Assembly (NCBI GenBank): GCA_004022145.1
Contig: RCNU01000013.1
Reading direction: 5' to 3' (one strand)
Source of the DNA: Paecilomyces variotii
Taxonomy: Eukaryota
Length of the DNA stretch: 64,000 nt
In this document: positions 1 to 64,000 of the stretch, one piece after another
How the letters are laid out: each line of letters begins with the position of its first letter
Position numbering within the stretch: position 1 is the stretch's first letter
Made by a program: the position numbers and the translations under genes
Notes under the pieces: generated by a model
What the model was told of the DNA's origin: nothing
Databases searched by the model: none
What the model saw: the letters and a program-made list of their open reading frames with translations, nothing else

Positions 1-583
1 TCTTTTCAGTTTCTGCGAACTTCTCGGCCATCTCGAGGCGCAGTCGGGCATGCTCAGCAGCTCTCTTCTCCTTGTTATCCTCCGCCTTCTGCTTTGCCCG
101 TCTCACTTCCTCTTCGCACTTCGCCGTGATTTCCGCGAGCAGACGTTCCCGAGCCTGCTGTGCGGCCAACGCTCTCTCCTCTCTCTGCAGGTTTCTGGTA
201 GCAGCCTTCGCCAGCGCCGCTCGAAGTCGAACCTTCTCCGCGTGCGCGGCCCTGTCTGCGAGTCTCGCCTTGCGCGTCTCGATAATGGATGCCCGCCGCA
301 GATGTTGTGCAAGGTGATCGCTCTGTGGTCCGCCGTGGGCGGAGACATTTGAATGATGGGAATGGATGGATGATATGGAACTGCGACGCGATGACACAGT
401 AGAAGACCGTCTCACGCCGTTCGATTTTCTGTAGAACCGGGCAGCGATGTGAGGCGGTAATGATAGCGAGTTCGTCTGATTGTCGGATAGCATCTCGATA
501 TCTTCCTTATCTGAGTCATTCACCGGGGGTTCCGGTCCTGCATCGGGTAACTGGAGCTCAAGATCGGAATTACGACGGATCAT
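1..583 (-). CDS. T-complex protein 11 (TCP11/SOK1-like, 'IQ calmodulin-binding motif') protein, N-terminal part; runs off the window start
   Basis: Manual translation from ATG 583 is open to base 1: MIRRNSDLELQLPDAGPEPP...SLPPHIAARFYRKS...SSRRSSISSIHSHHS...HLAQHLRRASIIETRKARLADRAAHAEKVRLRAA...AEHARLRLEMAEKFAE. Absent from the ORF track because there is no stop in the window. Family assignment is from recalled Pezizomycotina homologs; the TCP11 domain itself would lie outside the window. Confidence 0.7.
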   Translation of the reverse strand, partial: MIRRNSDLELQLPDAGPEPPVNDSDKEDIEMLSDNQTNSLSLPPHIAARFYRKSNGVRRSSTVSSRRSSISSIHSHHSNVSAHGGPQSDHLAQHLRRASIIETRKARLADRAAHAEKVRLRAALAKAATRNLQREERALAAQQARERLLAEITAKCEEEVRRAKQKAEDNKEKRAAEHARLRLEMAEKFAETEK

Positions 584-2002
584 GTCTGGGATGTAGTGAA
601 TCTGGCCTCAGGGATATGTCGAGAAAAGAAAACACAACTGGAGAAATATAGATACGAATGGAAAGGGAAATGCGGACAATTAAGGATAGCGTTGTCGATG
701 CTCAAGGAGAAGTCGCGTAGGATTGCCGCGGCCTTCCTCTAGAGATGAGACAGATCCAGGCGTTCAGGCTGGGGCTTGTTAGCGGTGGGTTGTTTCAGCT
801 GACGAAAGTCAGACAACAGGTGATCTGCACGCAGTTTCATCAAAGATAGGCAGCCCGACAAAAGAAGGCTAGGCTGCTGAGAAACAAGATATATAGCATA
901 GGTAAATAAAGGATCAACGAAAGGATTGTCAAGAAGAAGAAGAAGAGAAGAAGAAGGGGGGCAAACGAAGCGCCCAAGCGTCATCAAACAGTGAAGTCCG
1001 CTTCCGTCCGGCTTGTGGCAAGTCGCAGGGCCAAACGTCACGAGCGGGCATCCGCAGCTTAGTCACGGCAGGAAGAAGCCAGTCTAACTACAGTATGGTA
1101 GCTATCTAGTAGTCCTTTCTATACTCTAAGAAGCTAGAGAATAGATGATTTTAGAGCAGGATGGATTGATAACGTCAGATAGTGACAGAAGCACGAGCCA
1201 CCCGGCTGATAATCAATAGCCCCAGAATGCCCAGACATGTTGACCCTCCACATCTGTATATGCCCTCGAGGCCGGGACTGTTGAATAACCACATACTCTT
1301 CTAGAAGAATATCTCCTTCTGGCACCTAACTACTTTACTTGTTTCATGTAGGAAAGAGCACTTAAGAATCTTTGCTAGTTCTATTAATAGGAGATCTCGT
1401 CCCGCCACGCACCTTAATCTACGAAGCTGACTCGTATTGGTATCAGTCTGATGTGACATAGATTGGATCTCTCCTGGTGCTGATATCGCAACTTCCCAAT
1501 CTGGCTAGGTGACATGTTCAAGGACTCCCTGTCAAGTACTCCAGTCATGTGCGCTATAGCACCGGGAAAGGCCTCAAAAGATACTCGCAGGTAAGACGTA
1601 CAAGCGCGCTCGAACGCCTTCTGAGGCAGGTTATATTCTGACACGACCCAAGAAGAAAAGCTCCATTCTTTCTCGGGCATACTTCCAACAGGCTGCCCGT
1701 CCTGCCCAGCAGTTTTGCGTATGACGCATATTTTTATCCAACGAGGCAGCAGGGTGAATTTCGTTCATGTCCCCCATTCAGGGCTAGAAAGCAGCTTCAC
1801 ACAGACAGGACAGGACAGCTTTTTCTTTTCTGTCACATGGTCTCTGAGGAAGGACCGTTGTTCCCTTAGGTGCTTGCACCGAAGCCCTGAGAACCGCTCA
1901 GAGTGCGGCGAGAATAGTCCCTGACACAAGGGAAAATGTGGCGTAGGAGAGGAAAGTGAATTAAGCCAAGATAGCATCTTGCTTGCTTCGAGTAAAAAAG
2001 TT

Positions 2003-4297
2003 TCAACGATGCCCAAATAGTACGATGCTGTCACTGTCGTCATCATCCTCGTCCTCCTCGTCCTCTTCTTCTTCCTCCTCTTCTTCTTCCTGGCTCTCCT
2101 CTCCGGTGTGTCCTGCACTACCTTGGTGGTCCTCTACTGTCTCGGCCTCGCCATCGGTAGATTCCGTGTCGCTTCCGATGAACGTATATTTGGATACAAG
2201 GCTCGTGGCCCCCCAAAAATTGAGACCGTCTCCGTCATCGCAACTTTCATTTTCTGGAATTGAGGGTTTCGAGGATGACTTGGTCGGCTCTCTCTCGGTG
2301 GGTAAACCAAAATAGTTACTTATGACAGGAGAGATGGGCCTGCGGCCCCGAGACTGTCGCAAAAGCTGCGGAATTTCAGTGTTGTGACTGGCAGAGGATG
2401 AAGTAGGCAGTAGAGATGGATTTTCCTGGGGCGTCATTCCGAGCTGAACAGAACTGTTTTGTTCACTGCCGTTGGCCGTTTGAACTGATGGCGAAGGGCG
2501 TGTGTGTTCATCAACATGGCCGTGTGAGGCGTCGTCGGACTCGCTGCCAGTCAGCAACTGTATCTGCACAGTGTTATATGACTCGCACCTTGTTTTGGTT
2601 AGCTCGTATGCTCAGGAAAGCACGCCGGAGACTTACAGGTCACACTTGAGCCCCAACCAATGGTAAGGCACAGCAGATTTTATACTGCAATCATTACAGT
2701 AGATCAAGGCTTTTGTGTCCTTGTATTCTGGGGGCATTGGCTGAGCGGCGATGGTACGGTCAAGGTTCCTGAATTGGGATTCCATATTTGTTATAGTCTT
2801 GCTGCATATCGGGCAACGGTATGATGTCTTGGAGTATTCTGAGAAACACTTTTGATGTATGCTGTGACCACACCGCATGAAAACAACAGTCTCAGGCGAG
2901 GTGAACATATAATCACCACATAGAGGACAGTCACACTGCGTTGAACGCTCAATGCAGCGGTGCGTATTCTCAATGGATATTGGCATACAAACGCTGCAGG
3001 TCTAGACGAAAGTCAGTCAATGATATGTTTGACAGCTTTCCGGCCTTACCTTGCAATGAAAAAAGTCCTTCCCAAGACCTTGCCCTATACGACAGATTCC
3101 ACAGTCGTTGCAATGATATATACTCTTTTCCTCGTCGTTATCCCATAGCTTGCAGATGGAGCAGTAGTACAAAGCAGCCTGTTCACCGCACCACATGCAG
3201 GACTGTGAAGCAGGTTGGGGGCATCCACAGAACATGCAGAGCATGTTTTCGGTCTTTCGACGATCCAGTGCATGGTCCTCTGCTTCATCATGGCAGAATC
3301 GACAGGTGTACCACCGCTTGCATGTATAGCATTGCAACTTCACGTTTCTCTTATAATGACGACAGCCGAGACAGGCTGCTTCAGGCTCGCCGTCGACATC
3401 TCTCCCAGAAACTGTCTGCTCCGCCTCTTTAGATTCATATTTCTGGTCACTTGGCACAAAAGTAGGATCCAGATCTTCGGCCGTCAAGTTATAAGGATTG
3501 TCCGCGGACGGATTAGACACTGTCGAGGCTGGTGTCAAGGATAGCTGATCGAAGGACTGCAGGCTTCGGTGAGAAGCAGGAGTCCAAGGACGATCGACAC
3601 TTGGAAGACTTGATGGAGAGCGTGGTATATTGTTGAAGCCGGCCTTAGAGGAACGGTAATCCTCCGTCATTAGATTGAGAATCAAACGTGCCTTCTCGGA
3701 ACTCGGGATATCTTGATCTCTGATAGCATGGATCTTCATTCGCAGATGGCCCATCCCATCATCCTCTGGTAACGCGGACTTTCCTTTCCCGTCCCAGCCC
3801 AAACGTTGCGTGGGTGTCCGTGACTCCCCAGAAATACGGTTGCCTGTTTCGAGAGAAGTCCGGTTCGACTGTATATCACCAGCACGCCTCGATCGTTGTA
3901 CTGCGGAGTCTGTGTAACTGTCTTCATAATGTCGTGGGGCTATGACATTCCCTGTATCGGGGTGTCCATTGTCTCCGCGTCCATCAATGACTCCTTGTCG
4001 GCGGCCGATAGTGGGGGACATCGACGGTAGTAGGGTCCGGTCGATAGTAGGATCGATAGTAGGGTCGAGAGATGTTGAACTGATTCGCCGTCCGGTACGC
4101 GCTCGAGAGTATGTGGTGGTAGTATCGTAGTTGTTTCCAAATGATGAAGGCCATGAAATACTATTAGGAGCGCTCGCGTGTTGAACTGAGGGATGGTCGA
4201 TCGAGGAGGGCGGATGATCCGAGCTCGCCCGACGAGAAAGGCGACGAGCTTGTCGGAAGACAGGGTCGATGAGCAAAGACGAAATAAACCCACTCAT
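2003..4297 (-). CDS. CHY zinc finger / RING finger E3 ubiquitin ligase (RCHY1/Pirh2-like), 3 exons
   Basis: CHY motif GCRHYKRNVKLQCYTCKRWYTCRFCHDE; RING CPLCGDYMF...CGHSIHQKC...CPIC; zinc ribbon CNDC...HWLGLKC..CESYNT; acidic tail. GT-AG introns at about 3003-3048 and 2589-2637. Confidence 0.93.
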
Positions 4298-5023
4298 TGG
4301 GGGCCGTGATGTTATAGATAGTGATATTGTCCAGAATGAGAAGCGAGCAGGCCAAAGCGAAGAAGACCGCTCTTGTCTCTGTTCGCTGACACAGCGGGCG
4401 CATGTGACGTCTTGTCGGGCATCCTAGGCATGTGACTTCCGCTTTTGGTCTCAGACCAAGTCTTGTACATCGTGAGAACAACACATGGACACGGGTTTAA
4501 TTAAGATGTAACATGTTATTAAGGATAAAATATGAACTTGATGATATCTTTGATCCATTAATTTCTGATTGTATGCTTCATTATCTGTGGCCTTGTGGGC
4601 TACGATGTGACAAAGATCAGGCTGCCTCCGCGGCCTCACCACCCAGACGGTTATTCAACTGATCTTAAGAGTAACCCCCATCTGATATAATCAGCTTCGT
4701 TGGTCGATGCCTCCTAGAAGATATGTTAAGTGCCGTAAGGTCTGTCGAAACTGGGAGGAGAACCTGGCTTTGAAACCTGGTCATGTGTAGATGCTGCACG
4801 GAGCCCGTGCTGTTCCTTCCGAGATGTTGTCTGGAACGAACGTAAACAGGAGAATAAATCCTGTATATCTCCAATACATCTGGTAAAGTCTACCTCGGTG
4901 TATCAGGACCCATAGATACGCTACGAGATCCTCTCGGAGTCCGATCCAAAGATGGACCTTCTAATCGTCTGCTCTCGCCAGCGCCAAGTGTGAAATAGGT
5001 CACTCTCTTCATCATCGTGTAAC

Positions 5024-5502
5024 CTATCGAAGACATGTTCCTAAGCTCTCGTTTAGAAGCATTAGAGTCGAATTGAAATGAGCGTTAGAGCTTCTTCGAA
5101 GAAAGATATCGTTCACATCTTGGTTTTTGAACCTGCGAAAGTTGTCAGAGAAACACCTTCTTCCGACATCTATATGCTTATTACTCACACTCTTGCATCT
5201 TTCTTTACCTGGGGTTGCTCCCAGTATCTGACCATAATCAGATTCTTCACGATCTTGTGTTCCAAGCCCCTAGAGTCTGCAGCGCGCTGGAGAAATTGTA
5301 AGGTATTTGCAACCCGGTTGGGGTCGAATTCATCACGGGAAGCTGATCGGAAAGACGTCCGCAGGATCCGACGCAGCACATGCCGTGCAGGGGTAGAGTA
5401 GTTGAGCACCTTCAGGCCCTGTCGATAGAGCTGACGATATGCGAGAACTATAGCCTGCTGGGTGGGAGCAGCGGTCTTGAGCTTCTGGGCGGCACCGTTC
5501 AT
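5024..5502 (-). CDS. DUF1763-like (LYR-motif-like) small fungal protein, 2 exons
   Basis: MNGAAQK...AYRQLYRQGLKVLNYSTPARHVLRRILRTSF...RVANTLQFL...GLEHKIVKNL; intron GTGAGT...CTGAC...GCAG; exon 2 ends HFNSTLMLLNESLGTCLR*. Confidence 0.75.
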
Positions 5503-6102
5503 TGTTGGAGCCCACTGGTGACAATTCAACAGAAGTTCCCTTGAGAATCTCAACCCCAGACTTGAAGGCTAGACAAGGGAGCAGCTTCTGAGAATCGGCG
5601 ATGTTCTTGATCTGCTCCGTAGTAGGCCTGCGGGGAGTTAAGTCGGGCAGGGCGTGGTTTCCGCCCGGGGCGTGACAGCTTGCCCACTGCCCACCGCCCA
5701 CCGCCCACCGCTTTTGGGCCGCCATCTGACATCGGCCTGGCTCTTGTCCCTCACCTCCATCAAGCAACACCCTGGATGCTTTCTGACCTGCGGCATGTTC
5801 TGGGAAACATCGCAGGTCTTGTCTTTTCTTCGTGACTCCGAAGAACGTTAGGACTACATAGCTTGTCTCCGCCTCGTCTTATTGGGTCTTTTCTGACCGA
5901 AGCTCAGCAGCTTTGTCTTCAGTTTCGCACGTTTCCGTAGGAATCTTTCTTACTAACAAATAGGCCTTCGCTCTAAGAGCTCTGGAGGCTCTTGACGAGA
6001 ATCATTTCTCCTTTCATGATTTCCCATTTACTTGAAGGGCCTCTCGTTGAGAGAGGCGAAGTGTCTCTCTTATCTTGAACTACGAGGTTCATTTCTGGAA
6101 TC

Positions 6103-8863
6103 ATGACACGGGTACTTCGAAGAGCTGCGTCGGCCTATGCCACGCGCCCTCCGAGTAGACTCGCTAGGTTAAAACGTCGCAAACACAGGGTTATCATGGA
6201 GAGTGTCACTCAAGAGAAAAAGAAGCTTCGCAGCGTTGTATGTTGTGCCACCGATCGTTATTGATCTTCTGTTTTCTCCCAGTGTTCTAACGACTTTAGA
6301 TTTCCTTCGAAGCGCAAGCACCTCCTGGCTATACGTTTATTCCTGCGGGTAATCCTCAGTTTACAGATGCCTGTAAAGAGATATGTCGGAGAGATGGCCT
6401 CAAGGTGTTCGCTGTCACGGTCTGTTTTTTCCAGCCGGTCCCTGGATCCTACGAACTCCGGACCATGACTGACGCTTTATTCTAGACCACTCCCCATCAA
6501 CGTATGCATAATCTCTCGCAACAGGTTCACAGGATTGGGTATCACTTTCCCAGTGCTGTGGTTGCGACTGTCTGTATGGACTTGGGTCTGTACCTTACCT
6601 CGAGCGGGAAAGTGATGCCTTTCCAAGGCATTACCAGTCATAGGTCCCACATGCGAGCTGCCTCAGAAGTCTCCCAGACCACAATCAATACCGAAGCGAG
6701 GGATGTGATTCGAGATCTGTTTCCAAACATACCTGAAAAGGATCTGAATCAGATCATCAAGACAGCATTTCAAAAGGTACTGCGCTCGACTGAGACTTTT
6801 CGGTTACTGACTCTATGTAGGGCCAACGAAAGGTTGGTACGGCAGTCGAGCTGCCCCTTGCACGCCGTGCTCAGCTGGCGGTGGTTGCTCATATCAGACA
6901 TATCTACACGAATTATGACCGTCTCCTGAAGAAGACATCTTTTCAAGAAGCTAGAAGCCTTGTCGAAGACCCTACATTGGCAAAGCTGGTAGAATGGAGA
7001 GGTGATGATGAGAACGGGAAGACTGTCCTAGAAGATGTCTTTCGAGAAGTCATTGTAATTTCCGATGACGAGGACAGCGATGCAGAAAGTGACCCAGGGA
7101 CTGCATACAACGACCGGGACACAAGTATTGAAATACTTTCAAGCAATACCGCTGCCGGGGAGTTGCAGACCAAGCCATTGGACTACGCTGACAGATCTCT
7201 CCGAGAGGCTCCCGTGGATCTTGCTGACGATGATGCCCCTCCTGGTTTTCGATTTGTCCCGGCACCCCCAAAAAGGACCAGATCACGCAATGACAGGATT
7301 GACCGCCGTGGCTTTAGTCGTTACGAGGCCTGGAATCGGGCCAGATTTCGTTATCGAGAGAAGGCCCTTGCGGATCATCAAGCTAATACTCATGTCCGAA
7401 CAGTTCACAACTCAGGCTCCTCTTATGTTGGAGGGCCACTATCTGCCTCTGAGCGGCCGGTCTATGGAGATTTGCTGTCACCAAATGCTAATGCATTAGA
7501 GCGGCGTCCCTTCACTAGTCGACATGTTCACCCTCTCCCGTCTGCCAGTGTCCCACTCTCCGTTGATGGTCGCGGCACATCATTTCCAACCAGGAGCCAA
7601 CCCCAGCGCCCACCAGGGACCATTATACCCTATCGGGATAACTTGGAAATGAAGCCACAGGATAGGGCACTACCTTCCATCGAGGACCCTCAATCTCCAT
7701 CCTCCGCAGTTAAGAGTCCGGGAGACGGCGGGATTTACGGTTCCATCAAAAGGCGTTCAGATGCAATACAGCCTTCTTCACTAACCTCAATATCCAGGCC
7801 CCACGAGAGAGAATCCACTATTATTGATCTCACTAGTATGAGGGACGTAATGCCAAAACGGAGACGAGTTGAATGCCAGGAGCCTGCACGCGATGTATCC
7901 GGCTTTGGATCCTCTAGAGTGGATGGCCATATTTCCGATCCTGTTCCCTGTATCTCCTTGCTGTCGCCTGATTCTGGACGCCGGGCAGTTCCAGGTTACA
8001 ATAGCCAGACCCGCAGCCAGCACTTGAGTCCTGATACAAGATATCAGCGAGCACCGCGTTGCCTGGAGAGGGTCCCTCTTCGCAGAGTCTCACCACCATC
8101 TCGACTACCTGGAGCCAACGTAGTACGCTATGCTGACTCTGAATATGTCAACCGCCAGGACATTACTATCCCATTGTCTCGAGATGGTTTAAATGCGTCC
8201 TCCAATCAGACCACTTCTCAGCCAAATTACGGCCCCAGACAGGACAGGTTACTAAACACCTTGGATACATATCCACGACCAGATCGTCTCTATCAAATAG
8301 ACCAAGGACCTCCCAATACTAGCCGGAGGATATCCTTCGAAGAGACAGAATTGCGAGGTACTACTATGCGCCGGCCAGAAGTAATTACGACTTCTCGCGG
8401 TCTAGACCATGGCCAGAACAGAAATGACATCTATTCGCCTGACTTCGTGCGGCCTGTTAGTATCCATGGTCCTTTAGCGCCTTCTTACAGGTTGGCGCAC
8501 CGAGACACCGCGCCCAATCGGGAGGTTGAGCCTGTATCTAGTCGTCCGACTAGATATTCTCCCATCGTTCCTGGTCGAGAACAACACAGACCACGTCGGG
8601 AGATGATCTCTCAATTGAATCCAAATCGTTCTTCGCAGCAGGCTCCCATCGATCTGAGTTCCGAGAGGCTGCACCGCATCCGAGAGAAGATGCCGATTCT
8701 CCAGGATAGCATACCTGTTGGCCGCAGTAGGTATGCGGCACCCGTCGTGAGTCAATATGACGCTTCGCGTGGCGCTATCATAGACTCTACACGGTACAGT
8801 TACGCCCTGCCTCGTATAGAGGACCTCGCGATTAGATCGTCTCGGAACTTCCTGGGTTCGTGA
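6103..8863 (+). CDS. DUF2293 domain protein with long disordered C-terminus, at least 4 exons (a further intron could move the stop to about 8991)
   Basis: Spliced N-terminus MTRVLRR...KKKLRSV/ISFEAQAPPGYTFIPAG.../TTPHQRMHNLSQQVHRIGYHFP; core IRDLFPNIPEKDLNQIIKTAFQK/GQRKVGTAVELPLARRAQLAVVAHIRHIYTNYDRLL; three canonical introns. Confidence 0.85.
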
Positions 8864-9590
8864 AGGATGATCTGACTGGACAAGTTGCTCTAGACACGTC
8901 CCCCTGCGACAACGCTCATTTCGAACGGCACAACAACCACAGGCAGTCTACCTTGAACGAGTCGACCCACGTTATTCTTAGCTACCTATAGAGGAAAGGT
9001 GTTATTTTTACGACTGGTCTAAGGCCTCGATCGTTCCCTTATACTACTGCAAAATGTCAGCGGTAGGGATCCGACGTATCATACAAACTTGGAGTATTGC
9101 ATTTGGGAGCGGGCTGCTGAACTTCTGTTTTCTTTTTTGTGGGAGGTTTACTCGAATGATAGATACCCTGCTGCATGCTTGATACCATGTCGAATCTTTG
9201 TTTTGCAGAGACCCTGCCTTGGGACCTTTTGGCCAACGGACATAATCACTACCGACAACAAGCATGACCATAACCTCCCGGCAGTGTCTGCCCGTAGACA
9301 CGAGTATTGATAGACGAGTCATCTTCGACGAATTCGATTCCTGTTCTAGAGGTAAAAACTATAAAATGCTGCAGTTCTAGATGAATCTGCGTGCAATTTC
9401 TGGACTTCAAAGCATGTAATCAAGAGTGCAGCTCATTACGGGTCGTAGCGTCCACACCTAGCCTGACAAAGCAGCAGGGCACCATCGCGATCTTTCCATC
9501 CTGTATCCGTAGCCTCAGTGGAAGGCCTAACATATCACCAGTATCTATATTCCCTTCTCTCCAGACGAGAGATGTGAGACCGACGTCTCT

Positions 9591-9962
9591 TCAAACACTC
9601 TGAGGCTGACCATCAGCTTCCCCGCTGTTGACAGTCTTTCCAGTCTTCTTGATCGAAGCTAAGACAGTGTCATAGGACACCGTGGGTTCAGTGATAACGG
9701 TAGCAGACTGGTTCTCCAGGCTAACATCGAAGGACTTGACGCCTGCAAGTAAGGAAATCCAGACGTCAGCAGCTGAACCAGAACCAGAGAGGGCGAGGGC
9801 GAGGGCGAGGGAGAGATGAGAGAGAGAGAGAGAGAGAGAGAGAAGGAAGGCAGAAGCATCATATTATCACTCACCGTCCAACTTCTTAAGGACTCTCTCG
9901 ACAGCACCCGAGCAGCCGCCGCAGCTCATCGAGACGTTGAACTTGTATTGATGTTCCGACAT
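9591..9962 (-). CDS. ATX1: Copper metallochaperone Atx1 (HMA domain), 79 aa; exons 9962-9875 and 9742-9591
   Basis: Manual splice: MSEHQYKFNVSMSCGGCSGAVERVLKKLDG/VKSFDVSLENQSATVITEPTVSYDTVLASIKKTGKTVNSGEADGQPQSV*. Has MxCxxC and KTGK motifs; intron GTGAGT...CTGAC...GCAG. Confidence 0.95.
9787..9843. repeat. (GAGGGC)3 + (GA)n compound microsatellite inside the ATX1 intron
   Basis: gagggcgagggcgagggcgagggagagatgagagagagagagagagagagagaga. Confidence 0.9.
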
Positions 9963-10805
9963 GGTTGGGATATGACTGATATTTGTTTCTATGGACTCTC
10001 AAAAGAGGATGCGGTGAATCGGTTCTTGGAACTCGTAGAGGAATTAAGTTGCGGAAGAGACGAGAGGCGCAGTGATATTATTAATGTCACAGAAGAGGTG
10101 AGGTTCGTTTGTTCGTTCGTTCGTTGCTTACTTATTATTATTCTTCGCGAGACAAGAACGAGAACGGACCCGCAGAAGAAGAATGAGGGGCTAGATAAGT
10201 ACACAATGATAAATACCTATAACAACAAGACATCGAATATGGTAGTTCCTCCCCAGGGGTAGGTTCTTTATATAGTAGTTAGTTAATTAATCTACTCTCT
10301 TTTGTTTTCTGTCCTTTTTCTTCCCTTCCGAAACCGAGTTGCGACACCGCTGGCGTTTCAACTGTGCTTGATGATGCCATTGGTGATCCTCCCCGCAGCG
10401 GGCGCGAAAATCGCGCGCTCCACGATTGATTATTATTAGGGATTTGGTGCCTGTATCGGCATGAGGAGTTAACTACTAACTCTTAAGTGAATTTACTCCT
10501 GTGGCGGATTTTGTTGGATTAGTTATTTTTATTTCCCCCCCCCCCCCCTCTTACTAGGGTATCAGATCGATAATCAAAGCCGTTTATGTAGCCCATTATT
10601 AATATTGAGAGGTTAACTAACTAACTAACTATGAGGGGTTTATGCGGTTTATGCTCGGGTCTCAGCATTAGCTGCTTACGTTGTCTTCTGTAGGAATGTA
10701 GTTGGGTTATTGTGTGAAGAATGTAATGTCTCCATATAGAACCATCTGAGTAAATTTACCAAACTGCTCTACTAAATTCCCTTTTAGCACCTCCGACGAT
10801 CCAAG

Positions 10806-11240
10806 TCAACAGTTTGTCATGCCAAAACTCCCTAGTGCCGAAAAGGCATGATGCAGAATGTATAGTTGTTGAGGGACCGTGTTGTCAAAATGATTTGACC
10901 GCAAAACTTGTTGGAAGATACGCATCACTGCGGCCCTATCTTCTAGACACACTGGGTAGTCTGCAGAGGAAAGAGCCGGAATTCCTTGTCCGGAGACGAC
11001 GAATCGATGTAGCGCGACGTTGTTGACTTCACTGTCTAAGAGGAATATGCCCTGTTGTCCAACAAAATTCGATGCCCTCTGAGCTGAGGATCCCGGGGTA
11101 AAAGCAGTACCATACGTCCACAGAGCAAGGGCTGCGAAATAAAGACAAGTCGCGCAGAAGTTAGTCAGAGAACCTCGGGTCATAGACTTGGCGATGCGTA
11201 ACACCCGACCTGCATGCCAAGTTGCCTGACGAGACTGCAG
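10806..11240 (-). pseudogene. Orphan C-terminal fragment of a fungal-specific transcription factor
   Basis: SRQATWHAGRVLRIAKSMTRGSLTNFCATCLYFAALALWTYG resembles the C-terminal 'R.A.WHAG...A...Y.A.L.LW.YG' block of fungal TFs. No DNA-binding domain or ATG; the frame is cut about 100 bp from the APH gene stop. Confidence 0.65.
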
Positions 11241-11337
11241 GGACTATCGTGAGGCGAGGAAGGAGCTAAAGAAGAAGAGAGGGCCTATGGTTTGAAGGTG
11301 TCTAGAATGTTTGTAATGCGACAGGTATTTGCAGCGC

Positions 11338-12515
11338 TTATATCACTCTAGATTCTCGGACTCTGTCGAGGAGCCACCAGTGGGGATATCTTTCCAGTGA
11401 GACACAGCCAGGCAGAAACAAAAACCAGTCATTCTCTTCATATGGTGATAAGCAATTCGTGCACTTGATGGCCTCGTAGTAGTCAGGATAGAAACCACTG
11501 TATTCCCAGTCAATGATCCCAGTGATAATGCAATCACCGCCATCCTTCACTTCCACAACAATATTGTCAGGGCGGATATCTCCATGAGTGAAAACGATTT
11601 TAGATGACGAAGGCGATGGAGAAATCCCGCGAAGCAACTCCACAAAAACATGCCCACCGGACCTAGGGCTGCTGAAAAGGAAGTCTTCAAAATCATCAAC
11701 ATTCATCACTGGTCGGTCGTTCCGGCGAAGATGTCTCCTCACATCTTTGCAGCCTTCACCTCCAACCCCTCCAAGAGGTCTTCCAGGAGGAAATGGTAAA
11801 GACCTCAAATCCAGCAAAATTTGATTCAGTTGCTCTTTCACTGACGTCTTTTGAGCTGGGTTCAACATCGCCCATTGGGCAGTCAAAGTGTCGCCGTGCA
11901 AGTAGCTCATGAACATCAATGATATTCCGTTCATTCGTAGCAAGCCTAGCGGCTCAGGTACTGGTATATTTGACTTGTGTTGTTGGAGATATTGTAAAGT
12001 TGTATATTCAGTATAGTCGGTCATATCCCGAACAGCCTTCAAGACTATGTAGCTGTTACACTTGAAGACCATCTTCTGACGGGGAAACGGGCCACTCCAA
12101 AGAATATCACTCTCTTGTATCATGTAAACCAGCTGCTGCGGAAAACTGTCTGGAAGAAGCTGAAGACCACGCGATTGGTCTCTTATTAGGCTGAGGGTCC
12201 TCTCCGATAACGGAAAAATGGTCTCTACAGAATCAGATGCGCGAAGGGACGCCCTTATATCTTCCTCCTCGTGAGGTACAGGAGCGTCTATGTTTAAACC
12301 CAAAACGTTAAGAAAATTTCTTGTAAAATAGAAAGGGTGGGAGGCATGCCATGATCCGGCCGCTCACTGTTACGCATGGAATCCAGACGATCAGAGTACC
12401 TCGTAGGTAGCTTTGTGGTCAAGTCAACCTCCGGGTCCTGCTTGACAGCGGCTTGCAACAGCTTCAAGGTATGCGCATTGAATCTCGCAGCTTTCGACTT
12501 CTTAACTAGCCCCAT
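11338..12515 (-). CDS. APH/choline-kinase-like phosphotransferase, 2 exons (probable GC-AG intron 12349-12288)
   Basis: VFTHGDIRPDNIVV and ITGIIDWEYSGFYPDYYE motifs; EYTTLQYL...IPVPEP. Exon 1 MGLVKKSKAARFNAHTLKLLQAAVKQDPEVDL joins in phase. Confidence 0.85.
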
Positions 12516-12751
12516 GGCGAGGATGTGGCGCAATAATATATTCGAGGCAACCCTAGAGGGAATCTTTGTCAAGAGCGGCGAGACCAAATGCAAGAAGGAA
12601 GCAGATCTGTAGGGAGACGCGTGTTAGATGCGGCATGGGGAGATTAAGTACGGAGTATGGATTACGGATTAATAATAATAATACCCTATTTACATCCATA
12701 GACCCAATGACTTCAGTGCTCTGCCTACTCCAGCATATACTAGATTCAACA

Positions 12752-14516
12752 TCACAGATGTTGAATCCTCCGTGCCGATGAAACATCCGGCACGCCTTCC
12801 CCTTCTACTACTTTAGCCTCCACCACCTCATACACCGGAATTTCAGCAAGACGTGAGATAATGTGATGTAAGGTGGGGAGTTTGTTCCAGTCCAACTCAT
12901 CAATCTGTACCGTTCCATGTCCAGCGTTGAGAACACGCTTGATCCCAGATGGAACAGCCTTGGCGTCCTCGGAATTATCGACGAGAACAGGGTATTCAGC
13001 ATCAGAGGTACCTTTGAGCTCCTTTCCAACGGCTGGCATATATCGGTGCACTAGAATTCCGGGACCAGACGCAGATTGCACGTCAGGCGATTCTTCTTGA
13101 AATCCTGTCAAGCTCATCCTGCCCCAAACCGCTCCTCGCCAACTCATCGTGACATGATATGAATCTCTGCGCCTTTGGGCGTCTATGGCGCTGAAAAGTT
13201 TGGGGAATCCAAGTTCTTCACGCCCGGATATGATGGGGTCCGCAAGGTCCTCAAACAAAACAGGCAGATATGAGCCTTCGGTGATTTTGCCATCAGCTCC
13301 TTTATACTGGCATGGATATAAAGGCCCATGTGGTTGTAGCCTCCACCGGCTAGCCAGTCTAATCCACCTAGTGTAGTCTGAGAAACTGTAGCGTAGGCTA
13401 CACTTCCTGGTCCCGAGAAGCTGTAAGAAGCAGTGGGTAGCAGGTTCTAGTTTTGAACCGGATAGAAGCTGTGCAGAATGTCGCGCTAGTCAACATTGCC
13501 TTTCGACTGTTGCCTTGGAAGTCTTGAGGGCCAAAGACAACAGGCTGGCGATAGTAAACGCTAGTGTTTTTAGACCAATTATGCTGGCGCAGGAGTTGGG
13601 TCGAATGGTCGTGAATATCGCACACGATCCTCATGGCTACATAAGAATTAGCCAGTGTTTAGAAACAGCCACTCTCGTTCAAATAACGCATACTTTCTTC
13701 AATGGGTAGTGTCTCCCTCCCAGACCGCCGAGTATATTCTTGGATAGTTGTGGCACGCTCGTGACGGGCTTTTTCATACAACTTCAATCGTCCTGGAACC
13801 TCCTCGCGCTTCACATCACGGCCAATGAGAAGCCATCCTCAATAGCCATAGCACCACCAGATCCTCGGTATGGCAGGAAGGGATGGGCAGCATCGCCTAG
13901 AAGTGCTAGACGGTCATTAACCCAACTGGAAAGAGTCTTCATGTCAAGCAATGGCCAGATCTTCAGTGTCTCCGGGTCTGCTTTTTTCAACAATTTTTGG
14001 ACACGCGGCTCAAAATCCTTATAGACGTCGAGTAATGTGCTTTTCCCAATGCCCTAATCCCAGCCCTGGGATACGCCGATGTTTATGAGGCTATCTGGAT
14101 GGATGCAGACAAAGTTCAACATCTCGTTATTCACGCAAGGATAGATAACCACTTTACGACCAGTACTGTGCCACATGTCGACTGTTCCTAGCTCCTTCGC
14201 CAACTCAGCTGTTTCAGGATCATCCAGAGTCTCTTTCCGAGATACCATGAAGCGAAAAGCGTTCTTGCCCGAGCTGAACAGTTGGATTTCGCTCCCAGAG
14301 ACGTGGCAACGTGCCACGGAGTGAACACCATCAGCACCTAGAACTATGTCACCCTGAAATACCCCGCCATCTCCCAGCACGACAGTGGCGGTGTGAGGAT
14401 CGACCTTAGACACTTTGCTTGACGTGTGAAGCATCACAGGCCGTCCTTTGGCCTGCCGCACATGCCGTGTCCTTTAAAGCTTGGTGAAGATGAGCACGGT
14501 GAATGAGAAACCATCC
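12752..14516 (-). pseudogene. Degraded FAD-dependent monooxygenase (salicylate-hydroxylase-like) fused to an acetoacetate decarboxylase-like domain
   Basis: Motifs IHRAHLH, DIVLGADGVHS, LALLGDAAHPFLPYRGSGGAMAIEDG, and ADC-type PVLFEDLADPIISGREELGFPK. Lesions: frameshift near 14455, TAG at 14054, TGA at 13811, further indels at 13300-13650, and no GxGxxG N-terminus. Confidence 0.85.
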
Positions 14517-14786
14517 CTAGGTTATAACACTTCAGCTATCTATAGCCATTGATGTAGAAAGGTTCAAGTGGTCTCTGAAGCAGAATGCATTTATCCTCTA
14601 TTTCTAGGTGTGATGGTACTCAGCAGAGAGTAGGAATCTTTGCTTCCGTGATCTAAAGCTCATCACTAATACTGCTACATTATTAACTGTATTCTTTGTC
14701 CTCCGTTTCATGGTTCGAATTGCCGGGTATTCAGTTGGATGCTATCACAAGCATGTTCGAAATGCACGGTAATTCTTTATATTCGA

Positions 14787-17700
14787 TCAAAACCCAGCTG
14801 CTCGCTTCTTCCTCGCCTTGCCAATACTCTTTCTCGGTGCTGCCTCCCGTCCACCGAAGAGACCCCGTTCAATCTGTGTCATGGGCAGATGCTCATCTGT
14901 AACCTGGCTGCTTTGTACCGCTGGAGGCGCGTCCTGCGGTTGACTACCCCATTGCCTGACAACAGGCACTGTTGGTAGTACTGGGATAGTCGTGGGCGTA
15001 CCCTGGCTCAGACTCTGTGGTGCTCGTTTCCGGCTTCTGCGCCTGGGAGTGGTAGACTTCTCCCGTATACGGAGATCTTCGTTTTCCAGTTCTTGAACTG
15101 TTCGCTGCCAGTCATAAGTGGCTGGGTCTGATCCTACAGACCAGTGTGAGAGCATCTCAGCGACGTTTTTTGGTGGAGTTCTAGACTCTTCAAGGCTAGT
15201 TAAAGACGACAACCTGGCAAACAATGGCGTTTGGTCGGACTTCCGTGCTGGGTGAGCTGCATCGCGCATAGTTCTCTCCGACCCATACGTTCCGTAAGTA
15301 GAAGGGAGAGGCGGAGGTGAGGATCGTATGGTCGCTGGACCCTGGGACTCCGCGGAGAAGTCGGTCCGGACAGGGAATTCATTCTTTTCTGGACTGCTCA
15401 TGGTCATCGCGTCATTGTCGACTGCAGGAGTTTCGACGTTCCTAAGCAGATTGACTCCTGCCAAGGAAAGTTCTCCTGCCACTCCTCTGATTATTCTGTC
15501 CTTTGCAACTCTGGTCCGCCCAGGTATGCGGAGTGGCAGCATGGAGAGCCATTTGCGGACCAGAACGTTGTATATTTCAACCACATCCAGTGCCATAGAT
15601 GCTTCTTTCTCGCCTTCTTTGTCCCCGATCAATAGAGACGAGAGGCTGGTCGGAAGAAAGCGCGGCCTGTTAGGACCATCCGTTTCTTCGAGGATTGCCA
15701 TCTTGAGGCGCTGGAAATCTTTAGCGTTCTCGTCAATGTCATCCAGAAACGGTAGACAACGGGCAACTTCGAGTCTATGCCTGTTAGTACTATCTATATA
15801 TCGGGCCAGATCTAACTTACAATGTCTCCGCCGTGGGTGATTCACTGAATGGAGAGCTAGAGATTCGATGACGCAAATCCGCCAGGCATTCTCCAAATGC
15901 TCTTTCCGAGAGCGGGTCAACATTGGATCTCCCCACATATGCTTGCTTTCCGAATACAGCAGCGTAGACAGCAGAGTAATCCACGGTCCATTGAGGAGCT
16001 GTAGAACCCATAGCAGAAGACGAGTGCAAACCAAGAGGTTGTATTGACATGCGCAATACAGACTCATCCATATCATCGACGACAAAATCAGCGTCCGCAT
16101 GAGCACTTGCGCGACTAGGACGTGTTCCTATAGCTCGCTTTCTTAACAAGATGTCGCCCCCAGGAGATATCTCTTGCGTGTAGTCCGTGTAACCGATGTT
16201 TTCATTATCCATAGAACCCATGTAGAGCGACTCATGGAGAGCAGAACGAGAATCTAGCATGAAGAGCTTCCCTAGCCTGAGATTTGGCTCATAGAAATCC
16301 TTCTGCCCGGGAGGCGGTCCATGCTCCACTTCTCTGAAGATCATAGTTGCAATCCTTGCACAAGAATCACGATTTCCAGGTTCACTTGAAACATCCTGAG
16401 CGGGCATTCGCATTATAAAAGGGTCGGACATGAAAGAGAGCTGGCCTCCTTCCTCGGTCGACAAAGAAAGGTGAAATGCTTGTACTAGATTGTTTAAACG
16501 AGAATAGAGCATGACATACAAATCTAGCAAAGGTCAGCTGGCAAATCAAGTCCCTCATAAAAGGAGTGTCATACCATTTCCGATCTGAGTAGGAGCGAGT
16601 CGTAGAGTGATATCCTCCGTGTCTCGAAAATGACGCCATGACAGCTGGGGAGAGAGCGGAGTCCCTTCTTCTCCATCGAATAGGGCGCCACTAGAGATAA
16701 TATCGAGGCAGAAGATCCGGGACGTTGTTAGAATGAAGATTAGAGACGGCTTCGATGGACTGCGTTTCAAGTCGAGGATCCATTCAGTTTCTCGTTTCAG
16801 CCCTAAATCGATCGGACGTGCAGCACCCGAGATATGCGCAAGTTGGTAGAGAAAGATACAACGACGATCGCACACGATCAGATGATTGACATCTGCGGCC
16901 CATTGCACAGAAGCCCATCCATCATAACGTGGTTGCCCCTCACCGAAACCGTTCAATGCGCGGTCCACAGAGGGTAGGGTACCTGACTTGACACAGTCTG
17001 CAAGCCAGTTGCCCTTACTGCGTCTGTTTCTTCCGGAAATGTTCCATATACTCCAGTTTCCGCGTACATCCACGATAGCTAGTTGCTTCTGATACCAAGG
17101 ATTGAACGTCACATCAGCATGAGGATACCCCCCCGTTCGGTAACAAGGAATATCAACCAGAGGATTTGCATTAAGACGTGAATTCCGAACAGACGGCAGA
17201 GTCTCGGGATCAAAATACGACTCTCTGGCGACAGCGACAGGAACGCGATGGTACAGAGGCCTGAAGATCGTTGTTGACACTGAAAGACGAGCAGCCATCC
17301 AGGTCGCCTTGGCTTCTGTCGTTTGTGCGAAGCATATTTGACGGACGGGAGTTCCAGAGCCTACCCAGGTAGTTGATTCTGCAGTTCCAACTGATGGAAC
17401 TCGCGCTTTGTAGAGTCTCTCCTGTCGCCATTCAGCCACTTCGTCTTCAATTCTGAAAAGCGATATCGAATCTCCGCATCGGCCCGTTACAGCTACGGCA
17501 ATCGGTACTGCTCGAGTTCCAGAAGGATCATTTTCCACGTCGACTGCATTTCCTAAGGCGAAAACATTGGAGACGCCAGGGTCACATGCATCTGTAGCGG
17601 TTATAACAGTGCGAGATAACGTTTCTGCTCGGCCAAGAGAAGATATGGCAGCAAGATGCGGATGCACTTCTGACAGAGAGGCCACCTGATTTCCATCGAA

Positions 17701-17929
17701 AGAGTTGACGGGTATGGCATCGATGGACGGAGGTAATGTTTCCCTAGCTACGCCAGTATAAGAAATGCAAGGCGCTTGAGTAGATGTCAGCAATCTGCTT
17801 TCTGAACTGGGAAATAACTTGCTGACCTCTTCCTATTACGCGGGGAAACCTCCAGGACCGCGACTCTGGGACGTACTCCGCAGTCCCTAGCTGCCCATAT
17901 TGCAGAGAATCGGTATGGTGTTCATCCAT
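14787..17929 (-). CDS. RRN6: RNA polymerase I-specific transcription initiation factor RRN6-like, 4 exons
   Basis: MDEHHTDSLQYGQLGTAEY...; TGGYPHADVTFNPWYQKQLAIVDVRGNWSIWNI; LSWRHFRDTEDITLRL; HWSVGSDPATYDW; C-terminus KKRAAGF; three canonical introns link the ORFs. Confidence 0.85.
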
Positions 17930-18439
17930 CTGGCCTCTGTCTGCTGCTGAGTAAATGGCGCGTATCTTGCAAGGCAAGCATATCGATAGGAGTAGTAAAG
18001 AGCTTTATCCACGATTATATCGCAGAACGGAGTCTAAACTGGGCTGACACTCGAATCCGTCTCATTTAAATCACAGCTAGTTATAAATGGCTAGTTAGAA
18101 CGATAAAGGATGTTTAACTGGTTCAGCCAAAACCTCAAGCTCAATGCTGAACGAGTTCTGGATTCCTTTTTTATTTTTCGATCGTTAAGTAGCGCACGAT
18201 CGGAATGTCGGATTAGTTCTGGGAAGCTCATTTTAGTCTGATAAGATCATTAGTGAATTCTGTTTTCTTGGCGCCGTTGCACCGCAACCACCACACTTCG
18301 AGACGCGATCCTCGGACTTTTGACGCCAATCAACCTTGCGCAAGCGACAGGACAGTGATCTTTATCTACTATCGCGCAGATAAACCCATATCAGAACAAT
18401 CACTGTGTCTAAAGATCCTTTCGATCAGGCCTTCTCGTC

Positions 18440-19273
18440 ATGGCGACCTTCGATCCGTCCATGTCGACGAGCGGCATGCGACCGCCCCTCGCATCTGCCG
18501 ATGCGCCTTCAATGGCAGACTCCCTACCGAGCATCAACTTCGGGTTCGAGGACCTACGGAGCAGAATGGCGCAGTTTACGGTGAAATTCGATGCCTTCAT
18601 TGAAAGAGGCCGGAAGCAAGTCCTCGAGGAACGGAATCAGTTTCGCATCAATCTCGCTGAGCTTCAAGGTAAACCCCACTTAGCCTCGCGTTGCAACGAG
18701 AAAAGGCCATGAGCTGACATCCAGACAGAGGACCAGCGCATGAAACAAAGAGATATCGAGATTCTCCAGTTGAAGACCCAGACGCATAAGCAGACACTGC
18801 AAAAGGAAATCGCCGAAGCCAACGAGATGCATACCGCGATCGCCTCCATAACTGCAGAACGTGATGCGCGTCTAGCAAAGCGAGACCGTCTAAAGCAGCA
18901 GATTGCGCAGACTCAGGAGGCTATCAACCAGAGACTGGAAGCACAAAGAGCCCATGCCAATCGGCTGGACGCACAAGCGCGACTGAATGCCCCGGAATTG
19001 GAATTCTGGCAGGATTATCTGTGTTTCAGAATCGAAGGAGCTGGTCGGGAGGATAGGTTGAAGATCGTTTATACGCATTTGCTGGAAAAGGATTGGGAGA
19101 GGGAGGCGTGGTTTGAACTGGGGACAGGCGGCCGAGACTATGAAATATACCATACAAAACCGAAGCTCGAGAGGGAAGCGGTCGAACGGGAACTCGACAT
19201 TGTCAACGAAGACCGCGATTTCGGAGCATTGTTGAAGAGAATGCGGAAGCTGTTTGTGGACAGCATGAAATGA
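18440..19273 (+). CDS. SPC25: Ndc80-complex kinetochore protein Spc25, 2 exons
   Basis: LPSINFGFEDLRSRMAQFTVKFDAFIERGRKQVLEERNQF; coiled coil; NAPELEFWQDYLCFRIEGAGREDRLKIVYTH RWD-like domain; intron about 18669-18727. Confidence 0.93.
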
Positions 19274-19821
19274 TCTCGATGGGTTCGGATTAGGATGACT
19301 CCTAGGTCTCCCAACTACCTTCCGAGTGAAGAGGCACGCACTGAGATTACATTTGAGCGTGGGAAGTTGGATTGGAATTTCTTGGTGCTTCGGACTTCCT
19401 ACTTGTCGATGATGACGCTACGATCTACACTTGCTATCTGAGCTCATTTGTCGCCAGAGCAGGTTCTTTACGGAAGGAGTTGATTCTCTGTAATTGCTAG
19501 TTATTTTGATACCCAGTCAATTTATTTTGTTAAATGAATTACCTTTCTCCGAATAATCCAGACATTGACACCTTGCAATGTAATCTATCTGGAGAGGCAC
19601 GGAGTTAAAGAGGATAGAGCTATGTAAAGCTCTCAGCCAGATGGCTCAATTGTATTCCCTTGATAGGGTAAAACTACTAGCCTCTGACATAGCGCGTAAG
19701 CATCAATTGCATTACAGACATGACAATTGTCAGCATGAAGACATCAAAAGCGGTTTTTTTTTTTTTTTCATCAGTCAATAAGACTAAACAAGGAAGAGCA
19801 TTTTATCTATGGCAAAGCCAA

Positions 19822-21131
19822 CTAGCCACCAGTAGCCTCCCGGTAGAATGAAATGCTGCGGTTTGCTCCCGCGACAGCGAATCCTTCCGTCTTTCCTATC
19901 TTGGGTAACCATTTGACGCACCAGATAGCTTTCTCATTCTCGGAATGAGTGGCCACGCAGGCTCGTCTGTCGATTGACCATACTTTTATCTTTCCGTCGA
20001 AGGAACTAGTGTGAGATTATGTTAGAGCCATTCCACTCTGAAAACCAGGGAAACCAATCCAACTTACCCGCTGAGGAGGTATTCTCCCGTGTGGCTCCAA
20101 TCTAGAGACATGATCCAGGCGGAATGTCCAGTAAGATTAGCTACCTGCTCTCCGGAGGCCGTGTCATATAGCACAATGACTTTCGAGTCTCCCGCAGCAG
20201 CGAGCAGCTTTCCTCCTGGTGAAAAGGCCACTGCCCTGACTGGCTTCACTATACCTGTACCAAGGTCAATACCACGGTAAACTGCAGTGTGACTCGACGA
20301 CGAGAGGCACTTACCAGACAAGGAAAATGGCATGCGGCCAGTGTCTGTGCGGAAGATGAAGATGCTGCCGTTTTCATGGCCACTGGCCATTAGTCGGCCA
20401 TCAGCTGACTGAAGATATCATGTTAGCCTATGTAAGGAACAACGTAATCGTAGAGGTTCGTAAATATAGGTTGTTCAATACCAGATCTATGCAGGTGCCA
20501 AAGCTGCCCTTCGTGTCATGGTCACGTATCTGTTCACAGTTGCCAGGCAGGTCCCACACTTTGATGTGGCCATCCTGCGTAGTACCAGCAAAATATTGAC
20601 CATCTTGGGAGAGGGCTGGAGCCCAGATGCCAGCCGTCTTCCCGATGGTTACTGCCCGCATCGTCAGCGCATGATGAAGTGATTAATGCAGAAGGACGAC
20701 AACTGTCTATTACCTGAAAGGTTCTCTTCCTCCACCCATTTGCCCTCTTTGAATGACCAGATCTTCGTCTCGCCTCCAAATCCAACACTTGCCGCCCTGG
20801 AGCCGTCTCCGCTGGTCACCACATGATGGCAACCTACCGGATGTGCTCCATCAAGAGACTGTGCCAAAGGGAAGTCTGGCTCGGTGGTTGAGTGAACCTT
20901 GAGTGCTGAGGCACCAGAGGCAGAAATGATTTGCTTCTCTGTTACGGCCAGAGAGAAAATATCGATAGGGTGGGCTAAGGGAAAGTCTTAGCATCTGCTC
21001 ATTATCTGTGACCGGGCGTGAGGTCAATACATACCCTTGTCTGCGGAGTACCACGACAGATATTGTTTTGACTTCATAAAATCCCTTATTAGTAATGAAA
21101 GGAAACACCATGGCTATTAAGACCTTACCAT
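19822..21131 (-). CDS. SKI8: WD40 protein Ski8/Rec14, 6 coding exons (the first is ATG only)
   Basis: M/SKQYLSWYSADK/AHPIDIFSLAVTEKQIISASG...KGSFGTCIDL/SADGRLMASGHENGSI...GHSAWIMSLDWSHTGEYLLSG/SFDGKIKVWS...NRSISFYREATGG*. Confidence 0.92.
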
Positions 21132-21506
21132 GTTTGGCCTTCTAGTCTAGTCGTGGTTGGCATGAAGGAGACGCACTACTAGATTACTGTGTCTGAGAGG
21201 CGGTTGGATTCCAACGGCTCACCTGTTTGGTGAGGTCTGGGGAAAATCTTGGAAGTGGGTGAGATCATGCACCCGATCTACCATGCCGCATCCACCACCA
21301 GTGAATGTGAAGCTACTGACACTACAGAAGAAGAGAGGGAAGAATCATTTTGGATGTTGTTACATTGAATTTTTGTTAATTTGTAAGAGCATGCAAGCTT
21401 TCCTATCATAACCAGACGCCGAATGTCATGCAACCAACATGGCATATATCCATGCTACATAAAAGTACATTGCCCCATGATGGTATATATTTTACTTCTT
21501 GTAAAT

Positions 21507-21940
21507 CTATTCCTTCTGGACTTGTCGCCATTGCTGTCGGATCTCTGTTTGCACTATTAGCAACTAGCCCTTGTAGATGGACGAAGAGGATACCGACCTG
21601 AGACGCAGTTCGGGCATAGGAGATGGGCGCGCTTGATCTGACCACATCCCGAACATCTGTTCAAGTTCTTCACGTCCTTGAGAGCCTTTCCAGCCATCTG
21701 TCTGTGGCGCTTCTTCATGTGGGATGTCTTCTTCTTTGGTACCGCACGGAGGATGGATTCCCAGATACCGGAGAGTATGCCATTGACACTGGTTGATGAG
21801 GCAGCGGGGGTGAAGCTGGAATCATGATTGAACAGAAATGCCTTGACGAGAGATTGCCATCTCGACACTGATGGGGACTGAGATATGAACGGCTGCGGGC
21901 GGAAAAGCGCGAAAGCGGAGAGTGATCGTGAGGCCGCCAT
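21507..21940 (-). CDS. MRPL32: Mitochondrial ribosomal protein bL32m, 2 exons
   Basis: Presequence followed by AVPKKKTSHMKKRHRQ...CSGCGQIKRAHLLCPNC; spliced end EIRQQWRQVQKE*. Confidence 0.93.
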
Positions 21941-22380
21941 TGTTCGTAGGAAGGTAATTTTCGACGCCGAAGGAAGACCAAGGGGAATGGGCCCAGGGTG
22001 AGAGGTGGATGGCTCGGCCTGGCGGATGGTGATCGAGTTGGATGCCGCGGTGCGACTCCGGAATTTTTGAAGCTTTAGACTTGCAAGTCGCAGCATCCAA
22101 GTTCTGCTTGCCCGAACGGTTCGGGGAGCCATGCTAACCCCAAGTAGGCCTAGACCATGCCGGGCCCCCTGACCAACGCGACAACAATAAGGGGGAGCAG
22201 CCGACCTGAACTTCGGCCTGGAGTCTGGGAACTTACAGGAGATTGATCTTCTTGATTCCTTTCTTGTCCCTCTTTTCGCTTCGTGGTATCGGTTCGTGAG
22301 CTGCCCGACCGGCTGTCTGTCTTTTTTTCTTCGCTCCCTCTGACTTTCACCCCCAGGACACTGCGCGACTCGTATCCACG

Positions 22381-23716
22381 ATGGCTACCGCTACAAGCAC
22401 AACCCCCGCGCCGCAGAATGCGGTCTTCCCTCGCAGCCATGTCGGTTTCGACAGTATCACGTCGCAGATCGAGAAGAAGCTGCTCAAGCGTGGCTTCCAG
22501 TTCAATGTGATGTGTGTCGGTACGCATTCAATGGTCCAAAGTTCCACTAATCGCCAAACATGACTATTTACTGATATCGTCCTTTCGATCTTCAGGCCAG
22601 ACTGGTCTGGGCAAATCGACTCTGATCAACACCATCTTCGCTTCTCACCTGATTGACTCCAAGGGTCGTCTGACCCCCAATGAGCCCGTGCGTTCCACGA
22701 CTGAGATTCAGACCGTGTCCCACAGTACGTTCTCTGGTATATCAAGTTCGAGTTTTGGTTGCTGACGGTTATGGCAAGTCATTGAGGAAAATGGTGTGCG
22801 TCTGCGATTGAACATTGTCGACACCCCTGGTTACGGTGACCAGGTGAACAACGACAGATGGTAGAACCCCGATCCTGAGTATTTTGGGAGCCAAGTCCGC
22901 TAATGATAGTCAAGCTGGGACCCCATTGTCAAGTACATTAAGGACCAGCACTCAGCATATCTGCGAAAGGAGCTCACTGCCCAGCGTGAGCGCTACATCC
23001 AAGATACCCGAATCCACTGCTGTCTCTTCTTCATTCAGCCGTCCGGCCATGCGTAAGACCTCCCTCACCATCCCTTCATAGTTGAAATCGTGTTAACTAG
23101 CGCCTTAGTTTGAAACCCATTGACATTGTCGTCCTGAAGAAGCTCTCTGACGTTGTCAACGTCGTCCCTGTTATTGCCAAATCAGACTCTTTGACGCTCG
23201 ACGAACGCCGGGCCTTCAAGGAGAGGATCAAGGAGGAATTCGCCTTCCACAACCTGAAGATGTACCCCTACGACAATGACGAACTTGATGACGAGGAACG
23301 TGCTGTCAACGCTCAGATTAAGGTACATTACATGCGGTATGTTTCAAAATGAGTATGAACATCAGCTGACGACGCCCCAGGACATTATCCCCTTCGCTGT
23401 TGTCGGTAGCGAGAAGTCTATTATTGTCAACGGAAAACAAGTCCGCGGTCGTCAGAACCGTTGGGGTGTGATCAATGTCGAGGATGAGAACCACTGCGAG
23501 TTCGTGTATCTCCGAAACTTCCTCACCCGCACCCACCTCCAGGACCTCATCGAAACCACCAGCCAGATCCACTACGAGACTTTCCGTGCCAAGCAGCTCC
23601 TGGCTCTGAAGGAGAGCAGTGCTGCAGGTGCCCATTCCGGCGGCCGGCCCATCAGCCCCTCTGCTGAAAGGGAGCTGAGCCGTAACTCTCAGAGACAGAC
23701 CATGAATGGTTACTAA
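22381..23716 (+). CDS. CDC10: Septin Cdc10/AspD, 6 exons
   Basis: [50 protein letters not shown]; septin unique element [34 protein letters not shown]; no C-terminal coiled coil. Confidence 0.97.
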
Positions 23717-24567
23717 TTCGATCGTGAAGGGTGATGCGAGCAGCGATCATCTTTCAGTTTCATAAGGGCCGAACAGTGAAGCTGGATGGAAGAAAGGACA
23801 GAATAGGTCGAGAGACAGCCCAGCAGTGGGGCAGTCAGAAGGCTTCGTATCCGATTCTCGCCAGCAGGCGCTTACAGATATCCACTTTAATTACATGTTT
23901 CCCTGCGAGTATTTTTTTTGTTCTCTTCTTCACTGTGCTATTGGAAAACACTTCGACTTCCCCTATTCTCTACGACTTTGTTTGCAAAAGGACCACCGAA
24001 GAACCTAGCTGCGACAGCGCAAATGTTTCATTTTTATTGTTTCGCTAATTGAGAGGGCAAATGTGACTCAATCATATCCATTCACGTCTTTCCTTCCTGG
24101 TTTCTTTACTTTAGTTGGCAGCTGAGTATTAAGACTTGAAGCGAGTTGTCTTGTCTTGTCTAGAAGTCTATTAGAAGATTTGCAAGCACTGAGTAGATGA
24201 TATCCTTACGGTATTCAATAGCAGCGTAGGTTTCAGGCGAAGCTACAGGTGTGCTGCGCTCATTGCACCTCTGGAAACTAATCCTTCTACAAAGGCAGAT
24301 AAAAGTGATATAACATCCCTGAAGAATAGTCAAGTTGCTGCTGGCATAAATCCGTTATTGTACAATACGATGGGAAAGAAAACAATGTTGCCAAAAGAAA
24401 AACATGGACGATTCCATAATCATAGCGTGACAGAAAAAGCAGTTGTGTAGGTCCACTGAAGGCGTAGGATTTCTCTGAGAGTAGACAACTCAAAAAGGAA
24501 CGTCGGTCCCTTGTAGAAGCCAGAGGCCATGTACAGAGTGCACGGAGGCGGATTGAAACAAACCGGC

Positions 24568-26575
24568 TCATTTCTGAAGCTGAGGGCTGGGCTGAGTACC
24601 GGTTCTGTGTTGGTTTTCAGGTCCTGTTTGCGCCTCCTGTTCGAGGAAATTGGACCATAACTCGGCTAGTGATTCTCTGCTGGCGTTTCCGCTGTCCATG
24701 AACTCAGATACCAATGACGGTGTGCTGGGGTTACGATGCATCGTGGCGCTTGGAACTCTTAGGCGGCTGGATGCAGTTGAAGTGCCTGGTCGTGCTAGAC
24801 CTGCTTGCTCTCGTTGTTCTTATTCGATTTATTGTTAGTCCCAGGTCGTAAAGTGGTAAGGACATACTATCATCATACGTACCGTCAGTCCATCCCAGAA
24901 GTGCTGCGATTAGCTGTAGAATCTGGAATTTCTTAGGGTCTGATCGATCCAGGGCGAGGAAGTGCAGTAGATGGTTGGTAACAATGTGCCTAGAAGAAAT
25001 TAGCGGAGATTCGATAGGAACCACCTGAGAGATTTGACGGACCTGTCAACATTGTCTTCTGGTTTTCCTCGTTTGAGAAATCTCAGAGCTTTCGTAAGAT
25101 GGTCGTTAAGTGTAACTGCTTCATGTCTCAACTTCCCAATGAGAAGATTCTTCTCTTTCACTTCCTTCTCAAACGGTAGCAACCTCTCCAGCTCTTTCTG
25201 GGCGTGTTGGAGTGCTTCTTGAGCTTCAGACTCCCTCTTCTCCGCGTTACGGACGGACTGCCTGAGCTCCTCGAGCTGAGCATCAGAGCTCTCCACAAGC
25301 TCACGCAGTTCCTTTTTACGCGCTGCAGGACCGGTCAGCTGCTTTATCCTGATGAAATGCCAAGGGGAAAGACTTGCCTGTTTGAATTTCTTGGAGGGCT
25401 CGCTGAAGACCGTCAACGGTCACTGCTTGACTATCGCGCTCAGATACAGCCTTTTCATACGCCTCCCTAAGGGCGGAGAGCTGTTCTTCAATGTCGACAA
25501 CTTTCCCTTCGAGATTTTCTCGGATGGACCGTTCTTCCATAGCAAGAACCTCCCAGTTGTGCATGGCTTGTTTCGCTTCCTCGAATTCGGTCCGGAGGTA
25601 GGTTTCTTGCTCAAGCAGCTCTTCTTTCTCCTTGAGCCAATTTTGTTGCGACAAGCTCGTCCGATCCCGCAGGATAGAAAGCTCCTTCGATCGTTGTTCG
25701 GCTTCTTCCGCCATTACCGATAACTCTGATGTCTTTGCATCTAACTCGGCATTCAAGTTCGAGTTCTGCTCCTCTAATTCTTCTATCCGAGCACGGGCTT
25801 GACCGATTTCTTCCTGTGTGTCGGCTTAGCAGCGGACTCCAAGAGGGGGCATGCGAATACATACGGCATCCTCCTTTAGCCTTTCTCCGAGCTGCGACTT
25901 GATGGTGTTGACTCTCTCCAGTAGCTTCTGATACTGGCTTTCGGCGCGCTCCTTCTTGCTTTCGGACTCTTCCAATTTCTGTTGTAAATCTTGATTTTCA
26001 TCCCTATGCTTAGACTGGATCTCCTCTAAAGACTTTCGCATCCGCGTCACTTCTTCTCGTAGAGAGTCTCTCTCCCGTACTAGTGCATTGAATCGATCTT
26101 CGGATTCGAGCGGAGTAGAGGCAGATGAATTGTTTGCGACTACATCGTTGTTGGCTTGCGCATCTGAGTTGGAGGACGGATTCGTCCGAACAGGTAGATC
26201 GACATGGTTCGTCCCATCATCTCCATCATCCTCCTGCTCTTCTACCGTCTCTGCCTCGCTCTCTTTAACGGAGTCGCCATCCCCATCCTATTACGCATGG
26301 TCAGCGCCAGGTTGTAAATGGAATCTCTGAGACCGCACGCACAGCAGCACCAGAATTCAATGGCCCCGGCTCATTTTCTAATTGTGAGGTATCATTTGAC
26401 TGCTCGTTCTTCGCCTTGTTCTTCGCCGCGGACTTCTTGTTCTTCTTATTCTTCGACTTTGCGCCTATTGCGACGACGACGACGACGACGACTGTTAGAC
26501 TGGAACGGGACTGTCTTTTTGTGCTTGAGGGGTCAACGAACCTTGAGCGATAGCAGACGGTGCGCCTGCAGGCAT
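24568..26575 (-). CDS. RUD3: Golgi matrix coiled-coil protein with GRAB/GRIP-related domain (Rud3-like), 7 exons
   Basis: Long coiled coil; EVKEKNLLIGKLRHEAVTLNDHLTKALRFLK...NVDRHIVTNHLLHFLALDRSDPKKFQILQLIAALLGWTD; ESLAELWSNFLEQEA. Confidence 0.85.
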
Positions 26576-27795
26576 ACTATCTCCCATCCTCCTGCGGTTC
26601 GCAGTGATGCCGGTGGTTGTTGAATTGATCGGACAATTATCGATACTTGCTACAGGACACGGCTGTCAACAGCGCTAGCGCGGTTGAAGTCATTGAGAGC
26701 TCCTCCGGATTGGGGGCCCCACTCAGGCACCCTTCAATGTCATATGTATGTACCAGAGCAGAATGCATATTATAGAGTCTTTTGACGGTCCTAGGGAGAA
26801 TTTATTCATTATATCTAGTTTTCTAAAGTCTATAGATATCGTCTAAATATCTGCTTCGAATCTTGTTTGTCAGGTCTTTTTGTCGAGGCCAAAAAAGGTT
26901 ATCATCTGTATGGATATTGTCCGAGTTCCGACACACATTCATTCTACCATACATAAGAAGTAATATGGGAGACACCAGTGGTACTAGTAGTTAGCACAAT
27001 GGAACAAGAACAAAGTCATCATTGTCATCTTTCGACCACTCGCCATTCGAGAGGTCGAGACTAAGCCCCGTGCGTATAACTACTTATGTACTGCAATAAT
27101 GCGCTGCGTCGCGCTTGAAGCTCTCTGCTCCAACTCAATGTGGTAGGTGATGCACCATCGTAGTAACAATCCTCCTCGGGCACTAATACTAGGTAGTTGA
27201 TTGGTCATTACGTGGACTATGGGAGAATCTTACCCATAAACGTCGCGGTGAATCTCACCAGCGGTTTCTCTCGTGGGGAGGCTATTTCTTTCGTCGTTTG
27301 TATTCTGCATTGCTTATCTCTACTATACCCCGGGATTTGGATAGTACTCCATGTATATTGTTTGTTTGTTCCTACCATAGATACGTAATTACTCATCTCT
27401 GTAGTAACTACTTTCAAGACCAATTTACCCTACGCACTCGACCCGGTCCCAATATTCATGTCAGCGAGGTTTGAAAAAGTATACCATATTTGGAAAATGA
27501 TAGATTGATCCTTTTGACTTTTGTATGCTTTATATGTTTTGTATGTAGATGGCTGCCTTTGTCGTCACTCGTAAATGGATGAAAATGAAGCCCCGTGATG
27601 GAGAGATATCAGGTTCAAGTAGCGCGAAATATTCTGCGCTTTGTCGGCGACGCCACTGTATCTCAATATGAGAATCCTTGTGGTCATCGACCCACAATAT
27701 CACTGTGACTGTTCCTGCTCCGGCTGCTCCTTTGAAGCTAGCTCTGAGAAATCTTGCAAACCGTCTTCCTCTTGGACGAAGATAAGTTGGTATCT

Positions 27796-28685
27796 TTACA
27801 TGAAATCGTCAAGGAAATCCGGATCCCGGTCCTGGTTGCTGCTCATTTGGAGATTCTCCTCGCTGAACATGTCATCATAGGCATGTTCCTTTTGCCATTT
27901 CATCTCTTCCCTCTGCTTCTTGGCCTTCTTTTCCTCGGCTTTCTTTTCCTCCCTTAGCCGCCTCTCCTCTTTTCGCTGTTTCTTCAGATATTCTTCCTTC
28001 TCAGCCATCAGATCCGGGAACTTTTCGACTTTTGTCTTGTTTAGGCGGTTCACGATCGCATTTTCACGTGCGGGGACGAAAACCTTCTTGACCATCTTCG
28101 GGTTGTGGAAAGAGACCTGACCGACTGCCATCGATGCGTTCTTCATCAGGTTCGACCATGGCGTGTAGATCACGGTTATGTTATCTTTCTTGTTTCCTGG
28201 TTCGATATGAGCCGCAGTTCAGGAGTTTCATGGAGCGTGATAGCTACCGTCAATGGAGTTCGCTTTGGTGAGTTGGGCACAGTCATCGAGAAGCTCTTGG
28301 GGGATCTTATCCCAAGTTTCATTGTCGCGGAGTCGCAGGTAGATATGCGCACTGGAAAGATTGTCGACATGGAACTGGAAGAGGTATCAAGACATATCAG
28401 ACGAGGTTCTATCAACGCAACAGCTGCGGGCGAGGCAACCAACCCTATGAGTCCATCACGTCAGAGTTCCAGCACTCAGAAAACAGCGGGAATTTTTGTT
28501 TCGATCACAGTACCAGACGTCCTTCTCTAGTCCATATTTGATAAGATCCTCATCTGAAGGGGTGTCTGTCAGAGCAAGCTTAGGCATATCGAAGAAAGAA
28601 AGACTGTCGTACTCTCGTATTTGTCCTTCCCCGCGTAGATAAAAGCCGAGGGACTGACCACGTTCGATGTGTAATAGTACACCAT
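27796..28685 (-). CDS. CCDC25/Jlp2-like NFACT-R (DUF814) protein; includes a 1-nt exon at 28444
   Basis: Spliced: [53 protein letters not shown]...[29 protein letters not shown]...[13 protein letters not shown]...[15 protein letters not shown]. Confidence 0.93.
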
Positions 28686-30526
28686 TTTGACCTAGAATTC
28701 AAAACTGGACACAGAAGAGATGCGGTCGGCTCAGCGACGATGTCAAACTGTCTCTGGCACAGGCCAAATGGTGGACGGTCATCCAAGAGCGTGGGGCATC
28801 GCAAATCAACTTTTTTGTCCCTCTCCGTCCGTATCTGGTAAAAGTATGCTTAGTCATCCGTATATAGTTGCTGCTTTGGTTCCTTGAGTATTAAATAACA
28901 ATTACAGTTATTAACTAACTAGTCGTATTATTATCGTCTAGGAACTCAAAATTCCTAATTCAGTGTTCTGCCTCGTGTCTGTTTAAGCTCATAGCTGACT
29001 TTGATCTCAGAGGGTGATTATCATGCTGCTTAGACTATCTACCAGCATTGGCCACCAATTATCAGAAGGATAGTTATGCTGAATGATTCTAATGGGCAGT
29101 GGCTTCAATAGTGATTCAAGGCGGTGGACTTTTGCGAGGGCAAAGGATCTCACCCACTCATTATCATTAACTATGCCATCTCATACATGGCTTACGCCCG
29201 AAAGTAGGATAATCATCTCGTGTCATTAAACACGTCTCGGTATAAAGCAGGATATGCGTGCACAGTTGACACGCAAATATGTACTTGCATGTGCATACAT
29301 ATATACATACATACGTACATGCCCAGTACCCTACTCAGATGTCGACCTGGTAATATTATAATAACGTATATCCGCCAGAGGATACTTATCTCTGGTGGCC
29401 AATTATCAATCCTTTACGCCGTCGATACTGCAACCCTTTTGTTATTCCACCCCCGGTTCTGTGCTAGCTAGCTTGTCCGACACCTGCCTGGATAGGTAGT
29501 CGAAGACTCTCCGTGACTACTGCAGAGATTCTCGGCGTGTTTGCAGCCGTGGACCATACAGAACCTGAGATACGTAGTTCCTTCGGAGTCATTTCATGGA
29601 CAAGGCTCTCTCCGCACGGCTGCCACTCTCGACTTCCCCGTGCCGCAGCTTCGGCTTGACTTATCCGAAACCTTGTCTGGCCTACATCGGCTCATCCAAC
29701 ACTTCCCTCTCGACAGCTTCCAGGCGCCGTCCAACTCTGCTTCAGGAAATACGATCATCCAAAGTCCTATCTAAGTACGGAGTGCTAACCCTTCTGCAGC
29801 TTGCGGGCTTTGCACTGACATCTAGTCCTGCCACCTGCCTTTTTGGGCTGCTCCCTAGTCTACTGCGGCTATTCTTTGGTAGATAGCCCAGTGCAGTTCT
29901 ATCTTCCTCCGTCTTATATTTCTTCCTTGAACCCCGAAGTCGCTTCACACCATGATCATGTTCGGCATCCTGGTTGACGTGCGGCTGCTTTACAACCATT
30001 CATCGGGGCCCAAGCGTCCAACCAGGGAACTCTTCACGGTCCAGATGCGAATGATACGATAAGCATTCTCCCTACCCGCAGGGATTGCTCTGTACTGGAG
30101 AATGGTTCGTGAAGTCGTGACCCCTGGACCAGGTAGCGTATAGGCCCGCGGAAAATCTCACATAATCGTGTCTAAAGTACGAGACCAGTGGACCCGTGTG
30201 GAAGTTTGAAGAGAAAACTGGAGGATAGATACACGCTTATGGATGGAGGAGTGGTAAATTGGCTAACGTCTAGTTGATGCTCGCGGCCACGCGTATGCCT
30301 ATCCCCTGCAGCGGGTCTTGATGGAGAAAAGGGTCTACTACTGTACCTCTCGGGGTTCCATCGTTTCATTCCAAATTCCTCCCCGTTCCGGGATGTTGTG
30401 ACGGAGCTCCCGATCGACCCCATACGTTCCAACGACCAGCCGTATGATGAAACATGTCGGTCAGGTCTCCGTTCAGGACCGCTTAGGGCGTGGTCGACCG
30501 TTAACGGAGGTGTCTTGACCAAGGTG

Positions 30527-30810
30527 GGTAAAAAAAGGGACACGCCATAATATGACGGGGAATAGTTAGCGGTCACCGGACGTGGTCATCGCATTTCCTG
30601 CGCTGTTCCTGTAGCAGGAAATCGATTTTATTCGCTATAACTGTTCCCGTTTTATAATTGTATTCTTTTTGTTTACCGTCCCAGTGGAGTTTGAAGTCTG
30701 TTGATATGCTGCTGCTGGATGCTAGCATATTATTACTCAAACTGTCGTTGTGTACTTCGGATGCCCAATGTGGATGACTCTCCAAGAGAACGGCGGGTCT
30801 AACCTAGACC
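30527..30810 (+). ncRNA. Candidate structured non-coding RNA segment (family not identified)
   Basis: Long irregular stem 30527-30572/30632-30677 closing two inner hairpins, followed by hairpins 30688-30743 and 30796-30810; the non-Watson-Crick pairs are G-U on the + strand. Hand-folded only. Confidence 0.3.
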
Positions 30811-32048
30811 GACGAAAGGGTCCGCAAATCTAACATGCGAATAGGGCTTCGACGGTTATGGATTTTGGGGCTAAACCGTTGTTCTATGGAGGTCGGAACT
30901 TCTGCCCAGAAACTTGATGTGGACACGGTGGAACTGCAACGGTTCTGCCGCATGGGCGATCCCCTAGTACGGGATATTGACCGGCGTATCTGGAAATTAG
31001 CATTCTGGACCGGTTACTCTGAACAGGGGAGAGGGTGTTTTGGATGCTCGCTGTTTGTGTATCAATCGCAGGCGGAGTGCGCTCTATATGCCACTGAGTT
31101 CTGGGCTTGAGCCGCGATATACGATTAGTGCTCTCTCTGAGTGGTTCGACCACGAAGCAATCGCATCCGCCCTCCTTTCCCCGACGAATTGAGCGCTCTC
31201 CATTATTGACTGGGCGTTCGCTTCTCTTAGCCTGACGCTGACCAATTCATAGTCGATGAAGAGTCAGAAAAAGAAATCCCCCGAACCCCACCTAATAAGA
31301 CACAAGACCCTGCCAATATACCGCCGCAACGTATCATGACATCGCTTTTATCCTTGTCAAGGAGAATTTCCCGAATCGAAATCTCCTACCCGGACAATCA
31401 GCTAACCTTGGACTTGCATTATCTGGAGCCCTATCACTCTGATCGTGATCAACCACCTCGGCTATGCCCATGCTAGCCCTACCGTGAAACGCAAAGACAT
31501 TTAGCCTAGGCCTGATCCTTTCCCTAAACGAACAGAACCACCTGCGAAAAGAGCCCCTCTACTGCAGCGGGAGAATCCGTCCATGGGCCCACCTGCCACA
31601 TGGCCGTTGGAAATGAAGCCGCAAGGATATTGGATTTCTTGATTCCTGAGTCCGGACAAGATGGTGCCTCTCGACGGGTCTTCAGGAGACAGCATGAAAT
31701 TCTCCGAGAACAAAAGACTGCCTCCTGATTGACAGGACCCGGTGTGCAGGTATCCCACTACACCTTTATTATTACTCGCCTTCACACAGCAACTTGTGGA
31801 TGCTGTCTAAAGCAAGCTGTCATTCCCATGGCTTGCGTCGACATTCACGCAGGGGAGTCTTGTTAGGAAGTGAAACCATTGACACGTTCTGGACAGAAGA
31901 CGCATGCAAGCTTGCACAGCTTTAACACCTTACTTCCTGACACGCTTCTTCATATCCAGGCTAATGAACCTTCCATGTTATTTATATCCCCTTTTGCTAC
32001 AGTCACGACAAAGCCGGCGAAAACTCTTTCTACCAACGCCATTCCACA

Positions 32049-32351
32049 ATGACCAATGCGGTCTCCAACTCGGGAAGAGACCAAGTACGTCTTGCTCTGG
32101 AGGAAGCCAGAAACAGCGAGGATGGACATATAAATCCTCAGACGACGGCAATCCTCGAAGCTGCCATCAGCCGACTTTGGCGGGACATACAGGCGCAACC
32201 GGATAGCTACATTCTCGATCGTGACGAGTTTGCTCTATTCAACTACTTCCGGGACCGGTTTCGCGGCTCTACTATCGCCCAACGAGCTGTAGAGCGTTTC
32301 TGGAATAATTTTCAAGGGGATGCTTCGGAGCTTGATGGGCCTGCAGCCTAG
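32049..32351 (+). CDS. Small fungal hypothetical protein (100 aa)
   Basis: Good start context CACAATG; protein-like helical sequence ALEEARNSE...ILEAAISRLWRDIQAQPDSYILDRDEFALFNYFRDRF...AVERFWN, recalled as a conserved Pezizomycotina hypothetical. Confidence 0.8.
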   Translation: MTNAVSNSGRDQVRLALEEARNSEDGHINPQTTAILEAAISRLWRDIQAQPDSYILDRDEFALFNYFRDRFRGSTIAQRAVERFWNNFQGDASELDGPAA

Positions 32352-33299
32352 CTTGGGGACAGTGCGGTGAGCCATCCGACTGTTCTACTGTCTCAAGGAG
32401 TCTGTCTGGATGACGCAACTCTCCTGGATGAGTGAGCTTGGCAAAAGCAAGTGAATCTACACCGTGTGATGATGAACACGGTTAAGTCATCGATGGGAAC
32501 TCCTTACTAGGAATGTCATACTGTTCCTGGCGGGGCCTCCTCGAGGTCTAGCGGGAGTGTGGAGTGTTGGAATCGAAGTGTACTGGGGGCCACCGACTTA
32601 TCTTTTCATGAAAGACAACAAAAAACTAGGTGCTGGGGCCAAATTGTTATTCCGGTAGCCGGCACCATTTATTCTTCGATGCGCGGCCCTTCACGAGCGA
32701 AACGAACGTTTTGCTCGGTCCATTCCACCTGGTGCGGTGACTCTTTCTTCTCCAGTACACACGGACAACGGCGCATACTTCCCTTCGACCTCCCTTCCAT
32801 GCCTGCCGACTTGACTTGGAGCTATTCAGACACAAGTCACATCCATGACCACTTGACCATGCAGCCTTCTCTTGAGAGTTTTGCTCCACGCCATCAAACC
32901 CTTGAACCGATGGGTTTGTCGATGAACAGAAATGGAAAGATCAGTGACTCCCCTAAAAGATATTACGCTCTTATACGCTACTATACACAATTCTTTTTTT
33001 CTTGGAACCCTCTAATGTCCTACCTATCTTATTACCTGTTTTGTCTAACTATAGATTGACCAACATCGTTCCAATAATACTATGACTCTGTGCTTTTTCC
33101 TTTCTTTTGTTCTTTTGTTCTTTTGTGTTTTTGGCTTATTATTTCCGTACTCAGGGAGAAAACAGAACTAGACGGTGAAAATAATTCAGGTTTTAATAAT
33201 TCCTTTTCCCCTTATGCATTAAGTCTGGGAGATATGCACATGATATATTATGACCAATGTTTATTTTATTATAATATCCCTTTTGTTTTCTCTTTTTTC

Positions 33300-34800
33300 C
33301 CTTCGTTCTCAAAAAGATAAATTGTCAATGGACAAAGATTACACAATAAGCTAAGCTAATAGCTTATTACATCACTTCTCACAGCTGGGATCTCTATATG
33401 CTATACTATTCTATGAGCAGAACCTACTAGATTCGACACCTGACTACATACTCTGCACTTCTGCGTAGTTGATTGTATTCGAGGTTTAACAATTGAGCTT
33501 GGAGTTTGCTTTAAATTGTTTCTTCTTGCCGTCTAGTATTGTCTCGGATCTCGAAGCGTCGATGGCTGGGCTGCTATTACTGGTCTTGTCCGTAACATAT
33601 AAAGATATTGGTCTGGGGAGTTCCTGAAAGCGACCACCTAGATATATAACCTATTGATAAGGGTCTAAATTCTATAGCCGAGTAAACCACCTTTCTGCCC
33701 TTCGATCCGGAAGGCTGCATTTTTCTAATTCAAAGGCTTCCGCGGACGAGAGTCGCATAGACGCCAAGTACAGTACAAGTATTCTGTCTTATTTTATTTT
33801 AGTGTATAGAAGTCTGGAAAGTCTGTTAGATGAGTATGGTAGCTATTAAGAACGCTCGAATATATGCAACTAAGCACGAAATAGTTACCTCGTCTGTTTA
33901 GCTTAGCAGTTCTTATTTCTCTTCGAGGCGAGAAATTCGGTCGCGGCAGCCGCCAGCGCAATACCTAGCAGTATCTTATAGTAACAATCTAACTTGCCTT
34001 CTAGTAGCGGCCCCTTTAACAACTTTGCTCCAGTTTATAACTTATTTATATACATAAGATAGTTAGTGTATCTAGATAACAAAGTAAACTACTAATCCTA
34101 ACCGTCATTTGGATTAAGTAGGTAGGTTATAGATAGTTAGCAGCAACACCCTCTTATTAAGTATTCAAGATGCTATAGGATCTTAGTGAGCTACTTGGGG
34201 ATTATTTCTTCTAGATTTATATTATCCTTAAGTATTATATTAATACCCTAGTTAAGCTACTTTATAATGTTTTCAGCTTAGATTAAAGTACTATAAGTAA
34301 GTACTCAGTAACTCTTATATACAACGAGGCGAGATACTGTAATTCTTAATACTTTATTTATTTACTCTATTAACTACTACTGTGATAAACCTCTATATTT
34401 TTTCATGACCTAGCTCTATATCGCTAATTGGACCCTTTTATAAGTATCAGTATATTTAATATTATACTATACTATACGGTTTGTAACGCATCGCTTTGCC
34501 TATCTATCTATCTATACTAAACGGCAACTCGGAGAAACAGGAAGGAAAGCAAGCCTGTTTAAGACGGAAGTCCCTTGGTGAGAGTTGGACTAACGATTGA
34601 TTTTTATTGAACTGAATCGAGCGCCACTAATAATAATAATAATAATAATAATAACAGCGGCTCGATTACCTACTAATTAACTACAGCATACTTAGCATAG
34701 ACTAAGCGTCAGGTAGTTACCTATCATCTTCGACTTTCTGCCTTGTTGTAATTCGAGATATCTAGCCCAGAGAACAGCCAGTTTAAATTTATCCTTGCCT
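33300..34800. other. AT-rich, TpA-rich degenerate DNA (RIP-like relic)
   Basis: No ORF in the track between 33320 and 36074; abundant TA/TAG/TAA; directly adjacent to a pseudogene with transition mutations. Confidence 0.55.
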
Positions 34801-34819
34801 TAAGTCTGAAGAGATTACG

Positions 34820-35416
34820 ATAACGACACCAGTATGGGCTCCTCCTCCTCCTCCTTCTCCTCCATCGGAGAATCTTCGCTTCAAAGTCTCGTCTTTTAGT
34901 ATACAGAAACTACGAGCCGCGCTACTAGACTGGTATTACAAGTCTCCCAAATCAATCACCACCGCCAATCGACTCCCTAGTCGCATCAACAGGTCTATAT
35001 TTCTTCTACAGCACACTAACTGACCCATATATAATTATAAAAATCCTCGCATTAAATCACAAACCTAAGTTACGACCGACTTATATCATCGGGTACGAAT
35101 GCAAATTATGGGGCCAATATCCGGCTCTTCTCAATGCCCCGGGCTCGATTGTTCAAGGGGCCGTTTATTATATTAAGACTGTTGAAGATGGCGAAAAATT
35201 AGCTACTTATGAGACGGGGAATTACCTATCGGACAGAGTGGTGTTTGATTAATTATATAGATGAAGAGGGACTAGTAAGGGAAAAAAGGGTCTACGTTTA
35301 AGTTTATTGGGAATAAAAGTGAGCTCAGTGAAGGTCGGTTTGATTTGAAGGTCTGGTTGAAACGTATGGGAAGGACAGCGGCACTGGAGAATCTAGAGGC
35401 TAAAGTGAAGCATTAA
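34820..35416 (+). pseudogene. AIG2/gamma-glutamylcyclotransferase-like pseudogene
   Basis: Manual translation APPPPPSPPSENLR...//TGLYFFYSTLTDP...LRPTYIIGYECKLWGQYPALLNAPGSIVQGAVYYIKTVEDGEKLATYETGNY...FDLKVWLKRMG. The family motif FFYGTL reads FFYSTL; frameshifts near 34950 and 35230. Confidence 0.75.
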
Positions 35417-36073
35417 TGACATGCTGAGAACAAGGCATGTTGTCTAGTGACGGTTGACCAGACGTGTGTCAAATTTATACGGCCTTAGCTCTGGAGTGCT
35501 ATAAGCGGGGCGGAATGGTACTTGATTTTGACGGTCAACGGTCTCTTTTAAAGTTGCTCTGCGCTTCCTGTGGTCAATGTTCCCAGGACCAATAATAACA
35601 GCGATTCTGGGACCAGGCCGTTAGTTCTGGGGGCTCGTTCCGGTCCCAGGCGCCGTCAAGAAGATCTCAGGATACCTCCCTATAACTGCTAGTTAAGCTT
35701 CTTTATTAAATTACCAGTTACCACTGGAGAAACATTTGCTGTTACACGTGGACCAGTTTGATGCCAAAGTATCCGAACAGATGATGCTCTTATTAACTTA
35801 ATTTTTCTTGTAGGTAAAATGAATATAAAGATACAATGTCCGGCTAGACCGATATTCCGCATCTAAAGCCCGTGTCTGACAACCGCCCAGATCTCGAACG
35901 CCACACGCCTTAGTAGTCCGCCTAGAAGACGATAACCTCAACGTAGCTCACCGTGAGCAACCGTGGTAGGATCGACGCCGTCCCTGCGGCAGAAGTCTAG
36001 CGAATATCTGCAGGTCTATTCATGAAAAAAGAAACCGGACAGAATGGGGTAAAAGTAAAAATAATCCGAAGTT

Positions 36074-38385
36074 TTATTTGTTAGCGGGAGAGTCCGGCTG
36101 CATCAGCGGGTCACGGTCCTCCTTCATCGCGGGTCGGTCACTGGCGAGCACTTCGGCCGGGTCATCTATAAGACCAGTCAGTATTACTATTCCAGCGGGG
36201 GAGTTGTGCGCAGGAAATAGATGAATATAACTTACCACTCCGCGAGTACAGCTGCAACTCAGCATCGTCAATAGCAGCCGACTTGCCGCTCTCGACGTCC
36301 TCCCGGGTGAGCGAAAGACGGCTCTTGGGCAGACCCATCGACTCGAGGTACTTGAGAGACTCGGACCATTCAAGATCCTTCCTCTTGTCGTCCCACTTGA
36401 GCTCCGCACCCATCAGGTCGATGACCTTTGGCAGGGCCTCCATGGCCGCCTGAGCGTTCAAGAAGGCCAGACGGGTTCTCCGAGCAATGACATCGACGGC
36501 GGTCTGTGCATACTCGTGGCGGACAGCGTAGCGCACCTCACCATCGACGAAGGGGTAGAGGGGCGAGATACGCTTGCCTCTTGCGGGGAAACGGTGCTCA
36601 GTGGCAGATGACAGGGCAGCCACTTGCCAGGCACGGTCTCCGTAAGATTCAACCAGGTGCTTTGCAACATCGGTTTCGAGACCGAAGTGCTGGATGAGGT
36701 TGATGAAAAGCGTCTTGGACCAGCCGTGAGCACCAATCAGGCGAACCTGGTGAGTCTGGCAGGAACCATCGAGAACAGCACCGTCGGAGACCAATCCGGC
36801 ACCTCCAACACCGCTGATGTCGGGAACATCGCGCAGCGGGCTAGGCTGAAGCTTGAATACCTTGATGGCCTCGTCTACTGCCTCCTCGGCCATCTGGCGA
36901 TAAGTGGTCCACTTACCACCGGCGCAAGTCAAGAGGCCTGACGGAGACACCGAAATCAGGTGGTTACGGACCAAACCTTCCGTGTTAGTCTTGTTGGGAT
37001 CGCGCACCAGGGGTCGAATACCGGCCCAGGCAGCCAGGACGTCAGTACGTCGCACGTTGATATCGGGGGCAAGGTAACCTCTGATCTCGGACAGAATCCA
37101 GTTGATGTCCTGCTCCGTGGGGAGGGGGTTCGGTGTGATGGCGGTGGGCTGGTCCGTCGTTCCAGCAATCGTGTTACCCTGCCAAGGGAGGAAGAAGATC
37201 ACACGGCCATCAGAAGTAGAAGGATCGATGAGACCCATATTCGAAGGGCTGTAGTAACCGGGCAGAATGACATGGACACCGGCGCTAGGAGCCACGATCT
37301 CCTTCGCGGTGGGCTCATCCATCTTGCGGATGGAGTCACTGAAGGGACCAGTGGCGTTGATGATACCTTTGGCCTTGATAGTGAACTCCTCGGGTGCCTG
37401 GCCGTTCTTCTCACGGATGCAATCCTTCACGCGAGCACCGTTGAGCCTACCATCCGGACCCTTCTCAAGGCCAGTCACTTCCATGTGGTTGACGACCGTA
37501 CCACCGTACAGGGCAGCGGTCATTGCGAGGGAGACGTTCATGCGGGAGTCGTTGTGAGCACCATCTAGTCTTTTATTAACCCCCGGTCAAGTCTAGATAG
37601 ATATCAAGAGGTCTTGAGGCTGCACTCACCATAGTAGACCAGAGCTCCGAACAGGTTCTCTTTCTTCAACATAGGGAAGGCTTCCAATGCCTTACTCTTG
37701 GTCAGGAAGTAGGAACTCTCAATTCCTTCAGAACCGGCCAGGAAATCGTAGAACTTGGTGCCCGCCCAGAAGTACGGAGCTTGCCACCACTTCTGCACAG
37801 GGACCATGATAGGAAGCCATGAGGACAGATGGGGAGCGGTGTTCAGGAAGTATTTCCGCTCCCGAAGGGCCTCCACGACGAGTTTATACCTGCGGATCTA
37901 CCGTCAGACAAAAGGGAGACCGGAGTCTCTCAAAGGGAAACCAAAGCTTACTGGTTGTAATCCAACTCCCACACGGCCTTCTCAAGATATCGGACACCGC
38001 CGTGGACCAGCTTCGTACTCTTACTACTCGTACCGGAACTGAAGTCATCCCGTTCGACAATGGCGACCTTCAGACCTCGCGTGGCCGCATCCAGCGCAAT
38101 TCCCGATCCCGTGGCGCCCGCGCCAATGACCAGAAGATCGTACTCTTGCTCCTTTGTGGAGCTCTTCTTCAGATCTGCGATCTGCTCATCTCGACTCTTG
38201 ATCCGGGGAAAGTTCGGGGGCAGGAGCTTTCCTTCACTGTATCCGGGAGGGGGGACCGCAGGGGCTTCCAAGCCGGGAATATTACGGGGTCTGTAGGAGA
38301 TATAAAGTACACCAGCTCCGGCCGCGGCAGCAGCGGAGGTGTAGAGAAGGGGCCGTAGAAGCTTGCGGGAGTGTCGAGCGGCCAT
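36074..38385 (-). CDS. GUT2: Mitochondrial FAD-dependent glycerol-3-phosphate dehydrogenase, 4 exons
   Basis: [78 protein letters not shown]; three canonical introns. Confidence 0.97.
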
Positions 38386-39272
38386 TCCGGCAAGGTGGTC
38401 GCTGGCTGACGATTGTACTGATTAAGGGAGAGGAGGAGATAGGTTGCGGCGTATATAGTTGTTGTTATATAGCCGTCTGGATTATCGGACGGGAGCTAGC
38501 ACCCACTTGACAGATTACTGAACAAGCAATTGTCCTGGGAAAAGCAGCAACGGCGTCAACAACAAAGACCCTCGCAAATGTACAATGGCTGTGAGATAAG
38601 AATGTGATCGGGACGGGACGGAGGGGAGAGAGGGCCCGAAGGAGTCAAGAGGAGAGGAGAGGAGAGAAGAGCTGGGAAGAGGAAGAGTTTGACGGAGAGG
38701 AGTGATGAGGTCAAATACAGGAAATGAAGAAAAGAGAAAAGAAAAGAAAACGAACAGCTAGTGATCTCGATGGTCGCGCAGGGGGAGAGGGAGGCAAGGC
38801 AGAGAGTTGTATGGTACGGCGTAGTGGAGACGCGATGATGATGCTGTCCAAGGCTAGACTGCGGATGGGTACCTGCTTCCCCAGCAAAGCTACGCGGAGA
38901 CCGGAGGTACCTCTGGGCGCTGCGCTCTCGACTTGCAACAGTCGCCAAAGCCTGGCAGCGCGACCGGCAGACCTTCCGTCACGGGGAGAGATGACGGCGT
39001 AGGGTCTGCTTTCCCCGCCAATCAGCGACTCGGCTCGGCGGGCGTGGAGACGCAAAGGTCAAGATCTTCGCCTAACTGGGCCGTACATGTGACCCTGAAA
39101 AAAACTAACAGGAACAAAGACGAACGCGTTGTGTTGCTCCACCAGGGATTCCTGCCAAGATCAGGAAGAGATCAGGAAAGGAACATGATGTGATGTGATG
39201 TTTCTTTTTTGAATTCTTCTTCTTCTTCTTTTTCCTGTTGGAGATGGGGGATTTTTTTTCATCTGGCCTGTG

Positions 39273-39280
39273 TGACGTCA
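39273..39280. promoter_or_regulatory. CRE palindrome TGACGTCA (ATF/CREB-type bZIP site) upstream of GUT2
   Basis: Perfect TGACGTCA about 890 bp upstream of the GUT2 ATG; function is inferred. Confidence 0.35.
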
Positions 39281-42200
39281 GGAGCCAGATAGTAACTTAG
39301 TCGAGTCAGGCAGAAATTGATAGTAATTTATATCTATACAATTACAAAAATAGCAATAATCATAATAATAATAATTGCTTACTCTAGAGGTCTGACTCGC
39401 TAACTATCAAAAGGGTCACAATGGCCCAGAACAGACTATAAAATTTCAAACAGCCACGAGATCGCAGCACTGACTCTCTCTCTCCGTACTATCTCTCGCG
39501 GATGGACCGTGCTCGATTATTTCCGCACCTCTTCCCGCCAATAAGACAGGCTAGGAGACGCCGGATGCGCTCTCTTTTTGAACTGTGGATGATCTGCTGC
39601 TAGTTAGGGCAGTCTATTAATATTAATATCATAATATAGGAGTATTTCTTATCGTTCTAGTGATATGCAGCGTAGATTCTATTTTATCCATCTTATTCTA
39701 GCCCGTTGATCGGACACGCGACACGAGAGCTGCGAGCATATGCGAGCGACAGCTGGCCTTATTATTTCCAGCCCCCTCCCTTTTCCCCTTTCTTTCTTCC
39801 CTTTCTTTCGTTCCCTTTCTAGGATTTACATGGTTTATTGCAGATCTAACAATCTCTGCAGAAAGTGGGTTTTTATTCATCTTGTCCTAATACTCCTGGT
39901 GCTGCTTGGGCAGAAATCGAAGAAAAGAGAAGAATGCCGGGGAAATGAACGCAGGCCCATTGTTGCGCTGGTTCTAAGGCCTCAATCAATTGATGGGATT
40001 TCTCAAATACGATAGATAGCTCTAAATCGAAACGGGGAAAGGCAGGTAGGAGCCCTGATGCGGATACGGTTACCGGTTTCCGGCCGTGCCGAGAAGGTGG
40101 GTTCTCCATGTCTTCGGGACAGTGACGAGCTTTACCATATATTTAAAAACTATATCACGGCAGACAATCCCATTGTGGTTGTAATTTATCTAGCTATAAA
40201 TCCCTCTGCGAACAGCATTATTGCTGCTTCTTCTGACGAGAAGGCTGCCTTTCTGTTAAAACTAGCCAACTAACCAACTAACCGAATGAACCTCACCTTC
40301 CTGCTAATAAACCTTTCCCGTATATAAATTTATCCCAATCTACGCTCAAAAAACAAATCATAATCCTATTCACTTTTTATAGCAGCGATTTACTATATTA
40401 GTCAATACCCGAATTTATGCTCCTAGAGTTACTAGGAATCTTGCGGCCAAAGCCATAGGATCCCTGGTTATTATTATACCACCCTCCCTTGGATATTCCG
40501 CTAAGAGAGTCTGCTTGCTCTATCCTCTCCATACGCTATTGCAGACCTAAGCAGTACGACCTAGGGAGCATCGACTCGCAAGAAAGTGAAAAGATAAAGC
40601 ATTCAAGAGGTCAGGTCAGGATCGAAATAGAAAACTAAGAGGGTGCTATATAGCACCATTTATTTTATATCTACTGTCTCCTTGGCCTGAGAGTATCAGT
40701 CAGAGGAGAAGAAAAAGAATGGAAGGGGAAACCACACGCATCTTTAAAGTATTTATTCAGTTTCGCTTCCTAACGGCAACGAGGATACTATAGGAACCTA
40801 CTATAGTACTCTACATGCCGACGAATAGCTATTAAACTCTTTCTCTCCCCCCCCACGGAACCTTGGGACTGATTACGTAGCGTACTATGTATGCAGAATG
40901 CTCTTTTTTTGATTAACTTCTATTTCTATTTCCCACTGAGCTGGCTGTTAACGGCCCTCCTGCATGTCTGGCACCGTTGCTGCTAACTACTACTGGCGCG
41001 AATAAGAAACTCTAACTACTGTTATTATTATTGACTAACGGTCAAGGATAACACCTACCTATGGTATGGTAAGCTAGTAGTAGACCAGACCGGGACGGCC
41101 CGTGCAAAATGAAACAGAAAAAAAAAAGAAAAATATGATACCTGCCTGGTCTGGGAGGCAAGGGGGTGATTAGTGTAGTGTAGTATGGTGTGGTACGGTT
41201 GGGTTGGATTTAGGTAGGAGTCAGGACTGACCCATCTTCGTTGAATATGTGTCTTAGGTAGTTTTTAGTCTTTTTGTCTTTGGCTTCTTAGTTAGAAAAC
41301 CATTCTCGGAATGAGAAGAATTCATCGTCAGAAAAAAAAAAAAATGATTGGATCCTCTGTACAATAACATATGCATGTTTGAAACCGTCATTTGGAGACG
41401 GGGTCTCGAGTCTCTTTCTTCTTCTTCTGATACTGACTGGTACTGTATGGCGCCTGTCGGTGCTTGTGCCTGTCTGATATCCAAGAAGCAGAGAGAGGAG
41501 AGGAGAGAGCCACGTAGGAGTAGGAAGTTAACTAACTAGCGGCATGCGAATCGACTCGAATCGAATCGACTTCAACTCCGGAGCAGAGATTTTTTTTTTC
41601 TTACTCTTACTCATACTCTAGATTCGAATGGACGTTTACTCTTGATACTTCTACCCTATCGCGACGTTGAAAGTGGGGACGGAAAGAAAGATTCAGTTCC
41701 ATGCGTTCCGGAACGTTCGGGGTTTGCGGATCGATGAATAGCATTGCTATGTGCAATGGCCGCATGGCGTCCAGTATCTAAGGTTTAGGAGTAGTACATA
41801 GTATACGTATGTATATATACAGTACGTAGTAGTATGGTATACGGTATAAACTATGTACATATTTTATTCGCAATCAGGACCCGATGTGGGGGTGAGGGGA
41901 GAATAAGATGAACCCTGTACCCACCCATTTTTTTTTACCCCAGCATTAACTAACTAACTAACTATAGTGTAACTGGGTAGGTAGGTGTCAATCGTCGTCG
42001 TCAGAGGCGGCTGCCAAGATTGTGTTTGTCCAGTGAGTTAGTTGTTGCTCAGTTTGTGATTACGTCTCATATAACTGTCTGGAAGGTCGATCGAGAAGAG
42101 CATTAGCTTGTAACTGTGATGGATGGGATAGATGCCAGTTGTGTAGTCTACTACTACTACTGTAGAGATGCGTACGGGGTGTTGAAAAATGGATTAGAAG

Positions 42201-42688
42201 TCTTTGGATCAGATTGGAGTCAAGATTTGGGAGAGCAGTATCAGAGAGAGAGAGATTTTTCTCAGTCCATCAAGATCGTACATATTGAAGAATCAAGTTT
42301 TCCTTTTCTTTCCTTTTTCCTTCCTCTTCCGCCTGTTGATAGATGCAATGCAGGAAAAAAAAAGTAGAGATGCAAGAAAAGAGAGTAGCCTCTTTTTCCC
42401 TTTTTTTTAATACACAAGATCGAACGGGAAACAGGTAGGGGTATATTAAATCGGAAATGATGATATGGGGGATTGTCCGGACAAGATGCATCAAAATCAC
42501 ACAGCACAATTTGAGTATCCTATCCTAAAACCAGATGAGAAAAAAAAAGCGCGTAACGCCGCCAGGGCACCAATGTTTGTCGTGGGGTATGTTTTATCGT
42601 AATCGTCGCCTGAAAGAGGGCTGCTGCGGTCACCGACGACCCTCAGGTGGCCGATGACCATGGGTCATTCAAGGGAAGAGGAGATCGC

Positions 42689-43156
42689 TCAAGATATCGC
42701 TAGTCGTCTTCTCCAGTCGCGTACGTGGTCGAAGCAACTGGCGTAATCACAGAGTTCGTTCCACACTTGATCAGAGACCGTCGTTGAGCGGGAGGAATTG
42801 CTTTGGAGCGATGTTAAGGATGTTTCAGATGATGAGGGAGACAGGGTCCGCGTGGGCTGTGAGAGACCAGAGGCGCTGTCGACCAGCTGGTAGCGAAGAG
42901 ATGTAGATGACTTCTCGACCGATCCCGTCGTTTCTGGAGACCGGCCTGTCGATGTGTTTGTGGGATATAACTTCGACCCGACGGTGTGTTCTCTTGATGG
43001 CGTCTGTTTGCTGTTCATTGTTTGGGATGACAAGCTAGAACCCGTCGAAAAGCCATCCAGCTCGGCCAGTCTGCAGGCCTGGGAGCAGTATGCTCCGCCG
43101 CAGGTCTGTCGGTCACAGACCAGACAGAAGTCCAGTGACCATTCCATGTTTTGCAT
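42689..43156 (-). CDS. ECL1: Ecl1/2/3-family (extender of chronological lifespan) protein; start at 43156 or 43147
   Basis: MEWSLDFCLVCDRQTCGGAYCSQACRLAE (CxxC...YCSxxC); LSPSSSETSLTSL; C-terminal ELCDYASCFDHVRDWRRR. Confidence 0.85.
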   Translation of the reverse strand: MQNMEWSLDFCLVCDRQTCGGAYCSQACRLAELDGFSTGSSLSSQTMNSKQTPSREHTVGSKLYPTNTSTGRSPETTGSVEKSSTSLRYQLVDSASGLSQPTRTLSPSSSETSLTSLQSNSSRSTTVSDQVWNELCDYASCFDHVRDWRRRLAIS

Positions 43157-46100
43157 ATGTAGTCGTGAGAGCCGCTCCAGGATTTCTCCAAGCAGAGGGA
43201 ATCAATGAAAAATGGTATTTTTTTTTTTTAAATAAATAAAAAAGAGAACGAGATCGAAATGATCGAGAGTATAGAAGGTAGCAAGCTTTCTTGGGTTGTT
43301 GGGCGCTGCCTTCGGGTAGAGTGATGAGATGTAGCAGACGAGAGGAAGACGAGAATTCAAGGACGGGAATAGAGATCTAAATCGCTAAGAAGGGTCGAGT
43401 TGGATGGAATAATTGGTAATATTATAGGTAGGATTGAAAGACTGGAAGAAGAATAATATGATCTGACTAGAGTATGGTATGGGTACGTCCCGAAGGCAAA
43501 AAAAGCAAGATCACCTCATCGCTTCGACTGTTGTCGTTATATTAATAGGATTCCTGTCCCCGATCACCTGAGAACGACGGTGGAGGGTGCCAGAGAAAAC
43601 CTTTTGAATGACAAGAATAGTCGAGCAGATGATGTGAGCAGAAACTTAACTAGATATAACTACTCTCGAGTCATCCGAATAAGTGGGCGGGGAGTGAACG
43701 GCTTCAAGTAGTAAAAGAATGGCTAGTTAGTTAGGTAGTTAAGCTAGCTAGCTTTTTGCGCCCAGCGGACCCCAGGCAGAGATCTGCTTCTTCTTTTTTT
43801 TTTCTTCTGTCTCTCTCTCTCTCTCTGTCTCCACCGTGCGCCCGGCCCTGACAGAATAACAGCATATTTCTCGGTGGCTTTGGGGATGGGGGAGAGGCAG
43901 GAATTATTGGCTGCATGAGACGATGCAGTCAGTTCGCAGCCTGGAGGAGTTTCCTTAGCGTGGGCGAAAAGAGGGGCAGGGGAGAGGAGTGCATCTCGGT
44001 TGGTGGAGAGTCGCATTGGCTTCGTATCCACGAGGGGGGCCTGTTATGTCTAGTGCTCTCGATCGTCAACGATGTGCTGCCCTCGCCACTGTCATTTTCT
44101 TATTTTATTTCATAGGAATTGTCTATGGAGTGAGTCAATTGCTGAGCTTGTCAGAGAAGACCACATATCCGGTCGAGTGGTTCCTGCTGTGCAGCATGTA
44201 TGTATGTACTCAGTAAATATGACTGTCCACACAGACTGGAACACGCCGGTCCGTTCGTCAGAGAGAGGGCCAGTGGATGAGGTGCTAGCTACAGGCGATT
44301 GCATTATTATTATTCAGATATTCATCTCTGTGCATCCACGTAGTACACCAGAGGTCCAGAGACAACTACTACTAACTAACTAGCTATCCTTCTTTCTTTC
44401 TTTTCTTCGATTCGGCATGCGATCCGGACTGCACTCTGCGTATGGTATGTATTAATTACTCTGCTCAACTCCAGACTACCTAACTAGCACCCGTGCACGT
44501 TCCGCTTGCGTGCTGCTGAGCAGGACCCGATGCAGCAGGCCCGATCAGGCAAAAGAAAAGATTGCCTCCATCGTCCAGGCTGCGTGGATTATCCTGTCCA
44601 CTATCTACTACTACTACTGTCCACTGTCCACTGTCCTCCAAGGCCCCGGCAGACATGCATTCCGGCACGATTTAGCGGGATATGCACGACGGAGACCAGT
44701 GGCTAGCGGCCTGAGATTGCAGGCCCAACCTGGATCAACCTTTGGACAGACTCCAGAGGAAACCCTGTGGTTCGGTCGCGTGAGAGAGAGCTGGTGAGAC
44801 AGCTGGGCTCCATGGTTGGCCGTCCTGGATTCTCTAACACCCTCAGCGAGCGAATTTCCCCCTGACCAGCCCGTGCGGTGACGATTGGCGAGGCATGACA
44901 CTAGGTATGCGCCGTCCATCCGATTCGAAGAATGGCTCGAGCTGATCGACGATGGGATGGTGTCGGGTAAGCATCTTATCATCTCGCTTACTGCTGCTGC
45001 TGCTGCTATCTCCTCGACACTACGGTATTGGTACCTACAGGAGAATTGCCGATTGACAGTGCTCTACGGAGTTCCGTATCTGTGCAGTGTGTACGGAGTA
45101 CTCCGTACTACATACTATCTAACTACTCTAGTTCTCTGCCTCCAACTAATAATACATAAAGAACTACCTAGGTACCTACCTAACTAACTAACTAGCATCT
45201 CTGACACTATCTAGGGTAGATAGTTACATACTTAATTATCCGCTGATGTCGTTCCGGAACTTCAACTTCCAGATAAACGGTGGTCCACCCGCGCAGATCA
45301 AGCTGCTACATACTTATCTAGAGCGCAAAATGGGTGTACCGATAACAGTACCATACGAAGATAATTATTACCTCGAGGTCACGCCTTTCTCTTTCTCTGG
45401 TGGCGTCAGGTCTCTACACACACACACACACACACATTATCTATCACTTCTTCTTCTTCTGTGGTGGACCTCAATGCCCATACTTGTTCCATATTTATCG
45501 TATCCACAGACAGATGGTTATTACAGCCTTAAATAGTTACTCCAGAGTTACTTGACAAATAGAAAACCTTATACTACTACTACAATAGATAACGATCAAT
45601 CCGCTGGCTTCTTTTCTAATCTAGATAGCGATGGGAGAGAGTGAGTCTAAAATGGTACGGTGGCTCCGCGGTATTCTTCTTATCGCGATATGTATTATTC
45701 CCAACCGGTTATCACGGCAGAACTTCTTTCTGCCATCCATTATTATTTCCTCGCTCGCGACCAAGCCCTACATCATCAAGTCAAGTCACAGGGTACAGTA
45801 GATAAATACTACTACTACCGACTGACTAACTGTGGAATCCCTGGATTCAATAATTCCCGATAGCGCTCAGTTTTCCTTTGTCGCCTATGGTACATTGTTA
45901 TTATTGTAGTTATGTTAGACATAAGATTCGCGCATAAGATAGTTAATGGTCGTCTACTGTAGGAGGTTGAACTACCTACCTAGGTAGACAATATGCAATC
46001 AGATAAATTACCTTACCCCGCCTCGGTTCGATCGGGTTCCTCTAGTGTGATATTCGTAGGTTGAGCTAGAGTATGGTGCTGGTCTTACCCGTTTTCTTAC

Positions 46101-46829
46101 CCGGTTGTCGTGATGAATCCGATTGTATCTACTGTAAGTATATATTTGAATGGTGGGAGGGACGCTGCGCCAGCGGCTTTCCGGCCGTTTGAAAGCACGG
46201 CTGGTATTGAGGTGAGCCACTCTCCATACTACCATAGCGATCATCCGCGACCAGAATCGACCCAATCATATGATGTCCCCATGAACTACATTTCGTGGTC
46301 ACGATATATACGATATGCTTCTCATACGGTAAACTATGGATACCGAAAGAGGGGTCCCTTCAACGTCTCATCCAGATCTATCCTTACCCTGGGAGGAATG
46401 AGAACGGGTTTAATTTTCTTCAGCGTAGTGCTGCGAATCCAGTATTTTGATATACACATCAGTCCATCCAAATAAGGGAGAAGCACTCTGAATATTATAT
46501 CATGAAATCAAAAGCATCGTCACGTCATGGTCGGCTTCCGCAGAGCCGTGTAAAGTACATAGAACCCGCTGTTGCATGGTGGTATGTCTTCGTTGCCGGT
46601 CCTCTTGCCGGCCTGTGTACACACTCTGGATATGCCACTGTTTCCCCGAGTGACCAAAGGAAGCATCTCCAGCACGATGAGGCGTGTGAGTACGTCGCCG
46701 GAAAGACGGGGGTATCCATCGTCCGATGACCTTTACAAGTCCGATCATAGATCACTCAGCCGGCGCATTCTCCAGGGACGGAATATTTAAGGTGGTGGAT
46801 GCATGTACAGGGATATGACCCCATGTCCC

Positions 46830-47390
46830 TTATTTCTTGTCTGACTGCTCCGCAGGAATCCGAACTAGAGTCGCTGGTAAAGGAGCACCGGCCCACTCGG
46901 AGTCTTCCATCTCCGCATGTGACTTTTCGTCCGTGGTATCTTTCGGTTGAGCTATTTTGGCTGGAAGGGCATTCAACAGTTAGTTACAAGATCAAAGCAA
47001 CTACGGACGTCATAACTCGAGGCTGAACGATAGTCATCCGTAAGAGAGCAGGCTATGGGAACTCACCAGATGCCATGCTTATAGCCCGCAAAACATTACC
47101 CCAGTTTGCGAGAACGCAGGCGACAGCTGAAGGCATATCAGTATACATGGCCCAAGAATGTCAAGAGATAGCCAACCTTCAGTTCCGTCCTTTAATGTGC
47201 TCAGCTTTTCCTCTAATGCCTGCATCTGAGATGCGAGGACTCCGCTGAGATCGCGCAGCTCCTTCAAGTTATCCAATTCTGCCTTTTTTGACGCTATCCG
47301 TACTGCAAGAGCTGAAGACTGCTGGGCGACTGGGTAGCTGCTCTGCCGCCCTGCTGGGAACATAGACGCTGGTCTTGGAGCCTGCGCCAT
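46830..47390 (-). CDS. DAD2: DASH/Dam1 complex subunit Dad2, 3 exons
   Basis: RIASKKAELDNLKELRDLSGVLASQMQALEEKLSTLKDGTE/AVACVLANWGNVLRAISMAS/AKIAQP...PLPATLVRIP. Confidence 0.93.
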
Positions 47391-47489
47391 GTGTGGAAAG
47401 GATCCGAAAGAATTGCAGGATAGAAGAAAACCGAAGATGGCCTCTGAGCAGTGGAGAATAGCGGACTGCGATCTGTCGATGTCGAGTCC

Positions 47490-47501
47490 TCGACGCGTCG
47501 A
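47490..47501. promoter_or_regulatory. MCB-like element ACGCGT within the 12-bp palindrome TCGACGCGTCGA in the DAD2-SGO1 divergent promoter
   Basis: Sequence match lying between two chromosome-segregation genes. Confidence 0.4.
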
Positions 47502-48024
47502 AGGAGGTGGACGCTTCCTTGCGATCAGTCTGGCGGTATCACTGTCTGTATAGGAAGCTCAGATCAAGATATTAGTGCTCTCATATCGTGTTCTATATGA
47601 ACGCCACGGTCCTTCATCGAGTCTAACTGTCACCGTAGCGGGGATGAGGCCGATAATCATCAAGATAGACGGTTTTCTGCCGAGCGGTGACGTCCCACGC
47701 TAATCTGGGAAAGGCCGACAGCCATGTGAGGGGCGCTAAACCAAACACGGTGAAATGTCAACAAGCTTGCAATCCTGTCCGCCCCGTTCCTAAACATTGA
47801 GTGTATCTTAGATATCTCTACCAAACTATCTCTCGTGGGACCGGTCAACTTTATCGGCTTTCTGACAGGTCCAGTTCCTCGATGAGCTTTCTTCAAAAAG
47901 GCCTGCACGAAGAGTTCAACTCAAAGATAACCATAACGAGCACCAGGCTCTTTGTTTACTTACTCACTTTTGGATCACTGGTCTTTCTTTGCTGGACTGA
48001 ACTTCATCCCCACGAGGCCATATC

Positions 48025-50281
48025 ATGGCTCGCCTAAATGATCTGGCTCCGCCCGCGGAATCAATCGAAGCTCGTGAGTTCTATCCTCGGTCGTCGACAA
48101 AGAGCCATCAACCTTCCTGTTATTAACTATACTCCAGTGAAGAGACGCTTCATCAGGCAGAACCGGGAACTTGCAAGAGCCAACTCAATCCAGTCGCTGC
48201 GTATTCAGGCACTAGAATCAGAAATATCACGGCTGCTCTGTCAGAATACGTCCCTGCATTCACAGGTCATATCGCTGAACCATGAGATCGAGAGATACGA
48301 GTCGGCAAAGGCTTTGAATGATGGCGTCCACAATCTGAAGGCAAGGCTAGACTCTAAGCTGGCAGAACTCGGCAATCTGGTCGCCGAGCTAGGAGCGTTG
48401 CCGCGTAAAGTGAACAGGAAGACCGTGTCTGAGGCGGCGGCTTCGGGAGTTGATGAGGAAAGGCAATCACACATAAATTATCGACGGGAAGAGCTTGGAC
48501 CGGAAGCTATCGCAGGCTTCGATGATGGGCGACTTCCTGTCATACTCGAGGATAAATATTACCCCAGGAAGACCTTGGAGTGAGTCGTCTTGCTTCCTGT
48601 TCAATCGTGGTCCAGTCTAACCTTGATTTGCAGGCCGAGAGAACTGGAGGACATGGAAAATGATGTGCCAGGTTCTCCGGAATTAGGCCCTCCACCCGTC
48701 GCACATTTGGACCCCGAAGACAGTCCCACTCGTGAAGAATGGACGGAACCCTTCGAATACGTCAAACAAACATACACAGAACCCGAGGACGACTACAAGG
48801 GCTCTCTCTATAGCCAGCAGCCTAGGAAAAGGGGGAGACCTCGTCTACTGTCGGCACCTATCAAGGGTGACAAGGGAAGACCGGACCCCAGTGTGCCGTT
48901 GGAAGAATCTAAGTCTGGTGTGAAATCAGGGCACAAACGAAAATTCGATGCCGATGAGGAGGATGAAAGCCACTCGTTGGATGTGACCGAGCTTGAAGAC
49001 GACTTTAAATTTAACCGGACAGATCGTGCTTCAGATAAGGTACTGGGGCATCCAGCTGCGCAATCCCCACAGCCAGATGTCGGACAAGAAGAGACTCCTC
49101 GAGACTTGAAGGACCAAGTAAGGATCAGACGCAAAGTGCTAGAGCCAAGTAGGTCAAAGATCACATCATATTTCTGGCTGGTGCTGACCTTTCCCCTAGA
49201 AAGCACCAATATGAACAATACATCTCCTAAAAAGCAACGCGCCTCAGAGAATAAGAAAAACCGTGTACCAGAAGACGGTAGGAAAACGACTCGGGCTGAT
49301 TCTTTGGCCAAACCACGGCAAATAAAGCAGGAGGATGAAAACTCCATATCAGAGCGCTATGCATTTCACAAAGGAAAGAGCGGTAAAGCAGACATCGACA
49401 TGAACGAGAAAGCCGAGGCCACCTCACATACACCAGCAAAATTCGTCTCACCACAACTCCAGAGTGTCTCTGCAACTACCCCGAGTGAATTGGGAGGCTC
49501 CGCGCGACCAGCTAGACGCCCTCGAAACGTCGTGAGTTATGTGGAACCCAACTTGAAGGCCAAGATGAGGCGGCCAACAGAAGAACTCATTACTGCGGTT
49601 CCGGAGGATCATTCTCGAAGAACCTCCAATTCCCGGACGAGCGCTGGACGTGGTGAAGAAGGGGAAACCATCACTCCTGGGGCGGAAATGGAAGACGGAA
49701 GGAAGTCACAGACCTTGTCAACCGATAGCGTGTCCCAACTACAGGAACCGGGTTCCCCGTCACCTACTACAGAACGAGGTCAAGCAACTATTTCAGGAAA
49801 TAGAAAAGGCTCGGACCGTAGACGCCGTACCGGACGTGGAGAATCGTTAAGCACTGCAGCGGAAGATGCGCTGCAACCTGAACTAGATACCGACTCTGGC
49901 TCAGCTATGTCAACCGGAAAAGGGTCCTCGACAGTGACTCGCCAATCTCGACGACACTCTTCAAACCCAACTGGATATCATACGAAGTCTGGCCGAGATA
50001 GCTCGCCTCATCAGGACGCTGAGTATCTCACATCAACTCATTCCTCCGAGACGCGATCACACCGAGGACGGAGACGTGGAGAAAGTACGAATGAAGTGGT
50101 GGAGGATGATGACATGAAAGGCACTCGCCTTCGAGCAGATGCCAGGGGGTCTCTTGAGCCGGACGATGCAGGGTCATCCACCGCGAAAATAGCAATCAGC
50201 GCATCGAACAAGGCTTTGATGGAAGCGGAACTGCTGAGACGCGGAAGAGTTTCGGCTAGAAGACGAAGCATGATGTTCTGA
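48025..50281 (+). CDS. SGO1: Shugoshin, 4 exons
   Basis: MARLND...ESIEAL/KRRFIRQNRELARANSIQSLRIQALESEISRLL (Sgo N-terminal coiled coil); RPARRPRNVVSYVEPNLKAKMRRP (SGO motif); C-terminal RRRSMMF. Confidence 0.94.
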
Positions 50282-50922
50282 TCGTCTTGTTTTCCGCAGT
50301 ATCTTCTTATTGGTACTTGTTAGACAGTGCCAAGCCCCTTCAGGAGGGCATTTCTGTTCATCGTGCTGTATAATCATGGGTTAATTGGATATTCGACGTT
50401 GTTTAGCCTGGGCAATAGATACCCCATGTCGATTTATAATGCAAAAAGAAATCTTATATACTTTTCTTATTTCAGTATTCATTCGCAGTATATCGCTGCA
50501 CCTTGTGTTAAGTGGATAAATAATGTTACAATTGACATAAAATAATTAATTCACATGAGTGTATCTTCATACCGAACCATGATATCGTGTGAGAGTCTTC
50601 CGCCAAAGGAAGACCAGATTTGCATTACCAGTTCATACGGCCGTGATTTCAGGTGGCTATGGCCCGAGCGAGTAATGCTGAAGACTCCAAAGGAAATGCT
50701 CGAGAAACACCCCCAATGCAACTTCATACACATTGGGAATCACCAGCTCAAGCGTCCCATATCTGCGACACCCATCGAAAGGGATATCTATGGTCGAGAA
50801 GGACAAGACATGTCCAAATTCTCGACCGACCACGAACAGCACACGGCAGTGACCCCCCCTTAAAACAACCGCAACGAAAGCACGATTCCACCATCTTCTC
50901 TACCCTACGTCCCGTCCCTTGG

Positions 50923-51632
50923 TCATTGAGGTCGTTTCTTCGTATAATTCGGTACTCTCTCATAAGCATTCGGGCTTGGTTTTCTCCGCTTGCTCTTATG
51001 TTTATGAGGACCCGATCCGTGGTCGTGGTCATGGTCATGTTCTTCTGAACCGCATTCATGATGATGATGATGGTCTTTATCTTGTTTCCGACGACCACGT
51101 CTTATCCCGCGTTGACGAGCGTCGGTGTCGGAATCGGAGGAGCTGGAGTCATCGGATTCGGATTCAGATTCGGATTCGGAACTGCTCTCGCCTACGGCGT
51201 GGGATTTGTGGTATATGCAGCATACTGGTTGGTTCCTTCGTTAGTTTTGCTTCGAGGGTTGGATTTTGGATTTATTTCGTATAATGGTTTGTGTTTTGTG
51301 TTTAAGAAGGGTAAAAAGAGGGGAGAAAGGAAGAGGCACTCGAATGATAGTATTTCCTGAGAGTAGGCGGCGAGGAGTCCTCTGTTCATATGGTGTGTCG
51401 TTTTACCTTTTGAACTCTTCTTGCCCATCCCCTCATTATCGACAACGTCTTCACTCCATCGTATGCGTCTCGTGGATGCTGTCTCCGTGGTCGTCTGCGT
51501 GGTTTCCGCAAGTGGCGCGCCTCTCAGTCTCAGAGTTCCCGTGAGAGGAAGAGGCGAAGGCTCTCGAGAGGATTCTGTCTGAACTTGGCTGCCGGACGGT
51601 AGGGCCTCTGCCTGCCTCCTGGTTCTAGACAT
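50923..51632 (-). CDS. YPI1: Type 1 phosphatase regulator Ypi1 (inhibitor-3), 2 exons
   Basis: RRIRWSEDVVDNEGMGKKSSK/VCCIYHK...GESSSES...PSPNAYERVP. Confidence 0.93.
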
Positions 51633-52321
51633 TATGAGGACTTTTGGGGGGGGAGAAGAAAATGCAGGGGAAAGTAAAGGATTCACATTGTCTCGTGCGG
51701 AAGAAAGGCGATGACCATGGACTTTGCGGGGATCGGGAGATCACCGGGCAGCATTTAAGAGTATGACTAATGGACTTTTACTCGCCGCCCGCACGCTACG
51801 GAAAGAGCTTATATTATGGTGATCCGTTCCCGTTGATAGGATACAAGTATTCTCCCTCTCTACTTCACGAGTTGGTATACCAAAACAACCGCCGCCCGTT
51901 CACTCCATTCTTAATGAAAAGCAACTGGACAATCACCAAGTTATAGAAGAACTGTAACCAAATGGGAATTACACAACATGGGTAGACTAACAGAGATATT
52001 CGATACCTATCAGCTACGTTCGTGTTATTATACCACAGTCCAGCCAAGCTTCTCCTCATCTCACCAGAGTCCGCCTCGGGAAAATGGCAGACGTCATCGA
52101 GAGCAGCGCGAGCGTTCGAAGAGGACCAAAAGCTACCGCCCGGCACGCTTCAAGATGCGTCTAGGAAGAGGTCGAAAAAACTCTCTGGTTTGTGTTCATA
52201 GGCCGTAAATAGACCAGCCATCTAGCCCGTCGGTGTCCAATGGCCGCTGATGGGGTCCAGAAGAATTGGCCGCCTCGGTGGACGCCGAGCCGTCCAATTC
52301 GCTGCGCAATTCTTTTTCAAG

Positions 52322-55300
52322 TCATAACTCGTCCTCTTGCTCCATTTCAGCAGGCTTCAACAAGCCTCCAACCTTCATTGCCCGGTCTCTTTCTGCGGCC
52401 TGGGCATCGCGAAGAGCCTGTTCCCGCTCCTCCGCATAAAGCTCGGCGTTGTCACCTGCAAATTCCTTGAGCGAAATCAAGAAATCACGGAGATGAGTCT
52501 TGAATTTGTTGAAGTCATCGTTCAGAGCAAACAGACCAATGACGAACTGTTTGATTTGAATTCTATATTCGATTAGCTTTTCCCTCGCTATAAAGCTGAC
52601 TCGGTCTCATCACTTACTCCTGTAAGTTCTTAAAGGCAGTCTGCAGAAGACTAGCGACATATTCCTGGAGGAATTCTTTGTTTGACGTCCCCGGTGGCGC
52701 CTGTTCGGGTGAGTAAATGGGGTCCTGTATCTTGCCCGATTCCACGAAATAGAACATCCGAGACAGCAGCATGGCCTGAGATTTGAACCCTTGATAACAT
52801 GTCAGCTCTGGACGCCAAAATGAAACGTCTATGCAACGTACCAGCTTTGTGATCGGTATCCGTGACGACGAAGAAGACGTCCTGTAGAATGGGAATGTAG
52901 AACTGGCGGAAGAAGATGCTCGAAGTCTGTGGGTCAGTTTCGGCCATGTTGTTCATGAGCTCCAGGCACATGGTGAGACCCGTGTTCTCAACTTCACGGT
53001 TGTCGTGTTTGCTAGCCCACATGCAGGAGTCGATGACAAACTTGAACTGCGTCGAGTTCAGTTTCAGCAGCGCCGGGAAGCAATAGAGGTTGATAGCCTG
53101 GAGCAGCTTGAAGAACTGAACACGATGTTCGGGATACTCATGGAAATCTTTGTTGATCATCTCCAAAGTGCATTCAAACACGCTTTCCATGATGATAGGC
53201 ACTCGGTCATCCATCAGGTTCTGCGGGGCAGTTAGCGAAAGGCCAGTGTGAGTGCCAGGTAGGCTGACCGAATAGCGTGATGTTTGGGGGGTCCAACGTA
53301 CGTGAAGCTTGTGAATTATGGTTGTCATGACATTGAGGACTTCTGCTTCTCTGGCATCGGGGACATTCCGATTGTAGTCCAGGAGAACAGCTTCCAGAAG
53401 AGGCGGCACCATGTTGGTGTTCACCATTTCCAGATCATCTGCTTTCTGCACGTATGTGTCAATAAGCTTCAGAATCTCCTTTTTGATAGTCCGAAGTCCT
53501 CGGACTCTGGGTGTCTTCGTCGCCAGATTTCCTGCAACGCGTCAGTGAGGGACTAGCCGATAGATGCTGGTGGAAGATATTTACCATCAGTAGCGACAGC
53601 GTCCGAGATGAGCTGGCTAGACGCACGGTACATATTGAGCATATCGTGATAGATGCGGCCGATCTGAGAGTAGAAATAGCTACCGATTGAGGAGCATGCG
53701 GCGACATTGGTCTTCATGATGTTGCCGATGATCTTGATCGTTTCTCCATCCTGGAGGATGGACGGGTCCTGATTTGCCTGGGCAATGATAGCATCCCAGG
53801 CAGAATTGGGCAATGACATGAGGTTCTCGATTAGTCGATCCTGAAGACCCTTTTGACCCTGAGCAGAAATCATGTAGCCACATGCTTCGTAGAAGGTGTG
53901 GACTTGTTGTGGGGAGAGATCACAGGTTATCTTCCTCATATTGCGGACAATCTCTTCGATGAACGGCTCACTTTCCCCAGGCTGAAGAGCCACAAAGTGA
54001 CGTTTACACTTGTTAGCGATCTTGATGAACGTATCACAAGCCATATCCTGGACACCTTTTTTTGAGTTAGCTTCCATATTTTCCCATCTCATTTAACAGA
54101 CATACCTTCGTGGGTCTCGTGCATAAACTCGAAGAGTTTGTTGACGACTGTTTTCAAGAATTTCCAATGAGCCTTGAGGAAGCGCGGGTACTGTCCCACG
54201 ATATACATGATGTTACTGGCGACCACAGCTTTGTTGTCTTTCCCTCGCTTCATCTCCGTCAGGCCAAGAAGATCTTTGATGACAGTAACCAGGAACCGCT
54301 TTTCAGTCTCTTCGTTCATGGCACCAGATATCGAACCAATTGCCCAGCAGAGAGTGTTACAGTTGGCCCACGACCACTCGGTACCGTCGACCTGTTTGGC
54401 AAGTTTCTCTGCCATGATGTTTTCTGTATCGACGACATCCAGATGTGTGAGATACACAAGGCACTCTCTGGTCGTCTTGTACAGTTGAATGGTGTCGCTC
54501 TCTTTCACAAACTCGCGGACAATCTCTCCTTCGTCATTCTCCACGATCAGGACTTCTTCCGGACGCACCATCTTCTCGATCATGACAGTCCGTAAGCTCG
54601 ACAATACCTCCTGGTACTTATGCTTGCGTAGAGGATAGTTGGCGAGAGTGCTCGGGTGAGGGGCACCACTATTCGAGAGGCCGCTGACCCCCATGGTGAC
54701 CAAGGGGTTCAGGTCCGTGATGGGAAGCTGCTGCATCTCCTCGTACAGTTCCTGCACAAGCTTGGTCCAGTATTCTAGACAGATCTTGAAAATTTCGCGG
54801 TCATCGATCTGACTTATCCGGATTAGATAGAAGTGCGCATGGGTGAGATAATCGAGATTCGGCAATTTTTCAATGAGCTACGGCAATGTCAGTAAACCAC
54901 GCAATATAGAAGAGCCACCGGGAACAGTCGCGGCGCGGGGGTGGGAGAGGGATAGCCTACGTCGAGATGGACACTGAAAAAGTTGCAAAGGAATAGCGCC
55001 AGATTGAGAACAAACTCCTGGTCCCGTGAATTGCTATGGGCGTAGGTGTCTTTGAGGTTCATTGACAGAGGTATAATCTTCGAGACTCTCGTCAATGTCT
55101 CGGTGAACATTTGAACCAGCTTCTCATCGTACGAGAACTGCTGCCCTATCTGCAAGCCACCAATCTCCGTGAGACACTTGAGAGTCACATTGCGGAATTC
55201 CGGAACGTCCAAAAATCTGGTGATGAGAGTGTCGATGATCGGAGTCTCGAAGATGTATCCGAGTGGGATCCAGTTCAAGAAGCGGAGAAGAGTTTCCAGG

Positions 55301-56159
55301 GTAGCCTTGACCAGACTGGGTTGATTGGCCGTGTTCAAGACCTCCGAGCACAGCTGGAAGATGGACGAGAACTCCTGCGTCATCGTTGTCTTGAGATTCT
55401 TGGCCTTGACCGAGGTCATTTGGTCCTGGGAATAGTCGAACACCTCCTCCGACAACAGCCTAAGGATGACCATATTGTTTTCGCAAATCGACAGGCTCGT
55501 ATGGCAGGAGGAAATGATTTCATTGATGAAGGTAGGCCAGTTATGCGGCCACTCCTGCTTCAAGATCGAGACGAGGACCAGGTTCAGCTTATTCAACAGC
55601 GTCCGCTCGCTTTTGAGTTTCTCTTCTGAACTGGAGCTCTCAATGATGAAATTGACGACGAAGTTGCGGATACCTAAATTGGTCAGAACCAGCAGCATAT
55701 AACTTCATGATCATGGGAAATTTACCCTGGCACTGCTCCCGAGGCAGGACCTTCCATCGCGTCATAATCACATCGTCGAGGACTTGAAGGCCAAGATCTT
55801 GAATCAATCCAGTTAGCATACTCCCTCCCTCCAAAAGGCGTCTAGAAGGAATAAGAAGAACTAGCATTTTGTCTGTGAGTATGAGGATTCTTGAAGGATG
55901 TTTCCCACCAATAGCCAAGCATCGGGATTTTGTTTGAACTGGAAGAAATGTCAACAGATCAACTCTGCGGTTGTATAATCATGGCATACGCACTTCGGTT
56001 AACGATTGCTGAGCTTGTTTTTGCTGCAGAATGGAGAAATATCAATCAGTATTGCTCGTTGGTAAAATAACGATTGTAGCTGCAAGAACTTACAATGTCG
56101 CCTTTGCCCTCATAGAAGGCCCGGACTGTGTTGTCCAGTTCCTGAATGGAGACAGACAT
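52322..56159 (-). CDS. CRM1: Exportin-1 (Crm1/KapK), 11 exons
   Basis: [20 protein letters not shown]...[12 protein letters not shown]...[21 protein letters not shown]...[12 protein letters not shown]...[14 protein letters not shown]...[17 protein letters not shown]. Confidence 0.98.
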
Positions 56160-59100
56160 TCCGCACCCGAGTCCGGCGATGTCGCCTTCTTAAAAGCGAA
56201 CAACTTCCAGTGGAGTGGTCCTCTTCTGGGAGGAGTGTGTGATATGCGATTCGGTAACCAGTCGATGTTGCGAGTTATTCTTTGTCGGCCGGTGGCGGGG
56301 AAGGCACAAGCTTCTAGAGGGGCCAGTGAGGAGCACTAACGCACTTCTAGGATCAGATTGCTAAAGGAGATGATATCTGAAATGAGGAAAGAGTGTGAGC
56401 TCCTGCGTAGGTCAGCGGCTAGCCCAAAGTGCTCTTATCGAGTGCTGACAGTGAACTAAGAGCGCGTCTTGCAGGTCAAGATCCCACGGCGTATACGGTG
56501 GCCGTGATGTTCTTCTATTTGCTTAGTCAGCCTTGTTTCTGCGCCAGGCATCAGACATGGTATCGCAGGCATCATCGGCGTTGCTTTTCCCGATAACCCC
56601 ACCAAGGCGTTTATGTACATCTTTCCCGGTATTATTTATGTGGATGCAAAGTACATACATTTTTAACTACTAGCTTCTCTCTCAGAAAAGGGAACTGCAG
56701 TCCCTGTTATTTGCTGTTTGAACAAAACAATTACAATGGTCCATTTGCCCTTCTTTTAGATCTTATTGGGAAATAACAAGTGTGACATACTGGACGAGAT
56801 ATCAATTCGTCTGAAGTGCTTACATGACGTGACAGTGCTATTGAGACATCAGCCGATGGACATTATTAATGTATGTATGAGGGGAATTCTAGTTTTGTAC
56901 CAAGTATGTAAGGTTTCCACAAACGAAGTTCTATCTATGATTTAGACCTCTGGAGACGCTCAGCATCCTCTATCTTGTCATGTATCAAGCATAGGTAAAG
57001 GTGGAAAAAAGAGACAGACAACACTATGACTTTTCCCAGGCCGCCATGGAGACATCTAATTATTTATTGAGCAAATACACACCTTGTCTCGGACATACCG
57101 TAGGTTCCTTCGGAACTCCCCACTTAGATGATTCCTCCAGTTTCTACATCATACCCGGACAGGAAGCCCACCTGCTGGGAAAACCTCCAAGTGATTCCTG
57201 CTCTAGTAATAATATTAAATGTATACAGGCCGCCTCAACAAGCCGCACGGTAAGAATGCGAATAAAATCTCTGGGTGGACTAACGCATTCTCTATTTGGT
57301 CAAGCAGACCCAGCGCTGAAGTTACTTATCCAAGAAAAGTTTGGAGGAATCTGAGCACCGGCCCAGACCTGTAAGAAATAGTCAGATAAGCACAACAACG
57401 TGATTTTATGAGGTGTGCTTACCTCTTCCAGAGCAGGATCCTGCTCCAAATTATCCACCTTTTGATTTACTCGAGCGACTGTAAGGTCCGCTGTGAAGCT
57501 ACCCAGCAGATCACCCACGACGCTAACATGTAGCTGGAGCAATGTCTTGATGAGCTACAGATATGCTGCACTGATATTTCAATCTCTCTCACTGCGGTAA
57601 TTAGACTGATGATCTCCGCGATGACTTGCGTTTCAAGCAAAAGTCTGCAAAAAACAGTCGATCCGGTAAAAGGAATCGAGCGGGATGAGAACGTTGGGCA
57701 ACTCCATATCTGCCACAGGGCTGAAAACTGGGGTGGATGCATAGACTTGGTAGTAGTTTTCGATGGTCGAAATATAATCGATAATTCACATCTTCAGATC
57801 TCGACTATTATATCAACAATACTGCATCGCGTGAATCCGCGGGGTATATAAGAGGATGGGAAGCTATGATCTTCGTATATGAATATTCGACTATATCTCA
57901 TCAGCTGATAGTTACTGTAGGATCGGAGACGATCTTATCTGTATTCGAGTAAACTAGTAGATGCTCCTCCTCCACGCGGCAAGAGAAGTATTACCCTACA
58001 TTGAACAATCATGAGAATATTTTATGCTTGTTTTTTTCTCCTTATTTGTTGTTATTATTTCACTATTTCTCAAAATCCGATATACATGAACTTGATGTTT
58101 TCATTTTCTTTCTTCCCGGCTTGAGATATCCATACGCGAGTGAAATCTGCAATGTCTCTTAAGGCTAAGCCTCAAAGACATTAATCTCCTGGAAAGGATC
58201 TTGATTCCTGATCCTGGGGGCTCGTCCTACGGTAAGGGAAATACTGAATAACTAATAATGGATGGCTAGATATGTAATACGGGGGAGGGAGGGACGGGGT
58301 ATAACCAGTTGTATCAATTATTTAGAGTTAAACAGAGTAAGTAAGTATCTTCTTGAAACACCTCACAGTCAACTTTCCAATACAGCCGAGAAAACAATCC
58401 ACCAAAGGCGATGGCGTTAGAAACAAGCATGGAAGGCAACGTGAATATGATATGATAGTGATGCTGCATGATGGCCAAGCGCCGCATTAGAAGCGCCAAC
58501 TAAAATTACCTACTGGGATGCATCGGATAGTTAGTTAGTGCAGTGCATGCGGATCAGATTTCGTTCGAATGGTCGGACTTTGCCCAATTGAAGGAAAGAT
58601 CGGATGGTTTCTCTCCGCTGCCCATTATTTTCTTTTCTCTGAGAAAAATCGGAACCATGTTCAGCAAGCGAGGGGGTTGTCGCGGGTTGGGGGTTGAATT
58701 CATCCTCAAGTCCAATAGCAGGCAGCAGTAAGCGCCCGATCTGTTGATTTCGAAACGGGGTCCGTGAATAACGGAGAGACGCCGAAACTTGAAAGAGAAA
58801 CGCGCATGCGTGGCAATGCACAGTGGAGATCGAGCGGATGACCCCGTCTATCCGCGATCTACTACGCATCTATTTCTGGCGTGGAAGTGATAGTCAGGTA
58901 TGTAGTCTAATAATAATACTAATATGGGATGCGACGCGGACAGGGAACAATGCTGCAAGGCGCCAGTTGCCCTGTGCGAGCGACTCCATGTGGCACGTTT
59001 CGCAGTCAACTTGTTCAGGCCATCGAAGGCGGGTACCTACTGTAACTGTTACTGAGTAGACTGCTAGCTCGTTAACCTTGGGTACTCTACCCTAGCCTTA

Positions 59101-59795
59101 TTTGTCGCCGCTCGCGCCAACCCAGAAATCCGTTACCCCCCTCAAGGTGAGCCAACCGCTCTATTGAACTTACTCTACAGCTCCTACCCGGTTGCATGCG
59201 CTAGATAGATGATACAGATGGAGAGGAACATCTACATAACACTGACAGTGTTCAGATCATACTCTAGTTATCATACTTCCTGCTGACTGAGGAGATATCC
59301 CACGCCTCTGTTGGAACCCAGGTTGCTCGACAAGGAATGGCGATACGGACAGGATAACTAACTGATCACATGCCTGGTGGATCGAGGAGCGGCGCCCTCA
59401 GATGATGTGACACCGTTACTGGACAAGGAAATCTGCTACGCTTCTGCGCGCCCCCCCCCCCCCCCTCGGTCTGATATGATTGATGATGTGCAGACAGAGA
59501 AGTTCACTGTCGGCGGCAGATAAGGCCAAAAGCTGAAAAGGCTGGCTGGACTAAGGTACGGTACTTTGCATTCTGCAATGCGGAGACGGATGATCGGTTG
59601 CGCGGGCCATTAAGCGCAGTGCTTGAGGCCTCAGCGTTCCGCCTGACGATGCGGACGGACCAGTCATCGTGTGCGTCTCAAGCGCTCCCGTCATCGTCCG
59701 GGCCGGAGAGCCGTGACGGTTCTGGGCGCATCTCTCTGGAAGTAAGCGACCCGCTTGGCGAGTCGGGATCAGAAGCAGAGAAAAGAGAGTGATAT

Positions 59796-59849
59796 TAATA
59801 AATAAATAATAATAATACTAAAATAATAACAATAATAACAATAATAATA
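59796..59849. repeat. Imperfect (AAT/AAC)n microsatellite
   Basis: taataaataaataataataatactaaaataataacaataataacaataataatag. Confidence 0.85.
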
Positions 59850-60736
59850 GGACTACAGAAAAAGCGAACAGTCCGTGCCAAGTGACACAAGCCGCGAATC
59901 ATGGCGCGCCAGACGTGATGACCCCGAATTGGATGAGCGAATCATGCAGCCAGAGTGACGACTTGCAGCAGCGACTCGAAGCGCCCGGTCAGGCACCAGT
60001 TAGACTGTTAGAGTATCTTCTGTCCCTCGGATCTCCCTGTTAGTTAGTAGTTATACCGCGCACACGAACCCGGCTTGGCTCTGGGTGCCCTGTAACAGGG
60101 GAATGTGATGCGGAAAGCAGGAGGACATGGGTTCAACTGCTATGGCTAAGCCAAGGTAGTCTACGCTATATGAGATGATAGAGTATCTACCAGACGATGA
60201 CTCGACTCGACTCGACCCGACGACCGCGTCGCGCCCACCCCATGTTCGCTCAACCACGGCGGTAAATCCTGATGTTACGATTCCCAGCCAGGGTCTTCTT
60301 CTTGGAGGGGGGTGATCGAGGAGGGTGCGCTGTGTGGCACCATGGCCGGGTCCAGGACCGGCCGGAAGCGCATCTGGGCCGGACAATCGACAGCGGACTG
60401 GGTTGTGCAACGCGAACAATAATGCAACTGAGTTGCTCGTGCAGGGTTTCCCAGCGCCCCAAGCGTCGCGGGCATGGGCGCGCGCCCCCCCTTCTAACCG
60501 CGCCCACTGCTGCCGTCCGGCGCCAACGGCGAATAACTTTGGCGAAAACACCGGCCGCGGCCCCACAGCGCCAGGCCGAGGAGGGGGGGAAGTTCAAGGA
60601 AAAGAAGGCCAGCAGCGAGTAAGCGACCAGAGGCCCATCGCTGGATTGTCGCGACAGGGGACCAGAGCCCGGGTTGGCATGGACGATGGCGGTGTTTTTG
60701 TCCCTGCTGCCGCGCTTACCTCTCGAGTTCTGCGGT

Positions 60737-60846
60737 GATTGATTGATTACCTAGGTAATTAATTCACTAACTAGCTAGCTAGCTAATTCACTCACTCACT
60801 CACTCACTCACTCACTCACTAACAAATATGAACATGAACATGAACA
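60737..60846. repeat. Compound microsatellite block (GATT)3, (CTAG)n, (CTCA)n, (ATGAAC)3
   Basis: Read directly from the sequence; further (GCTT)n, (CTA)n and (CT)n tracts at 61135-61460. Confidence 0.9.
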
Positions 60847-62147
60847 TGTCCCATCTCGCTGCCCGACTTGGCCTCCCCGTCGAGCTTGTCTCAGAGTCGC
60901 TCGGCCAATCGAGCTGCCGCCCTCTCCCGGGCAACGCAGGCGAATCAGCAGCGCGCTGGGCAGTCTGCCGCTGCCGATCGCGCGCCAACCCAAGCCAGCT
61001 GGCACCCGCAGCGCCGCAGCGCCGCAGCCCCCTCGCTCGTCGCCCAGTCACACGGCCGGCTCGCTGGTTTACCCGACCCTCTCGCGCGCTTGCCAGCGCC
61101 GCCGCTTCCCCCTCCCTCTTTCTGCCGCAGCCTGGCTTGCTTGCTTGCTTGCTTGCTCGATTTCCCTTCTGGTTCCTATCCGGAGCTACGAACTAATTGG
61201 TAGATTATTCTTCTACTACTACTACTACTACTACCTAGCCCCGAGCTGCTCACTTGACTGTAGCTAATACCTATCAAACCCGCCAGCCGGAGAGGTAGTC
61301 AAGTCACTCAACTCCCTCTCTCATTCCCTCTCACTCTCACTCTCTCCCTCTCTCTCTCTCTCTTTCCCTCTGTCCCTCAGTCCTCCCTGCACCAAGCTCC
61401 GTTACTACCACGCATTTCCCCTCCTCCGCTCCCACACACACACTCTCTCTCTCTCTCTTCACTCCCACTTCCCTTTTTGTCTCTTCCCTGGCCTCGTGGA
61501 TTTCCTCTACACAGCCTCTTCGTCTGATGATAAGATCGGGCATCCTTTCGACTGTGGTGGCTTGATCTGGTTTCCCCTGCACCGGTCCTGTATGCTCCCG
61601 CAGAGCTCATCTCTGGGCCAATTAAACGACCCCTTCCCGACACTCATCCGGCCACCTCCAATATCTCTGCTGTAAATCCACTGCTCTACGACGCTTCATT
61701 TTCTTGCGATAAGTAATCTGTGTGGGTTGCGCCAGTACCAGTCGTTTCCCGAAACCCGTGGAGTCGTGCCAGCGCGCTACCAGTACGCACTGTGGTGGTG
61801 TTCTTGCCTACCTGGTTAATGGCTGTCGCACCGTTGCAGAACCGGATCTACTGCATTTAGCTTCCTCTGCTGTACCAAAGAGCAAGATCGACAACAGAGA
61901 CAGTTGCGTCAAGGACGTGCGTTGGTGGTGCGGTTGGAGTCTATCTCGCTGTCGCTATTGTTGCGAGAGAAAGAGGGAACCGCCTACAGCGTCAGAAACA
62001 ACGAGGCCAAGCCATCGCATCTTTTAGGGCTGTCCAAGAATTTTCCATTTGCCATTGACAACGTCGCTTTCCTCCCGTGTACTGGAAGTTCATAGGAGCT
62101 GTCAGTCCTCCCGCTTTATATTATCGATCCAACCGTGTCGCATAACG

Positions 62148-64000
62148 ATGGCGGCTGTCGCACCGACGCCGGTGACGAACGGGACTCGCGAGTCAGAGAA
62201 AGAACACAATGCAGAGCACAGTCCCCCTCGCTTCACAGCAGTGAATGGGAGAGACATCCCTGCGTCGGCCACGAATGGATCCACATCGTCTTCAAACGGC
62301 ACCTCTCATGGAAATGAAGAACGTCGAGAAGTCTACGAGGGTGGCTGGGCTACGAGCGGATATAATACGCCTATGTCACGGCAGGATGAACGTCCTCGCG
62401 ACGGGGGAAGCGCCGGGCATGATCAGGAGGACAGACAATCTCAGCGGTCACCATCACAAGGCACTTCAACAGCCACCAACAGGAATAAACGCAAAAGGTC
62501 GGAGTCCGCAGAGCGACAAGTGTCTCCGCAGAATAAGCACCAGGGCCGGAGCCTGCCAAAAAGCCCAGTGCACCGCTCCGATGACCAAGGCGATGCTCAG
62601 ATTCAAGCTTCGAGTACGAACGCGGGCTTGCCTCATCCGCTTCCAGAAGCTCAGAATCCATCAGCGAATTATCCACGGGTAGAGAGTGCCGACGAAGTCC
62701 CCCCAGCTTCAACAGGCAATCCCTGGCAAGATTATGATTCACACCTAGTTTCCCAGGCGCAACGCGCCCAGCATCTAGATACGTCTGACGCTCAGCTTGC
62801 GGAGGCTCTGCAGCGTGAGGCTCAGGGCCAAGATGCCCCTCAGAAGGGATGGAGTACTGTGAGTCGCCCAGCAGAAGGTTCCGTGGACCTCGACCAGCGT
62901 GCTCTATCAAATTATGGGCAAGATCGGTCACCGGGGGCAGCCGTTCAAGTCGGGCCCAAGAGGAAACGCGTCTTCAGCAACAGGACCAAAACTGGCTGTA
63001 TGACATGCCGGCGGCGAAAGAAGAAGTGCGACGAACAACATCCTGCTTGTAAGTTGAGCACCCCTTCCTGATCAAGCAATAACAAAGGCTCACATGGGTG
63101 GTTCAGGTAACAACTGTATTCGGGGCGGCTTCTTATGTGAAGGATACTCGTCACGAAGCACATGGCAAAAGCCATCCAGTGTACTGAAGGGTCCGATCCC
63201 TTTGCAATCGAAAGAAGGCTATCCTGATGTCACTGGCCACTATGTCCAAGAGATGAGTCCTCAGCGACCTGAAAGGCCCCCTAGTTCCGCTCAACCAGTG
63301 GAGGCGGGAAAGATGAGACCTATGGTCATCGATGACAGCGAGCGCTCTGCTCCGCAGTATGTTACCAGTCCCACAGGTACTGGAGCAAGTCGCGGATCGT
63401 GGTCGAAGCGCAGCTGGCCTGGCCCTACGGGTCACCCCGCATATGTGCCAGAGCACATGCCCGCCAAGTCGGATTATCGGGAAGTGCCTCCAATACATGA
63501 GTTATCAAGAGAAGGGCCTCCCAAGGCCGACTACAACGTGGTACCGTCTATCCGCGAACTCTCGCATCCGAAACCCGGAATGCCACTTTTCCAAGGGGTC
63601 GAGCAGCGGACGGTGCATCCGACGACTGTGGATGCAAACAGTCCGCAGGCGCAGGCAAGGATGGCCCTGAGTATTGAGCACCAGTTGTCCACGAGATCTG
63701 TCCCACACGAGGAGTCTGAAAAGGATAAAATGATCCGCGGCGAGCTTTACCGGCCCTTTGATATGCTTCTAATCGAGGAAAGGGAGCGCTGTAAAGCGGC
63801 TCTCTGGAGGTTTAACAATGTATCGAATCCTTTGTTCGCCATCAGCGCAAAGGAAAAGAACCGCTTGCTGAGAGAAATCTTTATCCCATCACCCAGCGCA
63901 GCTACGGGCTCTCCATCAAGTGGAAATGTGACTCGTCCCGCGGGGTCCATCGGCCAAGGCGCAGTGATCGAAGCACCATTCAATTGCCATTATGGATATA
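62148..64000 (+). CDS. Zn2Cys6 transcription factor fused to a maltose/galactoside O-acetyltransferase (Mac/LacA/NodL-like) domain; runs off the window end
   Basis: KRKRVFSNRTKTGCMTCRRRKKKCDEQHPAC/NNCIRGGFLCEGY (intron 63049-63106), then an open frame to ESEKDKMIRGELYRPFD...ERERCKAALWRFN...IGQGAVIEAPFNCHYGY. Confidence 0.92.

Follow-up and report, generated by a model that had tools for sequence, protein, structure and literature searches.

A very probable one-nucleotide exon in the CCDC25/Jlp2 gene of Paecilomyces variotii and its conservation at orthologous loci

Introduction

Can a lone G, set between the acceptor of one short intron and the donor of the next, be an exon in its own right? 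We address this question for the CCDC25/Jlp2 gene of Paecilomyces variotii, which lies on the minus strand of a stretch of 64,000 nucleotides from contig RCNU01000013.1, here called the window. A sequence-only reading of the window had proposed that the G at 28444 is a single exonic base between two complete introns and that it completes the Trp codon of the family motif D-V-W-F-H-V-D. The same reading described one-nucleotide exons as very rare, which is right, though such exons have already been documented in plants and fungi.

Results and discussion

The gene and its encoded protein

When the five exons (28685-28613, 28553-28514, 28444, 28374-28248 and 28196-27796) are joined with the G included, they give an open frame of 642 nt that encodes 213 amino acids. 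The features of the gene are as follows, with the basis of each in brackets.

28613..28685, minus strand: coding part of exon 1, 73 nt, with the ATG at 28685-28683 and an end in phase 1 (exon joining and RNA contigs of runs X17 and X20)
28554..28612, minus strand: intron 1, 59 nt, GTACGA...CTGAC...TTCAG (joint from 28553 to 28613 in X17 and X20)
28514..28553, minus strand: exon 2, 40 nt, ending in ...GAC GTC TG, the last two letters being bases 1-2 of the Trp38 codon (sequence)
28445..28513, minus strand: upstream intron, "A", 69 nt, GTACTG...TCTGAC...CATAG (sequence and orthologues)
28465-28460, minus strand: branch-like TCTGAC of intron A, with its A at 28461, 16 nt before the 3' end (hand-counted positions)
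28444..28444, minus strand: very probable one-base exon, G, the third base of the Trp38 codon TGG (mRNA contigs and conservation)
28375..28443, minus strand: downstream intron, "B", 69 nt, GTTGGT...CTGAT...TTCCAG (sequence)
28400-28396, minus strand: branch-like CTGAT of intron B, with its A at 28397, 22 nt before the 3' end (sequence)
28248..28374, minus strand: exon 4, 127 nt, starting TTC CAT GTC GAC (F39 H40 V41 D42) and holding the core of the NFACT-R_1 domain (Pfam)
28197..28247, minus strand: intron 4, 51 nt, GTAGCT...CCAG (joint from 28195/6 to 28247/8, a skip of 51, in X17)
27796..28196, minus strand: coding part of exon 5, C-terminal coiled-coil region, with the stop TAA at 27798-27796 (sequence and Pfam)

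The positions and bases that had been given for exon 2, the two central introns, the G and exon 4 are all correct on the minus strand. All four introns (59, 69, 69 and 51 nt) run from GT to AG, and intron B has a second branch-like motif, TTGAT, 12 nt before its end. Joining the exons by coordinate but without the G at 28444 shifts the frame to ...DVCSMSTIF..., after which it stops; this confirms the earlier statement that excision of all 139 nt as one intron would break the frame. The companion statement, that an exon 2 ending past TGG would leave a non-GT donor, also holds, as the donor would be TACTGT.

The assignment of the gene to the CCDC25/JLP2 family with an NFACT-R domain, as first proposed, is borne out by two observations. 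Exon 4 alone matches Pfam NFACT-R_1 (PF05670) with 37.9 bits, above the gathering cut-off of 29.8, and its homologues carry the names coiled-coil domain-containing protein 25 (CCDC25), Protein JLP2 and DUF814 protein. Exon 5 extends the NFACT-R_1 profile (positions 78-112) with 23.4 bits, which is below threshold, and is 100% identical over 132 amino acids to the public Paecilomyces variotii protein P0121, an identity that places the window in this species or one very close to it. According to the accessible text of a preprint, yeast Jlp2 is a peptidyl-tRNA release factor that needs His44, which is equivalent to His41 of CCDC25 (10.1101/2025.09.04.673968). In the window the histidine of FHVD is His40, two residues past the split Trp38, and its motif and position suggest that it corresponds to the reported catalytic residue.

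Outside the gene, minus-strand frames at 25000-26300, downstream of it, gave coiled-coil matches that were sub-threshold only. An intergenic low-complexity stretch rich in GTAT/GTATGTAT lies upstream of the gene at about 29270-29320 on the minus strand.

The genomic bases are confirmed in contigs

One-base homopolymer slips are a common artefact, and if the real genome had an extra G at one of the outer splice sites, the whole arrangement would reduce to one 139-nt GT-AG intron. The contigs of four runs (X1, X16, X17 and X20) contain no inserted or deleted letters, and those of X1 and X16 show none at the outer splice sites. One X1 contig spans 27700-28760 with 0 differences from the window over 1061 bases; the kind of this run is unrecorded, we took it as DNA from an isolate on the strength of its label, and it may be the window's own source and hence non-independent. 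Two unspliced contigs of X16 overlap on 28437-28446, where the bases are unchanged, and all sampled words recur in 14 runs, either DNA or unlabelled, that belong to several studies. Moreover, an error in one genome cannot explain the same arrangement at the 44 independent orthologous loci described below. On these contigs the check for an extra G that had been called for did not overturn the structure, and we regard an assembly or sequencing error as having a negligible chance of being correct.

The mature mRNA retains one G

A search matched 24 runs, of which 20 contain the stretch and 6 of these are recorded as RNA. The four runs that were aligned (X1, X16, X17 and X20) were read as Logan contigs rather than raw reads, a form in which rare isoforms, RNA ends and levels are unreadable. 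The spliced junction is visible in X17 only, a metatranscriptome, in two contigs that join 28373 to 28512 and so skip 138 nt rather than 139, reading GTCTGGTTCCAT. The first of these contigs (238 nt, depth 199) runs through exon 4, exon 2 and exon 1, while the second (84 nt, depth 22) covers the junction again; the summed depth is 221, there are 32 letters on the shorter side, and two bases fit either side. TGGTTC is thus read across the junction, as the proposal of a lone exonic G had predicted for cDNA. In the same run the gene's two remaining joints, which skip 59 and 51 nt, run from CT to AC on the plus strand and so have canonical GT..AG ends.

X17 differs from the window by G>A (plus strand) at 27829 in exon 5 and at 28719 upstream of the ATG, and because of these two differences its contigs most simply derive from another strain, the differences being strain variation. 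X16 gave unspliced contigs only, with adapter ends. X20 has low depth and does not cover 28384-28455, and contains the joint between exon 1 and exon 2 (skip of 59). To look for another species in which the structure is accompanied by a spliced transcript, the 44 double-intron loci described below were compared with all stored proteins; the best matches reached 88-92% over 51 amino acids and none was exact, so that no further confirmation by RNA emerged.

Taken alone, the letters of the mRNA fit retention of any of three identical Gs, at 28513, 28444 or 28375. The contigs are to be weighed against a single non-canonical intron of 138 nt (UA..AG or GU..CA) that is excised in one step and in which the central AG-G-GT is irrelevant. 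The aligner did place the RNA joint as a single skip of 138 nt whose position can shift by 2 bases, and no intermediate was observed. None of the three equivalent placements of such a cut has GT-AG ends, and the orthologous loci bear on the same point.

The AG-G-GT centre is conserved while the introns are not

An alignment of the exon-5 region yielded 80 orthologous loci from metagenome contigs, which contain no DNA of outgroups (basidiomycetes, animals, plants), and the exon 2 and exon 4 motifs were located in them by script. Three loci lack the exon 4 motif, one is cut off and three fail the exon 2 pattern, showing ...TGGTTCCAC instead, which leaves 73 scored. Among the latter, 27 have TGG directly before TTY and 46 have an intervening sequence, and the exact arrangement TG/gt..ag/G/gt..ag/TTY is found at 44 of these 46 loci, or in 36 of the 38 distinct sequences. 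The AG-G-GT split is unique in every case (both halves being at least 44 nt and starting with GT). The pattern occurs far more often than by chance, as shuffling of the interiors produced a usable AG-G-GT 103 times in 7400 (1.4%). The alignment of orthologues that had been suggested as a check on AG-G-GT thus came out in its favour.

With the window included there are 37 distinct pairs of introns. Both the upstream and the downstream intron have GT..AG ends in 37/37, and the median length is 56 nt for upstream and downstream introns alike. The donor has a G at +5 in 31/37 upstream and 26/37 downstream introns, and YTRAY occurs 5-45 nt before the 3' end in 30/37 and 26/37, respectively. The intron sequences cannot be aligned between distant loci. 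The total intervening length is 100-256 nt, mostly 100-140, which is twice what introns 1 and 4 measure in these genes.

These properties argue against excision in one step. In a single 138-nt intron the centre should drift, yet AG-G-GT persists amid introns that are unalignable; it is also preceded by a branch-like motif and followed by a +5 G at the frequencies just given, and the total lengths would be double those of the neighbouring introns. We therefore consider a single 138-nt intron very unlikely, and the conservation of AG-G-GT is our main argument that the retained base is the one at 28444 and that two introns, rather than one odd intron, are excised. The base is flanked by GT..AG introns, is present in mRNA (in one run), breaks the frame when omitted and is confirmed in genomic contigs. 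The RNA contigs and the deep conservation together uphold the reading that a lone G, flanked by two complete introns, supplies the last base of the Trp codon in D-V-W-F-H-V-D. We conclude with high confidence that the CCDC25/Jlp2 orthologue has a true one-nucleotide exon at 28444, and X17, the one sample in which the spliced junction is visible, includes it.

The two introns are nearly always kept or lost together

Among the orthologous loci, 30 are without both introns, two have the downstream intron only and none has the upstream intron alone. Intron 1 occupies the corresponding site in 68 of the 73 scored loci, whereas 3 lack it and 2 are not scorable for it. The 27 scored intron-less loci comprise 6 that keep introns 1 and 4, 15 that keep intron 1 only, 3 with neither and 3 that are partly unscorable; in the first six, therefore, only the pair has been lost.

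Lineages were assigned by best match to named proteins, a rough measure that uses summed scores. By this measure the double-intron loci resemble Eurotiomycetes (Eurotiales, Verrucariales-like), Sordariomycetes, Pleosporales-like Dothideomycetes and lichen-forming lineages, and the intron-less loci resemble mostly other Dothideomycetes, with some Leotiomycete-like and some Diaporthales-like. A gene tree, which is not a species tree, was built from 77 rows, of which 45 have both introns (the window among them), 30 have neither and 2 have one, and from 204 columns with the junction columns excluded. It needs 6 state changes, and well-supported branches demand at least 3 of them. We estimate that the pair predates the split of the Eurotiomycete-, Sordariomycete- and Dothideomycete-like lineages, and it appears that the pair is normally lost only as a pair.

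The two loci with the downstream position only (L074:2303-2340 and L080:2295-2332) have a single 35-nt intron past TGG with a conserved CTRATCGGAG end, in a lineage in which the introns at the scored positions of the gene are 30-44 nt long. A protein search for this lineage gave unnamed relatives at 77-89% and named ones, from many classes, at no more than 77% (the best covering 74% of the query). We also asked whether the pair arose by recent duplication and rejected this, given that A and B resemble each other no more within a locus than A and B taken from different loci (mean score 0.000 vs -0.039).

Removal of the two introns

Short fungal introns are generally taken to be recognised across themselves (intron definition), and this would hold for A and B. 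Both 69-nt introns have their own GT donor, CTRAY element and YAG acceptor, and standard GT-AG splicing would join TG, G and TTC and so restore Trp38, two residues ahead of His40 in FHVD. Two spliceosomes presumably cannot occupy the site together, because the acceptor of A (AG/G) and the donor of B (G/GT) share bases, and introns A and B would thus be excised one after the other. If intron A were removed first, the step would formally be a recursive splice that keeps one base, with TGG/GTTGGT then serving as the donor. The sequence-only reading had held that ordered two-step splicing is needed. The sequence does not require this, given that all six signals of the two introns (donor, branch-like element and acceptor of each) are intact before splicing and that either order of removal would give the same mRNA.

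No contig of the aligned runs, for which contigs only were read, represents a singly spliced intermediate (a skip of 69 nt), and the two-step route therefore rests on the conservation of the central AG-G-GT. Intron B is the sole one of the four introns that has cover in X17. The contig concerned (28346-28441, depth 19.8 vs about 200-300 on the exons) continues into exon 4, and at its other end it falls 2 nt short of the intron's first base (28443). Cover of B but not of A would be unexpected for one indivisible 138-nt intron. The cover could reflect slow removal of B or a lariat intermediate, although contigs cannot show ends or levels. In X20 a low-depth contig has lost intron 1 by splicing yet still includes the first 43 nt of intron A, so that the hints from X17 and X20 on the order of splicing are weak and conflicting.

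A regulatory role is possible but improbable

A one-base exon might also act as a regulated switch, in which skipping of the G (frameshift, premature stop, decay) tunes the protein level. Such skipping would shift the frame right before the histidine of FHVD and lead to a stop codon, and the arrangement has been kept in many lineages. Long retention needs no function, though, because short fungal introns are lost slowly, and 30 of the 77 scored loci (the window counted) lack the pair. In addition, the 139-nt skip (the GTCTGTTCCAT form) is absent from the X17 contigs at a 5% listing threshold, with the proviso that contigs drop rare forms, and decay is the less certain because the premature stop would probably fall in the last exon. 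We therefore judge a real exon that doubles as a switch to be unlikely.

A further possibility, to which we give a similarly low chance, is that AG-G-GT marks an obligate upstream-first splice of recursive type, kept since before the main filamentous ascomycete classes split because it couples the output of a ribosome-rescue factor to the accuracy of the spliceosome. If this were so, slips (skipping of the G, or in-frame loss of Val-Trp through a GTNTGG donor 5 nt upstream) would destroy or delete the residues just before the catalytic histidine, and impaired splicing would yield less active Jlp2/CCDC25. Such coupling would also explain loss of the introns only as a pair.

Comparison with known one-base exons and related systems

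The closest parallel is provided by the CYP621A P450 genes of Fusarium, for which the available text describes a one-nucleotide exon in 20-24 genes within one genus (PMC12940212). As there, the present gene is a nuclear fungal gene with an AGGGT centre (AG/G/GT), in which the G supplies the missing base of a codon in a conserved motif and its omission breaks the phase; the Fusarium exon is likewise described as backed by public RNA reads and missed by annotation (PMC12940212). The two differ in that the base is the third of a Trp codon here and the middle one of a Gly codon there (PMC12940212). They differ also in range, the Fusarium exon being reported from one genus, whereas the pair described here occurs at loci that resemble several filamentous ascomycete classes, in a widely conserved gene of single-copy type.

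Arabidopsis APC11 has, in the portion of the report seen, a constitutive 1-nt exon between two GT-AG introns, and reporter constructs indicated that the identity of the base is immaterial (PMC4674806). Its authors argue for intron definition and sequential "recursive" removal, much as we do (PMC4674806). In contrast to the plant gene, the base here must be G for Trp to be encoded, and the present work is computational only. A long-read annotation of Coprinopsis cinerea is reported to list 13 one-nt exons in 13 genes and to illustrate, as here, that fungal 1-nt exons break gene models when they are missed (PMC12230235). That catalogue covers one basidiomycete, and its accessible passages contain no analysis of conservation (PMC12230235). 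Its 13 genes might include the CCDC25 orthologue.

Zero-nucleotide ratchet points, as described in the accessible parts of two reports on Drosophila, are juxtaposed acceptors and donors within very long introns at which no base is kept (10.1101/006163, PMC8605326). The likeness, which extends to the letters only, is that after removal of A a donor would lie directly past the upstream exon (TGG/GTTGGT). Unlike those ratchet points, the site here keeps one base, its parts are about 50-70 nt long and its second donor exists before splicing; AG is not directly followed by GT without a retained base, which sets AG-G-GT apart from a zero-nucleotide recursive site. In stwintrons, by the accounts available to us, the inner of two introns splits a splice signal of the outer intron, and no base of the intervening sequence is kept (PMC5639578, PMC5587772). 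These resemble our case in that two spliceosomal introns share one short intervening sequence of a filamentous ascomycete and would be removed in consecutive reactions. We rejected a stwintron, as no signal is interrupted, one base stays in the mRNA and removal of the full 139 nt shifts the frame.

The CCDC25/Jlp2 case adds a new one-base exon to a known and rare kind, and its conservation is the widest among the cases found: 44 loci that resemble several ascomycete classes keep AG-G-GT while the surrounding introns have diverged beyond alignment. Besides this breadth, it stands out by the near-exclusive loss of the introns as a pair, by its position two codons before the histidine reported as catalytic and by the frequency of annotation errors. 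It offers a test bed for how intron-defined spliceosomes handle an acceptor and a donor one base apart, for the order in which two such introns are removed, and for the origin and loss of intron positions one base apart. Among the papers listed by our literature searches, none links CCDC25, Jlp2 or DUF814 to a micro-exon; the Coprinopsis and Fusarium supplements and JGI exon tables could hold the gene.

Errors at the junction in public gene models

The public Paecilomyces variotii model of 205 amino acids, which is identical to the window's gene over the last exon, omits WFHVDNLSS and with it the putative catalytic histidine. It reads ...EKDVCAHIYLRL, having taken an internal CAG as the acceptor, as follows.

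28352..28354, minus strand: internal CAG taken as acceptor by the public 205-aa model

A joint to this acceptor (28354-28352) was not seen among the RNA contigs. We classified public models with two anchor motifs in three result lists, of which 340 models were read and 204 were scorable. Of these 204 models, 118 keep the VWFHxD motif whole and the other 86 are wrong at the junction. The lists compare as follows.

Near-length list: 57 of 120 anchored; 25 intact; 32 wrong (13 with the VCAH artefact, 9 with an insertion before FHVD, 7 with Val-Trp dropped, 3 other); 63 without anchors, unscored
Long list (at least 232 aa, hence enriched in errors): 77 of 120 anchored; 33 intact; 44 wrong; 43 without anchors, unscored
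New ids from the last protein search: 70 of 100 anchored; 60 intact; 10 wrong; 30 without anchors, unscored

The VCAH artefact of the 13 near-length models is the same as that in the public model of the window's gene. Wrong models include entries labelled Paecilomyces, Aspergillus flavus, Talaromyces, Trichophyton and Penicillium, and unanchored ones labelled A. fumigatus, A. niger, Coccidioides and Rasamsonia look mis-modelled by eye. The intact near-length models of 213 aa carry mostly JGI-type Aspergillus locus tags. Several wrong models lose the histidine that is reported, in the preprint text available, as needed for peptide release by Jlp2 (10.1101/2025.09.04.673968), and comparative or structural work on such entries would be misled.

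Two kinds of error bear on the splice sites themselves. The letters GTNTGG at the Val-Trp codons are donor-like (28515-28519 in the window, GTCTG), and 17 models across the three lists drop Val-Trp in frame; a joint of this kind is absent from X17. Other models read through, translating G+GTCAGT, G+GTATGG or G+GTACNT in frame (Penicillium, Thermothielavioides, Sclerophora), which would fit the same one-base-exon structure in named taxa. Thermoascus crustaceus P0001 had been a candidate for a single upstream (phase-2) intron. This was rejected, as the residues past "...MLPG" are a read-through into the start of a second intron, judging by loci L002, L004 and L007, which share the exon-2 peptide with it.

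Finally, some public Talaromyces models of 731-746 aa have CCDC25 fused to a GRIP-domain protein (PF10375), which is probably a false fusion of a mis-modelled CCDC25 with its downstream neighbour.
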